Of a DNA stretch of 55,301 bases, positions 1 to 55,301 are shown one piece after another. The DNA is from Candidatus Bathyarchaeota archaeon. Lineage in GTDB: Archaea > Thermoproteota > Bathyarchaeia > Bathyarchaeales > Bathyarchaeaceae. Below the pieces are notes generated by a model that did not search any database, was not told the origin of the DNA, and was given only the letters and a program-made list of their open reading frames with translations. The stretch spans positions 1 to 55,301 of the forward strand of contig JAUWZP010000002.1 of assembly GCA_030615265.1 (NCBI GenBank). Direction: 5' to 3'. A program made the position numbers and the translations under genes. Each line of letters starts with the position of its first letter. Position 1 is the stretch's first letter.

Positions 1-68
1 GCTAACGCTTGTTTTTTCTTCGTCGTTTACTATTTTTTCTCTTCTTTCTTCCGCGGTTGCGCCTGCGA

Positions 69-1055
69 CTAGTCTTCCGAGTTTTCTTCAGGAAAGGGTT
101 CGCTTTCCTCCATCGGAGTTTCCGAAACTATCTGTTCTTCAGGCAGTATCTCATCTGTTGCTTCTTCTGTTGTTTCCTCTGTGGGAGTTTCAATCACTAT
201 CTCTTCAGTTATTGCTTCTTCTGTTGAGGTTTCAGACAACACCTGTTCTTCGGTTAATGTCTCTTCCGTTGGAGTTTCAATCACTGCCTGTTCTTCAGAC
301 ACGATTTCCTCTGTTGTCTCTTCCACGGTAGCTTCTATTGTAGCTTCTGTTATCTCCTCGGTCACTTCCTCTGTTGACATCTCAACTGGTGTCTCAGCCA
401 ATTCGGGAGTTTCCGGCGTTATCTGTTCCTCCTCTGTAGACGTTTCGACAGGCGTCTCGGGCATTTCTAGGGTTTCAGGGGTCTCCACAACCACCTCAGT
501 AGGTTGCTCAATGCTTGTCTCGTCGGTCACAGGAGATGGCTCAACAGGAGTTTCAATTGGCGCAGCGGCTGACACTTCAGGCGCAGTTTCCATAGCTGTT
601 TCTGTTGGCGTCGCTTCAACGGTTTCAGCTGTTTCAATCGTTGCAGTAAGCTCAGCTTGCGTTTCTTCTGGAACAAGCTCCAAGATAGCATCTTTGATGA
701 AGGTTAACTCGTTTTTTGTAGCCTCAAGCCCAAAACTCAGAGCACTAACCTCCTGAGTGTGCAGTTCCTCATTGATCTCGCCAGCAGCAAAGGACATCTC
801 CACGTTAGCCAAGAACGTCTCTAAAGTGTTGATTTGCCGCTCAAGCTCATTAAGTTTGGAAGTCATTTTTTCTGCCAATTCTTTGCGATGATCTTCGATA
901 TGCTCAATCTCCGAGGTGAGCGCTTTGTTTAGGTTATCATAGGTAAGCTGCGAAATTCTGTTATTGCTGTGCATCTCTTCAAGAGCATTCTGCTTCTTCC
1001 TAGCCAAATCAAGCTCATTGTTTATCTTCTCGAAAGAATCTTTCCATGAAATCAA
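69..1055 (-). CDS. Hypothetical coiled-coil protein with long acidic Thr/Glu/Pro-rich repeat tail
   Basis: 328-aa ORF. The N-terminal ~140 aa are heptad-like (NELDLARKKQNALEEM, LNELERQINTLETFL). The C-terminal ~190 aa are low-complexity acidic repeats (ETPTEET, TEEIT). No family recognised. Confidence 0.6.
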   Translation of the reverse strand: MISWKDSFEKINNELDLARKKQNALEEMHSNNRISQLTYDNLNKALTSEIEHIEDHRKELAEKMTSKLNELERQINTLETFLANVEMSFAAGEINEELHTQEVSALSFGLEATKNELTFIKDAILELVPEETQAELTATIETAETVEATPTETAMETAPEVSAAAPIETPVEPSPVTDETSIEQPTEVVVETPETLEMPETPVETSTEEEQITPETPELAETPVEMSTEEVTEEITEATIEATVEETTEEIVSEEQAVIETPTEETLTEEQVLSETSTEEAITEEIVIETPTEETTEEATDEILPEEQIVSETPMEESEPFPEENSED

Positions 1056-1359
1056 TTCATATACACCTCATATTTCTGAGAAATGAATGCGTAAAACCGC
1101 GAGATAATCTTTATTAACATGCAGATATATCGCAGACTCTCAAAAGCACTCCATTTTTGGTTTTTCTTCCAAAAATACGTTTAAATCTCAGCTAAACAAC
1201 ACTGTAAATATAGCCTCAAAGATGACATTTGTTCGAACGATAAATCTGGGCTTTCTGGTTGGCAGTATCAAATACATAGAGTCCTGAAGCCATATGTGTC
1301 ACGTTTTATTTAGATTCTGATTTAGATTTTTGTTTTAAAATGCAAACAACAAACTGGAT

Positions 1360-1752
1360 ATGTGTTTGGAATCCAAAAATTTGTATACGAAGAGACATGA
1401 CTATACAACGGGGTCGGATATGGAGACAACAACGGTTTTGAAAAAAATGCACAGAAGACTCGTTAAAACCTTCTTAGACGTGTTGGTTCTGTCAGAGCTT
1501 AGAAATAGAGCCCTGAGCGGCTACGACGTTATAGCCTTCATTCACAGCAAATTTAGCCTCCTCGTCAGCTCGGGCACAGTGTATTCTCTCCTATACTCTT
1601 TGGAAAGAGACGACTTGATAAAAGGCGAATGCGCCCAACGAAAGAGAGTCTATACTCTCACCGAGAAGGGAGAAGCAACAATAAAGGCAATTCTGAACGC
1701 AAACGACAAGATTCGATATCTCACAACAAGCTTGCTTAAAGTGCAAAAATAG
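1360..1752 (+). CDS. PadR-family winged-helix transcriptional regulator
   Basis: Core LDVLVLSELRNRALSGYDVIAFI...GTVYSLLYSLERDDLIKG...RKRVYTLTEKG matches the PadR pattern. The likely true start is ATG 1420 (METTTVLKK). Confidence 0.75.
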   Translation: MCLESKNLYTKRHDYTTGSDMETTTVLKKMHRRLVKTFLDVLVLSELRNRALSGYDVIAFIHSKFSLLVSSGTVYSLLYSLERDDLIKGECAQRKRVYTLTEKGEATIKAILNANDKIRYLTTSLLKVQK

Positions 1753-1762
1753 ATGCCCAGAG

Positions 1763-2137
1763 CTAAGATGGCTTAGAACCAAAGAGTTTGGGAGCTAGCC
1801 TATCCACCACCTTCTTCACCTTTTCCCATTCTTCAGAATTCCTTATTTGAAACTTGTGCTTACGTTTCCACTTCCCATCACGGGACTGCCATAAGTACAT
1901 AGCGATAGACCGCTTTCCATACGATTCTATGACAGCTATGGCTTCCCACCATTTTTGACTTTTAAATATAGTCACATGGTCTACTACCTTATAGAAACTT
2001 GAAACAGGCAATTGCTCCTCCTGCTCCTTTTCCTCCTTCTGCTCGCTCAACGCTTTTCGCCTCGGCATAAAGTTAAATCGGCTCTCATTTAAGGTCTTCG
2101 TAACACCCTTCGCTAGTACAAACTTCTTAACAAGCAC
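1763..2137 (-). CDS. Hypothetical protein (basic, W/K-rich)
   Basis: 124-aa ORF convergent with the PadR gene. No family recognised. Confidence 0.45.
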   Translation of the reverse strand: MLVKKFVLAKGVTKTLNESRFNFMPRRKALSEQKEEKEQEEQLPVSSFYKVVDHVTIFKSQKWWEAIAVIESYGKRSIAMYLWQSRDGKWKRKHKFQIRNSEEWEKVKKVVDRLAPKLFGSKPS

Positions 2138-2180
2138 AAAATTCTAAAGGGGAAGACGCTGTAAAACTAAGTGAAGAAAA

Positions 2181-3020
2181 ATGGTTAAGGTTACATGTGT
2201 ATACAGATCTCAATGTCCATGGGCAGCTGAATGGCTAAAAATTGTCAGAGAATCGCATGCCGACTCAAAAGTGGAAGAGATCAATACTTGGGAGAAACCA
2301 AACGAAGCCGCAACTCTGATCAACAAGGGATGCCGAAAAGAGAAACAGAAACTCTCTGCATACTTATTTGGAGTGTTCTTGGACGGAAAATACGCCAAGA
2401 CAGGACCAGAGCTAACTCCAGCTGATGAAAAAGCGCGTGCGCGTGACCGCTTGGAAAGCACCCATCACCACATCTATGTTGAAAGCGAAATCACTATCGC
2501 TCCTTTAACAAGCCTCACCATAGAAGACGAGATTGAACTCTGCCTTTCAACCCATCCTTCCGCTGTCACGGTTAGCAAACGGGGCTTCAAACAGGGGAAA
2601 GAAATGAAGATGAACTGGTTTAAAGAAGTCCTTTCGAATGTAGACCCTTGTGGAGTAGTAGCCTACAGAAGAAAACAGCCTATAGGTCTATTGGAATATC
2701 TGCCCTCTCCACTGGCAAGGAAGCTGGGCTTCACTCCAACTGACGATCCTAGAGTGGCTACTATAGCATGTATAGAAGTTGCATTAGGTGAAGAAAGACA
2801 TGGTGTTCACAAGATTCTGGTTTCTTCAATGCTTGGCAACCTGATTCGCGATAGTCAAGGATTTAATGAAATCGAGGTGTTAGCCCGAGAAGGAGACGTG
2901 ACCCTTGACTACCCAGATAGCTTTCCAATTATGCATCCAGCCTCCTTGTATCGAGAAATGGGCTTTAGAAAGGTCAAAACATGGAGAAACCGCGTGCTGA
3001 TGCGCTACCAACTTGCATAG
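2181..3020 (+). CDS. Hypothetical protein, possible GNAT-like C-terminal half
   Basis: 279-aa ORF. The C-terminal block GVVAYRRKQPIGLLEY...HGVHKILVSSML...LYREMGFRKV resembles an acetyltransferase fold only loosely. Confidence 0.45.
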   Translation: MVKVTCVYRSQCPWAAEWLKIVRESHADSKVEEINTWEKPNEAATLINKGCRKEKQKLSAYLFGVFLDGKYAKTGPELTPADEKARARDRLESTHHHIYVESEITIAPLTSLTIEDEIELCLSTHPSAVTVSKRGFKQGKEMKMNWFKEVLSNVDPCGVVAYRRKQPIGLLEYLPSPLARKLGFTPTDDPRVATIACIEVALGEERHGVHKILVSSMLGNLIRDSQGFNEIEVLAREGDVTLDYPDSFPIMHPASLYREMGFRKVKTWRNRVLMRYQLA

Positions 3021-3115
3021 AACCTCGATTTCAATGACACTGCGCTAATATAGCTCTAATCTAAACATCTTCCATAAGCTAGTAACGCTAATCTGCCTAA
3101 GGGAGAGTCAGATGT

Positions 3116-3775
3116 TTGAAGGTTTTAGCGGTCTCCGACTTTCATGGTAGCCTCGACGCCTCTAAACGAGTTTCCCTCAAAGCGCAAAACGTAAACGCCG
3201 ATGTCGTAGTCATTTCAGGAGACATCACCCACTTCGGCTCTGTTCAAAATGCAAAAGAACTGTTTTCTCCATTACTCAAACTAAAGATGCCCGTCTTTTT
3301 TGTGCCAGGCAACTGTGACCTGCCTTCACTAGCTGAAATTAATTTAAAAGGCGCATTTTGCGTTCACGGTTCTTGCGAAACCTATGGCAACGCAATGTTT
3401 GTCGGCGTGGGCGGTGGGCCACTCAGCCCGTTTAAAACACCTTTTGAAATGACCGAAGACGAAATCATGCAAGCGTTAAATCAAAGTTTTGGACAGTGTC
3501 AACCCAAACAATGGCTGATTCTGGTCTCTCATACTCCTCCCAAAAACACAAAACTAGACGCAGCATTCAGCGGCGAGCACGTTGGCAGTTTAAGCGTGAA
3601 ACGATACATTGAAGATAAACAGCCATCCATCGTCTTCTGCGGGCACATCCATGAAGCCCGAGGAATAGACAGCATAGGCAACACAATTATTGTGAACTCT
3701 GGACCAGCAAGACACCGCCAATGCGCTGTAGCCGATCTCGATGAGAAAATTGAAGTCCAACTGGGTTATCTGTAA
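3116..3775 (+). CDS. Metallophosphoesterase (calcineurin-like)
   Basis: TTG start. Motifs VLAVSDFHG, VVISGDITHFG, GNCD and GHIHEARG are present. Confidence 0.8.
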   Translation: MKVLAVSDFHGSLDASKRVSLKAQNVNADVVVISGDITHFGSVQNAKELFSPLLKLKMPVFFVPGNCDLPSLAEINLKGAFCVHGSCETYGNAMFVGVGGGPLSPFKTPFEMTEDEIMQALNQSFGQCQPKQWLILVSHTPPKNTKLDAAFSGEHVGSLSVKRYIEDKQPSIVFCGHIHEARGIDSIGNTIIVNSGPARHRQCAVADLDEKIEVQLGYL

Positions 3776-3827
3776 AAAAAGGTTAAAAAGCATATGATGT
3801 AGTATTAATGCCGCGAGATGAAAAAAG

Positions 3828-4553
3828 ATGTCCTTTAAGAAAGGCGAGTTCATTCTCATCGAATACGTTGCCAAGGTTAAAGAGACAGGCGAGATCTTCG
3901 ACACCACAATTGAAGACACAGCCAAAAACGAAAGGCTGTATAAAGAAGGAGAAATCTACGAGTCAAAACTGATTGTGGTCGGCGAAGGATGGCTACTGAA
4001 AACACTTGACGAAGGCTTGCTCAACATGAAGTTGAAGAAGCCTGCAACAGTTGAGATACCGCCTGAAAAAGCATTTGGAAATCGGGATGCCGAAAAAGTC
4101 AAGCTGGTCCCGCTTAGACGTCTCACAGCCAAAGGCATCACGCCTCAGCTGGGAATGCGCGTCGAGTTTAATGGAAAACTGGCTACTGTGAGGACCATTG
4201 GCGCTGGCAGGGTTCAACTAGATTTTAATCCGCCTTTAGCTGGCAAAACCTTAGTCTATGAAGTTACGGTTCAAAAGAAACTGGCGACAAAAGTAGAGAA
4301 GATTAAAGCGCTCATCCACCGCAGAATTCCAGTGGTAGATGCGGAAAAGTTCGGATTGAAAACGCGAAAAACGATTGTTGAGATAACCGTTCCAGAAGAC
4401 GCCTTCTACATTGAGGGGTTGCAACTCGCAAAGAGAGGCATATCAACTGACATACAGAAATTCTTTCCAGAAACCAATACAATCAAATATGTAGAAACCT
4501 TCAAAAGACGAGAAACAGCCGCTTCCACAACTACGACTTCAAAGTCAACATAG
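3828..4553 (+). CDS. FKBP-type peptidyl-prolyl cis-trans isomerase (archaeal long type)
   Basis: Blocks GEFILIEYVAKVKETGEIFDTT, VVGEGWLLKTLDEGLLNMK, IPPEKAFG and LDFNPPLAGKTLVYEVTV are typical of archaeal FKBP/SlyD-like PPIases. Confidence 0.85.
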   Translation: MSFKKGEFILIEYVAKVKETGEIFDTTIEDTAKNERLYKEGEIYESKLIVVGEGWLLKTLDEGLLNMKLKKPATVEIPPEKAFGNRDAEKVKLVPLRRLTAKGITPQLGMRVEFNGKLATVRTIGAGRVQLDFNPPLAGKTLVYEVTVQKKLATKVEKIKALIHRRIPVVDAEKFGLKTRKTIVEITVPEDAFYIEGLQLAKRGISTDIQKFFPETNTIKYVETFKRRETAASTTTTSKST

Positions 4554-4635
4554 AAACTAACGCAAACGAACGAAGCAGTTATTTATCGTTCCACCACCTC
4601 AATAAGCTTAGTTCAGCTCCAAGCTGGAAACCAAA

Positions 4636-5460
4636 ATGGACAGGTCTGTTGAAATCATATGCATCGGAAATGAGCTTCTAATAGGCAAGACTCTGAACAC
4701 CAATGCCCAGTGGATTGCGAAGAGAATCACAACCCTAGGGCTAAACGTAAGCCGCATTACAATAGTAAGCGACTACGTAGATGAAATCTCAAACATGACA
4801 AAAGAAGCCCTGCAACGTAAACCAATCTTTATTATCACTACAGGCGGTCTCGGCCCAACATTCGACGACAAAACCCTTGAAGGCATCGCCAAAGCATTTA
4901 ATTGTCCATTACAAGTCCACAAAGAAGCGTTGAAGATGATTGAAAAGAAATATCAGCAATTCGTGGCAGAGGGACTTGTGAAGGAAAAAGTGGAACTGAC
5001 TAGTCCTCGAATTAAGATGGCTACCCTACCAAAAGGAGCGAGGCCACTGACAAATCCGATTGGGACGGTTCCAGGAGTGCTTCTGAAGCAAAACAAGGTT
5101 ACTATCATAGCTTTGCCAGGAGTCCCGCCGGAGATGGAAGCGATTTTTGACAACTCAGTTGTGCCTTTGCTTAAAGAGGTTTCAGGCAACGTAACGTTTT
5201 ATGAAACCAGCCTTTCTGTCAATGGGATTATGGAAACGGACATAGCGCCTCTCATCGATAAAACCATGCATGACAACCCTCATGTTTACATAAAATCTCA
5301 TCCCTACGGAGGCGAAGGGGTTCCTCATTTGGAACTGCACTTCTCAACTACCGCCCAAAACTCAAACATAGCCAGGAAACATGTTAGTCGAGCCCTACTT
5401 CAGATCACAGAACTCTTACAAGCCAAAGGCGGAAAAGTTAAACCGATAAAGCCCAAATGA
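4636..5460 (+). CDS. CinA-like / molybdopterin-binding (MoCF) domain protein
   Basis: VEIICIGNELLIGKTLNTNAQWIAKRL...IITTGGLGPTFDDKT is the CinA N-terminal / MoaB-Mog type domain pattern. Confidence 0.7.
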   Translation: MDRSVEIICIGNELLIGKTLNTNAQWIAKRITTLGLNVSRITIVSDYVDEISNMTKEALQRKPIFIITTGGLGPTFDDKTLEGIAKAFNCPLQVHKEALKMIEKKYQQFVAEGLVKEKVELTSPRIKMATLPKGARPLTNPIGTVPGVLLKQNKVTIIALPGVPPEMEAIFDNSVVPLLKEVSGNVTFYETSLSVNGIMETDIAPLIDKTMHDNPHVYIKSHPYGGEGVPHLELHFSTTAQNSNIARKHVSRALLQITELLQAKGGKVKPIKPK

Positions 5461-5525
5461 CAAAGCGGAACTATCAGCTTTTCTGATAAAGTTTTTAACC
5501 ACACTAATATGAATACGACTACTCA

Positions 5526-6665
5526 TTGGAGTCTGCAAGTTTGAAAGCAGTAGTCTTAGCTGGTGGTTACGGAACAAGACTGCGCCCACTCACCTGTACG
5601 CGGCCAAAAATGTTGTTTCCAATAGCAAACATGCCTCTTTTGGACTGGACACTTAAAAAATTGGCAAAGAACAAGGTAACGAAGACAATCTTAGCTGTGA
5701 ACTACATGACTGACGTTTTCATTAAGCACTATGGAGAAAAGGCTTATGGAATGCAGATTGCCTATTCTAGAGACCTTGATCCAGACCACAAAACACTTGC
5801 AGGTTTTCAAAAGTTAGGAACAGGAGGCTCAATTAAAAAGGCTGAAAAGCTGATTGGACATGAGGAACCATTTCTGGTTTTGAACGGCGACATCCTCACC
5901 AACATAAATTATGCTGAGTTCATGAAGAAACATGAGACAAGCGGTGCAACAGCAGCTATAGCGCTTCATGAAGTTGAGGATCCAAGCCGATATGGAGTCG
6001 TTGAATTAACCAACGAAGACCGCATAGTCCAGTTTGTGGAAAAACCAGCACTAGACGAAGCACCCAGCAACTTAATTAACGCTGGAATTTACGCTTTTAA
6101 CCCAAAAATTTTCGATTATATACCCGAAGGACGCCAGGTTTCAATAGAACATGAAATTTTCCCCAAGTTCGCAGAAGAAGGAAAACTCCGTGGCTATACC
6201 TTTCAAGGCTACTGGACGGATATCGGAAAACCAAGTGACTATCTGAAAGCCAACAGGCTTCTGCTCGACATGGAAATCAAAAAAGGAAAACTGGGTAAAA
6301 ATGCGGCTTTAGAAAGTGAAACCGAAATACAAAAGCCTTGCATCATCGGAGAGAACGTGACCATAAAGAGTAAATCAAAGATCGGCCCTTACGCGGCTAT
6401 TGGCGACAACGTAATCATCGGAAAAGGAGCTCTCATAGAGAACTCGATAATCTTCCCACACACAGTCATTTCTGATTTCACATCCATAAAAGGCACAATT
6501 ATAGGTGAAGCCTCAATGATAGGAAGCAGTGTTACAATTGAAAGCGGATGCATAATCGGCGACCACGCAATGATACGGGACAACGTAACCTTGACCCAAG
6601 GCGTAAGCGTGTGTCCTTCCAAAGAGGTTAAAGAAAGCGTCTTAACCCCAAAATGTTTAATGTAA
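5526..6665 (+). CDS. Sugar-1-phosphate nucleotidyltransferase with C-terminal left-handed beta-helix
   Basis: LAGGYGTRLRPLTCTRPKMLFP (GxGTRLxPLT) is followed by hexapeptide-repeat C-terminal sequence (IGENVTI, IGDNVIIGKGA, IGSSVTIESGCIIGD). Confidence 0.85.
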   Translation: MESASLKAVVLAGGYGTRLRPLTCTRPKMLFPIANMPLLDWTLKKLAKNKVTKTILAVNYMTDVFIKHYGEKAYGMQIAYSRDLDPDHKTLAGFQKLGTGGSIKKAEKLIGHEEPFLVLNGDILTNINYAEFMKKHETSGATAAIALHEVEDPSRYGVVELTNEDRIVQFVEKPALDEAPSNLINAGIYAFNPKIFDYIPEGRQVSIEHEIFPKFAEEGKLRGYTFQGYWTDIGKPSDYLKANRLLLDMEIKKGKLGKNAALESETEIQKPCIIGENVTIKSKSKIGPYAAIGDNVIIGKGALIENSIIFPHTVISDFTSIKGTIIGEASMIGSSVTIESGCIIGDHAMIRDNVTLTQGVSVCPSKEVKESVLTPKCLM

Positions 6666-6769
6666 ACGCTTGTCTCTTCTCTGCACCTAATAGCGAATGT
6701 CATCCTTCGAAAGCATTATACTTCTACAATTAATACATACTAAGAACGGCTGATGCTGATGTGATGTGA

Positions 6770-8140
6770 ATGACCATTATACTTCAGGAAGAAAATCTGA
6801 GCGACTCGGATAAGCGTAAAAAATATACAGTAAGCGTTGTGGGGTGCGGACGCATAGGTCTGCCGACGGCATGTCTCTTCGCTGAAGCAGGATTCAGAGT
6901 GATCGGAGCTGACGTCAACTCAAGAGTAGTTGCTCTATTAAACAAGGGAAAAGCTCCCCTATCTGAACCTAGACTTAAAGAACTCCTAGAAAAACAAGTG
7001 AAAAATGGAAGTTTCACCGCAACTAGAGACATCAAAAAAGCAGCGTCCAATAGCGACATCATCGTGCTTGTTGTTCCAACCCCAATCGACAGGAAGAAAA
7101 AACCTGATTACACATTTATTGAAAGACCGTGCAAGGAGATCGGCAAAGGATTACGCGCTGGGTCTCTGGTCATCGTCGCAAGCACAACAGGTCCGGGAAT
7201 CACGGAGACCATAATAAAAGAAACACTGGAAAACGCTTCTGGCCTGAAGGCTGGGAAAGATTTTGGTCTAGCATATAGCCCCACTCGAGCGGCTCCAGGT
7301 CAAGTTCTGCGAGACATCGCCAAATACGCCAGAGTTGTGGGAGCTATTGATGAGAAAAGCCTTAGGGCTGCGAGCCTTGTCCTAAGCACAATTGTTGAGG
7401 GAGGAATAGTTAAAGTGAAAGACATGAAAACAGCAGAAGCCGTAAAACTTTTTGAAAACGTACATCGTGATGTCAATCTAGCACTAGCAAACGATTTTGC
7501 CCAATTCTGCGAAAAGATTGGAATAGACTATTTGGAGGCGCAAAAATCTGCTAACACTCAGCCCTACTGTCACCTGCTTGTCCCAGGAATTGTTGGTGGA
7601 CATATTCCCAAAGACCCGTATCTACTTTTAGAGGAAGCAGAAAACGTGAGCGCAAAATTGCGGATACTAGTACTGGCGAGGAAGATAAATGACGAAATGC
7701 CCATTCATGCGATTCGCTTGGTGAAAGATGCCTTGAAAAAATGTGGAAAACCTCTAAGACGAGCCAGAATTTCAATCTTAGGAGTTTCTTATCGCTCAAA
7801 TGTAAAAGAGCCAAGAGGCAACAAAACGGAGGAACTTGTGAGAAGGCTTCGTGCAAAAGGCGCCATTGTTCAAGTTTATGACCCCTTCTTCTCTCAGAAA
7901 GAGTTAACAGAGCGCGCGTTTCCCGCCAAGAAAACGTTGACGAAGGCGGTGGAAGGCACTGACTGCCTACTAATTGCGGTAGGTCACGACCGTTTCAAGC
8001 GTTTAAATCTGAGGAGAATTAAATTTCTAATGAAAAAAACGTCAGCAATAGTAGACATGGGACATGTCATAGACCCTGTTAAGGCAGAAAAAGAGGGCTT
8101 TATATACCGCGGAGCGGGCAGAGGCGTCTGGTTCAAATGA
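6770..8140 (+). CDS. Nucleotide-sugar 6-dehydrogenase (UDP-GlcNAc/ManNAc dehydrogenase, WbpA/WecC-like)
   Basis: Rossmann N-terminus VVGCGRIGLPTACLFA. The 456-aa layout fits the UDP-glucose/GDP-mannose dehydrogenase family. 4-nt overlap with the next gene. Confidence 0.8.
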   Translation: MTIILQEENLSDSDKRKKYTVSVVGCGRIGLPTACLFAEAGFRVIGADVNSRVVALLNKGKAPLSEPRLKELLEKQVKNGSFTATRDIKKAASNSDIIVLVVPTPIDRKKKPDYTFIERPCKEIGKGLRAGSLVIVASTTGPGITETIIKETLENASGLKAGKDFGLAYSPTRAAPGQVLRDIAKYARVVGAIDEKSLRAASLVLSTIVEGGIVKVKDMKTAEAVKLFENVHRDVNLALANDFAQFCEKIGIDYLEAQKSANTQPYCHLLVPGIVGGHIPKDPYLLLEEAENVSAKLRILVLARKINDEMPIHAIRLVKDALKKCGKPLRRARISILGVSYRSNVKEPRGNKTEELVRRLRAKGAIVQVYDPFFSQKELTERAFPAKKTLTKAVEGTDCLLIAVGHDRFKRLNLRRIKFLMKKTSAIVDMGHVIDPVKAEKEGFIYRGAGRGVWFK

Positions 8141-9084
8141 AAAGACTTGGTGTAGCAGTCATAGGAACAGGCTTCTGGGGTCGGAATCACGCCAGAAATC
8201 TTAAAGAGCTAAGTGAAACTGAACTCTTAGCAGTTTGCGACATTAACCCAGAACGAGCCAAAGCAGTGGCTGAACAACTCGACATAGACGCCTATACTGA
8301 CAGTCGGAAACTACTGAAAAGACGAGACATAGAAGCTGTAACAATCTGCACTTGGTCAACGAAACTTGCCTTAGAAGCGTTGAGTGCATTAAAAGCTGGA
8401 AAACATGTTTTGGTAGAGAAACCAATGGCAAACACTGTCCAACAAGCTAGAAAACTTGTCGAATTAGCACAGAGAAAGGAACGACTGCTCACGGTAGGAT
8501 TCCTGATGAGATTTATACCTGGTGTTCAACGCATCAAAGAGTCCATTGATAAAGGAGAAATTGGGACTCTCGTCTGTGCAACAGCTAAGAGAGTTTCTCG
8601 GTGGCCAGAAAGAATAGGAGATGTTGGAGTTGTCAAAGATTTAGCTATTCACGACATCGACATAATGAGATATCTTTTCAACAAAGACCCTATAGCGGTT
8701 TACGCAATGGCGGGTGCTCTAAAACATAGATTGGAAGACTATGCTCAAATAATGCTAACTTTTAGGGAGGGAAAAACAGCTTTTATTGAGGCTAATTGGC
8801 TAACGCCCTATAAGATACGAAAATTAGTGGTGACTGGAAGTGAAGCCATTATGACCGCCGATTACCTTACTCAAGAAGTAACAACTGAAACTTCCGGACA
8901 AACTTTAAGCCCTAGATATGAATGGGTAGAACCACTTAAACTCGAGTTGCAACACTTTGCTAAATGCGTATTGAATAATAAAGAGCCGATTATCACCGGC
9001 GTAGACGGCTTAAAAGCCCTTCAGATAGCACAGGCGACTTTAAAATCCGCAGCCAAGGGCACAATTATCAAACTTAAAGAATGA
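8137..9084 (+). CDS. Gfo/Idh/MocA-family oxidoreductase (WbpB-like)
   Basis: VAVIGTGFWGRNHARNL N-terminus and VLVEKPMA motif. Translationally coupled to the dehydrogenase. Confidence 0.8.
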   Translation: MKRLGVAVIGTGFWGRNHARNLKELSETELLAVCDINPERAKAVAEQLDIDAYTDSRKLLKRRDIEAVTICTWSTKLALEALSALKAGKHVLVEKPMANTVQQARKLVELAQRKERLLTVGFLMRFIPGVQRIKESIDKGEIGTLVCATAKRVSRWPERIGDVGVVKDLAIHDIDIMRYLFNKDPIAVYAMAGALKHRLEDYAQIMLTFREGKTAFIEANWLTPYKIRKLVVTGSEAIMTADYLTQEVTTETSGQTLSPRYEWVEPLKLELQHFAKCVLNNKEPIITGVDGLKALQIAQATLKSAAKGTIIKLKE

Positions 9085-9305
9085 TCTAGACTTTTTCACA
9101 TACCCACCGCGCATTTAGAAACTGATCGTGTCAGGGCATGAAGTCAAACATAACATCCATTTCAACAGGGAAACCAGCTTGCCAACATTTCGTATCTCAG
9201 TATCATTAACATATCAAAACCATAATCAAAAACTTTTCCGTATCTTTCAATAAATAAACAATTAAACTATTCAAATCTCATATATTTAACAAGCGAGGAA
9301 AAAAT

Positions 9306-9818
9306 ATGCAAAAACTAAAAATAGGAAAGGGAGTGATCATTGGCAAAAATGTACAATTTGGTGAAAAGGTCGCCATATGGAACTATGTAGTCATAGGCGA
9401 TAACACAAAAATAGGCGCAGAAACACGCATCGGAAGCTTCTGCGACATCGGTAGGGATGTCATTATGGGTAAAAACTGCATAATACAAGCCCACGTAACG
9501 ATCTCAAACGAATGCAAACTCGGCGACAACATATTCATAGGACCAAACAGCAACCTACTAAACGACAAATTCCCACACAGCAGATGCCTAACACCATCCA
9601 TAATAAAAGACAACGTTGTCATTGGGGGATGCGTCACAATACTCCCAAACGTAACAGTAAGCAAAAACTCCGTAATCGCAGCAGGGAGCGTAGCAACAAA
9701 AGACGTGCCATCGGAAACCGTTGTAAAAGGCATACCAGCAAAACAAATGATGACAAGACAAGAATACGAAAAGAAAAGAAAGGCCTTCATCAGAGCCAAA
9801 AAACCTAAGAATCTTTAG
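9306..9818 (+). CDS. Hexapeptide-repeat (LbH) N-acetyltransferase (WbpD-like)
   Basis: Repeated [LIV]G-x4 hexapeptides run through the 170-aa ORF (IGKGVIIGKNVQFGEKV..IGDNTKIGAETRIG). Confidence 0.8.
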   Translation: MQKLKIGKGVIIGKNVQFGEKVAIWNYVVIGDNTKIGAETRIGSFCDIGRDVIMGKNCIIQAHVTISNECKLGDNIFIGPNSNLLNDKFPHSRCLTPSIIKDNVVIGGCVTILPNVTVSKNSVIAAGSVATKDVPSETVVKGIPAKQMMTRQEYEKKRKAFIRAKKPKNL

Positions 9819-10215
9819 CTTCCGCTAGTTTTCTCTACGACATCCGCAATAACATCAACTGGATTTCAAGCCCAGCTAACAAACGTTTAATGTTGCGCTT
9901 TTCGGCTAGAAGCTTCTCCGCGAGCCTCAGCACATAGGATGGTTTCGTGTTAAAAATCGGAATGCTTTTCTCGGCTAGAAAATTATCTACATACCGACTT
10001 GGAAATATTGAACAATTATTGCGGATGCTCCCTGTAACGCTGCGTCCGAGTAATGGTTCCCTGCCTCAACAAACAAGTCTGCTTGCGCAACTAAACTGCA
10101 ATCAAGGTCTTCCAAGAGCGTATCGTATCTCGGGTACAAAATTCTTAATCCACGCCACAGATTAACCAATAACAATCCTCCCAATAAACTCTCCGAACCG
10201 GAAAAACCATATGAA

Positions 10216-10908
10216 TCATTTATAATCACTGAGAACTCTATCTGTAAACTTCACCAGGTCCTCCTCACTAACTCTCTTTCTGAATTCTTGATACGACTCT
10301 TCTGGTAGTCTCCACTTCTCATCCACGCTTTTTACAACCCTAGCAGGTACGCCAAAGGCGATAGAAAAATCAGGCACATCCTTAGTCACGAGGCTAGATG
10401 CCCCTATTAGACACTCTCTGCCTATGACGACTCCAGGAAGAAGGGTAACGTTCACAGCTATTCCGCTTCCAAATCTGATGTGGGGCCCTTTAGGCACGAA
10501 TTTCTCTGTGTGTCTTCTGCCATGTAGCATTTTTGGATCATTGGCGCCAACAAATAGAGGAGCAATAAACACCCAATCCTCGATGATGATTCCTAAAGTT
10601 AAGTGACATTGGCTGTGTATCAGGACATGGTTACCAATCCAGTTTTTTCCTTCACTGGCGCTCAATGATCCAAATATAGAGTAATCGCCAATGTTGGTTT
10701 CCCTCCTTAATACCGCGTTAGTACCTATTCTACAATGTTTTCCTATGTTGCAATCATGTTCTATGAAAGCACCGTACTGTATGATGCTTCCGTCGCCTAT
10801 CTTTGTATTTTCGCCTATGTACACGTTGGGAAATATGACAACGCCATCGCCTATTGTCACGTTCTCTTTAATAATGCTGTTCTGCCCTATCCTTTTTCTC
10901 TTACCCAA
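10216..10908 (-). CDS. Hexapeptide-repeat (LbH) acyltransferase
   Basis: IGQNSIIKENVTIGDGVVIFPNVYIGENTKIGDGSII hexapeptide repeats in a 230-aa ORF. Confidence 0.75.
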   Translation of the reverse strand: MGKRKRIGQNSIIKENVTIGDGVVIFPNVYIGENTKIGDGSIIQYGAFIEHDCNIGKHCRIGTNAVLRRETNIGDYSIFGSLSASEGKNWIGNHVLIHSQCHLTLGIIIEDWVFIAPLFVGANDPKMLHGRRHTEKFVPKGPHIRFGSGIAVNVTLLPGVVIGRECLIGASSLVTKDVPDFSIAFGVPARVVKSVDEKWRLPEESYQEFRKRVSEEDLVKFTDRVLSDYK

Positions 10909-10995
10909 ACTATCATTTCCATTTATCGTGCGAGCTTTCCTGGAAGTTTTATACTATCCTAGTTGCACTAATTCTGTTATTTTTTCTAGTTTTTA

Positions 10996-11946
10996 TTATT
11001 TTTTATGGTAGGTCTTCTCTCTAATGAGAGTTTCAATCACGTCAACAGGGTTTTCCAACTCTGCAAGCATTTCACTTACGTCTATGCGCCTTCCTAGATA
11101 CTTCTTCGCATACTTCAAAATATCCGAAGGCTTGACCTTAAATAATGGAAACCCTTTCCTAGAAACATAATCATTAACATGTGCCCATCCTAATATTGGA
11201 ACGACTATGCTTGGCGTTCCTTGGAGTGCAGCTTCTCTTCCTATCGTTCCTCCTACACTTATAACTAAGTCAGCTTCTCTAACTAGCGAGAGAGAATCTA
11301 CGAACCCCTCTGGAACGGTTAACCCTTCTATCTTTTCTTTTTTGTACCTTGGAAGAAAAAGCACATTTCCAAGTGAAGCTAGCTTTTTTGCTATGTCTGC
11401 TGTCACATCTATTCCTTTCATGTATGAGGCTTTAAACTCACTCTGCCTCACTACGATTAATGGATGTTCATACCTTTCGCTTTCTTCTCGTTTAAGGGGG
11501 TGAACCCAAGCAAACTCATCCACACCATCAAATTGAACTATATTTTTCGCCCCATATCTTTGATAAACCCTCTTTGGAATTGCCTTTGAGATTATTACTG
11601 TGTCAGCTAGAGGAACAATCAGTCGGTTAGCTTTTGTGTATATTGTATCTCCTGTGCAAAAGATTTGCATGCCAAGCCCAAATGCGGTCCGACAGAGTTC
11701 GACTGATCCATGTGATATTGCAACGTGTGGTTTATCATCTTTAAACATTTCAGAGAATCTAAGCTCTCTCTCTATACTTGCTCTAAATCTTGTAGCAAGC
11801 GACGTTGGATCGTATTTTCCAACGATTTCGAACCGTTCACCTAGTGTCTTCATAACATTTACAGTGTCCGGATGTTCTCTTGTTGTTAAAACCATGTGAT
11901 GTCCAAGTTTTCTGAGACGTTGAGCAATCGCATGTCCATATCGCAC
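10996..11946 (-). CDS. DUF354-family (GT-B/epimerase-like) protein, N-terminus interrupted (possible pseudogene)
   Basis: 316-aa ORF from GTG 11946. In the same frame upstream, an RBS-preceded ATG at 12012 encodes MKIWYDACTGNG and is followed by TAG TAA (11976..11971). My recollection is that DUF354 proteins begin MKIW.D. Confidence 0.65.
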   Translation of the reverse strand: MRYGHAIAQRLRKLGHHMVLTTREHPDTVNVMKTLGERFEIVGKYDPTSLATRFRASIERELRFSEMFKDDKPHVAISHGSVELCRTAFGLGMQIFCTGDTIYTKANRLIVPLADTVIISKAIPKRVYQRYGAKNIVQFDGVDEFAWVHPLKREESERYEHPLIVVRQSEFKASYMKGIDVTADIAKKLASLGNVLFLPRYKKEKIEGLTVPEGFVDSLSLVREADLVISVGGTIGREAALQGTPSIVVPILGWAHVNDYVSRKGFPLFKVKPSDILKYAKKYLGRRIDVSEMLAELENPVDVIETLIREKTYHKK

Positions 11947-12150
11947 GTGTTTTCTGGTGGGCAGCAGTATTTACTACCCATTTCCAGTACATGCGTCATA
12001 CCAGATTTTCATTTCGCTTCTTCAACTCCTTCTTTCTCATTTATTTTAGCTCTACAGTTCAAGGGATCGCCACAGAGGTCAGTATAGTTGTAAAATTTTC
12101 CCTACTCCTAATACTTAATCTGCGCGCGTACAGAACATAATAAATTTAGC

Positions 12151-12420
12151 TTATCCTTTTTCTCTTTTCAAGTTGAAAGGTTTTCCCTCTGAAAGTATGT
12201 TCTTAGGAATCTTGTCTTTCCATCTGCGTAAGAACGGCAATTCATCTTTCTCTTCACGTAGCTCATCGGGCAGCATCTCTGGAATTTCATCTCGTATAGG
12301 ATACCACCGCAAACATTTTGGACATATTATCATGCCCTCAGCAATCTCTTCTGTCTCTTCAAAAACATGTAACTCTAAAGGATAGTACTTGTCAATGGGG
12401 CAAGCCAGAATATCCATCAA
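12151..12420 (-). CDS. Trm112-like small zinc-ribbon protein
   Basis: MMDILACPIDKYYPLEL...ICPKCLRWYPIRDEIPEMLP fits the Trm112/DUF343 pattern. Confidence 0.7.
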   Translation of the reverse strand: MMDILACPIDKYYPLELHVFEETEEIAEGMIICPKCLRWYPIRDEIPEMLPDELREEKDELPFLRRWKDKIPKNILSEGKPFNLKREKG

Positions 12421-12541
12421 CTTTCTTTTGATACCTCATCCCTCCGTTCAGAGTATGTTAATCTAATAATATTATAAAAGATTTGTTAGACTCCAACTTG
12501 AATCAAAGCTAATGCATGAAAGATCTTGTCGTTATTCTAAA

Positions 12542-13411
12542 CTAAACAGCAGAATTGGAAGTAATTTGTATGTCAATAACTATTTGATACCAGTTTGGCC
12601 CAGTTGGGCGTACTATGCGACCAAAAGGCATGTTAAACTCTGCTTTAAGCTTCCGTAGCTTTTCAGAAACTCTCGCTTTAACTTTCTCAACTGGTTTTTC
12701 ATCTTTTCTAGCATGCTCGAAAGCGTAGTAATGAATATATCCGCCTGAGGGTTTAAGCGCAATTAGAGCTTGGTCAAGATACTCATAGGCTTTCTCTGGA
12801 AGCGGCATCAAAACTCTATCAGCCACGTTTCGTAATTGTTTCTCCACAATTTCCTTAGCATCACCCAACAGCGGAATAACTTGCCGCTTAACCTTGTTGA
12901 GCATGACATTTTCCTGCATGTACCCAACAGCAACTGAATTGATGTCTATGGAATGAACCTTGTCTACTTTGGAGAATCTAGCCATAACTATCGAGAAGCA
13001 GCCTACTCCCGCAAATAGATTGGCGACCACTTCGTTTGGTCTAACCAGCTTTGCAACGCGCATTCTTTCATAGCAAAGCCTAGGCGAAAAATAAACGTAC
13101 TTAAGGTCTACTTTAAACAGGCAGCCAAACTCTCTGTGAACAGTTTCAGTTCTGTTTTCTCCAGCAATCCACTGTAACTTGCGCAACCGGAATTCGCCTA
13201 AGACGGGGCTGGTTTGCAGCAGAACTGTCTTCACCTGTTTATGTGTCTCCATGATAGCTTCAGCTACTAGTGGTGCTTTCGGCTTCAGAATATTTTGAAC
13301 CCGAATAATTGCAATGTCGCCTATGATATCAAAGGATTTGTATAGAACTCTAAGTTCTTCAGGGTTCAATTGGTCCCTCAAAAGTGTCTTTAGGCTTCTC
13401 CACATCGGCAA
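12542..13411 (-). CDS. Trm5/Taw22-type (Met-10+ like) SAM-dependent tRNA methyltransferase
   Basis: Blocks FDIIGDIAIIRV, TVHREFGCLFKVDLKYVYFSPRL and VANLFAGVGCFSIVMA are present. Confidence 0.8.
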   Translation of the reverse strand: MPMWRSLKTLLRDQLNPEELRVLYKSFDIIGDIAIIRVQNILKPKAPLVAEAIMETHKQVKTVLLQTSPVLGEFRLRKLQWIAGENRTETVHREFGCLFKVDLKYVYFSPRLCYERMRVAKLVRPNEVVANLFAGVGCFSIVMARFSKVDKVHSIDINSVAVGYMQENVMLNKVKRQVIPLLGDAKEIVEKQLRNVADRVLMPLPEKAYEYLDQALIALKPSGGYIHYYAFEHARKDEKPVEKVKARVSEKLRKLKAEFNMPFGRIVRPTGPNWYQIVIDIQITSNSAV

Positions 13412-13464
13412 ACCTCAAAAACGGTTCACTCCAAGCGGGCTAGACGACTTGCCCAAGTTGCTAT

Positions 13465-15009
13465 CTACTTGAAGCCTTTCGGAAGATAATCATGAAGCAT
13501 CTCAATATCAGACTTTTTGATTGTTTTCAGAGCAACCAGAGACACGAAATAAGTTGCAGCACCAACAATTATGTAGAGAACAAGTATCTGCAAGGTGATG
13601 TCAAAGAGTTGATTCGACGAAGGCATAATAATTCGCCTTACCACATCAAGAAGGAAAATTGCAATTACCATAAGAACAGAAGAAAACGCTGCCTTACTCA
13701 ACGCTTCAATGTCAAAACTGAGAGAAAACACTCGTTTTAGAGCAAAAACACTTAGTCCAAAAGTTATAATTGCAGAGGCAGTTCTAGCCAAAGCAGGCCC
13801 AGGCAAACCAAGATTAAACAAAGCCAATGCAACAAAGGATGCGGTAATGCTAAAGAATATAGAAGCAACCGTGATAACCGAAACTGTCTTGGTGCGTTCA
13901 AGCGTCATCAAAATTGGATTTATTGCAATCCCCAATGTCGCTGGAAGCGCCGCAAAACATATGATAGTTAAAGGCAACGCTGCCCCAGCATAATCTGACC
14001 CCGCGAATAACAATATGATAGGGCTAGATAAAGTTGCCAATCCTATAATGATTGGGAAACCTACTAGCGCTAAGTAGCGTGTGGAGACACGGAAAGCGTC
14101 TTTCAAACTGTTCAGGCCGTGCTGCGCGTAAAGTTGCGAGAGTTGCGGGAAAAGAGCAGTAATGATTGCAGATGAAAAGAGCATGGGAATCTGTGAAGCC
14201 CGAACCGCTACATAGTAGATGCCGAGCAGTTGCTGGCCTTCTGTTGGGCCAAGAACAGCGCTCATATACGAAACGATGAGAATCGAATCTGCCCATGTCG
14301 CAATGAAAACAGTAATAGTGGCTACATAGAGTGGATACGAGAATTTGATTAGCGGCCTCAGCGGATGTGGTTTTTTTATCAAACCCAAATATTTTAAGGT
14401 AAATGCCAAGCCAATTGCGGAAGACACTGCGGCACCCACTAACCAGCTAAAAACTACAGCGAAGAGACCGAAACCTGCAAAGAGGAGGAAAACGCTTAGG
14501 GCACTACGCAGCAAAGCATTTACGAGATTTATCAAAGCTACTTTCCCAATTCTCTGCAAACCTTGCAGACAACTCATCACACTAATATTCAAGATTGTAA
14601 ATGCGGCACCAAACGCAAGCAACTTAAAAAGTAATGTATGGACAGGAGAGCCAAACATAAAGTTTGACAAAGACTCTGCAAAGAAAAAGAGCAAGACGAA
14701 AGCAATCAGCGAAGTAAACATGCAAATCTGCAAAAAACGCGTAAATACTGACCTTGCTTTTTCGAGACGTCCTTCTGCAAGATATTGCGCTAAATACTTA
14801 ACTGTAGCAGGACCTAAAGCGAAAGTTCCGAGAAGGGGGACCAGAATAAGCGTGAAGGATAAGAGGGCAAAGATGCCCATTTCTTCATTTGACAGTGTGC
14901 GCGTGAGAACCACAAAGTAGACTAGACTTATGACTGATGAAGCAAAGCCCTGAATGAAGAGGTATGTGGCGCCTCGTGCAACGCGTGTTGTAGGGCTCAG
15001 TTGTGGCAA
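13465..15009 (-). CDS. Oligosaccharide/polysaccharide flippase (Wzx/MATE-like)
   Basis: 514-aa polytopic membrane ORF with a flippase-like N-terminus (ARGATYLFIQGFASSVISLVYFVVLTRTLSNEEMGIF). Confidence 0.8.
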   Translation of the reverse strand: MPQLSPTTRVARGATYLFIQGFASSVISLVYFVVLTRTLSNEEMGIFALLSFTLILVPLLGTFALGPATVKYLAQYLAEGRLEKARSVFTRFLQICMFTSLIAFVLLFFFAESLSNFMFGSPVHTLLFKLLAFGAAFTILNISVMSCLQGLQRIGKVALINLVNALLRSALSVFLLFAGFGLFAVVFSWLVGAAVSSAIGLAFTLKYLGLIKKPHPLRPLIKFSYPLYVATITVFIATWADSILIVSYMSAVLGPTEGQQLLGIYYVAVRASQIPMLFSSAIITALFPQLSQLYAQHGLNSLKDAFRVSTRYLALVGFPIIIGLATLSSPIILLFAGSDYAGAALPLTIICFAALPATLGIAINPILMTLERTKTVSVITVASIFFSITASFVALALFNLGLPGPALARTASAIITFGLSVFALKRVFSLSFDIEALSKAAFSSVLMVIAIFLLDVVRRIIMPSSNQLFDITLQILVLYIIVGAATYFVSLVALKTIKKSDIEMLHDYLPKGFK

Positions 15010-15240
15010 TAGTGTTCCGCCTCTCGTAAACGGAGTATAGGTGACATTTAAAATTTAAATGCAATGATTGAAACTAACATCTAAGAGGAAGTTTCATGTG
15101 TAACCGTAGAAAAGTTTTTCATAAACCCCTTAGTATTGTCTAAGGCTAGAAGTTGGAGGAAAGGGAAAAATTTGCAATTGAGAAAACTTGTGTCAAAGCT
15201 GGGCGACGGCGTAAAGCTTCTCAAGAACTTGAGGTTCAGA

Positions 15241-17361
15241 ATGTCACATGACCTCGTACTGCAAATAAGTATTCTTTCAATTATTCTTCTAATTGCTTTT
15301 GGGATTCGTTTGTTGCCCATGCGCTGGGGGTTCCATCTATCGGAGTTTGACCCCTACTCTCATTATCGTTCGGCAGAATACATAGTGAACAATGGATTTG
15401 CTTCTTGGTTTACATGGACCGACTATCAAAGATGGTATCCGTTCGGCATAGCTGTGTATAAAGGCTTCTTCCCAGGACTTTCCTTTACTGCTGCGTTTCT
15501 CTACAACATCTTTCAGATGCTGGCTTTACCTATATCATTGTACGAGTTTGCAGTTATATTCCCGCCAATAATGGCTGCCATAACATGTTTGGCACTGTAT
15601 CTTTGGGGTAGAGACACTTGGGGAAAAACCGTTGGGCTATTCTCAGCCTTGTTTTTGGCGTTAAACGGTTCATATATTGGAAGAACATCGATGGGATGGT
15701 TTGACGATGAGAGTGTTGGAGTATTTGCCATCGTGCTCTTTGCCTTTCTTTTCTTGCGTTCGTTAGATGAGCAGCGGTCATGGAACTCTACGGTAAAATA
15801 TGCAGTTGGCTCTGGCTTGTCGCTTGGCTATATATTTGCCAGTTGGGGAGCATCGTATTATCCTTTAGGATTGACAGCGCTTTTTGCAGTTTTGCTTCTG
15901 CTTTTGGGGAGATACTCTAAACGGCTGCTTTTATCCTACAGTTTAACTCTGGGGTTGGGCTTGTTCATCGCTGTTAATGTTCCAAAACTGGCTATGCGTT
16001 TCTTGCTAACTGCACCAGTGCTTGCAGCATTATCCGTTTTCGCCTTGTTATGTTTATGGGAAATCTTCAGGAACACGAAAACGAGTAAATGGAAGTTCAT
16101 CTACACGCTTGGTTTCCTCGCAATTGCTGGTGTCGCATTTGCAGTAATAATGGGAACAGGAATAACAGGGATGGCAGGTAAATTCTATACCGTTTTGAAC
16201 CCTTTTGAACGATTACTTAATCCACTTGTGGAATCAGTGCAGGAGCACAGACCCCCTGCTTGGGGTTCCTTTTATTACGACTACGGCGTTGGAATATTCT
16301 TCGTAGTGATAGGGTTATATTTTGCAGTCAGAAACCCGACGAATCGCAACCTATTCTTGGTTTTATATGCGCTTACAGCCGTATACTTTGCCTCATCCAT
16401 GGTTAGGCTTCTTGTGCTTTTAGCCCCTTCCTTCAGCATGCTTTGGGCCGTAGGCTTAGTTGGGGTGCTGAAACCCTTCATCATGGTGATGAGGGAAGTT
16501 CCTAGAATGCCGTTTAGGAAGAAATATGTTCTTGGTCATGTGGGAAAGGAGTTTAGCGGCGCCGCAATTATCCTAGTGTTCGTACTACTGTCGTTTTCGT
16601 TCATCTTGCCAATGGGGTCTATGAGAGATAAGCCAAGGGTTTTCGAACAAGCGTACTCTCCCGTGACCATTATGGCGTCTAGCGTTCCCTTTAGGGGTGA
16701 TCCTGCAACTGGTGAACCCATACTTGAATGGTATGATACCTTAATGTGGATGAAATACGAACTGCCTAACGATGCAATTGTTGTTAGTTGGTGGGACTAT
16801 GGCTACTGGATATCGATTATTGGAAACAAGACGACGCTGGCGGATAACGGAACAATTAACACCACTCAGATCGCAAACATTGGTCGAATATTCATGTCTA
16901 ACGAAACAGAAGCTATCAAAATACTTGAAACATATAAGCGGGATGAACGACGACCTGAATACCTCGTTGTCTTCACAACCTTTGACGCTAATGGAAATGA
17001 CAGAGGATATGGAGATGAAGGTAAATGGAGATGGATGGCAAAGATTGCCGCCAGCAGGTTCGGCAGCTTTTTTGACGACAATTCCTTTGGGAACCTCACT
17101 CTTGGGATGGATTGGGTGGATACAGATAATGATGGCCAAAGAACCCAAGCAGATGCCCAAGTACCTAATGCTAAAGGACAGAACTCGACGATTTACAAGT
17201 TCATGACATATGCAAAAGAGACTAAACTCGGTATAGCTCCAACTGTTCAATTTGCGTTAAATGTTGAAGGAGAACCTTACTTTGAAGAGGCTTTCTTCTC
17301 TCCAAGCGGGCCCTATGGCGGAATTTACGTATTGGTTGCCGTCTACAAGGTTAACTACTAA
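15241..17361 (+). CDS. aglB: Archaeal oligosaccharyltransferase AglB (STT3 family)
   Basis: Multi-TM N-terminal region plus the WWDYGYWI motif (VVSWWDYGYWISIIG). The ORF is open from 15136, but ATG 15241 (MSHDLVLQ) is the likely start. Confidence 0.9.
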   Translation: MSHDLVLQISILSIILLIAFGIRLLPMRWGFHLSEFDPYSHYRSAEYIVNNGFASWFTWTDYQRWYPFGIAVYKGFFPGLSFTAAFLYNIFQMLALPISLYEFAVIFPPIMAAITCLALYLWGRDTWGKTVGLFSALFLALNGSYIGRTSMGWFDDESVGVFAIVLFAFLFLRSLDEQRSWNSTVKYAVGSGLSLGYIFASWGASYYPLGLTALFAVLLLLLGRYSKRLLLSYSLTLGLGLFIAVNVPKLAMRFLLTAPVLAALSVFALLCLWEIFRNTKTSKWKFIYTLGFLAIAGVAFAVIMGTGITGMAGKFYTVLNPFERLLNPLVESVQEHRPPAWGSFYYDYGVGIFFVVIGLYFAVRNPTNRNLFLVLYALTAVYFASSMVRLLVLLAPSFSMLWAVGLVGVLKPFIMVMREVPRMPFRKKYVLGHVGKEFSGAAIILVFVLLSFSFILPMGSMRDKPRVFEQAYSPVTIMASSVPFRGDPATGEPILEWYDTLMWMKYELPNDAIVVSWWDYGYWISIIGNKTTLADNGTINTTQIANIGRIFMSNETEAIKILETYKRDERRPEYLVVFTTFDANGNDRGYGDEGKWRWMAKIAASRFGSFFDDNSFGNLTLGMDWVDTDNDGQRTQADAQVPNAKGQNSTIYKFMTYAKETKLGIAPTVQFALNVEGEPYFEEAFFSPSGPYGGIYVLVAVYKVNY

Positions 17362-17483
17362 GCCTATGCTTGTGCGTTGAAGCTTTGAGATAAAATCATG
17401 TGATCTCAGTTTCTGTTATTGTGTCTTAGAAGACATTCGAGTCTTGTTCTCAATTCACTTAGTTAAGCGGGATAAGACTTATA

Positions 17484-17507
17484 TTTGTAATTATATATAA
17501 TTACAAA
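17484..17507. promoter_or_regulatory. 24-bp perfect palindrome TTTGTAATTATATATAATTACAAA (candidate operator overlapping a TATA-like core)
   Basis: Read directly. The sequence is self-complementary over all 24 nt and lies about 18-27 nt upstream of the RHH gene start candidates (17525/17534). Confidence 0.55.
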
Positions 17508-17524
17508 CTAATTAAATATCATTA

Positions 17525-17773
17525 GTGAGAGATATGACAGAAAGTGAAAAAACCACTAAGCGAAAGAAATTTACAACCATATCAATTCCAACACCGCTTT
17601 TCAAGAAGGTAAAGGAAAGAATCAAAGGAACAGGATTCACGTCGGTTTCCAGCTACGTGACCTATGTCTTAAGAGAGATCGTAGCTGAAAAAGAGGAAGA
17701 AGAGGAACCGTTCACGAAAGAAGATGAAGAGCGAGTTAAAGCTAGACTGAGAGCTTTGGGCTACATCGACTAG
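17525..17773 (+). CDS. Ribbon-helix-helix (CopG-like) DNA-binding protein
   Basis: KFTTISIPTPLFKKVKERIKGTGFTSVSSYVTYVLREIV is an RHH pattern with an acidic C-terminal tail. ATG at 17534. Confidence 0.7.
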   Translation: MRDMTESEKTTKRKKFTTISIPTPLFKKVKERIKGTGFTSVSSYVTYVLREIVAEKEEEEEPFTKEDEERVKARLRALGYID

Positions 17774-18928
17774 GTGTCCAAAATGCCTCGACCCCACGGC
17801 GGCAAACTTGTGAACAGAGTGCTCGAAGGAAAAGAAAAAGAAAGAGCCTTAGCCGAAGCAGAGGAATTAGAGAAACTACAAGTTTCCAGAGATCTAGCCA
17901 GCGATCTAGAAAGCATCGCAAGAGGAGTTTACAGCCCCATTGAAGGCTTCTTAACCTCTCAAGAACTTGAAAATATACTCCACCGAAAACGATTATCAAG
18001 TGATCTTCCATGGACGATGCCAATCATTCTTAATGCTCCCGAAAGGCAAGTGAAGACGATCAAGGAAGGAGATGCGCTAGCTCTCTTTTTTGAAGCTCAA
18101 CCTTTAGCGCTCATGCAAATCGAAGAGAAGTATGTGTTCAACAGAGAAGATATAGCCAAAAGAACGTATGGCACCGTAGATTCTGCCCATCCCGGTGTGG
18201 CAAAGATTGGACAGTTAGGCAGCACATTCTTTGCAGGTAAAATCAGCCTGATAGACGCCTTAAAAAGTCCTTACGATAGATACAAGTTAAGCCCTATGGA
18301 AACCAGAATTTTGTTCAGAGAGAAAGGCTGGAGAACTGTTGTCGGGTTTCAGACCAGAAACCCACCTCATTTGGGACACGAGTATGTACAGAAAACGGCG
18401 CTAACTTTTGTAGACGGGGTTTTCATCAACCCAGTTATTGGGAGGAAAAAGAGGGGCGACTTTAAAGACGGGGTTATCTTAGAGGCTTATGACACACTTA
18501 TTAAAAACTACTACCTGAAAGACCGCGCGGTAATGTCAATATTGCCCTACGAAATGAAATATGCTGGACCACGTGAAGCTGTCCACCACGCCATTATACG
18601 TAAGAATTTCGGATGCACACATTTCATCGTTGGCAGAGACCACGCCGGCGTAGGCAACTACTACCGACCATATGCAGCCCAAAAAATCTTTGAAGAATTT
18701 CCAGACTTGGGCATAAGCCCATTGTTTTTCAAATCTTTCTTTCATTGCAGAAGATGCGGAGGAATCACTCATGAGAAAGCTTGCCCACACAGCGAAAAAG
18801 AACATATCACCTTTAGCGGCACAAAAATCAGAGCCATATTCGAAAGCGAAGAATTGCCGCCAAAAGAATTGATGCGCCCAGAAGTTGCGCAGATTATCGC
18901 TAAGCATTCAAACCCATTCGTGGAATAG
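17774..18928 (+). CDS. sat: Sulfate adenylyltransferase (ATP sulfurylase)
   Basis: QTRNPPHLGHEY and HFIVGRDHAGVG motifs in a 384-aa ORF. Confidence 0.9.
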   Translation: MSKMPRPHGGKLVNRVLEGKEKERALAEAEELEKLQVSRDLASDLESIARGVYSPIEGFLTSQELENILHRKRLSSDLPWTMPIILNAPERQVKTIKEGDALALFFEAQPLALMQIEEKYVFNREDIAKRTYGTVDSAHPGVAKIGQLGSTFFAGKISLIDALKSPYDRYKLSPMETRILFREKGWRTVVGFQTRNPPHLGHEYVQKTALTFVDGVFINPVIGRKKRGDFKDGVILEAYDTLIKNYYLKDRAVMSILPYEMKYAGPREAVHHAIIRKNFGCTHFIVGRDHAGVGNYYRPYAAQKIFEEFPDLGISPLFFKSFFHCRRCGGITHEKACPHSEKEHITFSGTKIRAIFESEELPPKELMRPEVAQIIAKHSNPFVE

Positions 18929-20323
18929 GTGAAGATGAGTAAGAAAGTTTTAATCATAGGTTTGGATGCCGCCCCGCCGGAACTCGTTTTTGAGGCTTTC
19001 TATGAGGATCTTCCCAACTTGAGGTATCTTATGGAAAACGGTGTCTATGCCCGTATGAGAAGCACCCATCCGCCAATAACTATACCCGCGTGGATGGTCA
19101 TGGTTACCGGCAAGAGTATGGGGAAACTTGGGCTCTACGGCTTTAGACATCGGAGACCTGGAACTTACAACGACATTTGGATTGCCCACTCGCTTGCTGT
19201 CAAGGAAAAGACTGTATGGGATATACTGGGCGAATGCAAGAAGCAAGTAGTAGTGATCGGTGTTCCGCCAACTTATCCTCCGAAACCAGTTAATGGCCAG
19301 CTAATATCCTGTTTTATAACTCCAACAACAGAGAAGGATTACACCTATCCCAAGGAGTTGAAAAGAGAGATTCAAGAGAAAGTTGGAGAATACCTTATAG
19401 ATGTGGTGTTTCGAACCGAACAGAAAGACCGTTTATTAGAGCAGCTTTACGAGATGACCGAGAAAAGATTCAAAGTTATCGAATATTTGATGACTCATAA
19501 GCCATGGGATTTCCTCATATTCGTGGAGATAGGAGTAGACCGAATACAGCATGCCTTCTGGAAGTTTTTTGATAAGCAACATCACCTGTATCAAGCAGGA
19601 AACCAATATGAGAATGCCGTTAAAGAATACTACGAGTTTTTAGACGAAAAGATAGGGAAACTGCTTAGGCTAACAGACAGCGACACGGTCATAATTGTAG
19701 TTTCAGATCACGGTGCAAAACGTATGAAAGGAGCCTTCTGCATAAACGAATGGCTAATAACAAAAGGGTATCTGACACTCAAAAAGAAGCCAGAAAACGC
19801 CGTGTCTCTAGAAAAAGCTGAAGTAAACTGGAGCAAAACCAAAGCTTGGGGTTGGGGAGGCTACCACGCAAGAATTTTCTTCAACGTAAGAGGCAGAGAA
19901 CCACAAGGCGTCATTGAACCTGAAAACTTTGACAGTTTCAGAAAACAGCTCATTGAAGAGATAAGGGCTATAAGAGGACCCAACGGTGAACCGTGGGACA
20001 CCGAGGTTTACACTCCAGAGGAAATATATCCAAACGGCAAAGGAGACTATCCCGACCTGACCGTTTACTTAGATGATCTTTCCTGGAGGTCTGCGGGAAC
20101 AATTGGACACAACATGTTGTATTTGCCGGAGAATGACAAAGGACCAGACGACGCGGTTCACTCTCACCACGGTATCTTCATACTCTACGATCCAAACAAA
20201 AAGATTGGAAAGAAAATACCCGACATTAGTATTCTAGACGTTGCTCCGACGGTCCTGAAGATTATGGGTCTCTCAGTTCCATCTGACATGGAAGGGCACA
20301 TCGTAAAGGAGGCATTTACATGA
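18929..20323 (+). CDS. Alkaline-phosphatase-superfamily protein (type I phosphodiesterase/nucleotide pyrophosphatase-like)
   Basis: VLIIGLDAAPPELVF, THPPITIPAWMVMVTG, VVSDHGA and HSHHGIF blocks. Abuts sat and overlaps cysC by 4 nt. Confidence 0.7.
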   Translation: MKMSKKVLIIGLDAAPPELVFEAFYEDLPNLRYLMENGVYARMRSTHPPITIPAWMVMVTGKSMGKLGLYGFRHRRPGTYNDIWIAHSLAVKEKTVWDILGECKKQVVVIGVPPTYPPKPVNGQLISCFITPTTEKDYTYPKELKREIQEKVGEYLIDVVFRTEQKDRLLEQLYEMTEKRFKVIEYLMTHKPWDFLIFVEIGVDRIQHAFWKFFDKQHHLYQAGNQYENAVKEYYEFLDEKIGKLLRLTDSDTVIIVVSDHGAKRMKGAFCINEWLITKGYLTLKKKPENAVSLEKAEVNWSKTKAWGWGGYHARIFFNVRGREPQGVIEPENFDSFRKQLIEEIRAIRGPNGEPWDTEVYTPEEIYPNGKGDYPDLTVYLDDLSWRSAGTIGHNMLYLPENDKGPDDAVHSHHGIFILYDPNKKIGKKIPDISILDVAPTVLKIMGLSVPSDMEGHIVKEAFT

Positions 20324-20856
20324 GTAGTTTTGAGAACTATGGTTTTGTAGTTTGGCTCACTGGGTTACCTGGCTCAGGCAAGACTACAATTGCGAGAGGA
20401 CTGGAAAGAGAGTTAAAAGTTCGAGGTTTAAAGTTTGAGGTTTTCGACGGAGATGAAGTGCGAAAGAATCTCAGCAAAGGATTAGGCTTCAGCAAGGAAG
20501 ATCGAGATACCCACAACAAGAGAGTCATCTATGTCTGCAAGCTCCTCACCAGGAACGGGGTCAACGCCGTAGTATCATTGATCTCTCCTTACCATAGCAC
20601 CAGAGCTTATGCCAGGGAGCAACTTCCAAGATTCGTGGAGGTTTACTTGAAATGTTCCGTAGAAGAATGCATACGTCGCGATCCAAAAGGATTATACAAG
20701 AAGGCTTTAGCCGGCGAAATTGACAACATGACTGGGATACAAGACCCTTACGAGGAGCCTCTTAATCCTGAGGTTGTTTTAGACACCGAACATGATTCGT
20801 CGGAATATAATATTCAAAAAGTTTTGTCCAAACTTGAGGAACTCGACTACATTTGA
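20320..20856 (+). CDS. cysC: Adenylylsulfate (APS) kinase
   Basis: P-loop VVWLTGLPGSGKTTIA, then LDGDEVR-like FDGDEVRKNL and FSKEDRDTHNKR blocks. Confidence 0.9.
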   Translation: MSSFENYGFVVWLTGLPGSGKTTIARGLERELKVRGLKFEVFDGDEVRKNLSKGLGFSKEDRDTHNKRVIYVCKLLTRNGVNAVVSLISPYHSTRAYAREQLPRFVEVYLKCSVEECIRRDPKGLYKKALAGEIDNMTGIQDPYEEPLNPEVVLDTEHDSSEYNIQKVLSKLEELDYI

Positions 20857-20862
20857 TACTAG

Positions 20863-21657
20863 GTGAGAGGTGTGAATTCTTCTTGGGTTTTTCTAGAGTT
20901 ACTCTTTCCTTTCATGGTTTTAATTGGCTTTGCGGTTGGATACGCTAACGGTGCTGTGGGAATGGGATACGGTGTAATCTCCACTTCTCTGTTATTGACA
21001 ACAGGCGTAGCCCCTACAATTGCATCGGCTTCAACCCGTACGGCTAAAATTTCCATCTCGCTATTTGCAGGAGTTTCTCATTGGAAATTGGGAAATCTTC
21101 GTAGAGACATTGGACTACCTATGATCTTGCCAGGTATGGTTGGTGGGGTTTTCGGTGCCTACCTGCTCTATTCGCTTTCGCAATATGATATCAAGCCCTT
21201 TATCGCTGGCTTCCTCTTCTTGACGGGCCTCATAGTTTTCTTCAGATTTTTGTTTCGAAAGCAATTCTCGGTTGAAGAAAAACCTTTTTCAAAGAGCAGA
21301 TTAGGTGTCTTAGCTTTCATCGCCGCAATCTCCGATGCCTTCTTTGGAGGTGGCTGGGGACCGATAACAGCGCCCATTCTAATTCTGGCAAATAAAAGTG
21401 AACCACGGAAAGTAATTGGCTCTACGGATGCCGCTGCGTTCTTTATTACAGCGGCGGAAACCATCACATTTATCTGGCTCCTAGGTGTTGAGCAATTTCG
21501 GTGGGACTGGATCTTGGCTTTGGTGATTGGTGGAGGGATAGCTACTCCACTGGCAGCGTATACATCTAAACGGGTTCAACCAAGGTTTCTGGGTGCATTT
21601 ATTGGGCTGATCTTAGTGTTGACGAACTTGTGGACAATTGCATCCCTACTGTTCTAG
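20863..21657 (+). CDS. TauE/SafE-family (DUF81) anion exporter membrane protein
   Basis: 264-aa polytopic ORF with Gly-rich TM repeats (GYANGAVGMGYGV, FFGGGWGPI) typical of the TauE/SafE family. Confidence 0.75.
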   Translation: MRGVNSSWVFLELLFPFMVLIGFAVGYANGAVGMGYGVISTSLLLTTGVAPTIASASTRTAKISISLFAGVSHWKLGNLRRDIGLPMILPGMVGGVFGAYLLYSLSQYDIKPFIAGFLFLTGLIVFFRFLFRKQFSVEEKPFSKSRLGVLAFIAAISDAFFGGGWGPITAPILILANKSEPRKVIGSTDAAAFFITAAETITFIWLLGVEQFRWDWILALVIGGGIATPLAAYTSKRVQPRFLGAFIGLILVLTNLWTIASLLF

Positions 21658-22030
21658 TCTCGGCTTGCTGTTTAAATTTGCCGTAAAGTCATTTCATAAT
21701 CCAGTCACGAAGACGGGTTAGTTTTGCCGTGCAGAATAAATAACGCTTAAAGATTCGTGGCTACAAACCGAAGGATCTCGTAGACCGATCCGCTGTGCCG
21801 TCTAGAAGCGTTTGGCGCATTTGAAGCGCGTGCAAGACGAGCCATTATGAGAGTGATTGCAAGCACAAGCCTTTTGACAATAAAAAAGCTCTTTCTAAGA
21901 AAAAGTAGTCGGTACGCTTTCCCTCATTTCCGTTTACTGAAGGTGTCAGGAGACAGAAAATTCTTATTGGGCGCGGAAAGAAATGTTAGTGACAATCGAA
22001 CAGATGAGATGCATGGGTGAGGTCCAATAG

Positions 22031-22258
22031 ATGGAAGCTCGGTTTGAAGAGACCTGTCGGAAATATGAAGAAGCTGTTAGTGATATGAACAGCGCTGATC
22101 TTTCTGCATTAAAGGCTGAATTTGAGTCTCTTATGGATGACCTGCGCTTCAGAGATGAAAACCATGATTTACTTGACAAAGCGGAAGACATACTAGTCGA
22201 CGTAACAAGGATGATTGAAGAAACGCATTGTCAACCCTTAAAATGCTCATCCAAGTAA
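22031..22258 (+). CDS. Hypothetical small acidic helical protein (uncertain)
   Basis: 75-aa ORF in a 650-nt gap. It competes with an antisense ORF and no family is recognised. Confidence 0.3.
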   Translation: MEARFEETCRKYEEAVSDMNSADLSALKAEFESLMDDLRFRDENHDLLDKAEDILVDVTRMIEETHCQPLKCSSK

Positions 22259-22309
22259 TCTGTGAATGATTAAGAATACCATCAATCAATCTTTCGGTTA
22301 TGTGAGTTG

Positions 22310-22822
22310 TCAATAGTTGTCAAAATGAAGGATTTCGTCTATTTCTCGATGGGTTCTCAGACCAGCTTTTTCGTCTGGGTATCCTATGGGTATCATGGCG
22401 ATGATTCTGAGGTGAGAAGGCACGTTTAGCGTGGTTCTAACATGTTTTTCATAGCTTGAATTGTGAGGATCGTACACCGCGGCCCAGCAGGCGCCTAAAC
22501 CCAGCGAATGTACTGTTAACAGAAGGTTTTGTATGGCACATGTGGTATCAACTGCAAAATAGCTTGGTGAACGCCTTTCATCTCCAAGAGCTACAATGCA
22601 GACTGGTGCATCTTTGACGAAGTAGCTCCACGCATGCGTTTGCGAGAGCTTTTCTTTAACCTGCTTATTCCTTACAACGATGAATTCCCAAGGTTGAATA
22701 TTATCAGCAGACGGTGCGTGACGAGCAGCATCAATTAACTGGTGAATTATCTCATCCGAAACCGGATCTGACCTATAGCGACGTATACTTCTACGAGTTT
22801 TAACTACCTCCAGAAAATCCAT
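22310..22822 (-). CDS. Nitroreductase-family protein
   Basis: VVKTRRSIRRYRSDPVSDEIIHQLIDAARHAPSADNIQPWEFIVV is the classic nitroreductase N-terminus. Confidence 0.85.
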   Translation of the reverse strand: MDFLEVVKTRRSIRRYRSDPVSDEIIHQLIDAARHAPSADNIQPWEFIVVRNKQVKEKLSQTHAWSYFVKDAPVCIVALGDERRSPSYFAVDTTCAIQNLLLTVHSLGLGACWAAVYDPHNSSYEKHVRTTLNVPSHLRIIAMIPIGYPDEKAGLRTHREIDEILHFDNY

Positions 22823-22908
22823 TATGCCTCACTCCAGTTCTTGGATCAAAGCAAAATCATCTTTTTTAACCAGTTGAATGCCGAAAATTCAAAACAAAAA
22901 AAGGGAGA

Positions 22909-23847
22909 TCAGATGGTGACTTCGAACATTAAACGATCAACTAGCTCTTTGTAGCGGTTTCGAATTGTTACTTCTGTGACCTGTGCAATTTCCGCAATTT
23001 CCCGTTGAGTTTTTCGTTCACCAGTTAATACAGAGGCAATGTAGCTGGCGGCTGCAGCTATGCCCGTGGGTCCTCTGCCAGAAGTAAGCTTAAGCTCCCT
23101 CGCGTTGGCCAAAATCTTGTGGGCAATCTCTTCCACTTTGCCCGCCATTGTCAGCTGGTTGGAAAACTTCGTAATGTACTGGCTTGGTTTTAAAGGCGGA
23201 ATGAAATAGTCCAGTTCTTTAATGAGAAAGCGATAACTTCGACCAACTTCCTTCTTGCTGATATTGGAGGCTTGAGCAATCTCCTCAAGAGTTCTCGCTA
23301 ATCCGCATTGTCGACAAGCCACATAAACGGCAGCTGCGGTTACGCCTTGAATAGACCTTCCCCGTATAAGCCTTTCCTTCACAGCCCTCCGATAAATCAC
23401 AGAAGCTGTCTCCAAAATATTCTTAGGCAAATTCAACGAATTAGCTATCTTTGAAATTTCAGACAAAGCAAAAGCAAGATTGCGTTCAGTCGCATCTGAA
23501 ACCCGTATTCTACGTTGCCACTTTCGCAACCGATAAATCTGAGCTTTTTGGCCTGGAGAAAGCCTTTTCCCGTAGACATCTCGATCATGCCAGTCAATCA
23601 TCGTTGAAAGCCCTTTATCATGAATAGTATAAGTCAGCGGGGCACCAACCCTAGCTCGTTTCGCTCTCTGTTCGGCGTTGAACGCGCGCCATTCAGGTCC
23701 TCTATCTGCAAGTTTGGCTGCTATAACAAAGCCGCAGTTCATGCATACAATTTCGGCGCATTCGTAGTCTCTCATGAGCCTGTTGCTTCCGCATTCGGGG
23801 CATTGCTGAACTTTCGTGTGAGTTGTGGGAACACGTTCTGCACTCAT
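22909..23847 (-). CDS. tfb: Transcription initiation factor IIB (TFB)
   Basis: N-terminal Zn ribbon CPECGS...CMNCG, followed by two cyclin-like repeats ([32 protein letters not shown]). Confidence 0.95.
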
Positions 23848-24131
23848 CTTCTTCTCTTCCTTCTTCTTTTTCGAGAGGGGAAAACGTAGAGAACCCGATT
23901 TGCAAATCGCTGCGGTTCTTCTACATTTGGTTTTACTGAAACATAAGGGGAGGAAACTGGTCCGATGATGTCGAAAATTGTTCCCACAGCCTTCAAGTTT
24001 TCGTCAACAACTTTGTCATTGATTTTGGGAAGCCTCTCTGCCTTTAAAATCAGGTTTTTGGAAGGACTAACATGAAGCACGTAACCCAATCTCTGCAATC
24101 TGTCCCCTCTATAAAAGTTAAAGGGTTTCAA
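23844..24131 (-). CDS. gar1: H/ACA RNP protein Gar1
   Basis: [17 protein letters not shown]...[20 protein letters not shown]. 4-nt overlap with the tfb start. Confidence 0.85.
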
Positions 24132-24180
24132 ACAGAGCGCGTTATTTAAACCTTTCTTAAAGGTTTGCGTTAATCCGAGT

Positions 24181-24477
24181 TTACTTGCGCCTGTTTACCA
24201 GTTCTTTTGCGATTTTCCGTATTATTTGGGTTTTTGAGCCTTTTTTGGGAATTAACACGTAGCCTGTTTTTTGCCAGGGGGTCTTAGGATATTTAACATC
24301 GAAAACGACTTCTGATTGTAAGCCTATGCTTTTTGTTGCATTTTGTATCTCCTCTAGTTTTGGAGACGTTACGGCAAGGCTTTTGGGCACTCTTCTTCCT
24401 TGCAGTCGGGTTTTGTTTAAGTCAAAATAGGCTGGCCACAGAAGAATTTTGTCTTGTTTTCTCATGAGCACAACCAT
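24181..24477 (-). CDS. srp19: Signal recognition particle protein SRP19
   Basis: ILWPAYFDLNKTRLQGRRVPKSLAV matches the SRP19 pattern. Confidence 0.85.
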   Translation of the reverse strand: MVVLMRKQDKILLWPAYFDLNKTRLQGRRVPKSLAVTSPKLEEIQNATKSIGLQSEVVFDVKYPKTPWQKTGYVLIPKKGSKTQIIRKIAKELVNRRK

Positions 24478-24504
24478 TATTCCTTAAACTTGTCTTCTCA
24501 TCTA

Positions 24505-24894
24505 CTATTCTTTTTGAAGAAGCACCGCGTTTACCAGTCCGTCTTGTCCTGGACGAGAGGTCACGCGAGCTGTTCCGAGAGAGGTTTCGATGATTGTGCC
24601 TTTCGTGATTACTCCTCTGCGATTGTAATCTACATTAGCTGGATTCTTTATTACCCGTAGGATCTCGGTTTTTTCGGTTTTTCCCGTGGAGGGGTTAGAA
24701 ACATTTGCGTGGCTTGCACTTTGCAGTCGTATCTTAATGTTGCCTCCTCGTCGGCGAGAAATTTTCTTTCTGGTTTTGCCAAGCGTGGTCTCTGTTGGAA
24801 AAGAGCCCATTTCAAATTTGTTTTTCATTCTGTAGGCTCTTTTTCTGCCGCCTGTAGGCTTTCTTTTATGTAGTCTTCCATGCCAAACGGACAA
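24505..24894 (-). CDS. rps8e: 30S ribosomal protein S8e
   Basis: WHGRLHKRKPTGGRKRAYRMKNKFEMG N-terminus in a 129-aa ORF. Confidence 0.9.
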   Translation of the reverse strand: MSVWHGRLHKRKPTGGRKRAYRMKNKFEMGSFPTETTLGKTRKKISRRRGGNIKIRLQSASHANVSNPSTGKTEKTEILRVIKNPANVDYNRRGVITKGTIIETSLGTARVTSRPGQDGLVNAVLLQKE

Positions 24895-24992
24895 CTGTGT
24901 TTTCTCCTTCGTCAGATGCGACTATGACGATAATAAAGCTTGTTTATTAAACTTCCTTTGTTTATAATGTGCTTGACAGACTACGCATATGG

Positions 24993-25589
24993 TTATTTTC
25001 TTTCAGTGATCAACACTTCATGGGCATGTCTTAGCCTTGCTGAAGTCAACTCGCTTAGCATTACAAGTTGTTCAGTGGACAGATAGTTGTTTGCAGAGGA
25101 GTCAAAGAGAATGTTTGCTGAAGCAGGAAACTCTGATGTTTCGGCCCATAAAACAATTGTGACTGACACAAGGGGAAGGGAATAAATCTTCACTGAGCAG
25201 TCGCCATGACTCAACTTTTCGCCACCCAAAAGCTTCACCGCTTGATGTAGCAAAGAAGCTTTCGAACCAAAAACCCTTGCCAATGGCTTAGCTACGCGTT
25301 GAATGAACACACCTTGATATGAGCGGCCTCCCCAAAGTTTGGCGAAAGGAACCAGCTGCCGAGTTTCCGCAACTTGTTTCGCTTCGGCATATCCAAAAAG
25401 TATACAGTAAATGCTCGGCTCTATATGTGGAATGATTTTTTGCCTTAGATCATCGTGGACACGTCCGTCTTTAAGGGAAAGGCTTAACCCTAAAAACTTT
25501 AGAACTGAGGCGTTTGGAAATCCTAAGCGCCCTTTCAGCGTCGTAATCTTATCTTTGCATCTTTTCCAGTTCCAGATTTCTCTGTACAT
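24993..25589 (-). CDS. Conserved hypothetical protein (possibly DUF3786-like)
   Basis: 198-aa ORF. The family assignment is from weak recollection only. Confidence 0.5.
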   Translation of the reverse strand: MYREIWNWKRCKDKITTLKGRLGFPNASVLKFLGLSLSLKDGRVHDDLRQKIIPHIEPSIYCILFGYAEAKQVAETRQLVPFAKLWGGRSYQGVFIQRVAKPLARVFGSKASLLHQAVKLLGGEKLSHGDCSVKIYSLPLVSVTIVLWAETSEFPASANILFDSSANNYLSTEQLVMLSELTSARLRHAHEVLITERK

Positions 25590-25683
25590 TTTCTAACCTG
25601 CGCTGCTTACGTGTTAGGCTATGTATCAAACTATTTAAGCAGGCAGGCTTCATCATACAAGGAAAGTCTTTGAAGGAAAAAGC

Positions 25684-26094
25684 ATGAAATCTGATTATAA
25701 AGAGTTGCTGAAGCGAGCTCGTACGCAGCTTCCACCAGAGGTTTTTGAGCATAAGCGATTTGAGATTCCAAAGCCACGCAGCTTCACCGTCGGCATGAAA
25801 ACTTTTATCCATAACTTTAAAGAGATTTGTGAAGCCTTCAATCGTGACCCTCAACATCTGCTGCGTTACTTGTCCCGTGAAATGGCTACGGCTGGAACCA
25901 TAAGCGGTGGTAGAGCAGTCTTTCAAGGCAGGTTTCCCCGTGACACCATTGAGCGGTTAGTTCAACATTACGCTGTTGCTTTCTTGATCTGTCCTGTTTG
26001 CAAGCGTCCAGACACGAAAATCGTGAAGGAGAAACGTCTCAGTTTTATGGTTTGCGAGGCTTGTGGAGCTAAAAGTTCTGTGCGTAGCATGTAG
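25684..26094 (+). CDS. Translation initiation factor aIF2 beta subunit
   Basis: YKELLKRA...RFEIPKP...NFKEICEAFNRDPQHLLRYLSREMATAG, plus a C-terminal Zn ribbon CPVCKRPDT...CEACG. Confidence 0.9.
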   Translation: MKSDYKELLKRARTQLPPEVFEHKRFEIPKPRSFTVGMKTFIHNFKEICEAFNRDPQHLLRYLSREMATAGTISGGRAVFQGRFPRDTIERLVQHYAVAFLICPVCKRPDTKIVKEKRLSFMVCEACGAKSSVRSM

Positions 26095-26196
26095 AGTTCA
26101 GAAACAAGACAAACAATAAAACTTACGTCTCCTATTTTAATACTTGAAGCATGCTGAGCCATAACTTCGGTAGAAGCAAAAAAGAAGTGCACAACA

Positions 26197-26493
26197 TTGG
26201 AAGTCTACGTTAACCTACGCAAATGGGGCAGATTCACAGTTTTGGCAACATGTGACGCTGAACTGCTCGGTCGAATCCTACGCGACAGCAAGATAGTTTT
26301 CGAAGTTAGAGAAAGCTTCTACAAAGGCTCTAAGGTTTCGGTTGAAGAAGCCATTGAACTTGTAAAGCAGTGTGCAATCGTGAATATGGTTGGAAAACAC
26401 ATTGTGAAACGAGCCGTACAGGAAGGGCTGATTCACCCTGAGGCTATACTGGAAATCTCTGGAGTGCCCCATGCCCAAATCGTGAAAATGTAA
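26197..26493 (+). CDS. DUF424-family protein
   Basis: TTG start. VLATCDAELLGR...ESFYKG...IVNMVGKHIV...GVPHAQI pattern, in the usual position after aIF2-beta. Confidence 0.65.
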   Translation: MEVYVNLRKWGRFTVLATCDAELLGRILRDSKIVFEVRESFYKGSKVSVEEAIELVKQCAIVNMVGKHIVKRAVQEGLIHPEAILEISGVPHAQIVKM

Positions 26494-26599
26494 GTTTCCG
26501 TTCTACTAACATGTTTAAGCCCGCTCATTTACGCAAAGCCTTACCGCTTCTTCTCAAACACAAAACTGTGAATGATTAACAGGCTTTGGATTCCTTCGT

Positions 26600-27664
26600 T
26601 TAAGTGATCTTTTTCACGTAATCAAGAAGGGCCGCAGGTTTATGGAATGGTAAGGAAAGTTCTGCGACACATAGCAGATAACAACCCATCGATTTTGCCA
26701 ATGTGCATTCCTTAAACTTTCTTCTCAGCGTTTCTGCTTTTTCAGAGAACCAGATGTCCCTTAAGTCTTGTTTCAGCACGTTACCCAGATTGTGAGATTC
26801 ATATAGACCCGCTGCGCACACAGTTGCAACGGTTCCGTTGCTTGCTACCGCAAGTTGCAGATTTAATGGGTAACATGTAAAGTCAGCTCTGTCTTTCACT
26901 AACCTGAGGTATGAGTTTGTGTTCTGTATGGTTTTTCTGAAGCCGTTTTTTCTGTAAAAAAGAAGCATATCTATAACTGATTTCATGAGATTCCAATCGT
27001 TCAGTTTCATTAGGTCTTCTTCTTTCTTAGATAGCGTCCCCAAGATTGCCCCGTTAGTAAATTTGGCTGGTCTTATGAAGAGTGGTGCAACGGAAAATCC
27101 ACAATCAAGTTGCCTTGCCAAAAACAAAAGTTCTTTCACATCATCCAAACTGTGTTGCCCCGTTACAACGCAGTTCATATTCGCAATGATTCCATAATCG
27201 CGTGCCTGCTTTATGCCGACTATGGCTTTTTCTAGTAAGCCGTCTAAACCTCGGTTCTTATCGTGGCGGACATCTGGAAAATCTATACTTACGCTAACTG
27301 CGTCAAGGTCCTCATAAAATTCATGAATACGTTGCGGAAGCAAATAACCATTTGTTAAGAGGAGAGTCGAGAATCCCGTCTCTTTCGCGTACTTGAGCAC
27401 ACTTGGCAAATCCTTTCTCAAAAGGGACTCTCCACCGGTCACCACAAAGATGGCACAGCCCAAATCATACGCACTATCAAGTAATTTCTTGATTTCATCA
27501 AGGGAAAGCTCCGGCGTAAATTCTTCGAGTTTCCAGTAACCACAGAAATAACACTTTGCATTGCATCTTTGAGTGATTTCAAAACTTAAAAGTAAAGGGA
27601 GGGGTCTTCTCAAGACAAAATTGTTAATGACACATCTGAGAAAGTTCTTTACGGGATACTTCAT
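26600..27664 (-). CDS. Radical SAM protein with SPASM/twitch-like C-terminal Cys cluster
   Basis: CNAKCYFCGYW (CxxxCxxC), then FVVTGGESLL, then a C-terminal Cys-rich region (TCYP...VCAAG...LGNV...IW...CTLAKSMGCYLLC). Confidence 0.85.
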   Translation of the reverse strand: MKYPVKNFLRCVINNFVLRRPLPLLLSFEITQRCNAKCYFCGYWKLEEFTPELSLDEIKKLLDSAYDLGCAIFVVTGGESLLRKDLPSVLKYAKETGFSTLLLTNGYLLPQRIHEFYEDLDAVSVSIDFPDVRHDKNRGLDGLLEKAIVGIKQARDYGIIANMNCVVTGQHSLDDVKELLFLARQLDCGFSVAPLFIRPAKFTNGAILGTLSKKEEDLMKLNDWNLMKSVIDMLLFYRKNGFRKTIQNTNSYLRLVKDRADFTCYPLNLQLAVASNGTVATVCAAGLYESHNLGNVLKQDLRDIWFSEKAETLRRKFKECTLAKSMGCYLLCVAELSLPFHKPAALLDYVKKIT

Positions 27665-27699
27665 GGCTTTACCATATCTCTCCTAGAAAAATAAATAGG

Positions 27700-28191
27700 T
27701 TGTGCAGTCTGGCAAGGCAGATTCTGAATATGATTGAGGAGGTTAGAAGGCAGTTCAGAGAGATTCCAGGGTTGCTTGAAGGAACTGCGAAGCCAGATTA
27801 TGCTAGATGCGTGGACATAAGTACCAAGTACTCACTGAAACAGATGGTTCTTCCTGTATCTGTAGCGCTGATAGCTCCCATAGCCATAGGATTCACATTT
27901 GGAGTCTGGCCACTAGTATCCTTCTTGATTGGAGTAAAAATTGTTGGAGCACTCTTGGCCGTGTTTATGTTTAATTCAGGAGCAGAATGGGATAACGCTA
28001 AGAAACTCGTTGAGGCAGGAGCATTCGGAGGCAAGGGAACACCTTTGTACGCAGCAGCTGTGATCGGTGACACTATTGGAGACCCTCTTAAAGATACTGC
28101 GGGACCAAGCTTACACATACTGGTAAAGCTTGAGAACATTCTTGCCATAACATTGCTTCCGTTGTTCGTAACATATGCTCTCATTCATTAA
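27700..28191 (+). pseudogene. hppA: 3'-terminal fragment of membrane H+/Na+-translocating pyrophosphatase (last ~150 aa only)
   Basis: EEVRRQFREIPGLLEGTAKPDYARCVDIST...GAEWDNAKK...GDTIGDPLKDTAGPSLHILVKL matches the conserved C-terminus of V-type PPases. Only 35 nt separate it from the divergent radical SAM gene, so the other ~500+ codons are absent. Confidence 0.8.
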
Positions 28192-28230
28192 GTCCTTCTT
28201 GACGCTGACTCTTAAATCTGGGTGCTAAGT

Positions 28231-28590
28231 TCACTTCTTGGCTATTTTCTTCAACAGCTTTTCCAATTTTCTGATCTCATTTTTCAAGGTGTTAACGTCT
28301 TCATCAAAATATGTTTCTACTTTCTCAAACCTTTTCTCAACATTCTCAAATTTCTCCTCAACATCCTCAAACTTCTTCTCAATACGCATCAACACTTTTT
28401 CAACAGACCTCAAAGCTATCTTCATTTCTGAGCTGACAATGAAGTAGTAGAGTAATACTATCAAAGCAACAGAGGTAGTTTCCAGTATCGCGAACAAAGA
28501 AACTTCATCTTTTAAATACAGTATCGAAAGCTCGACGAAGATTATGAAAAAGATTACGGATATGATCAACCCGAACTTCGATTTCTCCAT
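28231..28590 (-). CDS. Hypothetical membrane-anchored coiled-coil protein
   Basis: Two N-terminal hydrophobic segments, then heptad repeats IEKKFEDVEEKFENVEKRFEKVETYF. Confidence 0.5.
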   Translation of the reverse strand: MEKSKFGLIISVIFFIIFVELSILYLKDEVSLFAILETTSVALIVLLYYFIVSSEMKIALRSVEKVLMRIEKKFEDVEEKFENVEKRFEKVETYFDEDVNTLKNEIRKLEKLLKKIAKK

Positions 28591-28958
28591 ATTCGCACCT
28601 CACTTGATAGAATAAAAACACAGACTCATAAATACACTGCACGCGCAAGGAGACGGTTTAACATAACAATCTCTTGGCTCTCTCTGTGGCTTAATCAGTT
28701 ATGAAACTTGTTCAGCTTCACGAATCTGCCGTCTGAAGCTTAAATTCTCACGTGTTCTCTGCTCAGATTCCAGATTTTCGAGACTTCCAGCTTGGAGTTG
28801 ATGTAGAACTGGTTCATTCTCCAAAGCCCCAACATGATGGGATACTTGTCCAAAAGCGTTTGCGGTAAACTTCAAAGGGGGAAAACCACATAAATTACTT
28901 TATATACATGTGAGAACTGTGGAAGAAGCTTGCCTGATCGCTTAGGTTACGTGATTTA

Positions 28959-29309
28959 ATGAAAAACAATTGCGACGGTTGCAGCCGAAAGATTGAAGAA
29001 ACACGTTTCATATTGCATGAAGTCGATCAGCGAGATAGCAAACTCACATTTGGAATCTTCTGTAACCGCTGCACAATCAAACTTCTGGACCAATTGAAAG
29101 GTAAGCTTGAATGGTTTCACACACAAAGCGGTTGGAAGGGATATATTCGTCCTGAAGCCAGATCCAAATTGGAGCAGGTCGGTCTCATTCATCCAGAACA
29201 CAACACTCAATCTATCGAGATAAACCTGGTTGATCAGAAACGTAAGGAAATTGGAAGAACTGAAATTTTAGAGATTTTGAGTGAAATATGCCAGAAGGTT
29301 GATCTTTAA
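28959..29309 (+). CDS. Hypothetical protein with CxxC pairs
   Basis: 116-aa ORF with CDGC and CNRC. No family recognised. Confidence 0.4.
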   Translation: MKNNCDGCSRKIEETRFILHEVDQRDSKLTFGIFCNRCTIKLLDQLKGKLEWFHTQSGWKGYIRPEARSKLEQVGLIHPEHNTQSIEINLVDQKRKEIGRTEILEILSEICQKVDL

Positions 29310-29344
29310 AGGAGTATATGATAATAGAATAAGAGGGAAATTGG

Positions 29345-30148
29345 GTGAGTAGTCGCCAGCGTAAAGTCATTGAAAAACTGACGAGACGAGAGCAACGTGC
29401 CGATAGAGAACAGCGGATGCTGAAGAAAGACTTTACGTCCGAACGAGCGGTACTGGAAGAAGTTTTTGACCGGTCAACCCTTATGACAATCTATTATCTT
29501 ATGAACAAAGGAATAATCGATGAAATCTTTGGCTCAGTAAAGGCTGGAAAGGAATCTAAGCTCTATTGGGGCAAAGACAAAGAAGGCAACACCTTAGCCA
29601 TCAAAATCTTTCTAACAGTTGCCGCTGAATTCAAAAAGGGCATGCTTATCTATATTCAAGGGGACCCAAGATTCACGCGAGTAAAAAGGGACACTCGCTC
29701 GCTGATCTACTTATGGGCTCAGAAAGAATTCAAAAACCTGCATACCGCCTTCAAGGCTGGTGTACATGTTCCCAAACCCATAGCCGTTAGACGCAACGTT
29801 CTAATTATGGAATTCATCGGAAAAAAAGGAATCAGCGCACCTTTACTCAGAGAAATCCCACTCAAAAACCCAGATAGAATCTATCGGCAGATTTTAGCCA
29901 ATGTGAAACGGCTATATAGAAAAGCGAGGTTGGTTCACGCTGACCTAAGCGAATACAACATCATGATATGGAAAGGAAAGCCCGTTCTCTTTGACGTTTC
30001 CCAAGCTGTATCGTGGAAACATCCCATGGCAAGCGAGTTTTTACGCAGAGACCTCAAAAATGTGATTCGCTACTTTAAACGACTAGGCGTCGCTGTTCCG
30101 CCAGTTGAAGAGCTGTTCAAAAAGGTGGCTGGAAATGTCAAAAGCTAG
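29345..30148 (+). CDS. rio1: RIO-type serine/threonine protein kinase
   Basis: GTG start. Blocks VFDRSTLMTIYYLMNKGII, GKESKLYWG, LVHADLSEYNIM and FDVSQAV are present. Confidence 0.9.
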   Translation: MSSRQRKVIEKLTRREQRADREQRMLKKDFTSERAVLEEVFDRSTLMTIYYLMNKGIIDEIFGSVKAGKESKLYWGKDKEGNTLAIKIFLTVAAEFKKGMLIYIQGDPRFTRVKRDTRSLIYLWAQKEFKNLHTAFKAGVHVPKPIAVRRNVLIMEFIGKKGISAPLLREIPLKNPDRIYRQILANVKRLYRKARLVHADLSEYNIMIWKGKPVLFDVSQAVSWKHPMASEFLRRDLKNVIRYFKRLGVAVPPVEELFKKVAGNVKS

Positions 30149-30722
30149 CACTTTCATAAAGATTCCCCGGGAACGCGTAGGTGCCCTCATAGGTCCAGAA
30201 GGAAGAGTTAAAGCGAATATTGAGAAAAAGCTCAATGTAGAGCTTGAGATAGACAGCGCAGCTGGAAGTGTCACTATAACGTTGGACCCGAACGCTCAAG
30301 ACCCTTCGCTGCTTTTTAGAGCAAAAGAAGTCATAACAGCTGTAGGTAGAGGCTTCTCCCCAGAACGGGCATACCGACTGCTCCACAACGAAGACACAAT
30401 GTTAGAAGTCATCGACCTACGACTAACCGTAGGAAAGTCTCCAGCAGACATTCAACGCCTAAAAGGCAGAATCATAGGTAAAGGCGGCAAAACGAGACGC
30501 ATAATTGAAGAGCTAACAGACGCCGACATCTCCATATACGGGCACACAGTTTCAATAATCGGCAGTTTCGACCAAGCAGCTATTGCAAGAGAAGCCATAC
30601 TCATGCTGATCAAAGGAAGCCAACACAGCACAGTTTACAGGTTTCTACAGAAGAAGAGACACGGACTTAAAAGAAAGAGACTAGAACTCTGGGAAACCCC
30701 GCATGAAGGACTAGAGAGATAA
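30135..30722 (+). CDS. KH-domain RNA-binding protein (Dim2/Pno1-like)
   Basis: IKIPRERVGALIGPEGRVK and GRIIGKGGKTRRIIEE KH motifs. Overlaps the rio1 end. The ORF is open from 30105. Confidence 0.8.
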   Translation: MSKASTFIKIPRERVGALIGPEGRVKANIEKKLNVELEIDSAAGSVTITLDPNAQDPSLLFRAKEVITAVGRGFSPERAYRLLHNEDTMLEVIDLRLTVGKSPADIQRLKGRIIGKGGKTRRIIEELTDADISIYGHTVSIIGSFDQAAIAREAILMLIKGSQHSTVYRFLQKKRHGLKRKRLELWETPHEGLER

Positions 30723-30924
30723 ACACGTATGTTCATTTTTGCTGCAATCAACTCAATAAAGATATATATTCAGTGTTAAAATAAATATAAAGTTGTCACG
30801 CAGATGATTTACGATGCCACAACGTTCAAAAGACTTCTTGAGGCAAACCCTTGAAATGACAGCGGAAAAACAAAATCAAACCGTTCCGTATACCCTATAG
30901 GAATCAAAAAGAGGTGGCTGGAGA

Positions 30925-32505
30925 ATGGTGCAAGCCTTTGAAGAAATAAGCGCTGCCGACTTCTTCTACAGAAACCGCGACATAGCAGGGTTCACCAATC
31001 CATCTAGAGCCATCTTCTCCTCAATACGAGAACTCGTGGAAAACTCCCTCGACGCCTCCGACCAGTCGCGCATCCCTCCAGAAATCTACATTCGGCTTTC
31101 CTTCGAATATGAAGGGTCCATGAAGGGCTCTGGGGAAGTCAAAGCGGAAGATGAAAGCCTTTTTGAAAACGGTTTTAGAGGCACTGAACCCAAAGTGTAT
31201 AGGCTACGTGTGGCAGACAACGGCTCTGGAGTGCCAGCGCGTCATATACCCGCAGCTTTTGGTCAAGTTCTGTTCGGGTCCAAGTATAAACTAAAGCAGA
31301 CACGAGGAACCTTTGGCTTAGGCGGAACAATGGCACTTCTCTACGGACAGATCACCACTCACAAACACGCTTTGGTCAAGTCTAGCACTGGTGGAGCCAG
31401 AATTTACATATACAAGATTATGGTGGACATTCCGAGAAATCGGCCAATAATATTAGACCGCAAGATTCTGTTAAACAAGGAAGGCTGGCGTGGAACAATC
31501 GTGGAGTTTTCGTTAGAAGGTGACTACGCTAAGGCGATGTCTCGAATTTTGGAGTACTTAAAGCAAACAGCCTTGGTTAATCCTTACGCTAATATCATGT
31601 TTATTGACCCAAAAGGGCGTCTGTACAAGTTTACACGAGTCACTACTCAAATGCCACGTCCTCCAAAAGAGACTAAACCTCACCCTTACGGCGTAGATGT
31701 TGAAGCCATTCAACGTCTCATACGGGTTACCCCTTGCCGAAACATGGTTGACTTTATGAGGAACCATTTCCATCGAGTGGGCGAAAAAACTTCCCACAAG
31801 TTCCTTGAATTTGCTGGAATAGGTAAAACCATAAACCCGAGAAAGCTTTCACGGGAAAGAATTGTACGCCTTGTGAAAATGATGAAGCGCTTCCGTAATT
31901 TTCTGCCTCCAGACGCCAGCTGCCTGTCGCCCATAAGTGAGGAGCTGCTTAAGGCTGGAATTCTAAAGGAGTTGCAGCCCGAGTTTATTGCTTTCTGCCA
32001 GCGTCAACCCTCCACTTATTCGGGGCATCCCTTCATCGTTGAAGTTGCAATAGCCTATGGCGGAAACATCGCGAGGAAAAACGACTTGGTTCTCTACAGA
32101 TTTGCGAACAGAATTCCCTTGCTGTACGATGAGGCTAGCGATGTCTCGTGGCGGATCATTAAGAGGATCAATTGGCGAAGATACAAAGTGAGTCTTGACA
32201 TGCCAATCGCTATACTGGTTCATATATGTAGCACTAAGGTTCCCTACAAGACCGTTGGCAAAGAATTCATCGCTGACAGACCAGAAGTGAAAAGAGAAGT
32301 CCTTAATGGAATCCGCGAGGCAGCCCGTCAGCTTCAACGTTTCCTAACCAAACGAGAGCATGTGGAGAGAGAGAGAAAACGGCTTTCCACGTTTTCCAAG
32401 TACCTGCCAAAAATCGCCCAGTTCTCAACTGAACTGGCTGGAAAAAAGAGGCCCCCCGACATCAAAAAACTGTTGTGGAGCGTGAAGAAATATGAAGAAA
32501 AGTAA
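30925..32505 (+). CDS. top6B: DNA topoisomerase VI subunit B
   Basis: Bergerat-fold N-terminus (ISAADFFYRNRDIAGF, ELVENSLDA, DNGSGV, GTFGLGG) in a 526-aa ORF. Confidence 0.95.
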   Translation: MVQAFEEISAADFFYRNRDIAGFTNPSRAIFSSIRELVENSLDASDQSRIPPEIYIRLSFEYEGSMKGSGEVKAEDESLFENGFRGTEPKVYRLRVADNGSGVPARHIPAAFGQVLFGSKYKLKQTRGTFGLGGTMALLYGQITTHKHALVKSSTGGARIYIYKIMVDIPRNRPIILDRKILLNKEGWRGTIVEFSLEGDYAKAMSRILEYLKQTALVNPYANIMFIDPKGRLYKFTRVTTQMPRPPKETKPHPYGVDVEAIQRLIRVTPCRNMVDFMRNHFHRVGEKTSHKFLEFAGIGKTINPRKLSRERIVRLVKMMKRFRNFLPPDASCLSPISEELLKAGILKELQPEFIAFCQRQPSTYSGHPFIVEVAIAYGGNIARKNDLVLYRFANRIPLLYDEASDVSWRIIKRINWRRYKVSLDMPIAILVHICSTKVPYKTVGKEFIADRPEVKREVLNGIREAARQLQRFLTKREHVERERKRLSTFSKYLPKIAQFSTELAGKKRPPDIKKLLWSVKKYEEK

Positions 32506-33583
32506 GAGCGCTGCTTTAGAAAGGAAGAAAGAAGTTGTTGCCAAGTTAGAAAGTTTTGGTCTCGACCTTTACGAGCAGATGGAGAAAGGCGTTTTTCCAT
32601 CGATAAAGATGCCTAGCCGCTCCATCGAAAACATCCGCTATAGCCCTGAGTTTCGACAGTACATTTTAGGTGAAAGGAAAGTGCACCGAAGTGCCCGCAA
32701 CATACGTCATATTCGCCCTTTCACTCAACTCGTTTGGACAGCCTTCTTCGCACATGAACTCGCAAAACATCGCAAAACCTCAACCCTGAGAGATGTCTAC
32801 TATTCCGCACAAGCTTATAACATGTCATTTAAAGACCAGCCTGAATCCAACAACATCATTACGGATTTGGAAACCATTTCAGGCTTTGCCAGAGAAGACT
32901 TCAACGTTTTCCCAGAAGAACGCTCAGCCATTTTCGGAGACCTAACCATCGAATACACGGTTCCAGGCTATGAGGGAAAGCAGTTAAACTTGACTTCACA
33001 TCCCGACGGCGTCATGATAGGACCTGCCTTAACCTCATCCGAGTTCGCAAAGACCGGTGCAGACAAGGTTATAGCCATCGAGAAAGGTGGTCTTTTCACG
33101 CGGTTTGTTGAAGAGCAAGTGCACCGGAAATTTAACGCCTTGCTTGTTCTCACTGCTGGTCAGGCACCTCGCGCCACTAGGCACTTTATTCATCGGCTTA
33201 ACAAGGAGCTCAGTCTCCCAGTTTACATTTTCACAGACGGCGACCCTTGGGGGATGCACATTGCCATGGTCATTATATCTGGTTCGGCGAATGCAGCTCA
33301 CTTAAGGGAGTTAACTACGCCAGATGCCAAATGGAGCGGGGTATGGGCCAGCGACATTGTAAAGTATAAGTTGCCAAGCGACCCCCTGACCGCTGTTGAC
33401 GTTAAGCGTCTTTACGAGCTGCAGAGGGACCCAAGATACGAGGGCAAATTGTGGCAGAGAGAAACCAAAAGATTCTTAAAAATTAAGAAAAAGGCGGAGC
33501 AGGAGGCTTTCAGCCGCTACGGCTTAACCTACATTGTAGATGAATATTTGCCAGCTAAACTTGAGGCTCTTGAAGAGGATTAA
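32492..33583 (+). CDS. top6A: DNA topoisomerase VI subunit A (Spo11 family)
   Basis: LRDVYYSA (catalytic Tyr block), VIAIEKGG, and IFTDGDPWGMHI (Toprim DxD). Overlaps top6B by 14 nt. Confidence 0.95.
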   Translation: MKKSKSAALERKKEVVAKLESFGLDLYEQMEKGVFPSIKMPSRSIENIRYSPEFRQYILGERKVHRSARNIRHIRPFTQLVWTAFFAHELAKHRKTSTLRDVYYSAQAYNMSFKDQPESNNIITDLETISGFAREDFNVFPEERSAIFGDLTIEYTVPGYEGKQLNLTSHPDGVMIGPALTSSEFAKTGADKVIAIEKGGLFTRFVEEQVHRKFNALLVLTAGQAPRATRHFIHRLNKELSLPVYIFTDGDPWGMHIAMVIISGSANAAHLRELTTPDAKWSGVWASDIVKYKLPSDPLTAVDVKRLYELQRDPRYEGKLWQRETKRFLKIKKKAEQEAFSRYGLTYIVDEYLPAKLEALEED

Positions 33584-33765
33584 GCCCGCTTTAACAAACT
33601 TAAAATAGCATGTAAAATTTACTTAAAACTTTAAACATTTCTAGGATATATTCAGAATGTCTTCTTATGTTTTCCATGAATTAGAAGAATCTTGCTTATA
33701 TACAATTTTCCATGAGATCAGATTGCTCTTTTGGAGGAGGGAGGACTTAGATTTCCTCATTCTAA

Positions 33766-33906
33766 CTATGCAAAGATCGCTGAGAATCCGATAATATATC
33801 CACATTTCTTACAGACATAAGCAAAATGTACTGTGCTTATTCCTCTGAGCTTCACATCTTCTATTTCATCTTCGGATAGTTCTCTATCACATTTAGGACA
33901 TTTCAT
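33766..33906 (-). CDS. Small zinc-ribbon protein (46 aa; below the ORF-track cut-off)
   Basis: Hand translation gives MKCPKCDRELSEDEIEDVKLRGISTVHFAYVCKKCGYIIGFSAIFA, with CPxC...CxxC. A GGTG lies ~10 nt upstream of the ATG. Confidence 0.4.
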   Translation of the reverse strand: MKCPKCDRELSEDEIEDVKLRGISTVHFAYVCKKCGYIIGFSAIFA

Positions 33907-34004
33907 TTTCCACTACACCAACCTATGGATCGTTAAAGCTCTAATTGATATGATTTTCCATGAAGTCTGAATGTATATGCACTACCTCAGGTCTGAGTAT
34001 TAGA

Positions 34005-34349
34005 CTATCTATTCAGTCTTTGTTCAATTCTTTCATTAAGCCTAAACACTTTGCTCTCAATTATTTTCCAAATATCTTCCATAGTCCAAAACTTATTCAT
34101 ATCTTCTCCCGTATGCAATGGCATTTTACGCATGGTGATTTCAAGCATAATTCCAATATGATATCCTAACAGAAGGTCTCTAGTCTCTCTGATATTTGCT
34201 GTAGGGACTTCCAATAGCAACGACTCAATCCGCTTAATTCTTTCAGGATACATTTCGGTTTTCTCGATATACTCATCGGTTTCGTTTTCAGCCATACCTC
34301 TCAGTGTTGCATCCAAACTACAATCACCTCTCAACCATCTTGTTTTCAT
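34005..34349 (-). CDS. Hypothetical protein
   Basis: 114-aa ORF in the element. No family recognised. Confidence 0.4.
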   Translation of the reverse strand: MKTRWLRGDCSLDATLRGMAENETDEYIEKTEMYPERIKRIESLLLEVPTANIRETRDLLLGYHIGIMLEITMRKMPLHTGEDMNKFWTMEDIWKIIESKVFRLNERIEQRLNR

Positions 34350-34587
34350 CTCGGTTTTTGTTAAGTATTAATCTTTATTGTATCGTTTACAGCAAAAGTG
34401 AATCTTTTTCAGATAATTCAAGCTTGAAATTCCATAAAGTCTGAATGTTCCAGAGAGAGAATCATATTAACGCCTAGCGTCTTGTTAATATGTTTGAGTT
34501 GAGAAGGTTGAGACATTTTCACCTGAAGATTCATTAGAGCAATACGAGCTAAGTAATCTAACGAGAACGAAGAAAGAAGGAAAATAA

Positions 34588-34803
34588 TTGGTAAAATGCT
34601 CAGAATGTTTGCATTTTGATCATGGTTTCTGTTACGGAAAACGAGATCAACAAGGATATAGGATTCAAAAATCTGTTGGAAGACCTGACGAAGAACTTAT
34701 GTGTGATAAGTTTTTTGCTTGGAGGGAGTTTCTGAGGATTCTTTATTCTGAACGTGTAGGAGAACGAATGAATGGAAGCAAACAAGAATACCGAAAGTCG
34801 TGA
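34588..34803 (+). CDS. Hypothetical small Cys-rich protein (uncertain)
   Basis: 71-aa ORF with a TTG start (KCSECLHFDHGFCYG...MCDKF). Its stop codon is the first 3 nt of the left 16-bp inverted repeat. Confidence 0.3.
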   Translation: MVKCSECLHFDHGFCYGKRDQQGYRIQKSVGRPDEELMCDKFFAWREFLRILYSERVGERMNGSKQEYRKS

Positions 34804-34816
34804 ATGCATGTATGCA
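34801..34816. repeat. Left arm of 16-bp perfect inverted repeat TGAATGCATGTATGCA
   Basis: Read directly. The exact reverse complement occurs at 37646..37661. Confidence 0.9.
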
Positions 34817-34891
34817 CTTTAATAAAAAATAGAGAAAATTTCATTCTGCTCTCATATTTATAAGGCAATACAACAGCCATTAAATCAGAAG

Positions 34892-35764
34892 TTGCTATCT
34901 GGGGATGGAGGCATGCATGCGTCGTTCTCTGAAAGAATGGGTTTTAAGAAGGTTAGAACCGAAATCCAGATCAAATCTATGGATATTGCTCTAAGAAAAC
35001 GTCTCTGGAATGTCTTGGATTTGTACTATTGGACTAAAGGAGAGGGAGAGAAACGTTATGGATATGTAGCTTCGAAAATGCAATCATTTCTCAACAAGTT
35101 AATGCATCATCATTACAAAGACACCGTTGATATATTACCTAAAAAGTGGTCTGACGCTCGTGCACTGTTAAAGGCACGATTTTTTGAATGTGAATGGTTT
35201 GCAGTATATGATTTCATAGAATTCACAGCAGATAACTATCCAGATAAAACAACCAATGAGCAATTCATGAAAACATGCAAGAGTGTCCTTGAAGAGGAAA
35301 TGTCAGCCTATCGTTTTGTTGGAGGAAGAATTACTCCGATAACTTCAGAAGAAGAGATTTCCGAAATAGATGAAGCACTTGAAACTCCTTTAAGACCTGT
35401 TAGAGTCCATGTAGAAGAAGCATTGAAATTGTTGTCTGATAGAAAATCTCCTAATTATAGAAACTCTATTAAAGAATCCATAAGTGCAGTTGAGGCAATC
35501 TGCAGATTAATAGCTAATGACAAGAATGCTAAATTAGGTCAAGCATTAAACAAGATAGAAAACAAGATAGGTCTTCATGGTGCTTTGAAGAAGGCATTTA
35601 GTTGTTTATACGGATATACAAGCAGTGCCAATGGAATAAGGCATGCTTTGTTTGACGAACCTAGTACCTTGAGCTTTGAAGATGCTAAATTCATGCTAGT
35701 TTCATGTTCTGCATTCATAAATTACCTTGTGGCAAAGATGGGAAAGGCAGGAATAGAACCTTAG
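34892..35764 (+). CDS. AbiJ-like abortive-infection protein (AbiJ N-terminal domain + HEPN-like C-terminal domain)
   Basis: The N-terminal block FSERMGFKKVRTEIQIKSMDIALRKRLWNVL and the C-terminal block YRNSIKESISAVEAICRLI...LYGYTSSANGIRHAL match my recollection of AbiJ_NTD4/HEPN_AbiJ proteins. The likely start is ATG 34913. Confidence 0.55.
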   Translation: MLSGDGGMHASFSERMGFKKVRTEIQIKSMDIALRKRLWNVLDLYYWTKGEGEKRYGYVASKMQSFLNKLMHHHYKDTVDILPKKWSDARALLKARFFECEWFAVYDFIEFTADNYPDKTTNEQFMKTCKSVLEEEMSAYRFVGGRITPITSEEEISEIDEALETPLRPVRVHVEEALKLLSDRKSPNYRNSIKESISAVEAICRLIANDKNAKLGQALNKIENKIGLHGALKKAFSCLYGYTSSANGIRHALFDEPSTLSFEDAKFMLVSCSAFINYLVAKMGKAGIEP

Positions 35765-35780
35765 GGAAAAAATCTCTCCA

Positions 35781-35794
35781 ATGCATGCATGCAT
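35781..35794. repeat. 14-bp perfect palindrome ATGCATGCATGCAT between convergent stop codons
   Basis: Read directly. It fills most of the 29-nt spacer between the AbiJ-like stop (35764) and the stop of the 622-aa gene (35794..35796). Confidence 0.9.
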
Positions 35795-37662
35795 CAGCTA
35801 TCATCTCTTTCCTTTATTGTATATTTATCTAGAATAGTTTTCATGTTCTTTCTATCTCCATTATCCTTACTTATAGAATCACCAAACATTTTCAAGTCAA
35901 GATATTTCTTAATAGCAGTTTTTACTCTATTTCTTAAAACATTTGGTTCTAGAGCGTCAAGCTCAACGCCATAATTTATGTTGAATGTTTTCTTAAACCA
36001 CTTAAGTCTCTTATCCTTGCTCTTAAGCGGATTCTTGAATAAGTTATACTTTGTTACATCAGCGACATTTAATGCTGTTTCTTCAACATCAACATTATTG
36101 ACATCTATTTCTTTGAGTCTTTCTCTTAGATACTTTGGCATATCTTTTCCACTAGGGTCTAAATCACCAAAATACAATACTTTAATTTCTCGGTCAGAGT
36201 AATTTGCAAATCTCTCTTTAGCACTAAATATTTGTGCTAGTGAAGGATACTTTCCAGATACAGATAGATAGACTCCAAATATATTAGTCGTCGAAAATAT
36301 GGTTCTTGCTAGTGCCTTCTTTTCTAACCATACTTCAATATAGTATCGTTGCTTTGCCCACCAATCCCCTCTGTAATAATCTAGTGCTTTCTCAAGAGGT
36401 TCTAGGACATTTTTGTATTGTGGGGTTCCTAACAGCTCTGTATCATCTGCTATACTTTGTGGAAGTACTAATCCCCCTAATACACACCTAGTGATTATAT
36501 TATCTAAACTTTGATATGTATTAATAGATGCAACACTCGTTTTGGGAAAGGGTACAATTTTGTTGCTTATACAGTGATAATAAAACTGTCTTACCGTTAT
36601 TATTCGATGTGTTTGTATGAATTTGACTAATGCTCTGTACTGTTTCAAAACTCTTGTCTGTATGCTTCTAAGGAATGGTCTATAAGGAGTTCCAATTACT
36701 TGTAATCCAGCATTTGCACAGATTCCATAGTGTTTATTTGAAGTAGAAGTTGGGTTTTCTATTCTCGAAGTTAGTTCTTGCATTTCCTCTCTTGTTATCC
36801 AATCCTTGTCCCACAGTTCTTGCACTCTCTTATCCTTCCATTTGGTTTTTGAAGATTTTTTCATGTTTTCTTGCTCCCAGCCCCAGCCCAGAAGGCAAGC
36901 CAAGAATATATGCTCTGGGGTAATCTTGAGAGAAATGATATCCTCTCTCCATAAAAAAAGACCAGACCTGCTGGAATTCAGAGGAATTTCCCAGATGCAT
37001 ACAAACCTGCTGAAACATCCAGAGAGTCCCCCCACAACCTGTTCTTTTTGGCTAGATTCAGAGGAAAAATCTTCAATCGAAATTGCTTTCGAGCTTGTTA
37101 TCCTCTTAACTATCTCAGAAACTAAGTGTAATAACCCTCTCTTCAAGTATGTACTTGCTATATAATCAAAGAAATATGAATGAGACTCGAACTGCTCAGA
37201 TAGCTTCCTATAGTAGAACCCTATGAAGTCAATAGGCTTAAAGACTTTAACATGATGATCCCTTAATATCTTCAAGCTATCTCTAGTATAGACTTTCTTA
37301 TCATTAGTCAGAATTATCCTATAATCGTAAGAATCATTGAATCTCGGTAGATAGTCATGTTTAATGTATGAAGGATAGATGTTAGCATAGGATTCATGAT
37401 ATTTACATTCTACTCCAAAAGTGAGCTTACCACAAGAAACCTTAGAGTCTACACCTTTCTTTCGGTTATTTGACTTCCAGAAAGAAGCTATGAAGGGGTT
37501 AGAGTCATGGTCTATCATATTGTCATCTAGAATCTCAAATTGAACAAATAATTCCCAATTGAAACCTAAACTCTGTCTTGTTGTTAATCCTTTATAGAAA
37601 TCAGTCCTGTATAACCTATCATTTCTTTCTAGATGATTAGGTTCATGCATACATGCATTCAA
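35794..37662 (-). CDS. Spo11/Topo VI-A-like protein (5Y-CAP + Toprim) with ~330-aa N-terminal extension carrying a PD-(D/E)xK-like motif
   Basis: Blocks align by eye to the host Top6A: IITVRQFYYHC vs TLRDVYYSA, YIEVWLEKKALARTIF vs KVIAIEKGGLFTRF, SVSGKYPSLAQIF vs LTAGQAPRATRHF, VLYFGDLDPSGKDM vs VYIFTDGDPWGMHI, GVELDALEP vs KAEQEAFS. The N-terminus has IDHD...LTFGVECKY. The first ATG is at 37650 (MHEPNH). Confidence 0.7.
   Translation of the reverse strand: MNACMHEPNHLERNDRLYRTDFYKGLTTRQSLGFNWELFVQFEILDDNMIDHDSNPFIASFWKSNNRKKGVDSKVSCGKLTFGVECKYHESYANIYPSYIKHDYLPRFNDSYDYRIILTNDKKVYTRDSLKILRDHHVKVFKPIDFIGFYYRKLSEQFESHSYFFDYIASTYLKRGLLHLVSEIVKRITSSKAISIEDFSSESSQKEQVVGGLSGCFSRFVCIWEIPLNSSRSGLFLWREDIISLKITPEHIFLACLLGWGWEQENMKKSSKTKWKDKRVQELWDKDWITREEMQELTSRIENPTSTSNKHYGICANAGLQVIGTPYRPFLRSIQTRVLKQYRALVKFIQTHRIITVRQFYYHCISNKIVPFPKTSVASINTYQSLDNIITRCVLGGLVLPQSIADDTELLGTPQYKNVLEPLEKALDYYRGDWWAKQRYYIEVWLEKKALARTIFSTTNIFGVYLSVSGKYPSLAQIFSAKERFANYSDREIKVLYFGDLDPSGKDMPKYLRERLKEIDVNNVDVEETALNVADVTKYNLFKNPLKSKDKRLKWFKKTFNINYGVELDALEPNVLRNRVKTAIKKYLDLKMFGDSISKDNGDRKNMKTILDKYTIKERDDS
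37646..37661. repeat. Right arm of 16-bp perfect inverted repeat (TGCATACATGCATTCA on + strand)
   Basis: Exact reverse complement of 34801..34816. Overlaps the start-codon region of the 622-aa gene. Confidence 0.9.
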
Positions 37663-37771
37663 CTCTTTTTATTTCAAAAGGAGAGTGTGAGGATAAGGAT
37701 GTGATTACATGTCAGATTGAGGATAAATGTCTGAAACATATCCCCACACTATTTTGACTCCTTTAATTCAA

Positions 37772-38179
37772 TCATTTATTTTTTATAACTAACTCAACTG
37801 CTTTATTCAGTAAATCTTCTATCTTATCAGACTTGGATAATCTATGAGTAATTCTTTCTCCAGAATATCCCACTTGTTGATGTAATGTAGAATACATTAT
37901 TGCTTTCTGAGGTTCCTTAGATACCTCATAAGGATCAGATAGTTCTTCTTCAGATTCCTCTTCAATGCTTCCGTCTGTGGCTAAGATTTGATTAATAGTT
38001 CCATTCTCAACTTTAAGTAGAAATTTGTTAAAGTCTTCCAGAGTGTATTTTGATAGTTCTTGAATGATAACATCTCTAGCAGAAATGGATAATTCTTCAA
38101 CACCTTTAGAAGTGTAGATGTGACCTAAAACAGAATTAGTATCTGAATCAATCTCTTTTACTCTAAACCATATTTTCAT
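37772..38179 (-). CDS. Hypothetical protein (acidic central segment)
   Basis: 135-aa ORF, 6 nt downstream of the wHTH gene. No family recognised. Confidence 0.45.
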   Translation of the reverse strand: MKIWFRVKEIDSDTNSVLGHIYTSKGVEELSISARDVIIQELSKYTLEDFNKFLLKVENGTINQILATDGSIEEESEEELSDPYEVSKEPQKAIMYSTLHQQVGYSGERITHRLSKSDKIEDLLNKAVELVIKNK

Positions 38180-38185
38180 AAGAAT

Positions 38186-38446
38186 CTACTCCAGTAATGC
38201 TAGTCGCCTTAAGCCTTCTTTAGTAATTGAGAATGTTCTATTCCTGTTCCCCTCAGCAGAAATGGATTCAGACTTTATCAAATTTCTAATATGTGTCTGT
38301 AGTGTGTGGTATAATGATATCCCAGTATAACCATAACTGAAGCCAAATACCCTTTCTAACTCATTGAATCTTAATGATTTATCACTAAGTATGTTTAGGA
38401 TTCTAAGCTCATTTAAAGAAGATTGAGGGCGTACTATTCTTTTCAT
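38186..38446 (-). CDS. Small winged-helix DNA-binding protein
   Basis: LNELRILNILSDKSLRFNELERVF...RTFSITKEGLRRL is a wHTH-like pattern. 4-nt overlap with the upstream gene. Confidence 0.5.
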   Translation of the reverse strand: MKRIVRPQSSLNELRILNILSDKSLRFNELERVFGFSYGYTGISLYHTLQTHIRNLIKSESISAEGNRNRTFSITKEGLRRLALLE

Positions 38447-39198
38447 TCTACTTCACAAACCTTAGCTAATTGCTGAATGTGTTTCTTTTTCTGTTGATGT
38501 TCAGAGATCATAGTATTGACACAAGAATCTAGAATGCTAGAGAGATTTCTTTCTCGTAATTGATGAATAGTCTTGATGTTTTCTCCTTGCTCTTGACGTT
38601 TAGAAAGTTCATGTGATTCCTTGAGTCGGCTAAGTTCCTCATTCTCTAACTTTCTCTTAAACTCAACCATTGCATTATAAATCTGAATGTCCTTGTTTCT
38701 ATAGTCACTTTGGGAATGTTCCTTTTTACCTGTTAAGATATATGTCTCAGCGTCACGACTTGCTTGTTTTCTCATAGCTTCATCTTCATCAGTTTTGAAC
38801 TTTGATATTTGTTTATGCAATTCAGCATTAAACAAAATTTCATAACGTTCCTGCTCGGGATATTTCTGTTTCTCTAATGGATAGAATTTTGAATGCGGTA
38901 GTATATTCTTTGTTAGTTCTTGAGAAAGTAGCAACTGCTTTCTTAGTTTACCAGTTACAGGATAGTTTTCTAAAATGTCTAAATATTCTAAAGACAGTGA
39001 AAGAATTTCAGTAGACAGTTTATCTAATTCTTCACTGTTGTCAAATATTCCATAAATTATCTCATTATATTCCTTACTGTTGTTAACCATATCTTTTAAA
39101 GAGTTCTTACTAAGCTTGCCTCTACATCTTTCTAAAGTAGATAAACCATGAATCCAAATCTTAGAGTTGTCCTTTAATTCTTCTATGTTCCTTTTCAT
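38443..39198 (-). CDS. Hypothetical coiled-coil-rich protein
   Basis: 251-aa ORF, first gene of a three-gene minus-strand operon. No family recognised. Confidence 0.45.
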   Translation of the reverse strand: MKRNIEELKDNSKIWIHGLSTLERCRGKLSKNSLKDMVNNSKEYNEIIYGIFDNSEELDKLSTEILSLSLEYLDILENYPVTGKLRKQLLLSQELTKNILPHSKFYPLEKQKYPEQERYEILFNAELHKQISKFKTDEDEAMRKQASRDAETYILTGKKEHSQSDYRNKDIQIYNAMVEFKRKLENEELSRLKESHELSKRQEQGENIKTIHQLRERNLSSILDSCVNTMISEHQQKKKHIQQLAKVCEVE

Positions 39199-39333
39199 AA
39201 TAATATACCTACTATAAGTTAATGACTGTCACTTCAGCTATATATATGTTGTCTATACTATAATTTGTTACCTAGCACTATGGATATTATTGAAATAAAA
39301 GAGAGGATAGGATATGAATTTTATCCAAGTCTG

Positions 39334-39591
39334 TTATTCTTTCTTCTTTAGGTAGATTTTATTTTCTCTCTGTAGAACTGTTAGAGATAGTTTTCTTACC
39401 TTGATTCTAGTTCGTAATCCAATTAGTAGTGTCTGAGAAGTTACTCCTTTAGCTCCAACTCTAACAGATTTACTATCAGATTCTAAGAATTGATCTAGTA
39501 CAGCATCGTATTTACTACCTCTCTTAGCAAACTCTCTTTCTACTTTAGGTATCTTCTCTGGAGTTAATGTAAAATCTAACATCTCACTCAT
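39334..39591 (-). CDS. Hypothetical small basic protein
   Basis: 85-aa ORF. No family recognised. Confidence 0.4.
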   Translation of the reverse strand: MSEMLDFTLTPEKIPKVEREFAKRGSKYDAVLDQFLESDSKSVRVGAKGVTSQTLLIGLRTRIKVRKLSLTVLQRENKIYLKKKE

Positions 39592-40093
39592 AGACTTCTC
39601 ACCCCTATTCTAAGTTGATTGAAGAGAACATCAAGTTACAGCTAGTATCATTTAAGAGTTATTGATTTGAATAATTAAAAGAAGTATGGTTCCTACCTTT
39701 ACAGAACTCTCTCTTATGTATATTTTAAACAATACTCGATTAATGGATGTTATTCATGGAGTATATCTTAACCTCTAGCTCAAGTTTAAATTAATATTAT
39801 GGTTGAATGGTAATATCATTTAACCTTCATACTTTGTCTCCAGTGATGCATGCAGGAAAGGTTATAGAAAATACGGGCTTACATTATGTTCTACTATTGA
39901 AAAAATAGTCAAGTGGATGCATAAAGGAATACTATATGTTCTACCCTAATTCTCTGTCCTTTAAGCCCATTAAGAACCAGAAAAACAAACCATTAAGCAC
40001 AAGTGAACCAAGATGAACCAATAGAAAAAAGAGAGAGGATTATTCCTCGGCATGCATTAAAGAGAAGAAACTATCAGTTAAGAAGAGGGAATC

Positions 40094-40555
40094 CTACTCC
40101 TTTAGAAGTGCATCCCAAATGCTCAATCCTCCTTTTCCATAGTATTGAAGCATAGTCTCCCTTTCAACAATTCTCTTTGCTGTTTTCTTTCCGAGTTTTC
40201 TAATCAAATACGGAGCTAGTTCTACAAATGGAATTTTAGATACACTCGCCATCCATATCACCCCAGATAGAAGTTGACTAGGACTTTCACATATCACTGA
40301 ATGCTGAAGGTTTTTGAGTTCTTTTTCTCTCAACTTTATGTCCTCAAGATAATCGTCTAAATGACTCAACTCAAACTCCTTCCCAACCGCCATAGCTATC
40401 GCCGACATGCATAGGTTGTAATTATTTCTCATATCATAAGCCATAAACTGATTCACTTGTCTTACATGTTTCTCCAATTTCAACAGTTTTAATTCTAACT
40501 TGTCAAGTTTTTCATCAACTAATTCCATTAAACTTTTCTTTTTGGGTTTTGACAT
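40094..40555 (-). CDS. Hypothetical protein
   Basis: 153-aa ORF directly downstream of the integrase. No family recognised. Confidence 0.45.
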   Translation of the reverse strand: MSKPKKKSLMELVDEKLDKLELKLLKLEKHVRQVNQFMAYDMRNNYNLCMSAIAMAVGKEFELSHLDDYLEDIKLREKELKNLQHSVICESPSQLLSGVIWMASVSKIPFVELAPYLIRKLGKKTAKRIVERETMLQYYGKGGLSIWDALLKE

Positions 40556-40636
40556 GATTGCATCTTTGGAAAACTATTGCTAGTAGGCTCTTAAACTTTT
40601 GGTTACAATTGAGACACAAAGAAAGGAGATAGAGAG

Positions 40637-41776
40637 CTATTCCTTTAGCTTCTCTTTTATTATGGGATAAAGCTCTACAGGTATAGTGTCCTTAAATGTC
40701 TCTATCATAGCTTGTTTTCCCTCTGTGGTTAATAGCCAATCCTTAAACATATTACCAAAGTCTAACTTAGCTAATTCTTGCTTAACAGTTTCACTAGAGA
40801 ATTGTTGTTTGTTGTTTATCCTTAAGTGTTCCATAGCTAACTTGTACTTTGCTCTATGCTTCTCTGCATCCTTAGTGAAGTAAGAATTATCTTGCATGTT
40901 TAGAGAGTGTCCCATCCAATAGTGAGCATAAGTTCTATCTACCTTCTCATGTTCACTAGCTTTCATTCTAAACCATTTCCTTAAGCAATAAAGTCTAATG
41001 TCTTTAGGTTTCCCACCTCTGTCTTTAGCTATTCCTAGTTTGAGAGCTATATGACTAAATGTTATTGAGATAGAGCATGTACAAATCTTACCTTTACCCC
41101 TCGTCTTAATGAATACCAAATCTTCATCTTGTGGTTCCTTGTCCTTGAATCTTAGTTTGAAGTATTGCTTCAAGTACTGTACTGTTTCATGTCCTATGAA
41201 TGTACAATAACTAGAGTATTGTCCTTTAGTAATTTCTGAAGGAACATCTATTTTGCAAGGAATAGTATTTTTCTCAAAGTCTTCCCTTAGATGTCCATAT
41301 CTTAGTTTCTGAATGCTTACTGGTCTTAATCCAGATTGAGCCATCATAGAATAGATTGCTTTATCTCTCATCTTTTGAGTGTGAGCTATGATGTTAGATA
41401 TTTCTTCTCTTGTAATGTCTCTATTGTGGTAGATAGGTTTTATAGCTGATATTTTAATCTCTACTGGAGTTCCTAACCACTTAAAGAAACTCTTGATAGC
41501 TACTAAGCTAGTAGATACTGTACTATTGCATATTTCTTTTCTCTCTACTCTTTGCTTAAGACTTACTTTAAATTTCTTAACGTTCATGTTCCATGTCTTA
41601 GTGAATTGTTTCTCTTTTGAATAGCTATCTACAGATTGCCATTCTGTAGCAATAGCATCCAAATTAGTGTTAGTGAATGCTTCAAATAACTTAGTGTATC
41701 TCCTATAATTTCTCTCAGTCATCTTAGAGCCACATACATCAGTTATCCATAAATCAACTGTAGACATATTATTCAT
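40637..41776 (-). CDS. Tyrosine recombinase / integrase
   Basis: N-terminal SAM-like domain (TERNYRRYTKLFEAF, LVAIKSFFKWL). Catalytic blocks are SGLRPVSIQKLRYGHL (Arg), LRKWFRMKA, and HYWMGHS...SYF (His/Tyr region). Confidence 0.8.
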   Translation of the reverse strand: MNNMSTVDLWITDVCGSKMTERNYRRYTKLFEAFTNTNLDAIATEWQSVDSYSKEKQFTKTWNMNVKKFKVSLKQRVERKEICNSTVSTSLVAIKSFFKWLGTPVEIKISAIKPIYHNRDITREEISNIIAHTQKMRDKAIYSMMAQSGLRPVSIQKLRYGHLREDFEKNTIPCKIDVPSEITKGQYSSYCTFIGHETVQYLKQYFKLRFKDKEPQDEDLVFIKTRGKGKICTCSISITFSHIALKLGIAKDRGGKPKDIRLYCLRKWFRMKASEHEKVDRTYAHYWMGHSLNMQDNSYFTKDAEKHRAKYKLAMEHLRINNKQQFSSETVKQELAKLDFGNMFKDWLLTTEGKQAMIETFKDTIPVELYPIIKEKLKE

Positions 41777-41913
41777 ATTCTGCTACACTCCTAAGTTTTG
41801 TAATAATGACTTAAGGAGTATAAGCTTATTATAAGTTGTCGAAAGCTAAATATAAACGAAAGGATAAAATAAAGCCTAGTTTAAACCTATGTAAACCTTG
41901 AGGATGTGAGTGG

Positions 41914-42117
41914 TTGATGAGCAAAGGCGAGGCACCTATAGGATTAACAATCATGGAAAAACTGGTTGGGCTTATCATAATGCTCATAGGCATAATCATC
42001 TTCTGGGTGACATATACCAACATCAGCAGTATAGGATCTCATCCAATCATATTCTTTGTTACAGGCTTAATCCTCATTGGCTTAGGCATCGTCATGGTTA
42101 CATCCAAAACAGAATAG
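41914..42117 (+). CDS. Small two-TM membrane protein
   Basis: 67-aa ORF (ATG 41917) with two hydrophobic helices. Composition is host-like. Confidence 0.45.
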   Translation: MMSKGEAPIGLTIMEKLVGLIIMLIGIIIFWVTYTNISSIGSHPIIFFVTGLILIGLGIVMVTSKTE

Positions 42118-42161
42118 CTCTCTTTGACTTTTCCCTCATTAAACGCGAGCTTCTATGGCGC

Positions 42162-42572
42162 TTAAAAAAATCTACGCTTCCTTTTCTTACGCTGGTTTCT
42201 TGGTTGCAGGTCAGATTCTTCAGGTTGCTGACTGCCAGAGGAAGCCTCGCTAGTAGACACTTTCATAGAGTCTTTCTCTTGTGATTCTCTCAATCTTTTT
42301 TCTAGGTCCCTTTTCCTGGATTCCAGCTCTTCCACAAATGTACGTTTCGCTGTAATCTTTTCTTTCAATTCTTGAACTGTTAGATTTTCTGGTTCCACTA
42401 TTGAAGCCAGTTCATAAATCTTCTTTACTTTTCCGCATTGTTGACATTCATAGTTTTCTTCTATTGCACCCCCTCTGATGATGGCAGTCTTAATCAAGAC
42501 ATGATCCGTTTTTCTGCCACATTTTCCGCATCTAAGGAAAACATATGGTCTATAAATGGTAACAACAGCCAT
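42162..42572 (-). CDS. Hypothetical zinc-ribbon protein with charged C-terminal tail
   Basis: CGKCGRK...CQQCGK, then a coiled/charged tail ending KKRKRR. Confidence 0.5.
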   Translation of the reverse strand: MAVVTIYRPYVFLRCGKCGRKTDHVLIKTAIIRGGAIEENYECQQCGKVKKIYELASIVEPENLTVQELKEKITAKRTFVEELESRKRDLEKRLRESQEKDSMKVSTSEASSGSQQPEESDLQPRNQRKKRKRRFF

Positions 42573-42854
42573 TGCTTACTCATCTTTTTGCTTTTCAACA
42601 GTAACTGCCATCGAGAACCAATTAAAACATTATGAATTTACAGTATACAGTACGCATATGTCTTAGCGTTGTTGGCTTAAAAAACATTAAGCAGAAAAGT
42701 GGGGATGCCCCCTATAAGACTCTCCTTCTTTCACACTAAATATCATCTTGTTTCTCATGGATAATAGCGTATAGAAGATGTTACCCAAGAATTCCTAAAC
42801 AGGTCTGCTGTGCAACGAAGGAGACACTTTTGTGCGAGATAAAAATTGAGACCC

Positions 42855-43184
42855 TTATGCTTTTTTCCGGATTACAGTTTCTAGTTCTTTTGCTCGTGTT
42901 TCGATGAACTCTGCGACTTTTTCTTCGCTGTATTTTCTGGCTTCATATTGTCTTGTCAAATGTTGTCTGATCGTGCTGAGAAGGTTGTCTATTTTCAGCG
43001 GCTTGAGTATGTAGGCGTCTCCCCCGTTGTTCACGGCTTCAATGGCGTTCTGCAATGTCGCACGCGCTTCTATTCCGTGAAGTACACGTACGATTTTAAG
43101 GAATCTTATGAAATCTTCGCTATGCCTTGCTTGATCGGGCTGACAGCTATTATCTCGTAGCTTTAGCTGAGTCCCCGGAATAAC
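42855..43184 (-). pseudogene. Response-regulator receiver domain, C-terminal fragment only
   Basis: The frame is open from 43184. ...RDNSCQPDQ..FIRFLKIVRVLHGIEARATLQNAIEAVNNGGDAYILKPLKIDNLLSTI matches receiver beta3-alpha5. There is no N-terminal acidic pocket and no ATG, and it overlaps the 3' end of the upstream gene. Confidence 0.6.
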
Positions 43185-43755
43185 TCATCAGATGACCGCC
43201 GAAACCAACTGCCCAGAGCAGAGTGGGGTAAGCAATCATGCGTTCCATTCCTCCACAACCTAAACCCAGATAGATGCCTGAGCCAAAGAGGGCAAGCGCA
43301 ACGAGAGACAGTGCTCCCAAAAGAACAGCGGAGTAAGAGAGGGGTGATATCAGCAGTTTGTATGACGTGATGGCAGACAGCCCCCCGAACAAGAAGATAA
43401 TCAGAGAAACGACGCCGTGTATGGCTCCAGCAGTCTTGGGGAACAATCCCACCCCCATAGCACCGATACCTGTTAAGATCAAAAGCACGGAAAGAAGTCT
43501 AAAGTCGAACGCGTGTTGAATGAAGTAGGCCCCAGTTACGATAGTTACGCCAAGCAAGAACACCGATGTGTTGAAGATGAGAGCAGAACTCCCGACGCCC
43601 AGGTCGCTTATGTAATTTTCTGAGACACTGTAACCTGGATACAACGACTCCGCAATGATCAAACCAAGAAGAAACTGGACACTGCCGAAAAGTAGAAGCG
43701 CCCCTGCCAACTTTCTATTGTCAAACTTCATGATGTGAAGTAGGCGTTTCGACAT
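43150..43755 (-). CDS. DUF998-like polytopic membrane protein
   Basis: 201-aa ORF with about six hydrophobic segments and the block YPGYSVSENYISDLG. Confidence 0.6.
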   Translation of the reverse strand: MSKRLLHIMKFDNRKLAGALLLFGSVQFLLGLIIAESLYPGYSVSENYISDLGVGSSALIFNTSVFLLGVTIVTGAYFIQHAFDFRLLSVLLILTGIGAMGVGLFPKTAGAIHGVVSLIIFLFGGLSAITSYKLLISPLSYSAVLLGALSLVALALFGSGIYLGLGCGGMERMIAYPTLLWAVGFGGHLMSYSGDSAKATR

Positions 43756-43829
43756 CTTAAAACTTTATGTACCCAAGAATTAGACTATAGTATGAAAACT
43801 CAGATTGACGCGCGCATATTTCGTAATTG

Positions 43830-44584
43830 TCAGAGCCTCTTTTGCATGGTGCGTTCATGAATTTTTATAGCCGTAACTAGAAAGATGATTGCGAATGCTG
43901 CAAGAACTATCAGGTCAAGCTCAATTGGATAATGACTATTGCCTTGTATGGAATATCTTGCCAATCTGTAAAATATGTTAGAGGGGAGATCGAAGAGATA
44001 GTTTTTCCCCAAGCTGGCAATTCCTCTATTGGAATGAAAATTCCACTTATGAAAACCAATGGAAATTTTATCATTGATGACAACATCATTACGCTGGCTG
44101 GAGAGTCCGTGGGAGGATAAGCTGATAATAGTATGCTAAAACATGCGAAACAGAACGTTGCAAGGACAATCCCAAGTCCTAGAATCAAAGGATCGGCAAT
44201 TCGGACACCGATGAACAAGCCAAAAATGACTGGAAATACAGAAACAAGGGCTCCGAAAAAGAACGAGGAAAGCACATCGCCGAGGAAGATTGTCCAGATA
44301 GAAATGGGAGAGGATATAAGTCTCTCCAAGGTTCTTGCCCTTGCTTCCCAAGGAACGATGGCAGGTCCAACTGAGGTAGCCGTGAAAAAAGCAGTCATTC
44401 CAAGCAATCCCGGTACGAGAGCTTCAGCAGGCATGTTTCGCCCAATGTAGAATGACAGAAAAAGAAAAAAGGGTACTAGAAGGCCAAAAATGATGACTGG
44501 TCCTTTAGAATAATAGATCCGTACGTTCTTTTTGACGATTGCAAAAGACCGCTTAAACTGTCCCCAATAAAGATTGGTTTCCAA
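43830..44584 (-). pseudogene. ABC-2-type transporter permease, apparently frameshifted near the 3' end
   Basis: The 224-aa ORF ends ...SPLTYFTDWQDIPYK*. The overlapping -1 frame (43830..44012) continues with a plausible permease C-terminus YRLARYSIQGNSHYPIELDLIVLAAFAIIFLVTAIKIH. The shift lies around 43961..43981. Confidence 0.65.
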
Positions 44585-44599
44585 TAAAATATCCCCATC

Positions 44600-45529
44600 C
44601 TAACTTTCTTTCACGAGTTTAAGGAATACATCTTCTAAAGTGGGTCCGAGGGTGTTAATGGAAATTATCTTAACTCTCTTCGAACGTGCAAAATCAACCA
44701 GCTTATCTAACACTACACCCGGTTCATCCACGTAGAGTCTTATTTTATCTCCTGTCTTTTTTGCTTCCTTGACACCGTGAACCTTCGACAATTCATCAAC
44801 GCTTACTGCCCTGTCAAAGCTGACTTCAATGGACTGTAATCCACTGCTCCGCAATCGAAGCCTTTCTGGGCTATCAATTGTTGCAATTTTACCGTGGTTG
44901 ATAATTGCTATCCTATCGCAAAGCTGGTTAGCTTCCTCCATGTTGTGTGTCGTCAAGAACACAGTTTTGCCGTTTTTATTGAATTCTCGAATCATGTCTT
45001 TTATTAGTCGCTGACTCTCTACGTCCAAGCCAGAGGTTGGCTCGTCTAAAAAGAGGATTTGAGGCTCATTAATCAATGCCATACACAACAGCAGTTTCTG
45101 TTTCATTCCTCTTGAGAAGCCTTTGACAAGGTTTTTCCTTCGCTCGTATAGTCCAAATTCTTTCAGAAGCTTGCTGGCTCTTTCTTGCCTCTGCCTTTTA
45201 GGGACTCCATACAACTCTCCTATTAGCATTAGGTTGTTCCAAGCTGAAAGGTCCACGTAGGCATTCGCCATTTCAGGAACGATTCCCATCAACTGCTTAG
45301 TCTTAAGACCTTCTCTCAGAATGTCATAACTCAAGATCGAGGCTGTACCTTCATCTGGCTTAATTACGCCAGTGAGCATTCGAATTGTAGTGGTCTTACC
45401 GGCAGCGTTAGGTCCTAAAAAACCAAAAAGTTCTCCCTTCTTAACCTGAAAGCTGATGTGGTCAACAGCCACTACCTCGCCAAAATGTTTCGTCAGATTT
45501 GAAACTTCTACTGCATTTTCAGTGGTCAT
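44600..45529 (-). CDS. ABC transporter ATP-binding protein
   Basis: Walker A GPNAAGKTT, signature FSRGMKQKL, Walker B ILFLDEPTSGLD. Confidence 0.9.
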   Translation of the reverse strand: MTTENAVEVSNLTKHFGEVVAVDHISFQVKKGELFGFLGPNAAGKTTTIRMLTGVIKPDEGTASILSYDILREGLKTKQLMGIVPEMANAYVDLSAWNNLMLIGELYGVPKRQRQERASKLLKEFGLYERRKNLVKGFSRGMKQKLLLCMALINEPQILFLDEPTSGLDVESQRLIKDMIREFNKNGKTVFLTTHNMEEANQLCDRIAIINHGKIATIDSPERLRLRSSGLQSIEVSFDRAVSVDELSKVHGVKEAKKTGDKIRLYVDEPGVVLDKLVDFARSKRVKIISINTLGPTLEDVFLKLVKES

Positions 45530-45869
45530 GACCGACCACCTCTGGCAAGTCCGTTAAGAGATTGATCCTGATCTCCTTTGTTTTTAATCTCCAGATCTTT
45601 TCAGGAGCACCGCCTCCAACCTCTCGATATTCAGCTAATTCGATAATACTTGCCTCTTCCAGTTCGGAAAGATGATAATAGAGCCCTGACCTGGAAAGAC
45701 TCTCTCCCGCTTCCTTTAATCCCTCGAAAATTTCACTAGTACTTTTTGCCTCGTCTCCTATGAGGCGGATAATTATCCATCTAGTCGGGCAGTGAAGAGC
45801 CCTAAAGTACTTCTGAAACCTACTGAACTTCTGTGGACAGCACCCTTCACATCCGTCGCCGCACATCAA
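45519..45869 (-). CDS. ArsR-family winged-helix regulator with Cys-rich N-terminus
   Basis: MMCGDGCEGCCP, then ALHCPTRWIIIRLI...SGLYYHLSELEEASIIE. Overlaps the ABC ATPase start. Confidence 0.75.
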   Translation of the reverse strand: MMCGDGCEGCCPQKFSRFQKYFRALHCPTRWIIIRLIGDEAKSTSEIFEGLKEAGESLSRSGLYYHLSELEEASIIELAEYREVGGGAPEKIWRLKTKEIRINLLTDLPEVVGHDH

Positions 45870-46215
45870 ATACTCACCTGAGTTAGATCTTTGAATTGAA
45901 AGCCACTTTCCTTGCCACTCGCGAGATGGTTGATGAATCTACGTCTCTTTCAAATGTTTTTCAGCATAGCTCAGTTCGACATCAGCATCTTCGTATTTGC
46001 CTTTGGAAATCAACTTTCGTGCTTCGCTTATGTGTTTCAACGCGCAGCCTTTCAGATCATGTTCAAACTCACATCTCTCTTCTTTCTTGCACATACATTT
46101 CCCTACTTTGGTTTTGATTATATCATCAAAGATACTGTAATATTACAGCGATATTTAAACCTTATTCCCAAATAGGGAAAAAGCCTAGAAAAACACTCAA
46201 AATACTAAGATATGA

Positions 46216-46347
46216 TGGCGCCGGGAATGGGATTCGAACCCATGCGGCCCCGAAAGGCCACAGGCTTTCTAGCCGCGGTCTCAAGGCCTGCGCTTTATCC
46301 ACTCAGCCTACGGGATGTAAGACGTTTGGTTCTTGCATTATCCCGGC
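46216..46347 (-). tRNA. tRNA-Ser (anticodon UGA) with two introns and encoded CCA
   Basis: Hand fold: acceptor GCCGGGA/TCCCGGC, D stem GCT/AGC, anticodon stem CAGGC/GCCTG with loop CTTGAG^A (13-nt insert after position 37), long variable arm, T arm ATGGG-TTCGAAT-CCCAT, G73, CCA. A ~31-nt insert lies between the acceptor stem and the D stem. Confidence 0.8.
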
Positions 46348-46508
46348 ACGTCTCAGGTCCCGACGCCTGTCTGGCTAATGTTTCTAGGTTTGCTCTTCCA
46401 TAAAATCTTTGTCTTAGGCAGACACTGTTTATTTGGTTTGCTCAATGAATCTGTTTCGAGTTTGGGAATCTAGTTGACCTTTGAACATGGACTAAGAGTC
46501 AAAAACGG

Positions 46509-46982
46509 TTAACTTGGCTTTTTGAAGCGGTAGAAAACTCTCCCATCTTCCAGTTCGACAATCTTCAGCTTCAATTTGTCTCCGATTTTGAGTTCGTCAT
46601 ATCTTGCGTTGTCTATCCGCGCGGAAATCAGCAAGCCACCTATCTTCACTATGCCAATGCAGAAGGGAACGTCTTGACCAAAACCTAGGGGTGCACCAAG
46701 CCGCATCTCAGTGAAGGCATAAAGTTCGCCTTCTGTTCCTATGTCAACCCATTCCAGTTCGTCAGACAAGCATTCTGGGCAAACGATTCTGGGAGGCCAT
46801 GAAAGTTTGGCACATCTTTTGCATTTGGTTGTTGTCAGGCGTCCTTCCTTTAGATTCTCAAAAAACTGGCTGATTCGCGTGTATTTTTCATCCTCAAGCG
46901 GATAGAAGTCCAGCATGAACGGGAGCTTTATGGTTTCGGGTCGCTTGACTTTGTCAAATTCTGGTTTGCTCATTTCAGTCAC
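46509..46982 (-). CDS. DUF35 Zn-ribbon/OB-fold protein (thiolase partner)
   Basis: CKRCAKLSWPPRIVCPECLS, then an OB-fold-like C-terminus. 4-nt overlap with the upstream thiolase-like gene. Confidence 0.8.
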   Translation of the reverse strand: MTEMSKPEFDKVKRPETIKLPFMLDFYPLEDEKYTRISQFFENLKEGRLTTTKCKRCAKLSWPPRIVCPECLSDELEWVDIGTEGELYAFTEMRLGAPLGFGQDVPFCIGIVKIGGLLISARIDNARYDELKIGDKLKLKIVELEDGRVFYRFKKPS

Positions 46983-48142
46983 CTCGAATAGATAACTATG
47001 CTATGGACGTTCGCTGCTCCGCTTAGGTTGTGTGCAACCGCAATTTCGGCATCATTGACGAGTCTTCCTTTCGGAACTGCGCCTTTAAATTGTTGAAGTA
47101 TGTCTATGGCTTGGAGAATCGCTGTTGCGCCAAGTGGATGTCCGCATCCAAGTAGTCCTCCTCTGGGGTTTACGGCAACTTTTCCGCCGATGTAAGGTTG
47201 GCCGTCTTCAATGAATTTTCCACCCTCGCCTTTTTCGCACCATCCAAATGCTTCGTACTCTATGATTTCAGATATGGTGAAACAATCGTGTACCTCCGCA
47301 ATGTCAATGTTGTCTAATGTAATTTTTGCCGATCTTAGAGCTTCCTTAGCTGCGATTTTCAGGGGAACCCAATCGGTTAGGCTAGCAAAATTGTTTATTG
47401 CATTTCCTATGCTAGCTTGCCCACTTCCGATGACGTACATGGGCGTATCTGCATATTTCTTCGCATCTTCAGCTGGAACGAGAATCACACCAGCTGCCCC
47501 GTCGGTTATTCCGCTGCAATCGAAAAGGTTGAGTGGAGGAGCTATAGCCACTGATTTCAGCACATCTTCAACTGTAATCTCTTTCTGAAATTGAGCAAAA
47601 GGGTTCAATGACGAATAGTGATGGTTTTTCACAGAGACAAGCGCCATCTGATCTTTAGTTGTGCCATACTCATGCATATGCCTCTGTGCAGTCATCGCAA
47701 AGAACGGTGGAGCCGAAAGCCCGTTGACTCCATCCCATTCACGGTCTAACACGCAGGTCATGTTGGTTTGGGCTTCAGCCATGTCGGGCATAAACATCTT
47801 TTCCACCCCAAAAGCAACCGCTACATCAGCTAAGCCTGTGGCAACACAAGCCCACGCATATCTAATCGCCGCTTGACCAGAAGCACACATGAGTTCGGTT
47901 CGGGCAATAACTTTCCTAGGTGTGATGCCCAGATACTCGGCGACCATGGGAGCTACATGCGCCTGAAAAACGAATCTTTCTGGTTGTGCTGCTCCGACGA
48001 TGAGGCTATCAACATCCTTAGGTGACAAGTTGTCAACGGATTCAAACATGGCTTTTCCAGCTTCCTGCACTAGGTCTCGCCAACTTGCCTTTCTTTTGCC
48101 GCATCTGGTTGCTCCTCCGCCGACAATTGCAACTTTTCTCAT
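46979..48142 (-). CDS. Thiolase-like (SCP-x/archaeal acetoacetyl-CoA thiolase type) protein
   Basis: MRKVAIVGGGATRCG, CASGQAAI (active-site Cys region), GGLLGCGHPLGATA. Confidence 0.9.
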   Translation of the reverse strand: MRKVAIVGGGATRCGKRKASWRDLVQEAGKAMFESVDNLSPKDVDSLIVGAAQPERFVFQAHVAPMVAEYLGITPRKVIARTELMCASGQAAIRYAWACVATGLADVAVAFGVEKMFMPDMAEAQTNMTCVLDREWDGVNGLSAPPFFAMTAQRHMHEYGTTKDQMALVSVKNHHYSSLNPFAQFQKEITVEDVLKSVAIAPPLNLFDCSGITDGAAGVILVPAEDAKKYADTPMYVIGSGQASIGNAINNFASLTDWVPLKIAAKEALRSAKITLDNIDIAEVHDCFTISEIIEYEAFGWCEKGEGGKFIEDGQPYIGGKVAVNPRGGLLGCGHPLGATAILQAIDILQQFKGAVPKGRLVNDAEIAVAHNLSGAANVHSIVIYSR

Positions 48143-48252
48143 TTAGACTCCTTCATTGATGCACATGCTTGTAGTGAATTATTGAAATGGCAATGCACGC
48201 TTATAACTATAGCATTGACGAATAGGTTTAGTTAAAAAAGGGGAAAAGAAAG

Positions 48253-49062
48253 TCATTTTCCTTTAAACTGCGGCTTCCTTTTTTCTAGAAAGGCGCTTAC
48301 TCCTTCCTTGAAGTCTTCGGTTGAGGCTACAATTCCAAATGCTTCAGCTTCTTGCCACATTCCAACGTCAGGGTGAGTCTCGGTGCTGTTGTTTATCAAC
48401 GCCTTAGACAACTTAATGGCTATAGGAGGCTTACCAGCAAGTTCTAACGCGAACTCCTTAACTTTTGACTTTAACTGGTCGGCTGGCACAACAGCGTTCA
48501 ACAAGCCTAAGCGCTCAGCGGTTTTTGCGTCAATTCGTTTGCCTGTAAAGATCATTTCCTTGGCTATCGCCTTGCCAACGAATCTGGGCAGTCGTTGAGT
48601 CCCACCCCAGCCTGGGATCAGTCCCACGTTTATCTCTGGTTGTCCAAGCTGGGCGTTTTCAGAAGCGATTCTGAGGTCGCATGCCATGGCTAGTTCTAAG
48701 CCGCCTCCAAATGCGTAGCCGTTTATAGCAGCTATTACTGGCTTTCCTAAGGCTTCAATTTGATCGCACAACTGTTGTCCCAGTCTTGAGAGCTCTACAC
48801 CTTTCACTGGAGTTACGTCTTTCATCATTTTGAGGTCGGCGCCAGCGGAAAAGGCTCTATCTCCGGCGCCTGTGATCACGATCACTCTTATGTTTTCATC
48901 GTTTTTGGCGTCTTCAAGCCTAGCCATAATTTCTTTTGCGGTTTCCGCGTTTAAGGCGTTGAGCGCTTTGGGTCGGTTGATTGTGATGGTTGCTATTTTC
49001 TCGCTTTTCTCGTAGAGGGTGTTTCTAGATTCCATGATTTTCTCTCCTTGTGTATTTCTCAT
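48253..49062 (-). CDS. Enoyl-CoA hydratase (crotonase family)
   Basis: ITINRPKALNAL, ITGAGDRAFSAGADL, GYAFGGGLELAMACD. Confidence 0.9.
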   Translation of the reverse strand: MRNTQGEKIMESRNTLYEKSEKIATITINRPKALNALNAETAKEIMARLEDAKNDENIRVIVITGAGDRAFSAGADLKMMKDVTPVKGVELSRLGQQLCDQIEALGKPVIAAINGYAFGGGLELAMACDLRIASENAQLGQPEINVGLIPGWGGTQRLPRFVGKAIAKEMIFTGKRIDAKTAERLGLLNAVVPADQLKSKVKEFALELAGKPPIAIKLSKALINNSTETHPDVGMWQEAEAFGIVASTEDFKEGVSAFLEKRKPQFKGK

Positions 49063-49922
49063 TACTTTTTCCAGTCGTAGAAGCCCTTTCCAGTTTTTCT
49101 ACCTAGCAGACCCGCTCTCACCATCTGTCTCAGTAATGGGCAGGGTCTGTATTTTGGGTCAAGATCGTCTCTCAGAAGTTCAGCTATGGAAAGAGTTGTG
49201 TCTAATCCGAGGTAGTCAAGCAGTTTTAGGGGTCCCATTGGCCAGTTTAGGCCGAGTTTTATGGCTTTGTCTATGTCTTCTGGGTCAGCTATTCCTTCGT
49301 GAACAAGAAATATAGCCTCGTTCAGCGCTGGGATAAGTATTCTGTTCACTATGAAGCCCGGGGAATCCTTCTTTACGATTACTGATTCTTTGCCCATTCT
49401 TTTGGTTACTTCAACTATGACATTGACGGTTTCATCGGAGGTTTTGGCTCCGCGGATTATCTCTATGAGCTTCATCAGTTGGGGCGGATTGAAGAAGTGC
49501 ATGCCGCAGACTTTTTCCGGTCGGTTGGTTGCAGAGGCAATTTCGGTTATGCTAATTGAAGACGTGTTTGAGGCGATTATGGCTTCTGGTTTGGCGAGTT
49601 TGTCAACTTCGGCAAAGACGTTTTTTTTGATTTCAACTTTTTCTGGAACTGCTTCGATTATTAGGTCGGCGTCTGCTACGGCTTCTTTCAGGTCCAGCAT
49701 TGGATGGATTCTTGCTAAGACTTCTTTGGCTTCAGCTTCTGTTATTACTCCCTTCTTGAGAAACCTTTGCAGGCTGTTGTTTATCATTTTCATGCCGTTG
49801 TCAACGAATTCTTGTTTCACGTCTCTCAGATTGACCTCGCATTTAGCTACTTGGGCCAAGACTTGGGCGATGCCATGTCCCATTAAACCAGCGCCTAGAA
49901 CCGCTACTTTTCGTATTTCCAT
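49062..49922 (-). CDS. 3-hydroxyacyl/3-hydroxybutyryl-CoA dehydrogenase
   Basis: ATG 49922 gives [20 protein letters not shown]. Also [24 protein letters not shown]. The ORF track extends it spuriously to 50054. Confidence 0.9.
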
Positions 49923-50037
49923 ATTTACACCTCTTGAATTCAAGAAGTAAACAGCGAAGAGGATATATAATTTCCGACAACGATTAATAAACTTACATAC
50001 GTGTTTCAGGGGCAGCAGAGAACGGGATGATGAGCAT

Positions 50038-51597
50038 ATGATCTGGTTGAACATGGGGCAAATCTTGAAGGTTCACGCCAAAAATTATCCTAATAAGTTG
50101 GCGTTGAAGGATTGGCGTGGAGAGGCTAGGACTTACCCTGAGCTTGAGTCTAGGACAAACAAACTCGCGAACAGCTTATTGAGTATGGGTTTGCGTAAGG
50201 GCGATAGACTCGCTGTAATGCTCTACAACTGTGTGGAGTTTGTGGAGGTCTGTTGTGCCTGTGCGAAGATTGGTGTGGTTGTTGTCACGGTTAATTGGCG
50301 TTTCCTTGGTAAAGAAATTGAGTATGTGGTCAATAATTCTGACGCCAGAGCGATGATAGTGGATGAAGAATTTGTTGATGTTATAAATTCGGTTCGCTCA
50401 AACCTTCGAAACATTGGTGAAGAGAGTTTTATAGTGGTTGGTCGGGTTGCTCCCGAGGGCTTCATTAACTATGAAAATCTTGTAGAAGGCTCTCCAGATA
50501 GCGAGCCACATGTAAAAGTCGACAGCGAAGACACGTGGTTTCAGATATACACCTCGGGAACCACGGGGATACCGAAGGGTGTTGTCCGCTCTCACGAATC
50601 ATACGTATCGTTTTATCTGATTAATGCGGTCGAGTTCGAGTTTTCACAAGAGGATAAAGGTATGATAGTCATGCCCTTGTATCATGTGAACTCGACTTTC
50701 TACGGTCTACTGTTCATATACATTGGTGCATCTCTTTATGTCAGTTGGGACAAGGGGTTTGATCCGGTTGAGCTTCTGCGTGTGATAGACGAGGAGAAGG
50801 TGACATTCATCTCGCTGATACCGACTCATTATCATTTGATATTGAATGTTCCTGAGGATGTGAGGAAGAAGTTTGACTTGAGTTCTATGCGGAGCTTCCT
50901 ATGTTCTTCGGCGCCTGTCCGGAGCAAGATAAAGAAGGGGATTCTGAAGTGTTTCCCCGACGTCAAGTTGTTTGAGGCTTATGGCTCTACGGAGGCTGGT
51001 CTCGTCACGATTCTCAGGCCCGAGGATCAGCTGAGGAAGCTGGGTTCAATGGGGCGAGAGTGTCTCGGAACTGATGTGATTAGGCTTCTGGATGAGAACG
51101 GGAATGAGGTGTCTGTTGGCGAGGTTGGGGAGTTGTATTCTCGGGGGCCGATGATGTTTGATGAATATTACAAGATGCCTGAGAAGACGAAAGACTCGTT
51201 TAGAGGTGACCTCTTCACCGCTCGGGACATGGTTAAGCGTGACGAGGAGGGCTACTACTACATCGTCGACAGGAAGGATAACATGATTATAACAGGTGGA
51301 GAGCATGTTTATCCCTCTGAGGTTGAGGAAGTTGTTTCTAGGCATCCAAAGGTTTTCGATGTTGCTGTGGTCGGTGTGCCTGATGAGAAGTGGGGTGAGG
51401 CTGTGAAGGCGGTTGTGATTTTGAAAGAGGGTGAGAGAGCCACTGAAGAGGAGATTATTGAGTGGTGTCGTGGGAAGATGGCTGGGTACAAAAAGCCGAA
51501 GTCGGTGGATTTTATTTCGCCCGAAGAAATGCCTAGAACAGCAACGGGAAAGATTCTGCACAGAAAATTGAGAGAGAAATACGCTCAACCACTCTAG
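50038..51597 (+). CDS. AMP-dependent acyl-CoA synthetase/ligase
   Basis: [66 protein letters not shown]. The likely start is ATG 50053. Confidence 0.9.
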
Positions 51598-51633
51598 ATG
51601 GCATGGGCAAGGTTTGTTTGAATAAATCGGCTG

Positions 51634-52929
51634 TTGGGAGACTCTGCTATGAAGGAATATACAATGTTTAATCGCGTTTTCGGCGGGGTTCGCACAAGGA
51701 TGTATGGTGTTGCTTCAAGGCTGGGGCTTGCGAATTTGCCCTTTCAAATCTATGTTATGCTTGTCCTAAGTCTCCTGTTCTCTTTGGGAAGGAGCCTGGC
51801 GTTTCCCTATCTTGCTATGTATTTGACTGGGAAGAGCGCGAGCGGTGGGCTCGAGATGGACCCGTCGCTCGTGGGCGTTATGTTGATGGTGGGTGGGTTT
51901 GCATCGATTTTCGCGTTGCTTGTCAGTGGGAGTCTTTGTGATAGGTTTGGTAGGAGGAAGATGATGTTGCTTTTCGTCGTTCCGCAGATTGTTTTGACTG
52001 CTGGTTATGCTTATGCCACTTTGTTCACCGAGTTTTTAGTGTTGTACATTGTGATGAGGGTGATTGGAGCCTTCTATGATCCAGCTTACAGCGCTATGAT
52101 TGCTGACCTTGTTCAGCCTGACCGACGAGAGGAGGTCTATGGTTTGAGTTATATGATAATGAACATTGGAGTTGTGTTTGCTCCGCCGATTGGAGGCGTC
52201 ATAGCGGGTGCAAGTGGATATCCCATCCTGTTTATGTATGCGGCGGTGTTCATGGCTGTCTGTGCGGTCATTGTTTTTGTGTTGATCAAGGAGTCTTACT
52301 CTCAAAAAGAGGGCAGTAGTGTTACTTTGGCTCAGCTTGGTGGAGTGTTCAGGGACCGATTGTTCATCTTGTTCTGTTCTGTTGGGGCCCTGACCAGTCT
52401 GGTGTATTCTCAACTCTATGGGTTGCTTTCTGTCTACATCGAGTATGTTGGTCTTGCGCCTTACGTTTTTGGCATCTTGTTTTCTATCAACGGAGCCATG
52501 GTTGTGGTGCTGCAGATTCCCATCAGAAAAGCTGCCATGAGAATTGGAAGCACAAAGGCGTTTATAGTAGCCCAGCTGTTTTTTGCGGTTGGTTTCACCT
52601 ACTTCTTAGTGTCTAAAGATTTTTTCCAGTTTCTGATAGGTGTCGTCATTCTAACGCTTGGAGAAATAACGATTATGCCTGCCAGTTCTGGATTTATCGC
52701 CAATTTGTCGCCAGTTGACATGAGGGGAAGATACATGGCGCTGTCGGGTCTCTTCTTCGGGATTGGCGGAGCAATTGGAGCCATGATGGGATTCAGGCTC
52801 TACGGAGTCTTGCCCAATAAAGAATTTGTTTGGGCTGTCTTGGGAGCGATTGGATTCGCCACGCTGCCCGGCTACTTGTACTTATGGAAAGCTCATAAAA
52901 AGACCCAGAGAACGCCCGCAAATGATTAG
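51634..52929 (+). CDS. MFS transporter
   Basis: About 12 hydrophobic segments and the GSLCDRFGRRKMM loop motif. The likely start is ATG 51649. Confidence 0.85.
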   Translation: MGDSAMKEYTMFNRVFGGVRTRMYGVASRLGLANLPFQIYVMLVLSLLFSLGRSLAFPYLAMYLTGKSASGGLEMDPSLVGVMLMVGGFASIFALLVSGSLCDRFGRRKMMLLFVVPQIVLTAGYAYATLFTEFLVLYIVMRVIGAFYDPAYSAMIADLVQPDRREEVYGLSYMIMNIGVVFAPPIGGVIAGASGYPILFMYAAVFMAVCAVIVFVLIKESYSQKEGSSVTLAQLGGVFRDRLFILFCSVGALTSLVYSQLYGLLSVYIEYVGLAPYVFGILFSINGAMVVVLQIPIRKAAMRIGSTKAFIVAQLFFAVGFTYFLVSKDFFQFLIGVVILTLGEITIMPASSGFIANLSPVDMRGRYMALSGLFFGIGGAIGAMMGFRLYGVLPNKEFVWAVLGAIGFATLPGYLYLWKAHKKTQRTPAND

Positions 52930-52990
52930 GTAAATAATATTAGTGGTGCAGAGAAACGATGACTGGATACATGAAACAACTTAGGTGGTA

Positions 52991-54241
52991 TTACTTTTTT
53001 CCTCTTTGTTTCTTTCCGTTTAGTATTTGGAGGAAGATTTCTACGTTTGTTTTGGCTTGAGTTTCATTGAAGCTTCTCCGGTCTGAAGAGTCCGCGTCAA
53101 GTATGAGACTCGGCACTCCAAGCTTCTTGTTAATTGTGTCTTTCACTATTGTTTCGCCTATGGACATCATTCTGCAGCCCCAGTTGGTTGGCAAGATTAC
53201 GCCGTCAGCCTTGAAATCCTTCACGAGATCTTCTATCATGTCGATTTTTCTGTCTATGCTGCAGTTTGCAAAGTTTGGCAAATACTTCTTGGCTAGGCTC
53301 TCTAAAGGCTTAGAAGGATCCAGCCTTCCCATCCAAACATGAGAGAACGTTTCAGCGACAACAACCGCGCCTAAACCGTTGAGGTATCTGAAGAAATTGA
53401 GGTCAAACCAAAGCGGCAAGTTATCCCAAACCAGCCGGTACTTCTCATTTTCTATTATGCCAAACCTGCTTTCTGCTCGTGCCTTAACTTCGTCGCGCAA
53501 CTTCTCATAAAAGTCAACCGCCATCTGAGTGCCCGGAACACAAAGCATAAAGAAAACAGCGGAAAATGCATCCCGAGCATCCATAGGCGAAGGAATTGTC
53601 TTCCGATAGTCTTGTATTTCCATCCAAAGTTGGCTTGTGCGGTCAGAGAGAGCAATTATTTCTCTTAGCCTGTCTCTATCAATTCTTGTGCCAGTTTGCT
53701 TCTCCAAAAAGTCAATTAGCTCTTCCAGCCGTGAAACATAAAATTCCATGTGCGCCCTTTCAAGATGCTCCGAGTCTGCACCCCCTATGTTGTATGGCAC
53801 GTCTAAGAGAAATAATGGGACCTCAAAGTGTCGACTAACAAACTGAAACCACTTAAAATGGGTGTCACAAGCGCCCGTTGAAGCAACAAGAAAATCAGGC
53901 TTAGGCATGCCTCCTTCCGGCAAGTCATCTTCTTTCTCAAAAAGCGACCCAATCACGCATCTTGCATAAGAGCAGAGATCTTTAGAGAATCCTTTGCCCT
54001 CAGCAACTTCACAGAGCCTTACTGAAACTTGTCTCGCAGCGCAAAGGGAAGCGTAGTTTTCAGGCCAAACTGGAAAAACATCCATGGCAAGCAGCATCTC
54101 AACAGGAAACGTTGAAGCAACCCATGCAACTGGTTTTCCGTCAGCTTTGGCTTTGTGAGCGTCTTCGTAAGACTTCTTCACGTAGCTTCTGTAAAAACCC
54201 CTTAATGTCTGCAGCCTTCTTTCTGGTTTAGCTTCTGCCAT
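52991..54241 (-). CDS. 2-hydroxyacyl-CoA dehydratase / benzoyl-CoA reductase family subunit (HgdB/BcrC-like)
   Basis: GKPVAWVASTFPVEMLLAMDVFPVWPENYA, CSYARC. ATG 54241 lies 2 nt after the upstream gene's stop. The ORF track start at 54325 is probably too long. Confidence 0.8.
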   Translation of the reverse strand: MAEAKPERRLQTLRGFYRSYVKKSYEDAHKAKADGKPVAWVASTFPVEMLLAMDVFPVWPENYASLCAARQVSVRLCEVAEGKGFSKDLCSYARCVIGSLFEKEDDLPEGGMPKPDFLVASTGACDTHFKWFQFVSRHFEVPLFLLDVPYNIGGADSEHLERAHMEFYVSRLEELIDFLEKQTGTRIDRDRLREIIALSDRTSQLWMEIQDYRKTIPSPMDARDAFSAVFFMLCVPGTQMAVDFYEKLRDEVKARAESRFGIIENEKYRLVWDNLPLWFDLNFFRYLNGLGAVVVAETFSHVWMGRLDPSKPLESLAKKYLPNFANCSIDRKIDMIEDLVKDFKADGVILPTNWGCRMMSIGETIVKDTINKKLGVPSLILDADSSDRRSFNETQAKTNVEIFLQILNGKKQRGKK

Positions 54242-54243
54242 GA

Positions 54244-55301
54244 CTATTCTACACCTCTCACCATCTCTATGAAGGCTTCTATCCTCGTCTTCAACTGAGC
54301 TAAACCGCTCAGAGAATGCTCCCACTCAAGGTGGAAAACGGGCAAACCCATAGCTTTCAACTCCTCCATAAGTTGGGGAGCATCAAACATATGAGTGTCA
54401 CAAAACTTCAAAACAAAAATTATCGCCGCCTCAACATCAAACTGCTTCGCCATCTCGACAGTGTGCTTAAACCTTTCTTCCTGCTCCAACATGAAAGAAG
54501 ACGGAATCTTACCTAGATATCTCTTAGCAATTGCCCGCAATGGATCACTGTCAGAATCCACGAGGTCCCAAAAATACCTGGATCCAGTACACCAATCATC
54601 AGCAACAACGCTGCCGCCCACAGCCTCAACAACCTTGAGCAGCTCTGAGTTATCCATGACGCTTCCAGAAACAAGCAGTCTCACGCCGCCTTTAGGCAGG
54701 TCAGCTCGACTGGAAACCTCAGCGAGCAGATGGTTCAGCAACTTATTGTGCTCCTCTTTTGGCGCCACCATGCTGGAAAGAACAATCTCTAATGCTTCAA
54801 CTCCAGAAATCAACGGGGGCTTCTTCCGTCTCATATCATAAACTTTTCTCAAAAGAAGCCTGTTCTCATTGTAAACTTGAATCGCATTCTTCAGCTCGGC
54901 GTCAGAGATATTTTTCCCGAAAGCCTTTTCCAAGGAAGCCTTAAGCCTCAAAATTTCTTCATAAAAGAAGTTGTGCGCCCTTTCGGTTCTTGTGTGCGGA
55001 GTGTTTATGAAGTGTATATACGGAATTTTAACATGGTATCTCCACATGTCAAAGATCTTGTCACGGTTGTCACAGCTGCTTGACGCAACAAAACCATCGA
55101 GATAGTTATAGTCTCCTTTCAGAGCTAAGTTGAAACAGCCACGGGAAAAAGAGCAAGTGTTAACTGGCAAGTAGACATCAGCCAGTTTTGTGCTTTCAAC
55201 ATCTCCAAAAACCATAACTGGCAAAGCATTCACCGCGTAAAAGAGTTCTTCAGGCGTGTAGGTGCAACTCCAGCCGATCACATGTTTGCCTTTGGCTTTC
55301 C
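54244..55301 (-). CDS. 2-hydroxyacyl-CoA dehydratase family subunit (HgdA-like), 5'-partial at window edge
   Basis: VIGWSCTYTPEELFYAVNALPV, CSFSRGC, FVLKFCDTHMFD. The frame stays open to position 55301 (..KAKGKHVIGW), so the start is outside the window. Confidence 0.8.
   Translation of the reverse strand, partial: KAKGKHVIGWSCTYTPEELFYAVNALPVMVFGDVESTKLADVYLPVNTCSFSRGCFNLALKGDYNYLDGFVASSSCDNRDKIFDMWRYHVKIPYIHFINTPHTRTERAHNFFYEEILRLKASLEKAFGKNISDAELKNAIQVYNENRLLLRKVYDMRRKKPPLISGVEALEIVLSSMVAPKEEHNKLLNHLLAEVSSRADLPKGGVRLLVSGSVMDNSELLKVVEAVGGSVVADDWCTGSRYFWDLVDSDSDPLRAIAKRYLGKIPSSFMLEQEERFKHTVEMAKQFDVEAAIIFVLKFCDTHMFDAPQLMEELKAMGLPVFHLEWEHSLSGLAQLKTRIEAFIEMVRGVE

Follow-up and report, generated by a model that had tools for sequence, protein, structure and literature searches.

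[quoted passage not shown] No biochemical function has been reported for any Mini-A protein (PMC7671362, PMC11894792); for the small skuldviruses, which encode only Mini-A, a role as replication initiator has been proposed (bioRxiv 10.1101/2021.07.29.453957). Among the Abi-type proteins, an R-polar-x3-5-H motif was found to be essential in SadR of S. aureus, and the SadR survey encountered NTD4 on only 3 of 2815 Abi_C proteins (PMC13590631). PDC-S32 is a computationally defined single-gene phage-defence candidate of PADLOC-DB v2, and a literature search returned no paper naming or testing this family.

Relatives of both groups lie side by side in a 2.8-kb region, for which an earlier interpretation made from the letters of the DNA (the sequence-only reading) had proposed a two-gene defence or addiction module consisting of an AbiJ/HEPN-like and a Spo11-like gene. 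The window, i.e. the whole stretch of DNA analysed, comprised 55,301 nucleotides of contig JAUWZP010000002.1. The analysis did not bear out a defence module. The region would instead contain two functionally independent genes of an integrative element of an archaeon from marine sediment; we consider it probable that ORF A is a candidate Abi defence gene and ORF B a gene of element DNA processing, carried without functional connection on one 8264-bp element (Table 1).

When the coordinates were recomputed, the convergent layout described in the sequence-only reading was found to be correct: the stop codons of ORF A and ORF B are separated by 29 nt (35765-35793). The frame of ORF A is open from TTG 34892 to 35764 (290 aa), whereas the gene as called starts at the ATG. 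ORF B has 622 aa if counted from TTG and 618 aa from the alternative start, ATG 37650. Because the two genes are convergent, they must belong to separate transcription units and do not form an operon.

Table 1. Features of the ORF A-ORF B region and of the element that carries it
Feature	Position	Strand	Description
Integrated mobile element	33601..41864	.	8264 bp, GC 0.341; delimited by contig joints, repeat and GC profile
Motif site 1, GAATGCATGTATGCA	34802..34816	+	Overlaps stop of a 71-aa ORF; 97 nt upstream of ORF A ATG
Motif site 2, GCATGCATGC	34911..34920	.	Over ORF A start codon (ATG 34913)
ORF A	34913..35764	+	283 aa from ATG 34913 (gene as called); AbiJ_NTD4 family
AbiJ_NTD4 domain of ORF A	34922..35386	+	aa 11-165 of the 290-aa ORF; Pfam PF18863
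C-terminal all-helical domain of ORF A	35417..35761	+	Family alignments, Foldseek
Motif site 3, GCATGCATGC	35783..35792	.	Within the 29-nt gap between the stop codons
ORF B	35794..37662	-	622-aa fusion: rare N-terminal domain, linker and Mini-A
Mini-A domain of ORF B	35797..36747	-	aa 306-622; type IIB topoisomerase A-subunit-like
Linker of ORF B	36748..37017	-	aa 216-305, ~90 aa
N-terminal domain of ORF B	37018..37641	-	aa ~8-215; stand-alone 218-250-aa protein elsewhere
Motif site 4, GAATGCATGTATGCA	37646..37660	-	Over ORF B start region (ATG 37650)
Tyrosine recombinase (integrase)	40637..41776	-	Pfam Phage_integrase, 4.4e-9

The element carrying the two genes could be delimited exactly and is still polymorphic. 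In contigs of two public runs (X1 and X3) position 33600 was joined to 41865, skipping 8264 nt, which shows that an empty site exists. The element is real and polymorphic at present, with the empty-site allele in the same population. It is flanked by a 7-nt direct repeat (TAAAATA, 33601-33607 and 41865-41871), forms a low-GC island (GC 0.341 vs 0.438), and had a depth of 7.8-9.6 as compared to 14.3 outside. The insertion point is 17 nt past the stop codon of the host top6A gene, the host top6B/top6A pair (30925..33583) being located outside the element, just upstream. With the tyrosine recombinase, the low-GC island and the empty-site joint, the earlier statement that the pair resides in an integrase-bearing element was confirmed. 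The recombinase also matched NCBIfam XerA (1.5e-16, under the family cut-off); it is the first gene of the minus-strand array of the element, and ORF B is the last one. An 86-aa ORF of the element (38186..38446) looks winged-helix-like. Searches of Pfam, NCBIfam, PHROGs and PADLOC detected no ATPase family (GHKL B subunit) among the element's ORFs and no replication-protein family in the ORFs other than the pair, and there are no JetABC/Mks genes in the element. Lacking any further gene recognisable as a replication gene, the element offers a compact system for testing the role of Mini-A.

The AbiJ-like assignment of ORF A proved to be well founded, and the two peptide blocks quoted for it were both found in the translation. 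ORF A matched Pfam PF18863 (AbiJ_NTD4) with an E-value of 8.6e-35 and 120.9 bits (cut-off 34) over profile positions 2-152 of 152, a profile matched also by all 87 aligned relatives. PADLOC PDC-S32 (PDLC04997) was matched along its full length (2.5e-113; aa 8-283 on positions 7-281 of 285). In archaea and bacteria together, over 7600 homologues (~280 aa) with a single domain architecture occur; ORF A does not stand out within this large candidate family, which has already been catalogued. In the structure model (pLDDT 84) the AbiJ_NTD4 domain was alpha+beta, with pLDDT values mostly above 90. ORF A would be an Abi-type gene of the AbiJ_NTD4/PDC-S32 family and a candidate for stand-alone defence. 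If it works as AbiJ-type proteins do, the N-terminal alpha+beta domain may sense or restrain, and the conserved helical C-terminal domain, in which the Arg-His dyad is invariant, would be the putative effector.

In the C-terminal domain N191, S192, K194, S198, E201, H229 and R250-H251 were invariant. The adjacent Arg-His (GIRH, R250-H251), which the sequence-only reading had noticed in place of Rx4-6H, is real, being invariant in alignments of 39 and 87 family members. The R-(polar)-x3-5-H / Rx4-6H motif was absent from the domain. Neither Abi_C nor any other HEPN family of Pfam matched it at E<=10, none of the 87 family members matched a HEPN family of Pfam at E<=1, and a PDB sequence-profile search with the domain gave no match. 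The best compact Foldseek matches were the HEPN proteins 2Q00, 2HSB, 1WOL and 5YEP_B (probability 0.66-0.91, with 0.72-0.91 for the local matches to the first three; target-normalised TM 0.53-0.60, E about 1-3, none with E<=1e-3); the GIRH loop had a pLDDT below 50. The model is compatible with a possible HEPN-like fold, the match being weak and statistically non-significant. Taking into account that 0/87 members had Abi_C/HEPN Pfam matches, that Rx4-6H was missing and that the fold match was weak, the caution voiced earlier about an RNase-active HEPN was justified.

The Spo11-like call for ORF B was correct for aa ~306-622, which correspond to Mini-A, but not for the N-terminal ~300 aa, which represent a different module. 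The Mini-A half contains R358/Y362 (5Y-CAP), E447 and D500-x-D502-xx-G505 (Toprim) and E567-L-D-A-L (T2BI box). In an alignment of 62 Mini-A sequences R358, Y362, E447, K448, D500, G505, E567 and A570 were invariant, and D502, D569 and L571 were kept in at least 90% of the sequences. The T2BI box reads GVELDAL, with W replaced by V in the clade of ORF B. Residues 353-618 matched PHROG 6247 ('DNA topoisomerase', 4.6e-45), and HMMER found 3893 Mini-A homologues, nearly all of them stand-alone proteins of 280-340 aa. The only significant PDB profile match was Topo VI-A 1D3Y (M. jannaschii Top6A) in the Toprim region (E 6.3e-4); in a weak stretch of this alignment TLRqlYY of Mini-A faces TLREAYY of Topo VI-A. 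Judged by its sequence, ORF B is, in its C-terminal half, a member of the Mini-A subfamily of mobile elements. The possibility that ORF B is Topo VI-A/Spo11 proper was rejected: the corresponding Pfam and NCBIfam families gave no match, there is no B subunit, and the host top6B/top6A genes are outside the element. Similarity to host Top6A was limited to 29% identity across only 72 aa (E 0.015). The PADLOC search gave no match for ORF B itself. With the 5Y-CAP tyrosine and the Toprim metal site, ORF B should in principle be able to cut and reseal DNA via a covalent tyrosine link.

No match to the N-terminal domain of ORF B was found in Pfam, NCBIfam, PHROG or PDB, and just three homologues turned up: P0125 (68%), P0203/L019 (43-45%) and L020:7986-8738 (31%). 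E37, D72, E85-x-K87, YPS..I and TNDK are invariant, and the first three of these elements fit the PD-(D/E)xK nuclease pattern. Comparisons of the domain with Mini-A partner genes and Mrr by hhalign yielded E-values of 0.07-0.7, which are not statistically supported, and its single-sequence structure model had a pLDDT of 33. In L030 the stand-alone gene for this domain adjoins PC4-like and DNA ligase genes. The linker is open in the ORF B frame only (0.09-0.12 stops per codon in other frames); it had no homologues except for a short match, from aa 277 onward, to the N-terminal extension of P0132. In ORF B a domain that is otherwise encoded separately is naturally fused to Mini-A; no second fusion of this kind was present among the matches listed. 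Among the closest archaeal relatives, Mini-A is in every case preceded by a gene of the same direction.

Mini-A genes are common in replication modules of lytic and temperate phages, and at least 549 matches in IMG/VR show that they are widespread inside virus genomes. In phage PaMx25 Mini-A is located between the genes for DNA ligase and the Sak4 annealing protein, in a block that includes primase, RNase H, Cas4 exonuclease and helicase genes, and in L039 an AEP-D5 primase-helicase is encoded nearby. Given this occurrence in phage replication/recombination modules, a function of ORF B in the DNA processing of the element is more likely than one in defence. Its most likely role, as suggested by the context, would be in the element's own replication, recombination or processing. 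On the other hand, genes of defence type also adjoin Mini-A at other loci of the ORF B clade, which would speak for a link between the two genes: Mrr is encoded there in L025, and RNxxxH-motif proteins were spotted by eye in L025 and L034.

Genes for Mini-A or the N-domain were found at none of 21 loci of ORF A homologues (18 genome loci and L031, L032 and L038; 36-74% identity), and the convergent neighbour of the closest homologue (74%) is unrelated to ORF B. AbiJ_NTD4 genes were detected at 0/80 viral Mini-A loci of IMG/VR (785 kb), at 0/3 annotated phage Mini-A loci and in none of the contexts L025-29, L033, L034, L039, L121 and L122. Both genes were present in one of the five closest archaeal Mini-A contexts, the element represented by L021-23, in a different arrangement: an AbiJ_NTD4 gene (67% identical) lies 1.8 kb upstream of the partner and Mini-A genes, the AbiJ_NTD4 and Mini-A genes of L021 are co-directional with two other genes in between, and Mini-A of the present element is inverted relative to L021. 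This co-occurrence exceeds the expectation from random gene placement. The sequence-only reading had itself named homologues that never co-occur as evidence against its two-gene module, and, this one differing archaeal element aside, the module fails on that count, as homologues almost never occur together (0/21 AbiJ_NTD4 loci, 0/80 viral Mini-A loci). The ORF A-ORF B pairing is not a conserved two-gene system; the genes are incidental neighbours. A toxin-antitoxin or addiction pair was also rejected, the genes being convergent and the products 283 and 622 aa long, with neither co-transcription nor a small partner. The convergent adjacency would reflect placement of cargo on a small element and not a sensor/effector or toxin/antitoxin partnership.

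The two genes are linked by one new feature: their borders are marked by a rare palindrome, GCATGYATGC, which within the window occurs only at the four borders of ORF A and ORF B. Six strand matches were counted vs 0.09 expected, a number reached by 0/100 shuffles; from the composition of the element 0.011 sites were expected. Sites 1 and 4 form an exact 15-nt inverted repeat that brackets the pair (23 nt at 87%), and ORF A is bounded by a GCATGCATGC site at each end, the two copies being identical. Five independent archaeal loci related to this one likewise have the motif at gene ends, whereas the viral loci (785 kb) contained almost no copies and the genome loci (184 kb) none. It is statistically strong and tied to ORF A, ORF B and related elements. 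With the palindrome over both start codons and the bracketing inverted repeat, the two genes could share common regulation or common mobility.

Three other explanations were weighed against that of two independent genes. A single defence or addiction module, in which an RNA-targeting AbiJ-like and a DNA-breaking Spo11-like protein act as sensor and effector or as toxin and immunity, could account for the tight convergent layout with its 29-nt gap, for the joint control suggested by the common palindrome at both starts and in the gap, and for the second co-occurrence in L021-23. Nevertheless, we regard it as very unlikely: co-occurrence was zero from both the AbiJ side and the viral Mini-A side, the L021 genes are co-directional and separated by 1.8 kb and two genes, PADLOC models PDC-S32 as a single-gene system, convergent genes do not make an operon, and Mini-A is common in replication modules of lytic and temperate phages. 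Only a little less improbable is a mini defence island of two independent genes, in which ORF B would be a stand-alone DNA-cleaving effector related to the Topo VI-A-like nucleases JetD/MksG, with the N-domain as second nuclease or sensor. Close Mini-A relatives weakly match the Toprim of PADLOC JetD (1e-4), immediately downstream of the L025 Mini-A gene lies one for Mrr (mREase_IV, 1.2e-83), a weak match to the Mrr-like part of PDC-S02 (0.0044) was obtained for L033_259, which is the partner gene of the closest Mini-A, and the E...D...ExK pattern of the N-domain is typical of PD-(D/E)xK nucleases. Yet this nuclease call lacks statistical support, the JetD similarity is confined to the Toprim region, the family resembles true type IIB enzymes in having an invariant catalytic tyrosine, ORF B has no PADLOC match, JetABC/Mks genes are missing from the element, and Mini-A is widespread in virus genomes.

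The 2.86-kb segment 34802-37660 might also be a mobile or invertible cassette with ORF A as cargo, in which the GCATGYATGC motifs serve as recombination, cleavage or origin sites for the integrase or a dimeric ORF B. The confinement and excess of the motif, the inverted repeat of sites 1 and 4, the identical sites around ORF A, the occurrence at gene ends of related archaeal but hardly of viral loci, and the inversion of Mini-A relative to L021 are consistent with such a cassette. We nonetheless think it improbable, because no strand-changing joints at the motif sites were seen in contigs, which drop rare variants, no comparable flanking inverted repeats were found at other Mini-A loci, there is no biochemical precedent, and palindromes that overlap start codons could just as well be the operators to which a dimeric repressor binds, e.g. 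the product of the 86-aa ORF. A related idea, to which we assign a similarly small chance, is that GCATGYATGC is the site for a dimeric N-domain-Mini-A fusion acting as replication initiator or as a recombinase that cuts and reseals DNA to move or invert cassettes of cargo, for instance the AbiJ_NTD4 gene. If true, it would provide the first defined substrate and function for Mini-A proteins and would explain AbiJ_NTD4 cargo beside Mini-A in two otherwise unrelated elements.

Compared with known systems, the preferred reading of two independent genes places ORF A next to the AbiJ/Abi_C HEPN RNases (L. lactis AbiJ, S. aureus SadR), which are likewise single-gene systems; ORF A is located on a mobile element. 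The AbiJ-NTD4 architecture (Anantharaman et al. 2013, PMC3710099) is shared, NTD4 being followed by a helical C-terminal domain of ~110 aa, but this domain has no Pfam Abi_C match, and where SadR has its essential R-polar-x3-5-H, ORF A has the invariant adjacent R-H. PDC-S32 is matched full length, with no difference seen at the sequence level. ORF B differs from JetD/MksG of the Wadjet/MksBEFG plasmid defence systems, to whose JetD models its close Mini-A relatives show distant Toprim similarity (E about 1e-4), in that the SMC-like JetABC partners are absent, ORF B has no PADLOC match and the catalytic tyrosine is kept in its family. With Topo VI-A/Spo11 it shares a homologous 5Y-CAP tyrosine and Toprim, but not the B-subunit partner. 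The closest likeness is to Topo Mini-A (Takahashi et al., NAR Genom Bioinform 2020, PMC7671362), with which it has RxxxY, the Toprim E/DxDxxG and ELDAL in common, and which is also element-encoded without a B-subunit/GHKL ATPase gene nearby. The box is GVELDAL in ORF B as opposed to xWELDAL, and, whereas its closest relatives are stand-alone proteins of 310-320 aa (44-53% identity) and Mini-A proteins usually have ~300 aa, ORF B reaches twice that length, 622 aa, through the N-terminal fusion and the linker.

ORF A, an AbiJ_NTD4-family gene, and ORF B, a 622-aa gene in which a rare N-terminal part (N-domain) is joined by a linker to a half related to Mini-A, a type IIB topoisomerase A-subunit-like subfamily, had been proposed by the sequence-only reading to form a two-gene defence or addiction module. 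Their convergent arrangement with 29 nt between the stop codons, and both peptide blocks quoted for the AbiJ-like call, were confirmed. On the AbiJ side, neither half of ORF B had a relative within 6 kb in either direction of the ORF A homologues (36-72% identity) in 18 genome loci, or on the three metagenome contigs carrying the closest ORF A homologues (68-74%); the convergent neighbour of the 74% homologue is an unrelated gene. On the Mini-A side, neither AbiJ_NTD4 genes nor N-domain genes were found in 80 IMG/VR loci (785 kb), no neighbour of Mini-A was conserved across these viral loci, and the loci with the closest archaeal Mini-A genes (44-53% identity; L025-28, L029, L033 and L034) were also without AbiJ_NTD4. 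The one additional case of co-occurrence was a single element represented in three assemblies (L021-23), in which an AbiJ_NTD4 gene, sharing 67% identity with ORF A, lies 1.8 kb upstream of Mini-A, on the same strand and with two genes between them; this fits cargo common to related elements. Since homologues of the two genes essentially do not co-occur, the two-gene module is not supported, and what the locus holds is a catalogued single-gene Abi-type candidate beside an unusual Mini-A fusion variant.

The feature that does link ORF A and ORF B is a palindromic motif, GCATGYATGC. It occurs at four sites only in the 55-kb window, all at the borders of these two genes; 0.09 matches were expected in the window, the observed count was reached by none of 100 shuffles, and the composition of the element predicts 0.011 sites. 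The two outer sites form an exact inverted repeat of 15 nt, or one of 23 nt at 87%. Five related archaeal loci, independent of one another, also have the motif core (L019, L020, L021-23, L032 and L034), mostly at gene ends, in one case 11 nt past the stop codon of an ORF A homologue. Elsewhere, the viral loci (785 kb) held only two sites, and the genome loci (184 kb) were free of the motif. The sharing of the motif by the borders of both genes is significant. The motif may serve as an operator, as a junction for recombination or of a cassette, or as the target on which Mini-A acts. No inversion joints at the motif sites were found in the contig data, in which rare forms may be missed.

Positions of features in the window and in comparison loci (L numbers)
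Feature	Position	Strand	Remark
Host top6B	30925..32505		
Host top6A	32492..33583		
Motif site	34802-34816		at stop of 71-aa ORF, 97 nt before ORF A ATG
ORF A	34892..35764	+	open frame; called gene from ATG 34913
Motif site	34911-34920		over ORF A ATG
Motif site	35783-35792		in 29-nt gap between stop codons
ORF B	35794..37662	-	
Motif site	37646-37660		over ORF B ATG at 37650
86-aa ORF	38186..38446	-	
Integrase	40637..41776	-	
Minus-strand array		-	in order: integrase, 153 aa, 85 aa, 251 aa, 86 aa, 135 aa, ORF B
Genes facing the array		+	ORF A and 71-aa ORF
Site sequences of the motif			GCATGCATGC / GAATGCATGTATGCA
Motif in related mobile-element contigs	L019:683 and 1689, L020:6367-6384, L021:4650, L032:7732, L034:227		
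Putative partner genes of Mini-A	L021:7365-7904, L034:1677-2219, L025:5156-6022, L029:2650-3501, L033:897-1676		co-directional with Mini-A
Defence-type genes beside other Mini-A modules	L025:7495-8403, L025:8680-9450, L034:282-953		Mrr and two proteins with HEPN-like motifs by eye

Both ORFs lie in an integrase-bearing element, as the sequence-only reading had stated, and the integrase is a tyrosine recombinase (Pfam Phage_integrase, 4.4e-9; XerA-like, 1.5e-16). The window is archaeal, with the host top6B and top6A genes directly upstream of the low-GC island, and the region was found in public marine-sediment metagenome runs. Contigs in two runs represent the empty site: they connect position 33600 to 41865, skipping 8264 nt with 7 letters common at the joint. 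The element therefore comprises positions 33601-41864. It is flanked by TAAAATA, and its GC content is 0.341 as compared to 0.438 for the rest of the window. Word depth fell from 14.3 in the flanks to 7.8-9.6 across the skipped stretch, and the empty-site form had a depth of about 4.5; the element is carried by only part of the population, roughly two thirds by depth, and is still segregating. Long att repeats sought at the island ends gave chance-level matches only, no tRNA genes were found in the window, and a 30-nt, 70% inverted repeat (33666/42516) was dropped as a candidate end, its right arm being located beyond the element. Among the ORFs of the element, only the integrase and ORF B gave matches to families of DNA enzymes or replication proteins when Pfam, NCBIfam, PHROGs and PADLOC were searched. 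Faint winged-helix-like matches were obtained with the 86-aa ORF (DUF4364, 0.003; Csa3/CasR, about 0.01); its product may be a regulator of the element that binds DNA, and may recognise the palindromic motif. The insertion point is 17 nt downstream of the host top6B-top6A operon (30925..33583), and the element itself carries a Topo VI-A-like gene.

ORF B had no match in Pfam, NCBIfam or PADLOC; its residues 353-618 matched PHROG 6247 'DNA topoisomerase' (4.6e-45). A word-index search with ORF B alone returned almost nothing, and homologues were collected by exhaustive HMMER search, which yielded 3893 proteins, nearly all 280-340 aa long and aligned to residues ~305-620. Invariant or near-invariant columns in a 62-sequence alignment (R358, Y362, E447, K448, D500, D502, G505, E567, D569, A570 and L571) correspond to the 5Y-CAP motif RxxxY, to E and DxDxxG of Toprim and to the box at the C-terminal end, which in combination define Mini-A as a subfamily among type IIB topoisomerase A subunits (PMC7671362). 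The sole significant PDB match of the family profile was Topo VI-A of M. jannaschii (1D3Y, 6.3e-4). An origin of ORF B as a duplicate of the host Top6A was ruled out because the similarity is marginal, 29% over 72 aa only. Taking into account the conserved columns, the 1D3Y match and this marginal similarity, the earlier designation 'Spo11-like' is right for the C-terminal half, whose precise family is Mini-A, but the N-terminal part is something else. Single-sequence AlphaFold modelling of ORF B (pLDDT 33) allowed no fold assignment for the N-domain, and scans of viral collections with full ORF B, the N-domain alignment and the 153-aa element protein detected no relatives.

Residues 8-181 of ORF B matched only stand-alone proteins, namely P0125 (241 aa, 68%), P0203 (218 aa, 45%) and a 250-aa ORF in contig L020 (31%). 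A second N-domain/Mini-A fusion was absent from the homologues listed, and the 3.1-kb contig of P0125 has no Mini-A gene. The P0125 gene, in the stretch L030:603-2831, has a gene for a PC4-like ssDNA-binding protein on one side and one for an ATP-dependent DNA ligase on the other, a DNA-metabolism context. The linker of ORF B, about 90 codons, is open in the ORF B frame only, with 0.09-0.12 stops per codon in the two other frames; computed from the off-frame stop density, the probability that so many codons stay open is about 5e-5, which shows that the fusion is not accidental read-through. The N-domain keeps E37, D72 and E85-x-K87, and an E...D...ExK arrangement is typical of PD-(D/E)xK nucleases; profile and fold comparisons gave no support for this assignment.

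Each of the close archaeal Mini-A genes is preceded by a co-directional gene for 179-288 aa, with 217-300 nt from the end of that gene to Mini-A. These partner genes form three groups, mutually unrelated by BLAST, each with a G-h-D ... h-(E/Q)-h-K/L block, and one of them weakly matched the Mrr-like part of PADLOC PDC-S02 (0.0044). Searches with the N-domain and the partner genes against Pfam, NCBIfam, PHROG and PDB profiles found nothing. When the N-domain was compared with the partner genes by hhalign (L021/L034, L025/L029, L033), the top alignments fell repeatedly on a GxD...GV(E/Q)xK block, and a later h-h-P-x-x-F/Y-x-x-F-Y block is common to them by eye. Because all hhalign E-values were between 0.07 and 0.7, homology stays a hint. 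These sequence similarities are suggestive only: the partner genes may encode a nuclease-like, divergent partner of Mini-A, and ORF B may hold this partnership in a single polypeptide.

In the Pseudomonas phage PaMx25, Mini-A is flanked on one side by an ATP-dependent DNA ligase gene and on the other by the gene of a Sak4-like annealing protein, in a block that also holds a primase, RNase H, a Cas4-type exonuclease and a helicase. Mini-A homologues were found in 78 phage records, including that of the archaeal virus HCIV-1; locus L039 has a primase-helicase near Mini-A, and L122, likewise a small element with an integrase, carries Mini-A too. In skuldviruses Mini-A is the only replication gene and has been proposed to be the replication initiator (Medvedeva et al., bioRxiv 10.1101/2021.07.29.453957); a 2024 review still gives its role as unexplored (PMC11894792). 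From this context we infer that ORF B is a DNA-processing or replication protein of the element rather than a defence effector. Some Mini-A modules elsewhere have defence-type neighbours: the one in L025 adjoins a gene for a type IV restriction enzyme, Mrr (PADLOC, 1.2e-83), and two neighbouring proteins have canonical-looking HEPN motifs by eye (GIRNKLDH, RNELEH) and no family match.

The AbiJ-like call for ORF A proved largely right. The Pfam AbiJ_NTD4 match spans the whole profile (8.6e-35), the PADLOC single-gene candidate PDC-S32 is matched over the full length (2.5e-113), and ORF A is firmly placed in the AbiJ_NTD4 family. Its homologues of ~280 aa, more than 7600 in archaea and bacteria, all have AbiJ_NTD4 as their sole Pfam domain. 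The C-terminal ~110 aa are extremely conserved, with invariant N191, S192, K194, S198, E201, H229, R250 and H251. One contig of run X1 skips 101 nt of ORF A (35505-35607), and several loose ends were seen at 35454-35929; these probably reflect cross-assembly with other AbiJ_NTD4 genes of the community, the C-terminal region being highly conserved.

The HEPN part of the same call gained no match at the family level: neither Abi_C nor any other HEPN Pfam family matched ORF A or any of its 87 relatives, even when E-values up to 1 were admitted. Profile comparison of the ORF A family with PDB sequences gave no hits, and a BFVD fold search was uninformative. The AlphaFold model (87 sequences; pLDDT 84.3) was confident overall except for the GIRH-bearing loop. 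Foldseek against the PDB gave no match at E<=1e-3; the compact matches were HEPN-domain proteins only (2Q00, 2HSB, 1WOL, 5YEP_B and 6M6W_B), with probabilities up to 0.91 and TM values of 0.53-0.60 relative to the target (2Q00, 2HSB, 1WOL, 5YEP_B). A HEPN fold of the C-terminal domain is possible. An alignment by eye of GIRHA of ORF A with GIRNKLDHA of the protein L025_256 was discarded, hhalign giving an E-value of 0.26 and another register.

SadR, a bona fide Abi_C protein, has an RNEYGDAH motif that is required for RNase and defence activity (PMC13590631), whereas the Rx4-6H motif is absent from ORF A, whose role as an RNase is putative. Fusions of NTD4 to AbiJ-type HEPN domains were described by Anantharaman et al. 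(PMC3710099), who proposed for N-terminal domains of this kind a role in sensing invaders and in holding the toxin at the C-terminus in check; by analogy, the N-terminal domain of ORF A would sense or restrain in the same manner.
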